Of a stretch of DNA of 64,000 nucleotides, positions 1 through 64,000 are shown piece after piece (position 1 is the first letter of the stretch; each line of letters opens with the position of its first letter). Both the position numbers and the translations under genes were made by a program. The DNA comes from Scyliorhinus canicula (Eukaryota), in contig NW_024056013.1 of the NCBI RefSeq assembly GCF_902713615.1, forward strand, positions 560,773 to 624,772. Direction: 5' to 3'. Under the pieces are notes generated by a model that worked only from the letters and a program-made list of their open reading frames with translations, was not told the DNA's origin and searched no databases.

Positions 1-1128
1 ATATCCTGGCGGGAGGTTTGCTCGAGTCATCGGGAGGATTTAAACTAGTATGGGGTGGGAACCAGTGCGCAGAAGGTGTAATAACTGAAGGGGAATTGGA
101 GAACAAAAATAAGAGAACCACATTACCCTGTCTGCTCAAACACAGTGGTTTGAAGAGTATTTGTTTCAACGCCAGAAGTATAGCGGGGAGGCAGATGAAT
201 TTTGAGCACTTATTAGTACTTGGAATTACGATGTTGTGGCTATCACAGAGACATGTTTAAATGAAGGGCCGGATTGGCAGCTGAATGTTGGAGGATACAG
301 ATGCTTCAGGAAAGATAGAGAGGGATGTTAAAGGGGTGGGGGAGTAGCATTACTGGTTAAAGAGAATATTATAATATTATGAAGGGAAATATACTGTAAA
401 TGTCAAAACCGAGGAATATAGAAAGTCAGAGAGAGCTGTGTGTGCATGTGCACAGATCTTTGAAGTTGGCAGCACAAATGGACAAGTTACTCAAGAAAGC
501 AGACGGATTGCTTGCCTTCATTGGACAGGGCATCAAGTATAAAAACTGGCAAGTCATGCTGCAGTTGCATAGAACCTTGGTAAGGCCACACTTGGAGTAT
601 TGTCCACAATTCTGGTTGCCAGAGTACCAGAAGAATGTGGAGGCTTTGGAGAGGTGCAGAGGAGGTTTACCAGGATGTTGCCTCGTCTGGAGGGCGTTAG
701 CTATGTGGAGAGGCTGAATAGACTCGGACTGTTTTCGTTAGAAAGACGGAGGTTGAGGGGTGACCTGAAATAGGTCGACAAGATTATGAGGGGCATGGAT
801 AGAGTGGATGGGCAGGCACTCTTTCCCAGGGTGGAGGGGTCAGTCACCAGGGGCATAGGTTTAGGTCTCTGGGGCAAAGTTTAGAGGAGATGTGCGAGGC
901 AGGTTTGTTTACGCAGAGGGTGGTGAGTGCCTGGAACGCATTCAGGCGAGGTTGTAGAAGCAGATACATTAACGGCGTTCAAAAGGCATCTTGACAAACA
1001 CATGGATAGGATGGGGTTAGGGATACGGCACAAGGAAGTGCTGAACGTTTTGCCAACGATTGGTATCATGACCGGTACAGGTTTGGAGGGACGAAGGGCC
1101 TGTTCCTGTGTTGTATTGTTCTTTGTTC
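1..1128 (+). mobile_element. CR1-clade LINE remnant, internally deleted (endonuclease start, RT C-terminus, 3' tail)
   Basis: SGLKSICFNARSI-type endonuclease start; [22 protein letters not shown]-terminal motif; tail GGGCCTGTTCCTGTGTTGTATTGTTCTTTGTTC; many stops and frameshifts. Confidence 0.85.
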
Positions 1129-1140
1129 AAAGACCCTGTT

Positions 1141-1375
1141 CAATGTGGGAGAAACAGTTCCTGTGTTCGGAATGTGGATGACGTTTTCGCCGATGGTCTG
1201 ACCTTTCGAACAATATGTAGTCACACTGGAAGAAACCTTGGAAATCTGGGCACTGTGGAATAGATTTAATCAGAGCTGGAGATTCATCGACATGTTTACA
1301 CTGAGGAGCGACCATTAATGTTCTCCGTGTGTGGGAAGAGATTCACTCAGTTCACCAGCCTCACTTCATCATGGT
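1141..1375 (+). pseudogene. degenerate C2H2 zinc-finger fragment
   Basis: FLCSECG, KPWK..HCG and GTGTGTGGGAAGAGATTCACTCAG finger-like remnants with stops and indels. Confidence 0.65.
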
Positions 1376-1699
1376 CAATCTGTACTGGACCGTTACCAAG
1401 TGCAATGTATCTTTCCTGAGGTTTGGTGGCCAGTACAGAACATGGAGGAAAAGACAGCAGGAATATCTCTAATCTGTGATTTACAAGGACACATTCTTGG
1501 TTCCCAGCAGTTACGTTTCTTGAGTAATTTCTTCATTTTCCCTAAACTACCCTGCCTGTTAATTCTATTCTGATAATTCCATTACTGTAGCTATAAACAT
1601 CACACATTAGAATTTAATCTGTTCCATTATTCACTCTGGTTTAAGTTTATGTTGAGGTTAATAAGAGACAAACTCTGTCCTCTCCCCAATCCGATTACA

Positions 1700-1905
1700 G
1701 TTTCCATGAGTGGATTCTGTGGAATGGAATGTCTTATCAACGTTTCCATGGTGACCTGTCTGCAGTGCAGGAATGTCTAATCAGCGTTTCCATGGTGACC
1801 TGTCTGCAGGTTAGGAATGTCTGATCAGCGTTTCCACGGTGACGTGTCTGCAGTGAAGGAATGTCTTATCAGCGTTTCCATGGTGACCCGTCTGCAATGA
1901 AGCAC
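1700..1905. repeat. 44-bp tandem repeat, about 4.5 copies, each with GTTTCCATGGTGAC
   Basis: Motif starts at 1742, 1786, 1830, 1874 (period 44), partial copy at 1700. Confidence 0.9.
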
Positions 1906-2084
1906 CTGTTTGAGTTTCTAACTCAGACTAAACTTCTCTCTCCCATAACACACATTATATCAGACATTGGATGTCAATGTATTTCAGCCATGTTTTGTTA
2001 AATCTCCAAAACCCTAAAAAGAGTTCAGATACACAAATGTTTAAATGTGGGAGGACAAGTTGATAAATGTTTCAAATACACATG

Positions 2085-2340
2085 GGATCCAAGGTTTATA
2101 ATTCGGGTGTGTGGTACAAAAGGACAGAGGTCATGTCAACCTGTACAAATCATTGGTTAGGCTGCAGTTGGAATATTAGATCAGGTTTTGGGGATATTAC
2201 ACCAGGAAGGATGTCAAGGCCATGGAGAGGGTGTAGAAGAGATTCACTGAGATGATCCCAGGGAAGAGAGGATTTAGTTACCAGGACAGATTAGAGAAAC
2301 TGGGGCTCTGTTCATTCAAACAGAGGCTGACTGGAGATCA
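2085..2340 (+). mobile_element. CR1 LINE fragment
   Basis: Similar to the CR1 RT C-terminal region seen at 400-800 (GQ..YK..EVM..LY...VR, LEKLGL). Confidence 0.65.
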
Positions 2341-2349
2341 GAGGGAGGG

Positions 2350-2625
2350 GGGTTTGATTCCGGCCTCGGGTGACTCTGTAGGGTTTGCACTTCCTCCCCG
2401 TGTCTGCGTGGGTTCCTTCCGGGTGCTCCAATTTCCTCCCTCAGTCCAAAGATGCACAGGTTAGGTGGATTGGCCATAATAAGAGACTTCCCCTGAGTGT
2501 CCAAAGGTTAGGTGGGGTTCTGGGGATAGGGTGGAGGAGTGGTCCTGAGTGGGGTGCCATATTGGAGGGTCAGTGCAGACCCGATGGGCTGAATGGCCTC
2601 CTTCTGCATTGTAGAGATTCTATGG
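2350..2625 (+). mobile_element. HE1-like tRNA-derived SINE
   Basis: GGTTTCCTCCGGGTGCTCC core, CAGGTTAGGTGGATTGGCCAT, CR1-like tail. Confidence 0.85.
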
Positions 2626-2839
2626 AACAGAAAAAGACACATGAAATATCAAGCAGACTACAACAATGTTCAGTATTCTCACTCCTCTGGGCCTGCAGTG
2701 GGGGGGGGGGGGGGGGGGGGGGGGGACGGGGGGGGGGGGGGGGGGGGGGGGGGGACGACGACAGTGGGGGGACCGGTGATGGTTTCTCTTATCTCTGAAT
2801 GAATTTTATTTTAAAGTGAAGGGTGTCTGTACTGGAGAA

Positions 2840-3070
2840 TCTGAGTACCAAGTGCCAGCTTGAACCATTCTCCAATCAGTTACAGCACAGCTCCCTCTAC
2901 GTTGCCCCATGAAACACTCCCAAGGCTGATACAAAATGGTGTTAAAGAGTAAATCTCCCTCGATGATGTCCCCATCAAACACTCCCATGATCGGTATAGC
3001 ACAAGGTTGGGTACAATGTAAATGGTCCTCTGCACTGTCCCCATCAAACAGTCCCAGGACAGGTACAGCA
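2840..3070. repeat. about 70-bp satellite-like tandem repeat (CCCCATCAAACACTCCCA..)
   Basis: Recurrent CCCCATGAAACACTCCC / CCCCATCAAACACTCCC / CCCCATCAAACAGTCCC at about 70-bp spacing. Confidence 0.7.
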
Positions 3071-3917
3071 TACCTTCTGGAAATCCAGATAAAGCATCTA
3101 CAGGTTCTACTTGTTACTTCTCAAAAACATTGCTAAATTAGTCAATCACGATTGATTCCCTGAACCCCATTTTCAAACACTGTGTCAAAAGAAAATTCAA
3201 ATCTCCTCTACCCCTCTGGTCCTTTGCCAATTACCTTAGACGGACTCACTTTCTGTTAAAGGCCTGTCAACCACTTTCCGAAAGTGAACAAATTTAATCA
3301 GGAAAAGTCCAACAAATTCAAATATTTTCAGTTTAAAAGTTTATTGATGAAATAGAACATGGTTAAAAAAAACTGACGGAAAATTACTTGAGGATCAAAG
3401 ACAATCAGAGTAACAGGATGTTCACAATGTTCTGGACCCAATAGTTCCCTTCAGCTCCTCTGTACCCGTCCCCGTGACTCCCCGCTTTGGACACGGGGGC
3501 ACTGAGCCCTGGGGTCACGTCACTATCAGTACGGTCACCCTCCCATAAAGGTCAGCAACGTCTTAGAAAAAATCAAACTCCCAGTCAACAAATTGAAGGA
3601 TCACACGACGGGACTTCAGGTTTTATGAGTTTTAATACAACAAACAAACTAGAAGCTACTTTCAGTCAGAATCCTACACATTAAACTATAAACTAGAACC
3701 TTGCCCTTTTTCACAATCTAGAAATACACTCCACGATTATAGTTACTCTACCTATAAATTGATACTTAATTGTCTCAGAACCTGTCCAAAGTGATGATTG
3801 ATTCCCGAGGTTCATTTACTTCAGTTCTTCAACCAAGACACCGAGGAAGAAAAGGGAGAATAGAATAGAATGTGAACTAGCAAAATACATAAAAATGGAG
3901 TGTAAAAGTTTCTGTGG

Positions 3918-4446
3918 CTACGTAAAAAGGACATACTGGTGCTGGAGGGTATGCAGAGGAGATCCATTACGTTAATCCAGAGCTGAAGGGGTTGGATTAT
4001 GAGGAGAGGTTGAGTAGACTGGGACTGTACTCGTTGGAATTTAGAAGGATGAGGGGGATCTTATAGAAACATTTAAAATTATGAAGGGAATAGATAGGAT
4101 AGATGCGGGCAGGTTGTTTCCACTTGCGGGTGATAGCAGAACTAGGGGACAGCCTCAAAATAAGGGGAAGTAGATTTAGGACTGAGTTTAGGAGAAACCT
4201 CTTCACCCAAAGGGTTGTGAATCTATAGAATTCCTTGCCCAGTGAAGCAGTTGAGGCTCCTTCATTAAATGTTTTTAAGGTAAAGATAGATAGTTTTTGA
4301 AGAATAAAGGGATTAAGGGTTATGGTGTTCGGGCCGGAAAGTTGAGCTCAGTCCATAAAAGATCAGCCATGATCTCATTGAATGGCGGAGCAGGCTCGAG
4401 GGGCCAGATGGCCTACTCCTGCTCCTAGTTCTTATGTTCTTATGTT
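3918..4446 (+). mobile_element. CR1 LINE 3' end
   Basis: YEERLSRLGLYSLEFRRMRG coding remnant; tail CTCCTAGTTCTTATGTTCTTATGTT. Confidence 0.9.
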
Positions 4447-4449
4447 TGG

Positions 4450-4900
4450 CTCAAAGGTTTGTCCATTCCAGATAGAGTCAGAAGAATTTAGAATGAGGAA
4501 CAGAGATCTCGACAGCCACCTCATTCAACACTCTGGGATGTAGATCATCAGCTTTTGGGGATTTATTCACTTCCAACCCCATTAATTTTTCCAGTGCTAT
4601 TTTTTCACCAACTAATCTCTGCCAGTCCCTTGGTTCTCTGGTGTTTTGGGGATAATTTCTGTATCTTCCTCTGTGAAGACATTCACACATTGTTTATTTC
4701 TCTGCCATTTCCTTACTCCCCATTATAAACTCTCCTGTCTCTGTCTGGAATGGACCCACATTGGTCTTTGCTAATCTTTTCCTTTTCACATTCATGTAGA
4801 AGCTTTTCCAGTCGGTTTTTATGTTTCTCCCCAGTGCTCTCATCAGTTTCTTGGTCCTCCTTTGCTGAATTCTAATGGCTCTCCTGGAATCTTTAACTTT
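4450..4900 (-). mobile_element. CR1 LINE internal fragment
   Basis: Minus ORF LEKLMGLEVNKSPKADDLHPRVLNEVAVEI resembles the CR1 KSPGPD.LHPRVL motif. Confidence 0.8.
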
Positions 4901-5009
4901 TCTTGTTCGCCACAGTTACATTACTTTTCCTGTTGGGTGTTTGATCCTTAAAGGAATCTATATTTTGAAATATATTTGTATATATGTGAAATACAAATTG
5001 CAAAAATCC

Positions 5010-5215
5010 CAGAGGACCATAGGCTGCTCTCCCTTTGACAGAGAGAGAGCAGACTGGAGGTAATTTAACCCAAGGGTCAGCCACCTCAAGCGACGGGCCT
5101 GGTTGAGAAGGCCGGGCCTTCATGAATAAACCCAGCCAGTACGAGAGTTGAATCCTCACTGTTGGCCTTGCTCCGCATCACCAACCAGTTGTCCAGCCAA
5201 CTGAGCTAACCAACC
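5010..5215 (-). mobile_element. tRNA-derived SINE, third family (AGCTCAGTTGGCTGGA head)
   Basis: A-box and B-box-like head; body shared with 25700-25890 and 8290-8355. Confidence 0.7.
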
Positions 5216-5657
5216 CCTGATAAATTAGGTATTCCCTGTACCAATCAGTTTCCCAGTCCACCTCAGACAACTTGCCCCTCATAACCTGATAGTTTCCTTC
5301 TGTGAGGAACACCCAGATAAACAAAAGAACCATGTAACCACCAGGGCCCATCTCCATGGCAACGTGGCACGCTTTGGAGGGTTTGAAACAGAAATGGAAA
5401 GAACATATCTTCACATTTGCAAACACCCTTCCACTCTTGTGATCCTTGTGCAATTTGAAGCCAGGTACCAGCAACAAGGCTCAAAGAGCATCAGCCCACT
5501 GGAGGCAAAGTGGTGAGACCGGCCAGTCCAGCAGAAAGAAACCCTCCGACCATCCCCACTGACCACCTGTCAGAATGAACAAAATGCAGTCCTGGATGTA
5601 GAGCGGAAACAAAACAGCAGAATCCAACCCCTGTAATCAATTGTGAAATTGTTGGTA

Positions 5658-6750
<1,093 letters not shown>

Positions 6751-7225
6751 TTAGTTGAAGCCTTGTCCACAGATACAACACGAGTATGGTCTCTCCCAGC
6801 TGTGAATGTTGTTATGTTTTTCAGGCTGTGTAACTGGTTAAGGCTCCTTCCACAGTCAGTTCACAGGAACACTTTCACTCGGGTGTCTGTGTGTGTGGGT
6901 CTTGGTGCTTTTCCAGTCACACTGATGGTTGAAAACTTAGGCTGACAGTTCACCTTCTAGATTCAAAGGTTGGAGATATTCAGGTTCCAAGGAATCGAGT
7001 AACTGTCAGATTGAGACGTGACGATTGAGATTTCTGTCTGTAATTCTTCCTCATCTAATATCCTGTAAAAACAATTTACAAAATTCATCACTGTCAGTAC
7101 AGGATAGAAACTCAGAACAGACAATTCTAGTTTCTATGTGAAATTTTTTCCTCTCTCTTATTCCCTGAAAGCTGTAAATCTCCATCCCACACTCCCTCCA
7201 TTCTCATTCTGGTGTATCGCCGTTG

Positions 7226-7440
7226 AGTAGCACAGTGGTTAGCACTGTTGCTTCACAATTCTAGGGTCCCAGGTTTGATTCCCGGCTTGGGTCACTGTCT
7301 GTGCGGAGTCTGCACAGGTCCCCATGTCTGCGCGGGTTTCCTCCCACAGTCCGAGGACATGCAGGTTAGGTGGATTGGCCATGCTAAATTGCCCCTTAAT
7401 TGGACAAAATGAATTGGGCACTCTAAATTTATTTTAAAAA
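7226..7440 (+). mobile_element. HE1-like SINE, short tail variant
   Basis: GCACAGTGGTTAGCAC A-box, GGTTTGATTCCCGG B-box, shared core. Confidence 0.85.
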
Positions 7441-7459
7441 AAGAAAAAAAAAGTCTCGA

Positions 7460-7620
7460 TGAACCAGAGAAGAGAATCCTGAACGTTCAGCAAGATGCCT
7501 CCGTCGAAATTCAATCCTTTGAAAACCAGCCGAGTGGCTGGCGGAAGTACTGGAGGATTTGGAGAACCGAGGGTCAGAGAAAGAACATCTGAGTCATTGG
7601 CCTGTCAGAAGGTGTGGAGG
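7460..7620 (+). mobile_element. L1 ORF1 fragment
   Basis: GATTTGGAGAACCGAGG..AGAAAGAACATCTGAGTCATTGGCCTGTCAGAAGG matches the LENR.RR.N.RV.GL.EG motif. Confidence 0.55.
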
Positions 7621-7661
7621 TAAGGCTCCCATTAGGGTCTTTGAGGACCGGCTGCCATGCT

Positions 7662-7972
7662 GGGCACCATGGTAGCACAATGGCTAGCACTGTTGCTTCA
7701 CAGCGTCAGGGACCCCGGTTCAATTCCCGGCTTGGGTCACTGTCTGTGCAGAGTCTGTATGTTCTCCCTGTGTCTATGTGGGTTTCCTCCGGGTGTTCCG
7801 GTTTCCTCCAACAAGTCCCAAACAAAGACGTGTTTGATAGGTGAATTGGACATTCTGAATTCTCACTCTGTGTACCTAAACAGGTGCCGGAATGTGGCGA
7901 CTAGGGGATTTTCACAGTAACGTCATTGCAGTGTTAATGTAAGCCTCCTTGTGAGACTAATAAAGATTATAA
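7662..7972 (+). mobile_element. SINE with HE1-like head and second-family tail
   Basis: HE1 core followed by GCCGGAATGTGGCGACTAGGGGATTTTCACAGTAAC tail. Confidence 0.8.
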
Positions 7973-8369
7973 TGAATGGGCTAAAGGCCCTCTTTCCGTG
8001 CTGTAAAATTCTACGACTCTAAAGATAGAGATGGTATAGGGAGGGAGGGAATGACTTTATAGAGAAACTGGCAAAGCCACAACATTCACCAGCTCTAAGG
8101 ACACACCTTAGCTCCCTTTCCAATCTGAAAGCAGCCTGAGCTGGATTTACATTCCCCTTAATTCATAATTGCTGGGTGATAATCCTGTACTTCCTTACCT
8201 CACACCACTGTAACAGCACCTTCACTACACAGACTGCAGCAACTGACCAAACATCACCTTCCCAGTTATTCGTGAAGGCACCGCCTTCCCAACCTGGCCC
8301 CTTGCCTGAAGTGTGGTGATCCTCAGGTCACATCACCACCGGTCAGCTCTCTCTCCCGGGACCAGGCCC

Positions 8370-8444
8370 TGCGTCACAGCCGCCATCTTGGAGAAGCAGA
8401 GCGCATGCGCTGGCGTCTTGGTTATGCCACCGCTGGTGGGCGGG
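8370..8444. promoter_or_regulatory. CpG-rich promoter with CRE-like, YY1, NRF1 and Sp1 motifs; probable bidirectional ZNF promoter
   Basis: TGCGTCAC 8370-8377, CCGCCATCTT 8380-8389, GCGCATGCGC 8401-8410, GGGCGGG 8438-8444; lies between two divergent ZNF exon acceptors. Confidence 0.7.
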
Positions 8445-10006
8445 ACCTGAAGGTTTCTGTTCCCAGCCGGGTCCTAGTGCCGGTGCAAGATTTTCAAAGG
8501 GAAAACAGGTTTTTCATCCACTCGAACACATTGCAATAAGTTTTAAAACGTTTACCCACTCCCAGGCTGAAGCTGATGGTTTGTTGCCTGGAGGCATCTC
8601 TGGATTGCGTAGACATTCAATGTGAGAGGCTGCAGCCTCTATATAGCTACCTGAAGGGGGTTTTCCAAATGTTGATTACATTTCGTGGTCATTTCCAGTT
8701 CATTATCAAGATGTTTGTGTGATATTTTCTTACCCTCAGTGTTTTTCTTTTTTAAAATACATTTCAGCAGCAAGCTTAATGGTGATTTTTAACGGATGGG
8801 AGATTATTTATTACCACACCCTTTCCCTGGATATTTGAACATCTCAGTCTCTCGTCTCTTTCACACTCACTGACACATACACAGGAATTAGGTAAAGGTC
8901 AAGTTGAAGCTATAATGATGAAAATGAATGTAGACTGCAATCTTTACATCGCTGCAGGTCTGTTGTCTTCTTGTTTAGCTGATCCTTTAGTTGGAGTGAA
9001 GCGTTTTTAGAAACAAATAATTTTCATGAGTCTCTGAAGCTTCTTGTAGATGAATAGCCAGGAGGTTGGTTCTCAGGTGGGCTTGGAAGCTGGAATAAGT
9101 TCAGTCCTGTGGCTGCACTGGGAGACATTCAGCTCTGCTGGTTAAGCTGGTTCCTGGTGCTTCAGATGCTTCTCACACACACATTTGCTTCGGTTAGTGT
9201 TTATTATACTGCATCCCTGACAATTAACTGCAGGATTAAAACTCTGAGACCCAGATACAATAGCAGTTTACGATGCTCACTCACGCTTATCTCTGTCCCA
9301 ATTCGAGCTCATTCTCCTGTGTTCAATACGGCACTTGGAGATCAACAGTCCTGAGATTTCATATTCCTCAAATGCTGGCTCATCCTGACACAAGGAGACA
9401 TTTAAACTTCACAGGTGGCGGCAACGTTTCCTTATGCAGGTCCATATTTAAATAAACATTGGTCAGAGAATCGAATATTACCCACAGTTTATTGTCCATA
9501 ATAACCTGTTAGGTTGCAGCCATCTTGACAGAGTTTGTGGATCTTAGTCTATCACATCTAGTACCCTTGTGCTGAACGTGACATCCTGAATCTACTATTG
9601 GGTCTTATTAAAACAGTACATGTAGCTGGATGAGGACTTAGAGCGGTGGGGGGGGGGGGGGGGGGGGTTACTCTGGCTGCCGACTTCAGTTCCGTGGTCT
9701 TGTCTATTCCCAGTGGCCCTACAGAGGCAGCATGTGGTATCCACCGGAACGCTTGATGCCTTCCACACCAGTGGATACCTCAGCGGACAGAGTGTTTCAG
9801 AGACACTGGGAACAATATTCTGGTTCAGTTCGGAAGGTTCCCTACACTTTTGTTGGGACTTCTGGCTGATTTTGGTCTTTTATTTTGACTGGACCACATG
9901 CTTGGGGAAAGCATGAACAGAAAGAAGGTTCGATAGAAACTAGAATGATCTGTTGTGAATTTCTATCCTATTCTTACAGTGATCATTTTTGTAACCTTTT
10001 TTTCAG

Positions 10007-10258
10007 GCATTAGAACGGGAGGATTGGCAACTGGGTAACTCCAACCAAATATAACATCAAGATCTGACAGTCACTCAATTCATTAGGATCAAAATATCAC
10101 AAACTGTCAATGTACTTGTCTGTTCTGACTGTGGGAAGAGATTTCAAACATCAGTGTGACTGGAAACGCCCCGAGACACACACACACCTGAGTGGGAGTG
10201 TTCCAGTGAACTGACTGTGGAAAGAGCTTCAACCAGTTACACAGCCTGAAAAATCATC
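10007..10258 (+). pseudogene. truncated ZNF exon-2 5' portion, interrupted by a CR1 fragment
   Basis: Acceptor TTTTTTTCAG at 10005-10006; paralogous to the reverse complement of 6830-7062 (GAACTGACTGTGGAAAGAGCTTCAACCAGTTACACAGCCTGAAAAA). Confidence 0.7.
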
Positions 10259-10400
10259 TTGTTTCCTCTTGTGGGAGAGTCTAGGGCCAGAGGGTATAAT
10301 CTAAGAGTAAGGGATCTCAAATTTAGGACAGAGATGAGGATACATTTCTTCCATCAGAGGGTAGTGAATCTGTGGAATTCTTCAACTGGCATTCTGTCTC
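10259..10400 (+). mobile_element. CR1 LINE 3' fragment
   Basis: FPLVGESRARGYNLRVR..FRTEMR..FFHQRVVNLWNS motif. Confidence 0.8.
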
Positions 10401-10609
10401 TGGAATTTACCAAAAATGTCAGAGGTGAAGGTGCCTTTACCCGGATGGGCCGCTTGGTGGCGCAGTGGCTCTTTCACTGAGGGGCCTTGAGTCCAGACAC
10501 ATCCCAGACAGGACTGGTGAGAAATATCTGTCTGGGAAAGGGGAGAGAACTGTATAATCGGGGAAAGGATCAGTGCCGATGGACCTTAAAGAAAGGAGTT
10601 GAGATTAGT

Positions 10610-10674
10610 TTTATTTTCTTCATTTTTCATTCAATATTTATTAAAATTTCAGAGAAAATATACAAAAGTTTATT
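10610..10674 (-). terminator. candidate poly(A) signals for membrane mu mRNA
   Basis: Three minus-strand AATAAA (plus TTTATT at 10610, 10637, 10669) about 400-470 nt after the TM2 stop. Confidence 0.5.
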
Positions 10675-11076
10675 TTGAAGTTAACAAAAGGGAACATAAC
10701 AATTGAGGGTCACAGTGAGAACAGAACTCATGCCCTCTGAGCTGCCAAATGTATGTACAACTGTAACAGACACAAGAGAGAACAGGAGCTCAACATAAAG
10801 GGAAGGCAACAGTTACATAAGGAACGAGATAAGATACTTATTTAGACATGACATTGAGGGAAATTATTAGCTACAACTACATTACAGCCAAAATCATCGC
10901 GCACATTTCAAACTGAAAACAGAAATACTGTCCATGATTGTCTCAGTTACAGATGCAGAATAATAAACTGAGAGAATTTTACTGTGAGAGACACCAAGAG
11001 GAGATATTGTATTTCTGTCACACACAGATCATAATAAACAGCTGAGGGAAATCTACAGCGTCCGAAAGTCAACTGA

Positions 11077-11085
11077 TCACTCGAT
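11077..11085 (-). CDS. IGHM: IgM TM2 exon (Ile-Glu-stop)
   Basis: Strong acceptor TTTTCTCTCTCTTTTACAG 139 nt after the TM1 donor, followed by ATC GAG TGA in phase 0. Confidence 0.65.
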   Translation of the reverse strand: ME

Positions 11086-11224
11086 CTGTAAAAGAGAGAG
11101 AAAATAATAAAGCAGATATTTATGATCGGGGACATTGATGTCAGAGTTTTTAATCAATCAAACATTTAGCGATCTTTAAACGGCTTCTGTCAGTTTGAAG
11201 TGTGAGTGGATTGAATCTTCTCAC

Positions 11225-11352
11225 CTTCACCAGAGTGACTGCAGCGCTGTAGGAAATGCTCAGGACGAACAGGGTGATGAATGTGGAAGCGGTTGTCCAG
11301 ATGTTCCCGTTATCATCCTCATAGCCTTCAGTCCAGGTGTGGTCTGTGGTAT
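11225..11352 (-). CDS. IGHM: IgM TM1 exon DTTDHTWTEGYEDDNGNIWTTASTFITLFVLSISYSAAVTLVK
   Basis: Conserved WTTASTFI.LF.LS..YS..VTL motif; AG acceptor in phase 1 matching the Cmu4 internal donor; AAG/GTGAGA donor. Confidence 0.93.
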
Positions 11353-11514
11353 CTTTGAGGATAGAATCCAATAATATAATCAGATTGTTTATTAATCCAG
11401 GATATTGTTAATATTCTCATTTAATTTTCTTTATCTGATCATTCATTCTCTAATATTTTCATTCCATAGCTACTGTAGAGTTCGTGATGCTCAACAAACG
11501 ATCTCTCTAACTTT

Positions 11515-11683
11515 CTTTTTCCAATTTACGGGCAAGTTAGCGTGGCCAATCCACCTACCCTGTACATCTTTGGATTGTGGAGGTCAAACCCATGGACCAA
11601 GATCGAACCCAGGACCAAGATCGAACCCAGGTCCTTGGTGCCATGAGGCAGCAGTGCTAACCACTGCGCCACCATGCCACCCC
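11515..11683 (-). mobile_element. HE1-like SINE, internally deleted, with an 18-bp duplication of the B-box
   Basis: GGACCAAGATCGAACCCA occurs twice in tandem. Confidence 0.75.
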
Positions 11684-11884
11684 TTGCCTGACATTTGTGT
11701 TTGTTCTTTAGCATTTGTCTGTGTGGATGGGGATCTCGTGTTTTGCGATCCTCTTCTTTTGTCTGACCAGATGTATGTAAAAATGCCATTGTGTGTTCAT
11801 GTGCCAATGAGTACTGATCTGTTCATTTGTGTGTCAGCGCCTGTATGTATACTTTGTTTATCATCTATCAATGTGTACATGAGT

Positions 11885-14855
11885 GTCAAAGACCCAACGG
11901 AATGTGGGTCATACAGACTAATCTCACTTCTGAACGCGGATGCCAAAATACTGGCCAACATCCTAGCCAAAAGGCTGGAAGACTGCGTGCCAGAGGTGGT
12001 AGCAGAAGACCAGACAGGCTTTGTCAAAGGTAGACAGCTTACTTTGAACATTAGGCGCCTGCTGAACGTGATAATGACCCCATCCTGGGAGAGAACACAA
12101 GAGGTGATCGTCTCTCTAGATGCAGAAAAGGCCTTCGACAGGGTCGAATTGAAATACCTCACAGAGGCACTGGAGCGGTTCGGGCTTCACCTCCTGGGTA
12201 AAACTCCTACACAGCGCTCCCATGGCGAGCATATGGACAAACAACACCAACTCCCTATACTTCCAGCTGCACAGGGGCACCAGACAAGGATGCCCACTGT
12301 CCCCGCTGCTGTTCGCTCTAGCGATCGAGCCACTAGCAATTGCGCTCAGAGCGGCAAAAAGCTGGAGGGGGATCCAAAGGGGAGGTAGAGAGCACAGAGT
12401 CTCACTCTATGCAGATGATCTACTCCTCTACATTTCGGGCCCACAAAGCAGCATGGACGGAATCATCGCGCTCCTGAAAGAGTTTGGTGCCTTCTCGGGC
12501 TACAAACTCAATATGAGCAAAAGCAAGATCTTCCCAGTACACCCACAAGCCCAACACAAATTCCGCTACTTGGGGATCCAAATGGCCCATGACTGGAAAG
12601 GGATCCACAAATGGAACCTTACCAGTCTGACAGAGGAAGTAAAAAAGGACCTGTAAAGATGCATCTAGTAACTCTTCCAGTAGTGTCTGTCGTTGTGGTT
12701 GTGGGTACGTCCTTGCCTCCTTTCGTAGGAAGCTTTTTAATTGCAGGTACCTTAGCTCGTTCCCCCTGGCTAGCTGGAATTTCTCTGTCACTTCACCCAG
12801 TGTCGCGATCCTCCCGTCCGTGTAGACTCGCGGGGAGAGTCCAGACGATCAAAATGGACGTGCTGCCCAGGTACCTCTTCCTATTCAGATCCATCCCCAT
12901 CTACATCCCCAAGGCCTTTTTCAAAGCACTAGACAAACTAATCATGGCGTGTTTGTGGGGTGGGGGGGGGGGGGGGAATGCTAGGATCCCAAAGAAGGTC
13001 TTGCAAAAAACAAAATCCAGGGGGGGCTTGCCCTCCCAAACCTACAACTCTACCGCTGGGCGGCGATGGCTGAGCGTGTAAGGGGATGGATCAAAGAGCT
13101 AGAAGCCGAGTGGGTGCACGCGGAGGAGGCCTCCTGCATGTGGACCTCCCTCCGGGCCCTTGCCACGGCAGCACTCCCATCCCCACCCAAACAACACTCC
13201 AGCAGCCCGGTGGTAATAGCCACCCCCCCAATCATGGAACCAACTACGGCAGCAATTTGGCCTGACCAAAATGTCAGGTAAAGCTCCCATCTGCAACAAC
13301 CATAGGTTCACGCCAGCGCTGACTGACGCCACCTTCAAAAGGTGGGGACAGGACAGGGGGACACTGACAGTCAAACCTATACACGGACGGGAGGATTGCG
13401 ACACTGGGCGAAGTGACAGAGAAATTCCAGCTAGCCAGGGGGAACGAGCTAAGTTACCTGCAATTAAAAAGCTTCCTACGAAAGGAGACAAGGACGTACC
13501 CACAACCACAACGACAGACACTACTGGAAGAGTTACTAGACGCAAGCATACTAGACAAAAGAAACTGTAGCGACATGTATGACCAACTGGTAGAAGGGGC
13601 CGACACCGTACTGGACGCAACAAGAAGAAAGTGGGAGGAGGACCTGGGGATCGAAATAGGGTGGGGACTCTGGAGTGATGGACTGCATAGGGTCAACTCC
13701 ACCTCCACATGCGCAAGGCTCAGCCTGACGCAACTAAAAGTGGTACATAGAGCCCACTTAATAAGAACCCGTATGAGTAGGTTCTTCCCAGAGGCGGAGG
13801 ACAGATGTGAACGGTGCCAAAGAGGCCCGGCCAACCACGCCCACATGTTCTGGTCTTGCGCCAGACTGGTGGAGTACTGGACAGCCTTCTTCGAGGCTAT
13901 GTCCAAAGTGGTGGGGGTGAGTGTGGAGCCATGCCCGAAAGTGGCGGTCTTCGGGGTTTCAGATCAGCCAGATCTATTCCTGGGGAGGAGTGCGGACGCC
14001 CTTGCCTTTGCCTCCCTGATTGCCCACCGTAGAATCCTGTTCAGCTGGCGGTCAGCAGCACCACCCAAAGCTGCAGACTGGCTGTCCGACCTCTCGGAAT
14101 CTCTCCAAATGGAGAAAATCAAATTCGCCATCCGAGGGTCGGACGACGGCTTCCACAGAACGTGGGAGCCATTCACCCAATTGTTCCGGGACCTGTTCGA
14201 GCCAACAAACAAACAGAAGAGCAACCAGGTAGCCAAGAAACGGGAAAGTAGCCAAAGCATGTGAGGGAGAGATAGACCGGGAGAGGGGGGGGGGGGGGGA
14301 GGGACAGCTAAATCTAAGAGGAAGGAAAGGCAAACCACAGGGCTTGGGGGGGGGGGGGGGAGGGGAGGGCAGAGGGGAGAGACAGGGAACAATAGAGGAG
14401 AGCCAGGGGAGGGAGAGGCAGGGAAACGTTAAAAAACTTGGCATCCACAGGAGAGAAAATGGGGAAGACGGGAGGGCCGCAGAAGCGGAAGTGCGCACAA
14501 GACGACAACATCAGCGAAATCCATCCGGAAGAAGCAAGGGACAACACCACAAACGGATGCCTACATATGCGTGTAAATAACTTTGCCAAGGGTACTGAGC
14601 TGCCGCTGTTGAGTAGGGGCACAATACCGTCCACTGACTTTGCAGGGAAAATCAACACTTCAGCAGCAGCAGCGACCCATGGGGGGGGGGGGATGAGTGC
14701 CCCGATGCGAGGGGGTGGGAGGATTGAGGCACGTGGGGGTAACGTCTAGTAGATTGCTGATGTATACTCTCTTTATGCACTAGGTTAATGTTCACTAAGT
14801 TGCTGTGTTAAGATTATTACTATTTAATATGGAAAATTTTGCAAAACCTTAATTT
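11885..14855 (+). mobile_element. 5'-truncated L1-clade LINE ORF2 (RT, C-terminal CCHC) with G-rich 3' UTR
   Basis: SYRLISLLNADAKIL, DQTGFVKGR, SLDAEKAFDRV, GTRQGCPLSPLLF, LYADD, FRYLGI, CERC..ANHAHMFWSC; frameshifts and internal deletions. Confidence 0.93.
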
Positions 14856-15109
14856 AAAAGAAAACAGCAGCCCGGAAGGGGGGGGGGGGGCGATTTATTT
14901 TCCTTTTTGTAAGGGGCGCATGCTCTATCCTGTATTGAATTTTGTGTTAATTTGCTAAACTGTTTATCGTTTAGCGGGTTACGTTGTTCTGTTCTGTTAG
15001 CACGTTGCCCTTCTTCTTTGTATTATTTTCCTTTTTGGAGTGTTTTATAAACTTATTGAAAACTCTGAATAAATACATTTTTTTCAAAAATGTGTACATG
15101 AGTGTGTTA

Positions 15110-15335
15110 TTTATTTTTCATAAACTTAGTGTACACCATTCATTTTTGTCCAATTAAGACGCAATTTAGCGTGTCCAATCCACCTAGCCTGCACATTTTG
15201 GGTTGTGGGCTCAAAACCCACGCAAACACGGGTAGAATGTGCACACTCCACACGGACAATGACCCAGAGCCGGGATTGGACATGTGATCTCGACGCCATG
15301 GCAGCAGGACTAATCCACTGCGCCACCATGCTGCC
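15110..15335 (-). mobile_element. HE1-like SINE
   Basis: Reverse complement of the shared core and short tail. Confidence 0.8.
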
Positions 15336-15524
15336 TTAATATGAGTCTGTTATTGAGTATGCTATGTGTTGAAGTCTATTTATATATTAATGCCTGTGTT
15401 AATATGTGTTTGTACTTTCCTGCCTTGTAATATGTGTTATTGTGTCCTTTTGCGTTCAACATGCATGTCAATGTCTTAATGTTTGCGTCTGGATAAGCGC
15501 TTTTGTGCATGTATGATCATCATC

Positions 15525-15845
15525 ATAGAATCCCCACAGTGCTGAACGAGGCCAATCAGCTCATCGAGTCAGCACCGACCCTCTGAAGAGCACCCTATCA
15601 AGGTACATGCCCCCGCCCCACCCTCATAACCTCAAACATCACTTAACCTTTTGGATACTAAGGGGCAATGGAGCATGGCCAATCCACCTAAACTGCTCAC
15701 CTTTGGACTGTGGGAGGAAACGGGATCACCCGGAGGATATCCATGCAGACACAGGAGAACGTGCAAACTCCACACAGACAGTCACCCAAGGCTGGAATTG
15801 AACCCAGCCTTTGGCACTGGGAGACAGCAGTGCTGTGTATGCGTT
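15525..15845 (-). mobile_element. HE1-like SINE
   Basis: CATAGAATCCCCACAGTGC tail and shared core on minus. Confidence 0.8.
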
Positions 15846-15856
15846 GATGAAAAAAA

Positions 15857-16020
15857 TGTACATTGCTATTGTCACGAGTAGGCTTCAAATGAAGTTACTG
15901 TGAAAAGCCCTAGTCACCACATTCCGACGCCTGTTCGGGGAGGCTGTTACGGGAATCGAATCGTGCTGCTAGCCTGCTTGGTCTGCTTTCAAAGCCAGCG
16001 ATTTAGCCCTGTGCTAAATG
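15857..16020 (-). mobile_element. second-family tRNA SINE (TTTAGCACAGGGCTAAATCGCTGGC head)
   Basis: Same element at 18994-19170, 54015-54185, 60525-60700, 61297-61485. Confidence 0.85.
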
Positions 16021-16118
16021 ATGGTTATTTAAAACTATGTATTACTTGTGTATTGATGTCTCCATGTGCACTAATGTATATTCGTGTTAACATGTGTACG
16101 AGTCTGCTGACATATGTC

Positions 16119-17697
16119 GCTGTCTCTGGCGGGTAGGGTGCAATCAGTCAAGATGACGGTGCTCCCGAGATTTCTGTTCCTGTTCCAGTGCCTCCCATCC
16201 TTATCCCGAAGGCCTTTTTCAGGCGGGTTAACAGGAGCATTACGGGGTTTGTGTGGGTGAACGGGGCCCCGAGGGTGTGAAGGGTGTTTGAGCGGGGCAG
16301 AGATGGGGGTGGGGTGGGGGTGGGGGGCTGGCGCTGCCCAACCTCTGTGGGTATTATTGGGCTGCCAACGCAGTGATGGTGCGTAAGTGGGTAATGGAGG
16401 GGGAAGGGTCAGCATGGAGGAGGATGGAGATGGCGTCCTGTGTGGACACGAGCCAGGAGGCGCAGGTAACGTTGCCGCTGCTGCTCCCTCCAACGAGGTA
16501 TACCATGAGCCCGGTGGTGGCGGCTACCTCAAAATTTGGGGGCAATGGAGACGGCACAGGGGGGAGGTGGGGGCCTCGATGGGGCCACGATACGGGGGAA
16601 CCACCGGTTTGTCCCGGGGAGAATTGATGGTGGGTTCTTGAGCTGGCACAGGGCAGGTGTTAGGAGGTTGAGGGACCTGTTTGTAGACGGGAAGTTTGCG
16701 AGCCTGGGTGAGCTGAAAGGGAGGTTCGGGCTCACCCGGGGAACACCTTTCGGTACATGTAGGTAAGGGCTTTTGTCAGGCGGCAGGTGGCGGAGTTCCC
16801 TCTGTTGCCGCCGCGTGGTGTCCAGGACAGGGTGCTCTCGGGTGTGTGAATTGGAGAGGGGAGGAGCTCGGCAACATACAAGTGATGCGGGAGGTAGACG
16901 AGGCCTCGGTGGAGGAGCTGAAGGGTAAATGGGAGGAGGAGCTGGGTGAGGAGATTGAGGAGGGGACGTGGGCGGACACCCTAGGAAGGGGGAACTCCTC
17001 TTCTTCTTGTGCGAGGCTTAGCCTCATACAGTTTAAGGTGCTGCATAGGGCTCACATGACCGGGATAAGGATGAGCCGGTTCTTTGGGAGCGAGAACAGG
17101 TGTATTAGGTGCTCAGGGAGCCCAGCAAACCATGTCCATATGTTCTGGGCATGCCCAGCACTGGGGGAATTTTGGAAGGGCGTAGCGGGGACGGTGTCGA
17201 GAGTGGTAGGATCCAGGGTCAAACCAGGCTGGGGACTCGAAATATTTGGGGTTGCAGAGGAGCCGGGAGTGCAGGAGGTGAAAGAGGCCAGTGTTCTGGC
17301 CTTTGCGCCCCTAATAGCCTGGCGGAGGATTCTTCTTCAGTGGAAGGATGCGAGACCCCCAAGCGTGGAGGCCTGGATCAATGGTATGGCGGGGTTTATT
17401 AAATTGGAAATGGTGAAATCTGCCCTAAGGGGATCAGTGCAGGGGTCCTTCAGGAGGTGGTGGCAACCATTCCTGGATTTCCTGGCAGAACGGTAGGAAA
17501 AAGACCAGCAGCAGCAGCAACCGGGGGCGGGGGTCCCTTTGTTTTGGGCTGAAGGGACGTGTATTTGTTTTTTGCTAATGTCGGGCGTTAATTAATTTCT
17601 TATTTTTGTATTGGGGGGGGGGTTGTTCTTTCTGTTTTTAGTATTTTCTATTATTGATATTTTGTGAAAATTTGAATAAAAATTATTTTTTTAAAAA
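16119..17697 (+). mobile_element. 5'-truncated L1 insertion with 19-bp target-site duplication
   Basis: GAGTCTGCTGACATATGTC at 16100-16118 and 17698-17716; CIRCSGSPANHVHMFWAC; AATAAA and A-rich end. Confidence 0.93.
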
Positions 17698-17719
17698 GAG
17701 TCTGCTGACATATGTCTAC

Positions 17720-18230
17720 GTGTACCCCTAATTGTGGTATTGTGGATTATTGTCTCTGTCTTTAATTCTATACTTCTGTCATCGTGAAATTGTGCGATTG
17801 AATATGTTATTGGTTACATTTGTGTTTCATATTCTGATGTTAGTCTACTTGTCTGGTTTTATATGTTTGCGTTTGCATCTTTGTGTATCTGTGTGGACAT
17901 GTTGGTGTTGTGTATGTTTGTGTATGCTTGTGTGCCTGATTGTGTACGTATATTTGTATGTGTATGTGTCAATGTGTCTGTGTGAGTATAAACATGTGCT
18001 TTTCTGTGTTTGTCTGCATGTTTGTGCATTTCTGTACACGTTCGTGTGCGTTCTTGTGTCAATATATGTGTGGTTCGTTGTACCTGGTGTATGTTTTGTG
18101 TGTGTTTCTGTGTGTGTGTGTGTTTGTGTCCATGTGTGCATGTATATATGTTTGTGGGAAAGGGGGTGTATGTATGTGTTGTGTTTAAGTCGTTTAACTG
18201 TGTGTCTGTGTATTTGTATCCGCTGCCTGT
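17720..18230. repeat. TG-rich low-complexity tract
   Basis: Degenerate (TG)n. Confidence 0.85.
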
Positions 18231-18834
18231 AGCTTTGCCAGTTGTGGTATTATTGATAGCGATGTAGAATATGTTGAACTTTCTGCTAACAAATGTGTTT
18301 CTGTGAGATGCAAGGTGACATCAGGTGACCGAATACAAAAATGCAAGGAGGTGCCTCAGAGAGAACAATGAAAATCCAGGGAGAATCCAATCACCAGCCT
18401 GCATTTGGATTATGGCGAATCGGTTTTAGATACGGATAAGAGGAACAAGAGTGCAAAAAAAGGTAACATTCTGTTGCATAAATAGATAAATAAAGAACAT
18501 CTTTATCATGATGGTCTTTTCACATCTTCAGGCAGTAAACGACAAACCGACTTGTAATGTCAGTAACTGAATGCTCAGAGTAGAGACTCGTCCGCTCTCA
18601 AACTCGCTGCTTAGGGATTGGGAGGACAGTGAGCTAATCATCTCTGGATAAAAGCAAGTTGCTGCTGATGCTGGAATCTGCTGAGATTTTTCCAGCATTT
18701 TCTCTTTGGAGTTAATAATCTCCCTCATTGGTCAGCTTGACAAATTCTCTTTGGGTTTCCCCCTGCTGAGGAGGTGGAGATACAGAGAGTTCACTCATCA
18801 CCTTCCTCCTTTTCCTCGGGAACGTGGAGGTGAA

Positions 18835-20770
18835 ATGGGTTAATATTGCCCCTCTCTCTTTTTGTTTGGGATTTGGGTGTACAGTGGATTATCTAATGCC
18901 CCTCCCACTCTGTTGCGGAAGTGGGGGAACAGTGGATTAAATATTTCCCCTCCCCTCTCTGTTGTTGAAGTGGGGGTACAGTGGATTAACTAATGAAATG
19001 AAATGAAAATCGCATATTGTCACGAGTAGGCTTCAAGTGAAGTTACTGTGAAAAGCCCCTAGTCGCCACATTCCGGCCCCTGTTCGGGAAGGTTGTTATG
19101 GGAATTGAACCGTGCTGCTGGCCTGCTTAGTCTGCATTCATAGCCAGCGACTTAGCCCTGTGCTAAACTGCCCCTACCCCTTTCTGTTCGGGATGTGGGG
19201 GCACAGTAGATTAACTAATGCCCCCCCTCTTTTTGCTGGGGATGTGGGGGTACAGTGGATTAACTAATGTTTCTCCCCTTCTCTGTTCGGGATGTGGGGG
19301 TACAGTGGATTAACTAATGCCACTCTCTCTCTTCGGGATGTAGGGGTGCAGTGGATTAACCAATGCCCCTCCCCTCTCTGTTCGGGATGTGGTGGTACAG
19401 TGGGTTAACTAATGCACTCCCCTCTCTGTTCGGGATGTGGGGGTACAGTGATTTAACTAATGCCCCTCCCCCTCTCCTGTTGGGGAAGTGTGGTACACTG
19501 TGAACAAACTCCCCTCCTGTATATGCTGTGTATTTGGGGATACAGTGTATTAAATACTTCACTCCCACGCATTGGTGTGGAAGTGGGGTTACAGTGGGTT
19601 AACTAATATCCCTTCCTCTTTGTTAGGGAATTGGGGTGCAGTGCATTTACGAATACCTCTTCCCTCTCTTTTTTGGGGTAAATGTGGACAGAGTGGATTA
19701 ACTAAAGCCTCCCCCCCCCTCTCTGTTGGGGATGTGGGGGTACAGTGGATTAACTAATTACCCTCCGCCTCTCTCTGTTGTTGAAGTGGGGGTACCGTGG
19801 ATTAAATAATTCCCCTCTCTCTCTTTTGAGGAAGTGAGCACACAGAGGATAAAGGAATGCCCCTCCTCCTCTCTCTTGGGAAAGTAGGGGTACAGTGGAT
19901 TAACCAAAGGCCCTCTCACTCTCTTTGTTGTGGAAGTGGGGTACAGTGGATTAACTAAAGGCCCTCCTCCTCTTTCTGTGGGGAGAGTGGGGGTACAGTG
20001 CATTAACTAAAGACCCTCCGCCTCTCTCTCTGGGGAGAGTGGGGAACAGTGGATTAACTAAAGGCCCGCCTCTTTCTGTGGGGAGAGTGGGGGTACAGTG
20101 CATTAACTAAAGACCCTCCGCCTCTCTCGTGGGGAGAGTGGGGGTACAGTGCATTAACTAAAGACCCTCCGCCCTCTCTGTGGGGAGAGTAGGGGTACAG
20201 TGTATTAACTAAAGACCCTCTGCCTCTCTCTCTGGGGAGAGTGGGGTACAGTGCATTAACTAAAGGCACACCGCCTATCTCTTTCCAGGGGAAGTGGGTG
20301 TACAGTGGGTTAACTGATCCCCTCCCAATCTCATTTTTTCTGGAAGTGGGATATTGTGAATTAACTAAAGGCCCTGCCTCTCTCTGTTGTTGAAGTGGGG
20401 GTACCGTGGATTAAATAATTCCCCCCTCTCTCTCTTTTGAAGAAGTGAGCACACAGAGGTAAAGGAAAGCCCCTCCTCCTCTCTCTCTTGGGAAAGTAGG
20501 GGTGCAGTGGATTAACCAAAGGCCCTCTCACTCTCTTTGTTGGGACAGTGGGGGTACGGTGGATTAACTAAAGGCCCTCCGCCTCTTTCTGTGGGGAAAG
20601 TGGGGATACAGTGAATGAACAAAAGGGACTCACCTATATCTTTCTTGGGGAAGTGGTATAGTGGATTAACTAAAGGCCCTCCCACTCTTTTTGTGGAGGT
20701 GGGGTACAGTGGATTACCTAAAGGCCCTCCGCCTCTGTTGGGAAAGTGTGGGTACAGTGGGTTAATCATT
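18835..20770. repeat. 40-46 bp minisatellite (GTGGGGGTACAGTGGATTAACTAA-GCCCCTCCCCTCTCTG..), roughly 40 units, in the Cmu4-TM1 intron
   Basis: Recurrent TACAGTGGATTAACTAA; interrupted by a SINE at 18994-19170. Confidence 0.9.
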
Positions 20771-21191
20771 TCCCGATACCTCTCTTTGATGGCGAATTGT
20801 TGGTCCATGTTTCTGTTTGTTCCTCAATTCAGCTTGTAGTGGGGTGAGACAGCAACTTAAAGCTGAAATCAATTTTAAAGGGATGGACAATGAGAGAAGC
20901 AGGAACACCGAGATCCAAATGTGATGGATTTGTTTGTCTGAAATGAAAAATTGTCCGATTTCTCCTCAGCCGGAGGAAATTCAATGAAGATATTTTGCTG
21001 AATCCTGGAAGAATGAGATTTACTCTGTCTCTAACCCAGGGTGTATCTGAGCTGGGAGCACTGGTTGTATCAGACTTGGGGCCGAGACCTGTAGAAATCC
21101 GAGTCTCATTGAACAGATCTGATATCAGCAAAGTGGAAGCACCATTAATTAAGCGGCTGTACATTTAAATCACAATTGGAGGGAAAATAAC

Positions 21192-21206
21192 TTTATTATT
21201 TTTATT
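21192..21206 (-). terminator. poly(A) signals of secretory mu mRNA
   Basis: Minus AATAAA at 21197-21192 and 21206-21201, about 30-40 nt after the secretory stop. Confidence 0.75.
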
Positions 21207-21233
21207 TTAGTTCAAAATATAACCAATGGATTC

Positions 21234-21622
21234 TCATTGACATGAATTAACGGTGTCCATCAGAGCGAGGGAAATGTTCACAAAACTGGGTTTACCGCTG
21301 GATTTATTAACCGTTCTGTTGATGATCTTCAAGGGGATGGCTTCATGTCCCACCACACAGGAGTAAGAAGCGCCGCTGGCCCACTCCTCCGCTGCAATGG
21401 ATAACAGGCTGTACATGAAGAAGGAGCTATTGCCGTTCCGCCATCACCTCGGTGTTCTTGTAGTTGCCGGGATTCACCGGCTTGTCATTGACGGTCCACT
21501 TGACGAAGATCTCTCGGGGGAGAAACCTCTCACTAAGCAGCTGAGGGAGGCGAATCTCTGAGCGGAGACGTCTTCAGCCGAGGGCAGGAGGACAGAGACG
21601 GACGGTTCCCGCGGATTGGGAT
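21234..21622 (-). pseudogene. IGHM: IgM Cmu4 plus secretory tail (..[19 protein letters not shown]), with -1 and -2 deletions
   Basis: [36 protein letters not shown]; [13 protein letters not shown]; tail with N-glycosylation site and penultimate Cys; internal TM donor G/GTAAAC at 21296; frame breaks near 21517 and 21440 give a premature TGA. Confidence 0.93.
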
Positions 21623-21929
21623 CTGCAGAAATGTACATAAATGTTAATAAAATGGGGAATTCCGGGAGACAATGGAACCGCGGGTTAGATGTGAGAGAAA
21701 TGTGTTTTGTGTTGGATTTTAAAGGTTTCCATTTTCCACTTTGGGATCTGTCCGGGTTCCCAGCTCGGAGCAGAGGTGGCACAATCCTTTTCCCTGAGAC
21801 TTTACGGATATTGAATTTGAAAGTTTCAGAAAGTATACAGCAGGGAAACAGGCCATTCGGCCCAACTGTTCTGTGCTGGTGTATAAACTCCACACCTGGC
21901 TCCTCCCACCTTACTCCCAGAGGATTGGA

Positions 21930-23140
21930 AAACTGCCAATGTAACACCCTTATTCAAAGGGGAGGGAGTAAAAAAACAGGTAACAATAGGCCAGTGACCT
22001 GTCAGTGGAGAACGGTGAGAGTCCATTATAACGTTTCTAATAGCTGAGCATTTCAAAATACACCATATAATCAAACAGAGTCAGCAGGGCTTTGTGAAAG
22101 GTAAATCATGCCTGAAAGCTTTATTGCCCTTATTTGAGGTGATAACGAGAAGGCAAGAGAGGGGGGGGGGGGGGGGCAGTAGATGTACTATACATGTATT
22201 TCAAAACTGTGTTTAATAAATGAATGTACTATTCCCATGTTTACAGATGACAAAATATATGTAGAAAGCCAGGTGGTGAGGATTACAGAATATCCACAGA
22301 GGGACAGAGGCAGCTTAAGTTACTGAATAAAAACTTGGCAGATGGAACATAATGTAGGAAAATGTGAGGTTATAATTTGGCAGGAGGAAGAACATAACGG
22401 AATATTATTTACATGGAGAAAGACTGGAGAAAGCTGAAGTAAGGGGGAATTGTGAGTCCTCCTGCAGAAACCACAAAAAGCAAGTTCTGCAGGTAATATG
22501 GAGACAAATTGAATGTTGACATTTATTTCAAACGGAATAGAATATAAACATGGGGAGGTCGAGCTAAAACTATACAAAGCATTAGAGACGACACCTGGTG
22601 TACTTTGAATAGTTTTGGTGCCCTTATCTAAGGAAGACAGATTGGTTTTGAAGGCAGTCCAGAGAAGGATCACGAGGCTGATCCGAGTATGGAGGGAGTT
22701 TCTTATGGGGAGAGTTGTACTTATTGGAGTTTAGAGGAATGAAGGCGACATAATTGAGACATGAAAGATTCTCAGGGAGCTTCTTAGGATAGACGCTGAG
22801 AGGTTGTTTTCCCCTTGTGGGAGCGTCAAGGAGCAGCGTGAATGATCGCAAAATAAGGGTTCGCCCATTTCAGACAGAGATGAGAAGGAATTTCCTCTCT
22901 CAGAGGGTAGTGAAGCTGTGGAATTATTTAACGCAGGGGGCTGTAGATTCTGGGGTGTCAGTATGTCAAGGTTGAGAGAGACATATTTTAAATCAGTAAA
23001 GGCGTCAAGAGATTTGGAGATTAGGCGGGAAAGAGGAGTTGAAGGTTATCACAGCAGATCAGTCATGATCTCACTGAAGGCTGGACCGGTGTTATGGGCC
23101 CAAAGGCCTACATCTGCTCCTAAGTCTTGTGGTCTATAGT
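21930..23140 (+). mobile_element. degenerate CR1 LINE in the Cmu3-Cmu4 intron
   Basis: N.RPV.L, SQQGFVKGKSCL, ADD.K remnants and CR1 3' end. Confidence 0.8.
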
Positions 23141-23261
23141 CTCGCTCCGTCTAAACCCAATATCACTACTTTTAATTCATTGTTCATTCATCTGCATATC
23201 AATTTCCACCTTAAACTCTAAACGCCTAGTTTTTAGTTAGCGGAATTACCTATCTGGATAG

Positions 23262-23555
23262 AGCAGCCCGGTAGCACAAGCCCTTGGCTTGACAACGCCA
23301 GGGTCCCAGTTTCGATTCCCTGCTGGGAGTCTGCACGTTCCCCCCGTGGCTGCGTGGGTTTCCGGGTGCTCCGGTTTTCTTCACATTCTAAAGACGTGCA
23401 GGTTAGGTGGATTGGCCATGCTAAATTGCCCTTTGTGACCAAAAACGTTAGGTGCGGTTATTGGGTTACGGGGATTGGATGGAAGTGAGGGCTTAAGTGG
23501 GTCGGTGCAAACTCGATGGGGCGAACGGCCTCCTTCTGCACTGTATGTTCTAGAC
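23262..23555 (+). mobile_element. HE1-like SINE
   Basis: Shared head, core and tail CTGTATGTTCTA. Confidence 0.85.
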
Positions 23556-23632
23556 TGAATACTAAATATTGACCGCACTGACACTAGAAATAGACACAAT
23601 GGCTCACTTATTGCTTCAGTCTCACGGCTCAC

Positions 23633-23939
23633 CTATGTTTTTGTGAATTGAAATTCTTAAAGGAGTTGGCAGGTCTTGATGGCTCGCCACACAGCAAACA
23701 CAGCCCCACTCAGCCAGGCTTGTGTCGAGATGTTTAATTTGCTGACCACGCTCTCAGTATCTGCCCCAGGCTGGTCGGCAATCTCTGATTTCAGCGGCTT
23801 CTTCGCTTCATCCAGGACACATTGACTCCATAGGGAGCATTCGAAATGACGCAGGTTAAGGTTACAGTCGCCTCCAGTAAGACCTGTTCTATTGGCGGTG
23901 GCAGTATTGTTACTGAGGCATCAGTGCGAACGGAAGGAT
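23633..23939 (-). pseudogene. IGHM: IgM Cmu3 exon with two -1 deletions
   Basis: [71 protein letters not shown]; 307 nt where 309 is expected; AG/GT boundaries intact. Confidence 0.92.
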
Positions 23940-24569
23940 CTGCGAATGAAAAAAAATGGAAATCAACCCAAGTTTCATCTTCAGAATCAGGACAGCAGGA
24001 TTCAGCCTTCACTCAATAAATGGGAATAAATCAACTTCGAAACTTCTAAATATCGCCATTAATCTTTATACACAACGGAAAACCAGTTCGGTCAGTGTAA
24101 ACTATTCTCATTGTGAAATACAATCAGCCCGATGCCATTCTAATGAATCAGTATTGCAGCATTGCCAATACAAATATTCCAGTCCTGATCTCAGGAACCT
24201 AACACTGAAGGCTGATTTATAAATGGGTTGGATGAAATTTCCAACACTTTCGTCCCGGAGCTGTTATCAGTAATGTGTTTCAGACACCCACTGACTCTCA
24301 AATATAACCAGCTGTCTCAGGATAAAGCTGATATCAAGTCCACCTCACTTACTAAATGACTTCAAATTAGAGCGAAACATTTATTTCTATACTGATCAAA
24401 TCCTGAATGGTGAGCAATCCTAATGCAGCTCTTACATCAGAATGAACACAAACTACATGGCAGTAAATTAGAAGTTATTCTGTGCTTGTAATAACTTCAG
24501 TAAATTCCTGATTTTGATTAACATCAGAGTTCAGGATGATTTATTGTTTCCTCTGTTTGTGTCTCTTAC

Positions 24570-24878
24570 CAGACGCGGTGATGTTGTGACTTTGGGTGAC
24601 CTCTTGATGAGTGACCTGGCAGGTATAGACCGCTTTGCTGAACCATTCCCCAGCGGAGACTGTCAGCCGACTGCTCGCCGAGAAGTTCCCGTTCACTTCA
24701 CAGGCGGAAGAGGTGACAATTCGTGAACCCATGGCTTGTCCATTCTTCAGCCAATTCACCGTCATTGAATTTGGCTGGAAATCGTTAATTGAACAGACGA
24801 TGGTTGCAAATTTCTGTCTTGTGATTTCTTCATTCGAACTCACGGTAAGGAAAACATGTGGAGGGACACCAGGCGGGC
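24570..24878 (-). CDS. IGHM: IgM Cmu2 exon, intact
   Basis: [49 protein letters not shown]; 309 nt, phase 1-1. Confidence 0.95.
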
Positions 24879-25077
24879 CTTCAAGAAACACAATTTAGAC
24901 ATTTCTTGCAGAAGATGGTGTGACAAATAAAATGATTATTATATTTTAACAGCTTCTCTGCGGTCAATATTTTCCTCAGGAATCAGAACGGCACACTTTA
25001 CCATAAATATGTTATAGCCAAAGGTTTAAAAAAGTAATCACAGCGGTTCTGCTTCGCACAGTTTCCACAACACTTAC

Positions 25078-36992: not shown

Positions 36993-38883
36993 AGTGACAA
37001 TTATCTCACTATCCAAATACAAATGACATTGAAGAAATCATACTGTTGCGGCTGCACAGAAAAAAATGTAATAACCGGATACATAAATTGCCAAACTGCA
37101 ATGTTAAACTCCTATTTAAGCAACTGACAAACATAACCAGGATTATAAAAATTAATTCAAAATATATTGAGCAATAGAACACTGCTGTAGAATCAGTATG
37201 TTATTATGAAAACATTTCCGGGCATAATCACAAACCATTTCCAGCGTAGAAACTTTTCCGGTGATACTAATGGTGTACAGAGCACAGGAGATCTGTGAAA
37301 GGCGATTGTGATTAATGTTATTAATATGGAAACATCTATGGTTAATATGGAGTTATATTACCGCATTATAATTATTTTAATTATATTAATGTTACTCTCC
37401 AATTGGAACATTGTAATTAAGTAGTTTGAGATTGCAGTAACTGATTGCGTTCTGAATTAATCCAATGATTGCTTAAATCCAGAATGAACAGTTAAAATTT
37501 TAAATAAGCCTCAAAATATCTAGAATTTCTTTCTTCATTTCCGAAACCTGTATATTCTCCCGACAATCGTGTTTCAAGCAGATTCAAACATGTGGACTGT
37601 TGCATGTAATCAGAATACGTGTAACCGCTTAATGCCACCAAGTATAAACAATACAGAAACAATGCAGTAAGCCAATCCACTTCACAAATTGGACTTATTG
37701 AAAGTCACCCAGACACAAAATCGCCTCAGCAGGAAAACACCAAAACTCATCACGAAGGGACTGAAGCCCATTTCAGCTCAATTCTACATTGAACACAATC
37801 GAACATATCATTTCAAAAACATCTCAATATCGAATCCAGCAAATCAGCTCGCCAGCAAATGTATCAAACTAAAGAGAAATATGGAATAATAGCAAAACCA
37901 TTGTAAGGCGGTGCAATAGGTCCAAAAATTATATTTAAACTTCACCACATTTTACTCGTATTGGGCCATATTTGAAACGTATTTCGACACTTCTTGTTTG
38001 CAGTAGATGGTAAAAGCTGCAAACAGCAGGTGACATCGGGATGAAACATTACAGAAAAGCTAAGCTCTTATTGCAGGAAGAAATTGTGTTCGGAAAGAGC
38101 GTCTTAAACCGTGCCTTTGTTAAATCTGCAACCACCACTTATTAAAAATGCGCTAATATCTGTAAGTCGGTGCCCGCAATCATGCTTGAAGCATATTCAA
38201 ACACGTAGACTGTTTGTATTCAACCACAAAGCATGTAAGCGCTCAATGTGACCGAGTTAAACAATGCAGAAACGCCAAACCGTTTCACAGATTTTCCTTA
38301 TTCAAAGTCACCCAGACACAATCTGCTCAGCAGTAAAACACCAAATCACATAGCGAGGGACTAAAACTGGTTTCACGGAGAAGCAGCTCAATACTACAAA
38401 CACTTTCAACAAAACCATAGAGCATTTCAAGACAACATCAATGTGGAACACACCAAACCCCCTTGTCATCAAGTGAATGAATAGTTAAACTAAACCGAAA
38501 GTTAATACTGAGTTAGATTTCAACTACTTGTGCACTAGAAGCTGAAATTTACAGCCACTAAATGTCAGCGAGATATAATATTACAGGAACGTCATACTGA
38601 TTTATAGACGGTAGGTACTTAAAGTAACCCGACCACACAGTATCCTCAGCAAATAAACATCAACTCGCAACAACCAGGGACTGAATCCCTCGGCAGAAAC
38701 CTTTGTCAACAGGCACAGTAATTCTATAACCCTTTTCGGCAGAATCACATGAAACATTGCAACAAAATCTCAATACAGAGTCCTCCAAAGAATATTTCAG
38801 TGAACGAATGAATTGTTGAAATAGAAAGAAAATAACACAAAGACTCAAATATATCAGTTAGTGAATTATTGAATGGTTCTTAC

Positions 38884-38931
38884 CTGCAGTCACTGTCACC
38901 ATGGTTCCTTTTCCCCAGAATACGAAGGCGC
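38884..38931 (-). CDS. IGHJ: IgH J segment AFVFWGKGTMVTVTA
   Basis: WGxG motif; donor G/GTAAGA in phase 1 matches Cmu1. Confidence 0.96.
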
Positions 38932-38970
38932 CACAATGTTTCATTCCCTGGGCTGCACCTTGCAATAACC
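38932..38970 (-). promoter_or_regulatory. J 23-RSS
   Basis: CACAATG (38932-38938), 23-bp spacer, GCAATAACC (38962-38970). Confidence 0.88.
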
Positions 38971-39298
38971 GGATCTGCACAAAATAGACAGAAATCCGCC
39001 ATTATTTTAATATTCACAAACCAGAGACAAAGTTAAGTCACGGTGAATTTGTGTTAAATTATAATGACATGTGTGGATAGCGTTCGCTTTTCATAAATTA
39101 TCCTTCCGGTTTATATTTCAGAGTAGTGTTTCATGAACATGTTGTTGAAAACACTCACTGATTAATGAATAATTATCAGATTTTCCATGTTCATTCTTTG
39201 TATTTGGGCAGTGATGGAAATAAATAATACTTCACTGTAAATACATTTAAATTGTAAAAGAGGGCACTGAGCCAGCCTCAGTGAATTAGTGCTGAGGG

Positions 39299-39362
39299 GC
39301 TTTTTGTATTGACAGTAACTGCTGTGCTAGTTATCACAGTGAGACACAGCGTGTCAAATACT
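39299..39362 (-). other. IgH D segment ATAACTAG (39327-39334) flanked by 12/12 RSS
   Basis: Plus strand: GCTTTTTGT-12-TGCTGTG [CTAGTTAT] CACAGTG-12-TCAAATACT. Confidence 0.9.
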
Positions 39363-39664
39363 GCAGCAGACTGTTAACTGTAAAATACAGAGACTTAATT
39401 TCACTGCGCTCTCAAAAACCGAACTCTGTCTCTTCCAACAGCGAATGGGTGAGTTATTTCAGCTTGTCCTGGTCATTCCATTTATAAAGAGGATCGGAAC
39501 ACTTTTAAACCATCTGTGCAGATTTAGCGTGTCGGTCAACAGAGATAAAGTGGAAGATCTTTTACATCTTTTTACAAACTAATGTTTTGTTTTTTTTAAA
39601 CCTGATTTACATTGACAACCCTGCTGTGGCGCTGATCACACATCTGAACAAACTCTTTCTCGAA

Positions 39665-39702
39665 GATTTTTGTATGAGGATGTCGCTGAGCACAGCACTG
39701 TG
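39665..39702 (-). promoter_or_regulatory. 22-bp RSS 3' of VH (probably the RSS of a joined D1)
   Basis: CACAGTG-22-ACAAAAATC on minus. Confidence 0.9.
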
Positions 39703-40021
39703 GGCCCCTGCAGTGATCTGCTTGCACAGTAATAAATGGCGGTGTCTTCAACCTTCAGGTTCGTCATGGACAAAGAGAATATATTGTTTGAAGTGTCCCT
39801 GGACGCAGTAAATCGATCTTTAATTGCTGGGGCGTAGCTGTTGTCTGATGAACTCATGTAGTTAAGCAGCCACTCCAGCCCGTGTCCGGGAAATTTTCGG
39901 ATCCAGTACGTGTTGTGGCTGCTGAGGTCGAAGCCGCTGGTTTTACAGGTCAGTGTCAGGGAGCCTCCGGGACGCCCGGTCTCTGCCTCCGGCTGAGTCA
40001 ACACAACCTGCGACTGGACAC
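39703..40021 (-). CDS. IGHV: IgH V exon, open frame, with extended 3' end
   Basis: [88 protein letters not shown]; acceptor TTTTTACAG. Confidence 0.96.
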
Positions 40022-40113
40022 CTGTAAAAATATATCAAAAAGCCCGAGGATTAATGCTGGTGAAATGATTGGTGACTCTGGAACATTCCAGAGAGAGAGT
40101 AACACTGAGAGAC

Positions 40114-40452
40114 TTAGAACAATACAGCACAGAACAGGCCCTTCGGCCCTCGATGTTGTGCCGAGCAATGATCACCCTACTCAAACCCACGTATCCACCC
40201 TATACCCAAAACACAACACCCCCCCCCCCAAAACCTTACTTTTTTAGGACACTACGGGCAATTTAGCATGGCCAATCCACCTAACCCGCACGTCTTTGGA
40301 CTGTGGGAGGAAACCGGAGCACCCGGAGGAAACCCACGCACACACGGGGAGGACGTGCAGACTCCGCACAGACAGTGACCCAGCCAGGAATCGAACCTGA
40401 GACCCTGGAGCTGTGAAGCATTTATGCTAACCACCATGCTACCGTGCTGCCC
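40114..40452 (-). mobile_element. young full-length HE1-like SINE in the VH leader intron
   Basis: Intact A/B boxes; tail near-identical to copies at 34233 and 50378. Confidence 0.92.
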
Positions 40453-40478
40453 CCACTTGGACAATAAAAACTACTCAC

Positions 40479-40524
40479 GGGATAAGAAAGTCAGCAACAA
40501 ACTGAGAGAAATGACCAGCCTCAT
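40479..40524 (-). CDS. IGHV: VH leader exon MRLVISLSLLLTFLS(R)
   Basis: 46 nt, hydrophobic, donor C/GTGAGT in phase 1. Confidence 0.93.
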
Positions 40525-40612
40525 CCTTCTGGCCATTTGGGGGAAATGGTTGTGTCAGGAACTCAGTGAACAAACCAGCGCCCGGACTGTTGGATTCGGG
40601 TCCCAGTGAGCG

Positions 40613-40682
40613 GCATTTAAATACCCGGCAGAAGGGGGCGGCTTTCCAGGCGCTGCCTGTTGATTCTTTGGTGGAGGCGGCA
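40613..40682 (-). promoter_or_regulatory. VH promoter: TATTTAAA and GC boxes
   Basis: Minus TATTTAAAT about 90 nt upstream of the ATG; GGGGCGG near 40635 and GGAGGCGG near 40673; no octamer seen nearby. Confidence 0.55.
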
Positions 40683-43399
40683 ACTGGATCCACGTCCCAC
40701 CTTCCACACCCCCAACAGAATGGACTCAGATATTTACTATAGGTTATTATTTTAAAAAGACATTTAGATCGGTATCGGTATATTCGTTTGGCTGAATGGA
40801 TTCATTGTAATGTCTATCCTCATCCGAATGGAAAATTATATTTGAGCAACTCTTAGTAAAATCTAATTCCATTATATATTAAGTCTCTTTATTTCTAATC
40901 TTCAATATAAAAGGATGAACATAAACAGATTAAATTACATTATCAGGGAATAAATCGTCTGTCTGTCTGATTTGCAACATTCTCGGTCTCTATCCCATTG
41001 CAACAATAAAGTATAATTTATCAGACGAAATGTAACTAAATTAATAACGTGATTACATTTGCAGTGCGGATGGCCATCATTGTACAATGTGGTCTGTCGA
41101 CAAAGAAAGCTCCTTACATTACACAATGTCTCTCCTTACATTTCTGGAACTGCCCCTGAGCCTCAGGCAGTCCTGTGAACATTAGCAGTAAAAGAAGCCG
41201 CTTGCCTGATAATTCAGCAGTGACTTGACAGAGAAACATAACATTCACACCAGCTTTTGACAGAGAAGTTAATGAATCAGAACGGACGCGGTGATCAGTA
41301 AAGTTATCCTTCAGCATCCAAATCATTGCTGCTAATTTTATTGGCCACTGGCGTTCACTGGTGTTGGGATGACAGGATATCAGGATTTTGCGACAATATC
41401 ACAGGAATAATGTTTATCTTCCACTGAAGCAGGTCATGAACTGGTCATTTCTCCACTCATGGCAGCAATGAGATGGATTGCTATTAATGGGAATCAGCAC
41501 AAATTAAACTGTACACAACACGCGCTGATCAGGTCTAAGAGTACGTTTAAATAAAATCAACAACTTGGAGAATATTCCAGGAATTCCGTCGGGTTCAAGA
41601 CAAATTTATGATATTCCTTTAATTTGACTTACTTTTTTTTACAAGTTCACTTATCTATTGGGCTTGTGGTTTGGGTCAATCAACACCACTCACTCCCACT
41701 TCATTAGGTTCTTAACAAATGGACTTTCATACGAGAGTGGACCTTTACCCAGAACTATATAAATTAAATAGCACCTGGTCAGTTTACTATTTTCCGATCA
41801 TGTTAATCTCAGGGTGAACAGAACATTCTCTGAATATATTTATTTGATGGAACACTATTTAAAACGTTTACTTCATGTGCGACTGAAACATTTATTGTTC
41901 GAGATGGATAATCCCATTTTGGCTATTCATATTCAGGCTAATCTGCCCCACACAGTATTTGGCAGCAATCCAGCCGCCTGCAGTCAGAGAGGCTCGAATG
42001 TTCAATGTTGTTTACAGGAAACATCTGGATTTTTTTTCAAAGATCTGTTTGCTCAGTACTGACCGCTTGGCTGCAAGCCAACTTCAAACTCTTAACATTG
42101 TCAATGAGGACTATTTATAAACAAATCTACCCAGCAACAGTACTGGAGATCATTTTATGTTTTAAATTGTGAACCTCTGTGAACGGTTCCCATCTCTATG
42201 GAAAGGAGAGTTATCCAGCTTCTCTGACCCCTCTTAGCAGCAATATTCCACTGGAGGATCTCTCCCACATCTCATAACATTGTGATGATGGATAGAAATA
42301 CAATCAGACTATCAGACAGACTATGAGGCAGAGGGTGCATTTTGTAATAGATAAACAGCACATTAAATTTTTTCCCCTTTATTCTTCCATAGAATGTGGG
42401 ACTCACTGTCAAGACCACCATGTGATCCCTGCCCCTAATTGATCTTCAACTGAGTGGTTTGCTGGGCCAGCTCAGAAGGAACTGAAGAGTCAGGCATGTT
42501 GCTGTCTGACTGGAGCCACGTGTAGGTGAGACCAGGGAGGGTTGTCAGATTTCCTTCATTGGTGAAGCAGAGTGGATTTCATGATCACCATTATTATGTA
42601 TTCCAGATTTATTAATTGAACTCAAATTCTCCCACCGTCCATGGTGGGATTTGCACCCAAGTCCCCACAGAATTAGCCTGGGCCTTTGGAGTACTGGTCC
42701 AATGACATTAATACTCCCCCATTATCCACCGAAATATAAAGGCTTACTGCTCTGATGTAGGGATGGATGTTGTTTGGTTACCTGAATATTTTGGTTGAAG
42801 AATCCGTGAATCGGGTTGGATGGATGGAAAGATGGTCCTGAACGATGATGTTCTACATTCTCAGTTTTGCGCTTGGTGACTTCACAAATTAAATCAGGTC
42901 CTTTATAATTTGTGTCAGTCTAATACATTCGGTGACTTAAGCTTTTCTGCGTGAATTCCATCCCCAGACTATCGGGAACCGACGGGCTGGACGTCACTAA
43001 GAGGAAACTGGAGATATTCCTGCAATTCTATTGACTTGTCTCTGCTGATGGTGAATTTTCGTCTCAAAGACAGAAAGCGGGAACATGATTACGTTGTGTT
43101 GGACGGCTGCAATATTTGGAACATGTGATAATTTCATGTACAATAAGTCACTCAAGATGTCTCTACCCAAATTAGTGAAGACACCAGAATAAAACATATC
43201 AATGTGAAAACAGAAATACTGTGGAACTCAGTGAACAGCTGCAAATGTTGAATTATTTTCCAAAACAGCGTAATAACAAATTGGGATTTAAAGATTCATT
43301 AACGTCACATTAGGTACAGGTATTTTCATTTTTACCATCACATGAAAAATCATCTCATATTCCAGTCATATGTCAGAGGATTATGTATGAAAATAAGTC

Positions 43400-43720
43400 G
43401 TGCACAGTGGTTAGCACTGCTGCCCTACAGCTCCAGGGTCCAGGTTCGATTCCTGGCTTGGGTGTCTGTCTGTGCGGAGCCTGCACATTCTCCCCGTGTC
43501 TGCGTAGACTTATTCTGGGTGATCCAGTTTCCTCCCACAGTCCGAAGATGTGCAGGTCAGGTTGACTGGCCATGCTAAATTGCCCCTTAAAGTCCAAAAG
43601 GTTATGTCGGGTTCCTAGGTTACGAGAATAAGGTGGAAGTGTCGTGTTAAGTAGGGGCCTCTTTGCAAGGGCTGGTACAGACTCGATGAGCCGAATGGTC
43701 TCCTTCTATACTGTAAATTG
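43400..43720 (+). mobile_element. HE1-like SINE
   Basis: Shared head, core and tail. Confidence 0.85.
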
Positions 43721-44149
43721 TATGATTCTCTGAGTCGATTACTTGCCAATACAGCGCAGAGGCTGCTGTGTAGCTGCCCATTATCCTCGGTGTGGTTTAA
43801 TTCCATTTCACATTGAATTCCGCTGCAGATGTGACTTCTTGGTGACAGAATGGTCAATGCTATCTCAATGAAATTTAATCTCAATAAATTATGTTAAACA
43901 TCGGAACACAGGAATTAGGAGCAGAAGTAGGCAATTCAGCCCATCGAGCCTGCTCCACCATTCAATCATAATGGCTGATCTCTTCCTGGTCTCAAATCTA
44001 TCTCCCTTAAATTAATTGCATTTACAAAAATTAAATGCCGAAAATAATTGGTGAATGTAACTATTTATGTTGTGAGTTGATGATAATTGATGAATATAGT
44101 TATTTAACTTTGTGAATTGTGACAATTGGTAACATTCGCCATGAAAGTG

Positions 44150-45250
44150 CTAAAGAATGACCATCTCCACCAAATAGAATCTAACAATCTCTCCTTGACA
44201 TTCAGTGATATTGCTATCGCTGAATCCCCCATTATCAATACAGTGGGTTACCATTGACCAGAAACTGTCCTGGACTGACCATATAAATGCTGAGGCGACA
44301 TGATCCGGTCAGGGTCAGGAAACCTGCTGCGATTAACTCACTCCTGATTCCCAAAGCCTGTTCACCATCTACAAGGCACAAGACAGGAGTGTAATTGAAT
44401 ATTCTCCAATTGCCTGGCTGGGTGCAGCTCCAACAAAATTGAAGAAACTTGACACCATCCAGGCCAAAGCAGCCCGCTTGATTGTCACCCTATGCGCAAA
44501 CACTTATTCCAACCAGCACCGAAGAACAATGGCAATAATGTATCATCCACAAGATGCACTGCAGGAACGCAACAAGTCTCATTTGAAACACCTTCTAAAC
44601 CCAGGACCATTACGTTCTGGGGCAGCACGGCAGCACGGTAGCCTTGTGGATAGCACAATCGCTTCACAGCTCCAGGGTCCCAGGTTCGATTCCGGCTTGG
44701 GTCACTGTCTGTGCGGAGTCTGCACATCCTCCCCGTGTGTGCGTGGGTTTCCTCCGGGTGCTCCGGTTTCCTCCCACAGTCCAAAGATGTGCGGGTTAGG
44801 TGGATTGGCCATGATAAATTGCCCTTAGTATCCAAAATTGCCCTTAGTGTTGGGTGGGGTTACTGGGTAATGGGGATAGGGTGGAGGTTTTGACCTTGGA
44901 TAGGGGGTAGGGTGCTCTTTCCAAGAGCCGGTGCAGACTCGATGGGCCGAATGGCCTCCTACTGCACTGTAAATTCTATGTAATTCTATGTAATCTATGT
45001 TCTAGAAGGAAAGGACAGCTGACACATGGGAAGATCACCACGTGGGAATTCCCTTCATAATCTCTCACTATCCTGACTTGAAAATATACCGCCGAATCTT
45101 CGCTGTCGCTGGTTCAAAAGCCTAGAACTCCCTCCCTAACAGCATCGTCGGTGTACCTACACCAGAGTGACTGCAGAGGTTCTAACACCCATTCCACCGC
45201 CACTTTGTGAAGGGTAATTAGCGATGGACAATACACCATGGCCTAGCCAG
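44150..45250 (+). mobile_element. old CR1/L2-like LINE 3' region with a nested HE1-like SINE (44622-44995)
   Basis: YKAQ.RSV.EYSP.AW..AA.TKLKKLDTIQ.KAARLI remnants; full SINE inside. Confidence 0.75.
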
Positions 45251-46249
45251 CGACAGCAGTATAAACCTGTACTAATCATTGTGAAATGATCCTAATTCGT
45301 GAATCTAATTATTTATATTCATGAATGAATGCAAATTGGTGAACATAATTGCTATGTTTCTGAATATTAACGGCCTTTACCTTCTCTGCTGGAAGATATA
45401 AGCCATCCCAGCGGAGATTCATGATGCAAAATCATAACCAATATCTGAAAACAAAGTGGACAGAGGAAACTGCAGCAACTATTGGCATATCTCACTTATA
45501 GCAGCACTGGGAAGGCCTTTGCTGGCTTCACACTTTAAAGACTTCATCTGCTTGCAGGCCGAATGTAGCTGGAAGCACGGTGCGGTGTTCGTGTCCCAAG
45601 ATTCACTCTGGACATGACGTGCTCCCTCTGCCACATGTCTACTTCTTCACCTTACTTTCAGCAATCTCAATAAACATTCGACACGATCAGCAGAGCAGGG
45701 GCTATAAGATTTGGGGAAGATTGGCTGTCTGCTAAAGATCCCCTGTCTCATTCACTCCTTCCACGGCAAAATTCGCTGCACTGTACAGATTGATGATTCC
45801 ACTTCCGACAGATTCTAAGTGAATAATTGAGTGAAAGAGGACCGTGTCCCACACCCAACTCTATTCGGCATCTTCCTCTCCATACTGATGATCTTCGCTT
45901 TCTCTGAAGGTATGGATGAAATGCACTTGCTCACTCGGTCAGGCTGCAATTTCTACAACCTTTCAGTCATCAAACCGGAGACAATCACAATACATCCTCG
46001 TTAAATAATTCCTCTGCACAGAAAATTCGGTCATCCAAACAAAACATCATCCACAGAGACTCATGTCCCCACCGCTTGTAACGTGTTTTTCCTCTTCATA
46101 AGCATGAGGAACAGTGGCCGTGGGACAAGGTGTTGCACTCTCGCCATGGTCACACTAAATAAGAGCCGATGAGCCGATTCCGCTGCCGAGTTTCCATGTT
46201 GAGAGACGCCTTGATGTAGAATGTAATGCCGACATGGGGAAAGCAGATG

Positions 46250-46800
46250 CGATATTTGCTTGACTCATTAAATATCCATGGAATATCATCAAGCTGACCC
46301 TTTGGAACAAGCAGATGGTTTATAAGGCCTGAATTCTCAGAACCTTGTTGTATCGCTGTGAAACAAGAAACACTTACAGTTGTCAAGAAAAACAACTCAA
46401 CCAATTTCACCTTTGTTGTCCACAGTGCATTGTGCATATTTACTGCCAGGACAAAATCAGAAATGCGGCAGTACTCTGAAAGACAAAGCTTCCACGTCCC
46501 CTCAGTACCATTAAAAAGGAGGTTTGCACGGTTATAGTATGGACCATACTAATTTGGAAGATGGTCACATGCCCAAGGAGTTTCCACATCCCAGTGGCAA
46601 GTCCGATATCCCGCTTCAAGGATTCTTCTCAGCTTGACATAATGTCCCGAAACCTGAACATTGATCACCGCAATTGGGTGTCATCAGCTGCAACTGAAAA
46701 AATGGCGACACTTCCGGTGGGCTGGTGTGAACCACCAGGACAAGTGGCTTTAGCAGCTTTGGAATAGACACAAACCGAGAAAATGACAACCCGGAACGAC
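46250..46800 (+). mobile_element. degenerate RTE-like LINE 3' region
   Basis: LLY.CET..TY..QEKQLNQFHL.C..CI.HI..QDKI.N..VL remnant. Confidence 0.6.
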
Positions 46801-47879
46801 AATTGGGAGCTTCATGTACAACACTTGTGTCAATACTAGTGGATGTATTTGCTATTGGAAATAGTAGGATGTCGTGATATTTGTGAAATGCAGTTGTACA
46901 CAACATGTGTTTCACACAAACACACACGCAGGCACACACCGATTCTGTCTCACAAACATATCCAGAGGAACCGATATACATACATGCCCATAAACGCATT
47001 CAGTCTCTCACTCACGCACTCTCTCTGTCTTCCACGCACACACCTTTTCCCTTTCAAATTAAAATTCCATGTTAACTTACTGAGGAGCTTCGGAGACAAC
47101 GACCCCAACCATCTTCCGGGTTGTATAATCAACCAATAAACTCTCTCCAGCACCATGTTTATTAAGATGAATATAACATTTTCCATGAACTCCATACAGC
47201 GCCCAGGTAAACATTCGTCTATTTAACAAAGATGAACAAAAATGTGTGACCAGGAATTGAGCCGCTTTGTTCTGGTGCTGATCTCAATGTGTGAGAATCA
47301 GCCACCAACACCTGCAATGAGTTACACCTTAAATCCTGGCACCTCCCGCAGAAGGCGATGTGATATTATATTTGTGGAAATGGTTTATTGTCACATCAAC
47401 ATCGTGGATCACACCAAACAACGACATTTTCACAGTAACTGCAATTGCAATGTTTGGCCAGCAGATGGCACTTAAATCGAGATGTCTGACATTACATGAA
47501 ACAGACATTGCCTCGATAATTACTGCAATGATCCCCGTCTCTGTTAATTTTAATTGGGCTCCATCTGTATTTTTGTTAGGTTAGACTCTACCTTTGTTTA
47601 TAATACACGGCACTTTGTTTCAATTAATAATGCACCAGGACATGTCAATGTTTATAGCGCACAATCACTGTGATCCCATTTTCAATGTATAGGATCTTGG
47701 CCTCTGCAGTTTGCCACCTCCAGACCTGAATAGGAATGAACAATTAAACAAATAGCCGAAATAGGAGCCCCCAAAAAATGCCCCTCTTCAATGATGGGGA
47801 CCCCAGCACGTCAGAACAAAAGACAAGACTGAACGTTTCTGTCAGACTTACCGAGGATGGTCTTCATCATCATCATGGA

Positions 47880-49080
47880 TGTTAGTCGTCAGGAAATTTG
47901 ATTCATTCCACTTGATATCAAGAACCGGCTTACGGCGCTGCAAATATTATTATCCCTGGCAATAGTCCAACAATAATACTGAAGATTTATGCCCTAGAAC
48001 TGGCTGCGACCCAGGCAAGTTGCTGCAGTACAGGTACGGCACTGGTATGTACCCAACAATGTGTAACATTGCCAATCATAACCCGTCCGCAAAAGGCAGC
48101 ATAAATCCAATCCGGCCAATTATTGCCCCATCAGTCTGCACTCGAGCATCAGCAACTTCATGAAAAGTGTCAAGGATCATCCTGTCACGTATCCTGTTCT
48201 AGCATAGTATCCCCGGCCCAAGCATCACCCATCATAAGGTCAGAAGTGGGGATGATCGCTGATCATTACCCAATGTTCTGCACCATATTCGACTCCTCAA
48301 ATACTGAAGCAGTATGTCTACATATGCAGGAAGACTTGGACAACATACAGACTAGGGCTGACAAGTGTCAAAAAGCGAGATTCTAACCATCTCAGCTTGA
48401 TTTTTGAATGGCACTACCGTGATTGAATCCCCCACTATCAACATCCTATGGATTAGCATTGGTGAAAAACTGAACTGGGAGAACCATTTAAATAATGTGA
48501 CTACAAGGGCAGGTCAGTGGCTGGAAATTCTGCGGTGAGTAACTCACCCGAACTTCCCAAACCCTATAACATCATATGTAAGGCAGGTCATGATTTTGAC
48601 TGAATATTCTCTATTTGTCTGAAGTGTGCCCCTCAACCAAAACTTGAGAATCTCGAAGCCTCCCGGGACAAAGCGGCCGGCTCAAGGAACACCCCATCCA
48701 CCAGCGGAAACATTCACTCCCTGCATCACGGGTGGATAATTCTAGCAGCGTTAACGATACACAAGAATCTACTGCAACAACTGCCTACTTCGATAGCACC
48801 TTCCAAACCCACGAACTCAGCCATCTAAAAGGACCAGACCCAGCAGATGCACTGTAACAGCAGGACCTGCAAGTTCGCTGCCAAGCCACACACCATTCTG
48901 ATGGGAACTATGTGCCTGTTCCTTCACTGTCTCTGGTTAAAATCCTGGAACTCCCTTTCTATCAGCTCTGTGGGTGGACTTACTCAGTATGGAATGCAAT
49001 GGTTCAATAAGAGTGCTCAGCACCACATTCTCAATTGGGAATTGGCATTAAATGCTGCCATTATTGGTGACGCCAAGATC
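47880..49080 (+). mobile_element. old CR1/L2-like LINE fragments
   Basis: IP.IV...LK..A.ELAA, MIAD....F.TI..S remnants; similar to 44150-44600. Confidence 0.55.
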
Positions 49081-49799
49081 CCATTAAAACATTTAAAACA
49101 GGTAATAACCCAGTTTACATTCACCCAGACCCCGCCTATTTTTACGTTACACTCGGCCGTGTGTCTATCACATTGTAGCAGGTCCTGTCTCAATTTTCCT
49201 GCACTCGGCTGAATATCAGTTGTTAATATACAGGCCCACACGCTGTTTATATTAAACATCGTTAATTATGACGCACCTGAACCACGTCTCGGTTAGTCTG
49301 GAAGAAAAACTCACAATGGTAAGGTACAGACTTAGAACGTTTATCCGTGCATCGTAAACTGGAACAACGTTCTGTTTACATCACATGTGACTCTGTCTCA
49401 GTTATTACTCTAATAGATAGGTAGATTCTACTAAAGTCAATCATGCTTTAGTTAACGCTGCACCTGTCTATGTCCCTGTTTATATAACACTCGGCCCCTG
49501 CCTCTGTTATCTTGTATGTACGATATTCCATCTATTTCTGCATCAGGGCCATGTCTCAGTTTGTATCAGTCACTACTCTGCTAGACCAAACCAGTTTAGA
49601 ATGCACGAGACCCAGACCTGTTATGCTATCGGCGGAACGGTGGCACAGTGGTAAGCCCTGTTGTCTCAAAGCGCCAGGGTTCATTTCCTGACTGCCTGTT
49701 TGGAATTTGCACTTTCTCCCTTTTGTCAGAGTGTGTTTCCTTCCATAGTTCACAAGATGATGCAGGTTAGGTGGATTGGCCATTCTGTATGGCCAGGCT

Positions 49800-49872
49800 G
49801 TTTCTGTAGTGTAGTGGTTATCACATTCGCTTTACACGCGAATGGTCTCCGGTTCGACACCGGGCAGAAACA
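49800..49872 (+). tRNA. tRNA-Val-TAC: tRNA-Val, anticodon TAC
   Basis: GTTTCTG/CAGAAAC acceptor stem, TTCGC-TTTACAC-GCGAA anticodon arm, GGTTCGA T-loop, 73 nt. Confidence 0.85.
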
Positions 49873-49965
49873 TCTGGTGCTTCCAGTTTAGTCTGTAGCT
49901 AAATATTACCTCGATCTCGTAACTGGTCTTCGTCATCGAGGATTGTAAAAGGCTGAAACTGCTGT

Positions 49966-50039
49966 GGGCCAGTGGCGCAATGGACCACGCGTCTGACTAC
50001 GAAGCAGGAGATTTCAGGTTCGACTCCTGGGCTGGCTCG
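49966..50039 (+). tRNA. tRNA-Arg-ACG: tRNA-Arg(ACG), probably a pseudogene
   Basis: GGGCCAGTGGCGCAATGGA..CGCGTCTGACTACG.. resembles vertebrate Arg-ACG, but has an anticodon-stem A:G mismatch and an extra G after the T stem; TTTT at 50049. Confidence 0.75.
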
Positions 50040-50151
50040 CAGTTCCTATTTTGGCGTCCCCTTTACTTCAGTGGGTTGGACAGCTGGTTCTTGATGCAGA
50101 GCAAAGTGAGCAGCGCAACATCAATTCTCGTATCAGCTGTGGTTACTCAGA

Positions 50152-50815
50152 GGGAAGCACGGTAGCATTGTGGATAGCACAATTGCTTCACAGCTCCAGG
50201 GTCCCAGGTTCGATTCCCGGCTGGGTCACTGTCTGTACGGAGTCTGCACATCCTCCCCGTGTGTGCGTGGGTTTCCTCCGGGTGCTCCGGTTTCCTCCCA
50301 CAGTCAGTTAGGTGGATTGGCCTGATAAGTTGCCCTTCGTGTCCAAAATTGCCCTGAGTGTGGGTTATGGGGATAGGTAGAACATAGAACAGTACAGCAC
50401 AGAACAGGCCCTTCGACCCTCGATGTTGTGCCGAGCAATGATCACCCTACTCAAACCCACGTATCCACCCAAAACCATACAACCCCCCTTAACCTTACTT
50501 TTTTTTTTAGGACACTACGGGCAATTTTAGCATGATGGCCAATCCACCTAACCCACACATCTTTGGACTGTGGGAGGAAACGGAGCACCCGGAAGAAAAC
50601 CCACGCACACACGGGGAGGACGTGCAGACTCCACACAGACAGTGACCCAGCCGGGAATCGAACCTGGGACCCTGGAGCTGTGAAGCATTTATGCTAAGCA
50701 CTATGCTACCGTGCTACCAAGGTGTTGACTGGGGAGGGTGCTCTTTCAAGAGCGGTGCAGACTCGATGGGCCGCGTGGCCTCCTTCTGCACTGTAAATTT
50801 TATGATAATCTATGA
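50152..50815. mobile_element. nested SINEs: plus-strand HE1-like copy split by a young minus-strand copy (50378-50715)
   Basis: Outer element resumes at AGGTGTTGAC after the inner copy. Confidence 0.88.
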
Positions 50816-52407
50816 TGTTCATCTATGATGCGCTGATCATGTTGCAAGGGTGGGGGATTGGGCAGTGTGATCTTTCCGAGGTCAGTGCAGACCTATGGGC
50901 CAAATGGCCTTCTACCCTGCAGGGATTCTATATTTGACCCTGAATCTGCTATTATTTTCGAGATCTGATCACGTTTATTAATGCACTTCTGTGATGCTTC
51001 TGTTTGAATTGTGGGCGCAATTATTCCACATGTCTTTGAGATGGAAACAATAAGGTTTTGGACAAAGAATCGGTATTCTGGCAATAACCCGAAACGGGTG
51101 TTATAGTGTATACAGTGTATGCTATGCAGCATTTGGTACCCATTTTCAGTGCAGTTAGCAGAATTAGATTTCAGATATCACTTCTTCTTTGCTAGTGCAC
51201 AAGGCAGATTTCTACCCCCAGAGAACTGTATGAGTAGGAGGATGCAGAGTATTCTATGCAGAGTTCCCATGTGGTTGTAATTCTCGGAGGGTCTCGGGTA
51301 TGGAAGGATGCTGTTGAAGATGTCTTGGCGAGTTGCTGCAGTGCATCCCGTCGATGTTACACAATGCAGCTACTGTGTAGCCGCTGTGAAGGAATACATG
51401 ATGCTTTACGGTCCTTTTCATAGATAGAATTCACAGCGCAGAAGGCGCTGTGAAGCAACTGTGCTAACCACTGTGCTGCCGTGTTGGCACATGGACTGGG
51501 TAGGTTGGTTGTCCACATGTTAAAGGAGTATGAACGGATGCCCAGGGACAGAAAGAAGGGAGATTGCCTGTGACATGGATACAGATTTGCAGATTGTCCT
51601 GAGTCGGCAGGGGAAATTGGACTGGTTGAAGGAAATGGGAAGACGGGGAAAGGACGATAAATAATTGGGCAAAATAATTTGGAAAAGAAACTGAAAAAAC
51701 GGTGAGATAAAAGAATCAAACTACAATTTAATATTTAAAAAAACGATAGGAGACGAGAATTCTAATGATTGAATGAAAGGGATATTACATCAATGTCACT
51801 GTGTAGAGGGGTGCTGGTTCCCTCAGTGCATCAGCTCAGCGACTGGCTGCATTCAACGCTTAGGGAGTAGCCTTGGAATCAATCTGCAGTAGCAGACGTC
51901 TCACACAGTAGCAGAGAGGAATCATTCAGGAGGCTGCCACCCCCACCCCTTCCCCATCCACACACATGCCACCATCACCACCTGGGATACTGACGACACC
52001 CCTTTGTCTTTTCTACCCTTCGCCAACGGGCTCTGAGAGACACAGAGCGAGTACTAGTAGATCGGCTTCTCTAAATTGAGCAGATACATGTTTGACTGAG
52101 AGTTTGCCGCTGGACCGGGGGAATGTGGAGCTCACCACGACCGGCCTCACAGCGCAGCAGATTACACGGTGTGCGGGTTAGAAAGGGCCTATTCAATTAT
52201 GTTTCTCTGCTATGTCTGCTGGTCGGATTGGATTCATCAGTTTGTTTTCTCAGCCCATGCTGGATACAATTAGATGACAGTTTGATGGGAGTTGATGCGG
52301 TTTCCTCTCCCGTGTGTGACTGAGTGGCTGACAGCTCCGCTGCTCATTGTGGCTGCAGCTGCCCGCGAGCCTCCACATGCTTCAACAGACTGCAGTTTCC
52401 ACCTACA

Positions 52408-52446
52408 GTTTTTTGTACAGGGATGCTGCTGCTTTTGATCACTGTG
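52408..52446 (-). promoter_or_regulatory. 23-RSS of TCR V gene 1
   Basis: CACAGTG-23-ACAAAAAAC on minus. Confidence 0.95.
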
Positions 52447-52755
52447 TGTCCCAGAAAGCGCAGTAATACACGGCAGTGTCAGTCAGCTTCAGCCTCGATA
52501 TACTTAAACTGATGAATTTCTTCGAGGTCTGGAGATCCACAGAGAAACGATCTTCAGCAAAATCTGCTTTATATTCATCATCATCAGAATCTTTGCTGAT
52601 TATATATGTGGGCTGTGTGTCTGGGTGCTGTCGGTACCAGAGTAAGCTATAGCTGTTCGATGCAGTATCATAGGTACAGTTTAAAGTCACCCTTCCTCCT
52701 TCTGTCTCAACGTCCGAGGAAAACGGCTGAGTGACAGAATCTCCGTGACTCAGAT
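52447..52755 (-). CDS. TRAV/DV: TCR alpha/delta-type V exon (gene 1)
   Basis: DLSHG/DSVTQPFSSDVETEGGRVTLNCTYDTASNSYSLLWYRQHPDTQPTYII..DRFSVDLQTSKKFISLSISRLKLTDTAVYYCAFWD; CTY, WYRQ and YYC typical of V alpha/delta; open frame. Confidence 0.9.
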
Positions 52756-52865
52756 CTGAAAGAAAATCAAAACCGATCAGATATGATAATCGGCTGTTCA
52801 AATTTTATTTCATACCATGCTGAAGACACGATGGAAACCATGAAAGATGTTAGTTCCAAAATTAC

Positions 52866-52911
52866 CTGTTAGAAGAGCTCCCCACAGAAGCCAGATGCTG
52901 AGTGTCCGCAT
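52866..52911 (-). CDS. TRAV/DV: leader of TCR V gene 1, MRTLSIWLLWGALLT(D)
   Basis: 46 nt, donor G/GTAATT, 110-nt intron, phase 1. Confidence 0.9.
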
Positions 52912-53479
52912 TGTTGCTGTGCGCTCTGTGAAACGGGAGTTGGATAATTGAAGACAGCCGATCTGATCCCCGCCCTGAATAATCTGCTGCCTTGTCTCCG
53001 GATGTTCTCATCTACTTCCTTCTGTCGCCAATGAACCGGGAAGGTGGTTAGCTGTCCTTCCGTGTCTAGGTTTACGGTCTAGGTGTACGGATCAAACATA
53101 TGCCGACTTAGTGTGACCCGGAAGCAGAGGCATTTTCCTGTTTTTATTGCCTTTTTTCAGAATTCCATTCACGTTATTATTCGGATAGTAGTAACAGTTA
53201 CTCCAGTCAGATCACACTCACGGTTCAGTTGGCAACTTTATTTTCTCCTTCAATGTTTTTAAACACCGCTGTCAGGAATCAGGCATATTTACAGGTGAAT
53301 CTTCGTATCATAGAATCCATACAGTGCAGAAGGAGACCATTCGTCCCATCAATTCTGGACCCTCTGAAAGAGAACTTCACCCAACAAGGTAATGTGGGTC
53401 ATTTTGAGCGGTCACATCGATGTAATTTAGGGCGCCTGCTCAAGGAATAGCCGGATATTGTCTCATGACAGTATTTATG

Positions 53480-54185
53480 TGACCATACTGGGCCAACATT
53501 TATTGCCATTATCAGTTATGTGTCAAACACATTCCTGTGGGAGAGCAGGTAAGGATGACAGATTTCCTTCTCTAAAGGGAATTAGTGACAACGGTTAGTG
53601 GTTGTCATTATACATTTCTATCCCAGATTTTTATTGAATATAAATTTCACCAGCTGCCGTGGTGGAATTCAATTCACCACGTCCTCCCCTCATAAAGAAC
53701 AGAGACATATTTCCAAGTCAGGATGCTGTGCGACCTAAAGGCAGACCTCCACATGGCAATCTTCACATGTGTATGTTGCCCTTGTCTTTCGAGCTGGTAG
53801 AGTTGGCAGCTTTTGAAGGTATTAACAAAGGTGTCTTTGTAATTTGCTGCTGTGAATCTTGCAGATGGCGCGCCCTGCTGCCAATCGCACTGGTGGGTGC
53901 TGTGAGTAAATGTTTCAGATGATGGATGAAGCGCAAATCAATGAATCTGTTTTATCTTAGATGGTGTGAAGCTACTTGAGTATTATTGAAATGGCGCTAT
54001 TCTAGGCAAGCGGCAAGGGCTAATCGCTGGCTTTGAAAGCAGACCAAGGCAAGCCAGCAGCACGGTTCGATTCCCGTAACAGCCTCCCCGAACAGGCGCC
54101 GGAATGTGGCGACTAGAGGCTTTTCACAGTAACTTCATTTTGAAGCCTACTCGTGACAATAAGCGATTTTCATTTCATTTCATTT
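53480..54185. mobile_element. old CR1 3'UTR-type repeat plus second-family SINE (54015-54185, plus)
   Basis: Shared with other copies in the window. Confidence 0.65.
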
Positions 54186-57100
54186 CAAGTGGGAGAATTC
54201 AATCACACGACTGGTGTGTTTCCTATCGGTGTTGGGCAGGCTTTGGGAGTTTGGAGACGAGTTCCTCGCTCCAAAATGCGCATTGTTTTGCCTGCTGTTC
54301 TAACGCCGTATTTATGTGATGGATCCAGTTAATGTTTCTGGTCAATGGCAACCTCCAGGGTATTTATGATGGAGGACACAGTACCAAGGGTCGCTGGGTG
54401 TATTTGCTCTCGTTTGAGATTAACGTTGCATGCTGCTTTTGTGGCATAGATATTAGCTGCCACTTATCATCCTGATGCTGAATGTGCCCAGGCCTTTCTC
54501 TATGTGAGGCTCAAATGCTTCAATAATTCTGGGGACTGTAGCGAGACGGATGACATTGAAGCATCCAAATAACGTCCACAAAGAGCCGGAGATAAATGTG
54601 TGTCTGAATGCACTGATACAGAGACCGAGATAAATAGCAGGAGTTTGTTAAAATGTAACAACAATCAAACAGGAAGACTATTTCTCTGTCAGAGTAGCCG
54701 ATAAACCCATGCCGTGCCGTGGGATTGGGATTGACATATTTCTGTATAGCCATGTGGACAGTGAGAAGGTAGGTTGAACATTGCTTAATTTAGATACAGT
54801 GCAACACATGAATAGAGAGACGAGAGATGGGTTGACTGGCACAGATGTAGAACTCAGATTTTACGGTATCACTGAGACACATGGATCAGGGTTAATGGAA
54901 TGCAGGTGTGTCGAAAACACGATGATTGGATGAGCAAAATCATTGAAACAGAGGCTAAAAACAGAGAGATGGCAGAAAGAAACATTACAGATTGAAATCA
55001 AAGAATTCTCATGTGAAATAAGATAGTTCAATGTATACAATCGAAGGGATACTTGACCAAATCAATGGTGCTGGCGATTGCGGCTTCCCTCAGCGGAGAG
55101 ACTATCTGCGACTCAGTGGTTAATTGCAATCGTCATGGAGCAGGCAGTGGTCCCAGAACCATCGGCACAGTCCTCTCACAGGCCCAACAAGGAGGCATGT
55201 GGGAAAATGGGTATGGAGAGGAGAAATGCATTTATTTCTTTGTGTTTTGTTGCGATCTGGGATGTGGCCCTTATGGTGATGGAGAAGATGACACTAAAGC
55301 AAATTTAAAAGTTGATTATCAGTTCAAAAGCAGAATCCTGGGCTGTTAGGAGTGGGTTAGATGTTTCCAGATCTAAAAGGCGGTTGAAATTTCGCTTTCT
55401 AATAGGCAAACCTACTATAAACCAAATCCTCTCACCGGATCCGAGCTTTCTGTATTTCGGGTCACTTAATGCCTTTCCCACACCATTGTTTCTCAGTCCC
55501 TTCGAAGAACGAGCAAGGGCAGGGTAGTCACAGACATCTATAGATTCAACTGTCGCTCTATCACTTGCGGAGACAGCTGAGGGTAACATGTACAATTTTG
55601 TCAGTTTGAATCTCATTGTCACCGGCCACTGCGTCCATTTGCTGCTGTCGCTCTGACAAGACCACGTAATCAGAGAAATTGCTGCCGCATTTCCATTTCT
55701 GTGGTTGGGTGGATCAGCAGTGCAGTGAAATTTCTGCGCCAACAGTACCTTTCCTGCACTGAATAGTGTCTGACTCATGAACAATCGTGGGGAGCCATTC
55801 CACCACACTCCTCATCACTATCTCAAATCACTGTGTCTTTCCGATATGATAAAGCTCTCGCGCGCTGCAACTGAGAAAGGACCATATCTGATGACAAGTA
55901 GCGATGTAGAATCTCAGACAAAAGAGGCAACCTCCAAGAAGGCATAAACTTCCCCATTAACGACAATGGCAGAATCAACCTAACCCTGGTGCTCACATTT
56001 GTAAATTGTGATTAACACCATTATCCGCAAGCCGAAGCGAAACCTCAGCATGTTTACTTTAGACATGTTAATGTCAAAACATAATGGGCATCTACCATAA
56101 TGAACATCTATCATAATGTGCGTCAAACATAATGGGCATCCATCATTCTTGATACTAATGGCATATTGTGCAGCTGCATGACCGAAATAGTTTAATAGAG
56201 GTAATTAAGCAGGTGACTGTCAAACAGCTGGACAGTGGCCCAGGCCACGGCCAGTAGTTCACCCGATGCAGTAACAAAGGAATGTCCGCAAGTACAATCA
56301 TCAATAATTTGTTGATAAACGGGAAATTGAGCCCTCCTAATGCTGTGGAACCTGTGCACAACGGTCGTGTGATCCGGTACCAGTTAGATTGAAAGCAATT
56401 GAAACTCAGTTGGTCAGAATATGGGGATTGTTGCTGTTTATTTTGCACCAAATAAAGGATCGAATTAGCGAGGGGGTGACTGAATTTCCATTTAATGTGA
56501 TTAAGCGTTTATTCTTGTTGACTGTTGATATAGGCATTGACATTGACCATAGGCACCTGCACAGCTCACCCTCACACAATTGGACAACGGGAAATCCCGA
56601 ATAGACAAACTTCCTCTCTGATTTCAATCAGCATCTCATTAATGTGCAAGTACTCATTATTTCCGCCAGAGGACGCCGTCCTCACATGTTCCTCCGAGAC
56701 TCAGTTCAAACGTTTCACCCGTTAATGGAAATATATAGATTTGTAAATCCAATTCAGAACGTCGTTGCGTTAGTGCGTTTCAAAAATGTATTTTCCAACT
56801 CACACGGATGTGGTCCGACATTCATGTTAAAATACAGCTTAATGTGTATCTTATCATACTCAAGGATTGAAAACAGTTCGGGCTTGAGATTTTGATAGCT
56901 TCCTGAAAATGCTTTTCAAGCAAATAGAGATCGTAATTATTGACATTTGGAATGAAGTCACGTTCGTGGAGATCGGCTATTATCCAATAAACATTTCTTC
57001 CCATCTAATTTGCCAGTATTTCATGCCCCATGTGATTCAGTTTAGCAGATTCGAACGGTCGGTCCAGATTGTTTTTCAGGAAGGCATTAATGTTTTTTAT

Positions 57101-57509
57101 CAGATTAAAGACGCAGGAGCCGATATAGCCTTCCGTGAACTTACCAAAAGTGGGGTAATGCTGGTGAGGTCTTCTCCAATAGCCAAAAAATCGATTCTAC
57201 TAGACAAAGATTTTCAGTTGATTTCCTTCACTCTCAGTATCAAGTTAATGTTACTGACGCGGGGTGAAATGTAATTAACCTGATGGTGCGATTCACAAGG
57301 TGAAAGTATCATTTTAGTCTCTTTGGGAATCTGTCCTGAAAGCTGTTTTTTTCTGTGACAGTCAGTATTTCTCCTGAATTAAGCACTGGAGAGAATCCAT
57401 CTCAAAGTATAGACAGTTCAGAGGGAACATGGTTGCATGTAGACAGTGGAATTGTGTTCATACTTCCAGTCACACGTCCGGCAGTAGCATCAAATAAACA
57501 GACAATCCG

Positions 57510-57795
57510 AGGTCGGCACGGTACCACAGTGGTTCGCACATTTGCTTCACACAGACAGTGACCCGGGGTCTGATTCTCTGCTGGGTCACTGTCTGTGTGG
57601 AGTCTGCACGTTCTCCCCGTGTCTGTGTGGTTTTCCTCTGGGTGCTCCGGTTTCCTCCCACAAGTCCCGAATGATGTGCTTGTTAGATGTGCTTGTCATG
57701 TTTCCCTCAGTAAATCCGAGCAAGCGACAAGAGGATTTCACAGGAACGTCATTCCCGTGTTACTTCTGACACTAATAAAGATTATTATAAATGTC
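57510..57795 (+). mobile_element. HE1-like SINE variant
   Basis: GGCACGGTACCACAGTGG head, shared core, AATAAAGATTATTAT tail. Confidence 0.8.
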
Positions 57796-58053
57796 TGATT
57801 CGAGATCGTGCTTAAAATTAAGCAGTGCAGACTATTTTTCTCACCAGATAGTCCGCATGCATTGTGTGACTGTTTGTTCAATCGGATAATGTATATTCTG
57901 ACTATCAGTATCTTTACAGAAAACAGCAAGCAGAAGGAAATTGTAATGGCCTGGGAGCCTCGCTCCCATCTCTCGTTTCCTGCTCTCGTCTCACACGTTT
58001 GGCATGCGGTTTGCTACTTGTTAGATTGCTGCGGCAATTGTAAAGAGGGTGGA

Positions 58054-58091
58054 GGTTTTTGTACAGTGACTGCACATTTCCTCTCAATGTG
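58054..58091 (-). promoter_or_regulatory. 22-bp RSS of TCR V gene 2
   Basis: CACATTG-22-ACAAAAACC (consensus nonamer) on minus. Confidence 0.88.
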
Positions 58092-58380
58092 GGCTCTATC
58101 GCACAGTAATACACAGCGGTATCCGCAGTCTCTGTGTTTTCAATAACCAATTGGCCCCGTTTATCCGCAGTAGAAAGTTCCAATTCGAATCGACCCCCTG
58201 TCTCTTTTCCAGCCGATATTCGCCTTATTATCCACTCCAGCCCCTTACCGGACTTTTGTCTGTACCAATACATTCCGTATATGTTGGACATGTCGTAGCT
58301 GCAGTTTAGCTGCCCCAAATCCCCGTTCTGAACTGTTCTTGCAATGGGACTTTGTAAAACTTGTTCCGAGCGACATCGCC
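58092..58380 (-). CDS. TRAV/DV: TCR alpha/delta-type V exon (gene 2), short CDR2 type
   Basis: RCRS/EQVLQSPIARTVQNGDLGQLNCSYDMSNIYGMYWYRQKSGKGLEWIIRRISAGKETGGRFELELSTADKRGQLVIENTETADTAVYYCAIE; open frame. Confidence 0.88.
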
Positions 58381-58472
58381 CTGTGAACACATTCATACAA
58401 TGAGACACTGGAGTAACACCGATAAAAAATAACATTTCTCCACAGGTTTGAAAGTACATTTCCAGCACCTAC

Positions 58473-58524
58473 AAGCTAGTAACACCAGAATGAAAGGCAG
58501 CTTCAATTGCACCGTGTAACACAT
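58473..58524 (-). CDS. TRAV/DV: leader of TCR V gene 2, MCYTVQLKLPFILVLLA(W)
   Basis: 52 nt, donor T/GTAGGT, 92-nt intron, phase 1. Confidence 0.75.
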
Positions 58525-59759
58525 CCTTCAATAAAAATGGCAATAAGAAAACGGAGCACAGCTCAGATCAGAAGAGCACGAAGTGGATCAACGTCTTCAA
58601 CATCCGGCTAATGTAAGCGCCGGATAAAGGTTCGGCCACTCTATCCTGCGATTTGATTGGCTAGAATCAGGCTTTGTTCTTCCGATATGAGCAGGTGGAT
58701 TGTTGCTCAGCCTCTCCGTCCACTGACACGTGAACAGATCAATTATCCATGCACCAGACTGCAGCTTGATGCAGTAACTTTAATTGAAAAAAAAGTAGTT
58801 AAAGTTTAACTGTTCAGCCATAAAGCTGTTGATTACAAATTCAGGTTTTGCTTAATTTTTAAATTTATGATAAGCGCATGATCAATAACATGTTGGAAAT
58901 ATTTGCATAGTTTATTTTCACAGAACTCATTGATTCCTCTTGATTCTCTCGCAGTCCCATTGTTCTCCAAACTCCCCATTTAATTTCTATTTGTATAATC
59001 TGGAGGACAGCGGTTCAAATATGCAGCTCACCGCCGGTTTCTAAAGGGATGGGCTATCAATGTTGCAGCCAGTGAAGCCTTGAAGGAACAAGCAAGTAGG
59101 TTCTCGTCCTTCAGAGGCCATTGCATGTCTATTACTCCTCTTTTCTATCCTCAAGGCAGTCATAATAGTTAGAGCTAAGCACTGATCCTAAGAAACTCTG
59201 GCTTTTGTGCCACAATAACATTGGCTAGTCGGCGCGACAGACTCATGGTCATCGAATGACACCCTTCAGATGATTTTCGTCCCCTTGAGCAAACTGACCA
59301 TAGGCTTTTTCGATGCAACGTGAGATCTAAGAATTTATTTGAATGGTATGTGGGCATGTGCTTATTACAAAAATGCAGGTGAACACAAGAACATAAGAAA
59401 CACCGTGGGCCGATAAGATCGCCGATATTCGCCTTAACTCCAACGGCCCACATGAACACTGATTCGCATGAAGTTCAAACATTTCATTGGAAATCAGAAT
59501 CACAAGTAGGGATAGACGAACTGAACGTTGAAAGTGACGACGGTGAATAGTGTCCACTTTGAGCAGGGAGAAAGGACAACCAGCGAATCAGCTTCCCACA
59601 TACTGCTCAGGAATGTTCCGACAGGTTGGAAAACATTTTCACAAGTGTAGAAAAATCGAGTGAATCCGAATATAGAAGAATCTCTACACAGACTTTATTC
59701 GCTAGAGCCTGTGTAAGATAACATTAAATGTAACTCGCCAGACACCGCTGGATATAAAC

Positions 59760-60030
59760 AACGGTGTATCCATCTGTATTTGTGTTGGAGTGTGTGTGCT
59801 GTGCCTGTGCTGTGTGTGTACGTTGTGTGTGTATTTGTGCTTGTGTATGTGTGTGCTTGCGTGTTTGCGCATCCCTGTGATATATGTATTCATCAGTTTG
59901 TATCGGAACTTATGCCTGGGCAGTTATCTGCCTGTGTGTCTGCGTTTGTGTGTCTGTGTTTGCGAGTACGTGGTCGAGTATGCATATCCGTGTGTGCATC
60001 TCCAAATGTTTGTATGTGTGTCTCTGCAGG
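59760..60030. repeat. TG-rich tract
   Basis: Degenerate (TG)n. Confidence 0.8.
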
Positions 60031-60524
60031 TACCAATGTAGGTTTGTCGAGATCTTCCCCGAGTGCTATCCTGCTCTGGACACAGGAGGGCGCTACTTCA
60101 TCATTTGTGAAATAATATTCAGCCAAAGTGCCCGTTCATAACTTTCAAATATATTATCAGTTAATGTATCATTCCTACATTCATATTATATTTCCCACAT
60201 TAAAATAATTAACGGGTCACTTCAACTCCAGGCAGCTGCAATTTTCAACTTAACGAAAGGACAAAAAGAAGCATTGTGAGTGAGAAAGGCTGAGAAAATC
60301 ATATCGTGAAAATGGAATGAAGCAGCAAGAGGCACGCAGACAGAGAGAGAGAGCGCATGCAGATGAAGAAAAAAAGTGAAAGAGGGAATGCGGGAAAGCG
60401 AGAGGGAGAAGGGGAAGTGGGAGACCGGAACAACGAGAGACTATGAACAAAACTGAAGGAGAAGCACCAAGAAATAGGCACCTGCAACGGATGCTGAGTG
60501 GAGCAAAGAAATGCACAGAGGCTG

Positions 60525-61655
60525 TTTAGCACAGGGCTAAATCGCTGGCTTTGAAAGCAGACCAAGGCAGACCAGCAGCAAGGTTCAATTCCCGTGACAG
60601 CCTCCCCGAACTGGCGCCGGAATGTGGCGACTATGGGCTTTTCACAGTAACTTAATTTGAAGCCTACTTGTGACAATAAGCGATTTTCATTTCATTTCCA
60701 TCAGCGTGGGTGTGTGTGGATGTGTTCGTTTGTGTGTGTGTGCATACTTATCCATCCAAGTGTATTCGTGTTTATCACAAAATCCCCACAGTGTAAAAGG
60801 AGGCCATTTGCCCCATCGAATCTGCACCTACCCTTCGAAGGAGAACTCTGCCGAGGCTAATCCTCCGCCCTATCCCTGTAACCCCATAATCGTTTGGACG
60901 CTCGTGGAAAATTTCGCTTGGCCAATGTAAGCAACCAACACACCGTTAGACTGTAGGAGGAAACGGGGGCCTGTGGAGGAAACCCGCGCAAACTCCGCAG
61001 CGGCACTCACCCAAGACTGGAATTGAAGCCGGGTCTCTGGCGCTGTGAGGCAGCAGTGAAAACCACTGTGCCAGCGTGCTGTGTGTGATTTGTTTGTGTT
61101 TGTGTGCGTTTGAGTATGTTTGTATGTGTGTGTGTCCGTGTTTAGAACATAGGACTTACAGTGCTGAAGGAGGCTATTCGGCCCACCGAGTCTGCACCGA
61201 CCCACCTAAGCTCTCACCTGCACCCTACCCCCGTAACCCAATAACCCTCCCAACCTTTTTGGTCACTAAGGGCATCTTATTATGGCAGTCCACCTAACCG
61301 GGGCTGGTTTAGCACAGTGGGTTAAGACAGCTGGCTTGTAATGCAGAATAAGACCAGGAACCGCTGGTTCAATTTCTGTTCTAGCCTTCCCGAACAGACG
61401 ACGGAATGTGGCGACTAGGGGCTTTTCACAGTAACTTAATTAAAGCATATTTGTGACAATAAGTAATGATTATTGTTATTATTATAAACCTGCACGTTTT
61501 GGACTGTGGGAGGAAACCGCAGCAACTGGAGGATCCCCACGCAGACACGGTGAGAACATGCAGACTCCGCACAGACAGTGACCCAGCAGGGAATCGAACC
61601 TGGAACCCTGGCGCTGTGACGCCACAGTGCTAATCACTTGTGCTACGGTGCTGCC
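60525..61655. mobile_element. SINE pile: second-family SINEs (60525-60700, 61297-61485, plus) and HE1-like SINEs (60780-61080; 61143-61655 split, minus)
   Basis: Shared cores; the 61297 copy is nested inside an HE1-like copy. Confidence 0.8.
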
Positions 61656-61659
61656 CACA

Positions 61660-63050
61660 AACAAATGTTTGTCCGTGTATTTGTGATTTTGTGCATGTCG
61701 ATGTGTGTTGGTCTGTGCTTCTGTGTGTATGTCTGTGTATATCTGTGCGTGTGTATTGCGTGTATCTATGTTTTTGACTGCCTGACTGTGTCTGTGTGTG
61801 CATGTGTGGGTCTGTGCGTGCGTCTGTGAGTGTTTGTTGGTGTGTGTCTTTGGTTTGTGTGTGCGCGCGTGCATGCCTGTGTGTCAGTGTTTATGAGTAT
61901 GTCTGTGTGTTTTTGTCTGTGAATGTCTGCTGGTTCGTTGGTGCCTGTGCGTGTCAGTCTGCCTTTGTGTTTCTGCCTGCCTGATTTTGTGTCTGTGTGT
62001 GTGAATGTTTGTGTGCCAGTGTGTGTGGGTGTATGTGTGTGTCTAGCTGTGTCTGTACTTGCCTTGGTGTTGATTTGTTTATGTTTGTGTGTGTTGGCAT
62101 GTCTATCATCTCTGTGCCTTAGTGTGTGTGTGTGCGTTTGTCTGTCTGTAACGGGGGGTATGGTAGCCAACTGGTTAGCACAGTTATTTCACAGTTCCAC
62201 GGTCCTAGGTTCGATTCCCGGCTTGGGTCGCTGTCTGTGTGGTGTCTGTCTGTTCTCCCCGTGTCTGCGTGGATTTCCTCCGGGTGCTCCGGTTTTCTCC
62301 CACAGTCCTAAAATGTGCAGGTTAGGTGGATTGGCCATGCTAAATTCCTCGTACTGTCCAAAAAGTTTGGGTTTGGGTTTGGGCTCAGGTAGGGTGCTCT
62401 TTCCGAAAAGGGCCGGTGTGGACTCGATGGGTCAAATGGCCTCATTCCGTACTGTAAATTTTATGATACTATAATGTCTGGAGGTGTATGTGTGTTTGCG
62501 TTTGTGTGTGAGAGTGAGTGTGCCAATGTGTATGTGTGTGTGTGTCCATCTGTGTATTTATCTATTTAGCTGTGTGTCTGTCTGTGCCCTTGAGGTGTGC
62601 CTGTGCCTGTTTTTCTGTATTTTGTGTGTGGTTCTATGTGTCCGTGTTGTCTCTGTGTCCGTATGTCTCGTTTTGCGTGTCTGTGCGTGAGTGTATGTGT
62701 CCCTGTGATTGTGTTTTCCTGTGTGTTGTTTTATTTGTATTATTGTTTGTGTGTGCTTTTGTTTTGTTTTGCGTGTTTATCTGTGCGTCTGTTTGCCCGC
62801 GTTTCTATCTTGTTGCATGTTTATTTATGCATGTTTGTTATCTAGAGGCGACCGTGTGTCTGTGCTTGTTTGTCTGTGTTTGTGTGCATGTATGTGTGTC
62901 TGTTTTTGTGTCCAGGTATGGGTGTCTCAGTGTGTGAGAAAATGTGTGCGTGCCTGTCTATACGTGTATCTGTGCTTCGGGTGTGTGCGTGTGATTGTGC
63001 CTGTATTTCTTTGTGTATGTGTGTGTGTCTGAGTGTGCGCATGTTAGTAT
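61660..63050. repeat. TG-rich tract containing an HE1-like SINE (62155-62475, plus)
   Basis: Degenerate (TG)n with an inserted SINE core. Confidence 0.85.
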
Positions 63051-63519
63051 CTGCACCTGACGATGCACAAAGAGAGATGGGGTGAGAAGCGCGATGTAGT
63101 CAGGCGGACTTCGGGCGGAAACAGGTGAGGGTGGATGAGTTTGTTTCACACCAGTGATACTGATTGGTTGACAGTTCGTATCTGTTTCTAAAATCAGCCA
63201 ATCCCCGTCGTGAGCAGTACCCTTAGTGTCTGAATAAGGGCAGTAATCCGTGGTCAGTTTTACTTTTAAATCTGAGAACACAGTTTAAATCATTCCGTTG
63301 TGCTAATCGGACTGTACACCACATACCATGTGCTGCGTATACCCTTCACTGGCAATCATGGTTCAGTGCCTTCGCTGCAGTCCTCGTTTCTGCTGTGAGG
63401 AGAACAATTTCACCCTCTACCCTCCCTCTACATTATTATTATTAATCAGAAATGAAAGAGCTTTGCTCTGACTGGCTGAATCGTGAAACAAAGGAAGGAT
63501 GTCATCTGCCGTTTGTGTC

Positions 63520-63760
63520 ATAGAATCCCAACAATGCAGAAAGAGGCCATTCGGCCTATCGAGTCTGCAGGGATACTTAGATCGAACCAATCGCCCGCGC
63601 TGTAACCACACCTAACCTTGCTCATCTATGGGAGAAAACCGGAACACCGAAGGAAGCCCACACAGAATATGAAAACTCCACACAGGTTCAATTCCCAAGG
63701 CCGGAATTGAACCCGGGTCCCTGGCGCTGTGAGGCTGCAGTGCTACCCACTGTGCCACGG
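63520..63760 (-). mobile_element. HE1-like SINE
   Basis: CATAGAATCCCAACAATGCAG tail and B-box on minus. Confidence 0.75.
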
Positions 63761-64000
63761 TATTATTTCTGTTGGTGTATGTTAATTAACTGAAATATAT
63801 GAAAACTATAATTGTTCTGTATTCTCTATGATCGGGGAGCTGATAAATCACCTTGTGGGTGTTTAGCTCCCCTTCTATAGCTTGAATAAATGCGTTGTGA
63901 ACTGAAACTATTTGCGTGTCGTCTGGTCAGAGGAACACTGTCGGTGTGAAGATTGATATTCACAGCATCCATTCCGTGACAAATATACAACAGCAGAGGG

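Follow-up and report, generated by a model that had tools for sequence, protein, structure and literature searches.

The 64,000-nucleotide stretch of Scyliorhinus canicula DNA analyzed here (hereinafter the window) carries on its minus strand a shark-type IgM heavy-chain minicluster comprised of a leader, a V exon, a single 12/12 D, a JH and four Cmu exons. Very probably this cluster originally had the V-D1-D2-J-Cmu arrangement and its V and D1 segments were joined in the germ line. Such a join would have excised the 23-RSS of the V, the V-D1 spacer and the 5' 12-RSS of D1 exactly, leaving behind a coding joint and the 3' RSS of D1 with its 22-nt spacer. This footprint would be that of a RAG-type V(D)J coding joint formed in a germ cell and now inherited, and the cluster would represent a one-join-done (VD-D-J) intermediate fixed in the genome. 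A germline-joined V-D1 had been proposed in an initial annotation of the window, and that reading is upheld by the D1-type RSS and its flank, by a free D1 from the same species and by the occurrence of the identical junction in other samples. The elements of the cluster are as follows:

near 40614-40624, minus strand: conserved TATA-like promoter block, 5' of the leader exon
40479..40536, minus strand: leader exon, MARRMRLVISLSLLLTFLS
40022..40478, minus strand: leader intron with GT...AG borders, 457 nt, lengthened by a SINE
39726..40021, minus strand: VH exon through the second Cys codon (Pfam V-set, E = 1.4e-16)
39703..39725, minus strand: V tail of 23 nt, GCAAGCAGATCACTGCAGGGGCC, from the Cys codon to the heptamer
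39665..39702, minus strand: RSS after the V tail, with heptamer CACAGTG at 39702-39696, 22-nt spacer at 39695-39674 and nonamer ACAAAAATC at 39673-39665
39363..39664, minus strand: first intersegment DNA, 302 nt, D1-D2 type by spacer alignments to bamboo shark
39299..39362, minus strand: free D (D2) with its RSSs, ATAACTAG at 39334-39327, 5' 12-RSS at 39362-39335 and 3' 12-RSS at 39326-39299
38971..39298, minus strand: D2-J intersegment DNA, by alignment to the bamboo-shark D2-J spacer
38884..38970, minus strand: JH with its 23-RSS, the RSS at 38970-38932 and the JH at 38931-38884, AFVFWGKGTMVTVTA, followed by a splice donor
21234..25376, minus strand: Cmu exons overall (Pfam C1-set)
25376-25078, minus strand: Cmu1, 299 nt, one frameshift
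24878-24570, minus strand: Cmu2, intact
23939-23633, minus strand: Cmu3, two frameshifts
21622-21234, minus strand: Cmu4 and secretory tail, two frameshifts

The V exon is of the VH type, has a split leader and lies in the same orientation as the D, J and C elements. Its nearest relatives in protein searches are VHs from catshark and bamboo shark with 74% identity, and its matches in the PDB are antibody heavy-chain V domains. The 240 nt upstream of the leader could be aligned with three bamboo-shark VH promoters with a mean column identity of 73%. The JH translates to FWGKGTMVTVTA, which carries the sequence WGKGT corresponding to the WGxGT motif, and beyond its splice donor four C1-set exons recognized by the Pfam model are found ~13.5 kb downstream, the last of them with a mu-type secretory tailpiece that matches Ig heavy constant mu chains (E ~1e-24). 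Five apparent frameshifts remain in these exons; the V, leader, splice sites, RSSs, JH and Cmu2 are all intact. The SINE in the leader intron (~40100-40450), which was identified by eye only, has further copies dispersed across the window, and an ORF of tandem C2H2 zinc fingers (366 aa, no frameshift) is present on the minus strand at 5573-6670.

A scan of positions 38800-40100 for RSSs recovered a single free D (ATAACTAG), whose two RSSs both have 12-nt spacers, in addition to the 23-RSS of the JH and one weak hit at 39628 that is probably due to chance. This bears out the single free 12/12 D of the initial annotation, whose estimate of ~350-380 nt for both the V-D and the D-J gaps also proved close: 361 nt separate the heptamer behind the V tail from the D coding sequence, and 395 nt separate the D from the J coding sequence. 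Instead of the two free Ds of the V-D1-D2-J arrangement, namely D1 (12/22) and D2 (12/12), the cluster thus has a single free D of the D2 type, with D1 being present solely as a remnant fused to the V. In paralogs from the same species the D2 reads ATAACTGGGG where the window has ATAACTAG, indicating that the free D of the window is a shortened D2. Two of the three frames of this short D2 contain stop codons.

To understand the long V tail we used the bamboo-shark IgM clusters L001 and L003 as unjoined comparators. In both of them only 9 nt lie between the second Cys codon of the V and its heptamer, after which come a 23-nt spacer (AGAGGAGCC...) and the nonamer TCAAAAACA. In the window, where the second Cys codon is at 39728-39726 (minus strand), exactly 23 nt (39725-39703) separate it from a perfect CACAGTG heptamer, just as the initial annotation had counted. 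The D1 of the bamboo-shark clusters is ATACTACAGTGGGT or ATGCGACAGCGGGT, followed by CACAGTG, a 22-nt spacer (TTGTGCATAGCGACATCCTCAT) and the nonamer ACAAAAACC or ACAATAACC. Each of the comparators is defective elsewhere: L003 has a degenerate V heptamer (CGCAGCG), and L001 (~7289-7330 against 7197-7430 of L003) shows a ~190 bp deletion at an AGCT microhomology, with loss of the 3' part of D2 and its 3' RSS.

The 23-nt tail can plausibly be split into a V end, GCAAG (39725-39721), a junction, CAGATC (39720-39715), and a D1 remnant, ACTGCAGGGGCC (39714-39703). Of the division originally suggested for this tail, into V, CAGATC and D1, the overall composition stands as plausible, in that the last 12 nt match a free D1 of the catshark, ACTACAGTGGGT, at 8 of 12 positions when anchored on the heptamer (binomial p = 0.003). 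The exact borders of the V end, the added bases and the D1 would have to be fixed against an unjoined ancestor of this very cluster. The remnant differs from the canonical D1 at the remaining 4 of the 12 positions, which include both of the bases adjacent to the heptamer. The V and D1 coding sequences are contiguous with no RSS between them; a search of the 23-nt tail for a remnant of an RSS or a heptamer found none, and the reading frame is open through it.

The RSS that follows the tail, and the DNA behind it, are of the type found 3' of D1 rather than that found behind a V. The 38-nt RSS of the window matches the two bamboo-shark D1 3' RSSs at 34/38 and 33/38 positions, as against 17/38 and 14/38 for the bamboo-shark V RSSs, and its 22-nt spacer has the length seen in D1 as opposed to the 23 nt of the V. 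In local alignments evaluated against shuffled sequences, the 302 nt behind this RSS are strongly related to the bamboo-shark D1-D2 spacers (z = 17.9 and 17.7) and are indistinguishable from chance with respect to the V-D1 spacers (z = 0.8 and -1.2) and the D2-J spacer (z = 0.9). The D-J spacer of the window in turn is related to the bamboo-shark D2-J spacer (z = 6.4), with scores of only ~0.5-0.8 against the other two spacer types. Given the D1 3' type of the RSS and the D1-D2 and D2-J types of the two spacers, what the cluster lacks is precisely the RSS of the V, the V-D1 spacer and the 5' RSS of D1, with the D1 3' RSS, the D1-D2 spacer, D2, the D2-J spacer and J having been kept.

A comparison within the species points in the same direction. 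A contig from the sequencing run X5 matches the RSS of the window with at least 95% identity up to position 39702, beyond which it reads ...CACTGTG ACTACAGTGGGT (in the minus-strand reading); it carries a free D1 and the heptamer 5' of it, both from a paralogous catshark cluster. In this run the RSS region has a multi-copy depth of 78-89, versus ~5 for unique DNA, as is to be expected of an element common to many clusters. The retention of the D1 3' RSS proposed in the initial annotation is therefore corroborated, and the finding that would have spoken against it, a spacer of the VH type, did not emerge from the comparison with bamboo shark.

These observations bear on the process by which the V and D1 came to be fused. 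Both RSSs have been removed to the base and both coding ends kept within a few bases. This clean excision fits RAG-type processing of the joint; the GATC at the junction is a 4-nt palindrome, which might conceivably be a P addition, though its value is suggestive pending an unjoined ancestor. Alternatively, an ordinary deletion of ~350-430 bp, arising by end joining or slippage, could have brought the V end to the start of D1 by chance without the V(D)J recombinase. Deletions of this kind do befall such clusters, as seen in the non-RSS deletion that removed the 3' RSS of D2 in bamboo-shark L001, and the origin of the junction bases CAGATC is unproven. However, a random deletion would require two breakpoints that each fall within a few bases of a coding/RSS border, and what is found is the absence of both RSSs to the base with no heptamer remnant, coding ends kept within a few bases and, as a weak further pointer, the palindrome that P addition would give. 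Hence, we regard an ordinary deletion as improbable. A search of the window for head-to-head heptamers, i.e. a signal joint as a trace of re-inserted excised DNA, yielded 0 matches.

It might also be asked if there was ever a join, because a primordial cluster with a single D and a V that is extended at its 3' end and has a 23-type RSS of its own would satisfy the 12/23 rule by itself in the layout V(23)-12 D 12-(23)J, and the V is indeed rather divergent, with 74% identity to the nearest known VH. However, the spacer of the RSS, the length of that spacer and the 302 nt behind it are of the D1 3' and D1-D2 types and not of the V type, and the tail resembles D1 over its final 12 nt. On account of this D1-type RSS and flank we reject a single-D cluster with a long V end, to which we would accord hardly any probability.

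Returning to a germline V-D1 join, its proposed consequences follow from the segments that were kept. By the 12/23 rule two joins would remain to be made, namely VD1 to D2 and D2 to J, and given this rule and the intact RSSs the cluster is predicted to be capable of rearranging further. The start of its CDR3, A-S-R-S-L-Q-G (less any trimming), would be hard-wired and the diversity of one junction lost. We infer from the form of the joint that RAG was the agent of the V-D1 join, and any function that the cluster might have is likewise putative.

Joins of the same form are also made somatically. VD-D-J intermediates are frequent in the thymocytes of the nurse shark and occur in its B cells (PMC2435157), and the tissue from which the assembly was made is not given; accordingly, the fusion could in principle be a somatic intermediate from lymphocytes of the sequenced animal that was caught in the assembly. 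We addressed this by aligning contigs of other sequencing runs to positions 38850-40040. The stretch is present in runs of the probable source sample as well as in runs of other samples and studies. A 236-nt contig from X5, which is from another sample and another study, covers 39541-39776 with 0 differences at a depth of 5.7, compared to 5.1 for a neighboring unique contig of the same run. A 164-nt contig from X7, which belongs to a third study, covers 39653-39816, also with 0 differences. Altogether, the identical junction is found in at least three samples besides the probable source, at the depth of unique sequence, and additionally in RNA contigs of a further study. The label 'DNA' for the X5 and X7 samples was guessed by the tool, and their tissues are not given. 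An identical junction present at single-copy depth in unrelated samples implies that it resides in inherited DNA, and the junction is neither private to one animal nor confined to a minority of cells. Independent somatic joins, by contrast, would vary in sequence and be rare among cells. Since contigs from two other samples and two other studies agree with the window at every base across the join, in one case at the depth of neighboring single-copy DNA, and the RNA contigs concur, the somatic origin that the initial annotation had named as a possible refutation is rejected and appears scarcely credible.

The contigs also provide evidence for transcription of the unrearranged gene. A 301-nt contig from the run X6, with a depth of 14, begins within the V (39829), crosses the join and the entire RSS as far as 39660, and resumes at 38974 to read through the J RSS and the JH to 38884, followed by 40 nt that lie outside the aligned stretch. 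Of these 40 nt, 30 were compared with the start of Cmu1 and 29 of the 30 match. As the JH is here joined to the start of Cmu1, X6 must be a run of RNA, and it shows that the gene is transcribed in its unrearranged form, with splicing to Cmu1. A similar share of the words of the stretch is present in four more runs, namely X8-X10 from the study of X6 and X7 from another study.

In the X6 contig exactly the 685 nt that lie between the two 23-type RSSs are skipped; the gap opens 5 nt past the first nonamer and closes 4 nt short of the second. It is bounded by GA...AG, where the acceptor is good and the donor departs from GTAAGA by one base. The skip may be due to splicing at non-canonical sites, to the splicing of an allele whose donor is GT, or to an allele from which D2 has been deleted. 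The resultant product is in frame from the V through both RSSs into the JH and Cmu1. This raises the prospect that the unrearranged VD1-D2-J gene is expressed without recombination as a heavy chain having a fixed CDR3 of ~45 residues encoded by the signals themselves, which we consider a long shot. If the 685-nt skip proved to be spliced out regularly, or to be fixed as an allele, and if the chain is actually produced, this would amount to a RAG-independent route from a split gene to an immunoglobulin chain. A protein search that covered lengths of 56-178 aa retrieved nothing closer than 74%, and neither this V nor CASRSLQG was seen in any deposited protein or repertoire entry.

The apparent frameshifts in the Cmu exons are relevant to whether the cluster is a pseudogene, which it would be if they were real. 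Four of the five look like the loss of one base, and the second one in Cmu4 is either a gain of one base or a loss of two; at most one of the five sits in a homopolymer. The conserved Cys and Trp residues are all retained, and stop codons occur only where the frameshifts create them. In a k-mer look-up of 61 nt centered on the frameshift in Cmu1, which sampled only 2 words, no run was listed, including the runs of the probable source, which contain the V region completely. The missing matches at this point hint at an indel in the assembly. The pattern as a whole may fit indels from unpolished long reads in multi-copy exons at least as well as it fits a pseudogene. The bamboo-shark loci L001 and L002 stop before the C exons.

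Upstream of the IgM cluster the window contains two TCR alpha/delta-like V exons on the minus strand, at 52457-52735 and 58100-58360, which have a WYRQ motif, a V-set domain and RSS spacers of 23 and 22 nt. They lie 12 and 18 kb from the cluster in the same orientation. Catshark IgM clusters are known to adjoin TCR alpha/delta V genes (PMC12227049), and the presence of these two genes is explained by this linkage of the IgH and TCR alpha/delta loci in catshark. An assignment of the fused V itself to TAILV/VH-delta, i.e. an Ig-type V in a TCR alpha/delta array, is rejected on account of its own D2, JH and Cmu and of the transcript spliced to Cmu1.

IgH clusters that are joined in part or in full in the germ line have been on record for cartilaginous fish since 1988, with VD, VDD-J, VD-DJ and VDJ forms in the horned shark (Kokubu et al. 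1988, as related in PMC2193156 and PMC5192425), and the partly joined ones are covered in reviews (PMC5192425). As far as the horned-shark IgM clusters are described in these sources, the cluster in the window resembles them in having a V fused to a D in inherited DNA, in the clean excision of the RSSs and in the RSSs that still flank the segments left unjoined. It differs from them in being a different cluster from a catshark in which only the first of three joins has been made; for this cluster, comparison with unjoined clusters shows that the retained RSS and its flank stem from D1. In its configuration it is identical to the somatic VD-D-J ('1R') intermediates of the nurse shark (Malecek et al. 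2008, PMC2435157), in which V and D1 are joined and the D1 3' RSS, D2 and J are untouched; those, however, arise in single lymphocytes and are not inherited, whereas the junction in the window is common to several individuals at single-copy depth.

Other sharks furnish related arrangements. Three of them, L002 (6440-6510) and P0006 of the bamboo shark and P0001 of the cloudy catshark, look like germline VDD-J genes in which codons derived from D precede the 12-RSS of D2, and P0007 of the whale shark looks like a VDJ with every join made. Like the V of the window, all four are V exons of the IgM type in which D-derived codons follow the Cys; unlike it, they are one or two joins further along, the gene in the window still retaining the RSS with the 22-nt spacer and a free D2. 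A more distant parallel is offered by the VH pseudogenes of the chicken, in which a germline fusion of V to D has been read as RAG action in germ cells (PMC2193156). These pseudogenes lack an RSS, leader and promoter and act as conversion donors, whereas the gene in the window has a promoter, a leader, an RSS and its own D2, J and Cmu.

The cluster is a further example of the partly pre-joined antibody genes recognized in sharks since 1988, and taken alone it alters no current view. It adds to them a well-documented case, in terms of the junction, the type of RSS, the homology of the flanks and the presence in several individuals, for the V(D)J recombinase acting in the germ cells of sharks and reshaping their antibody loci.
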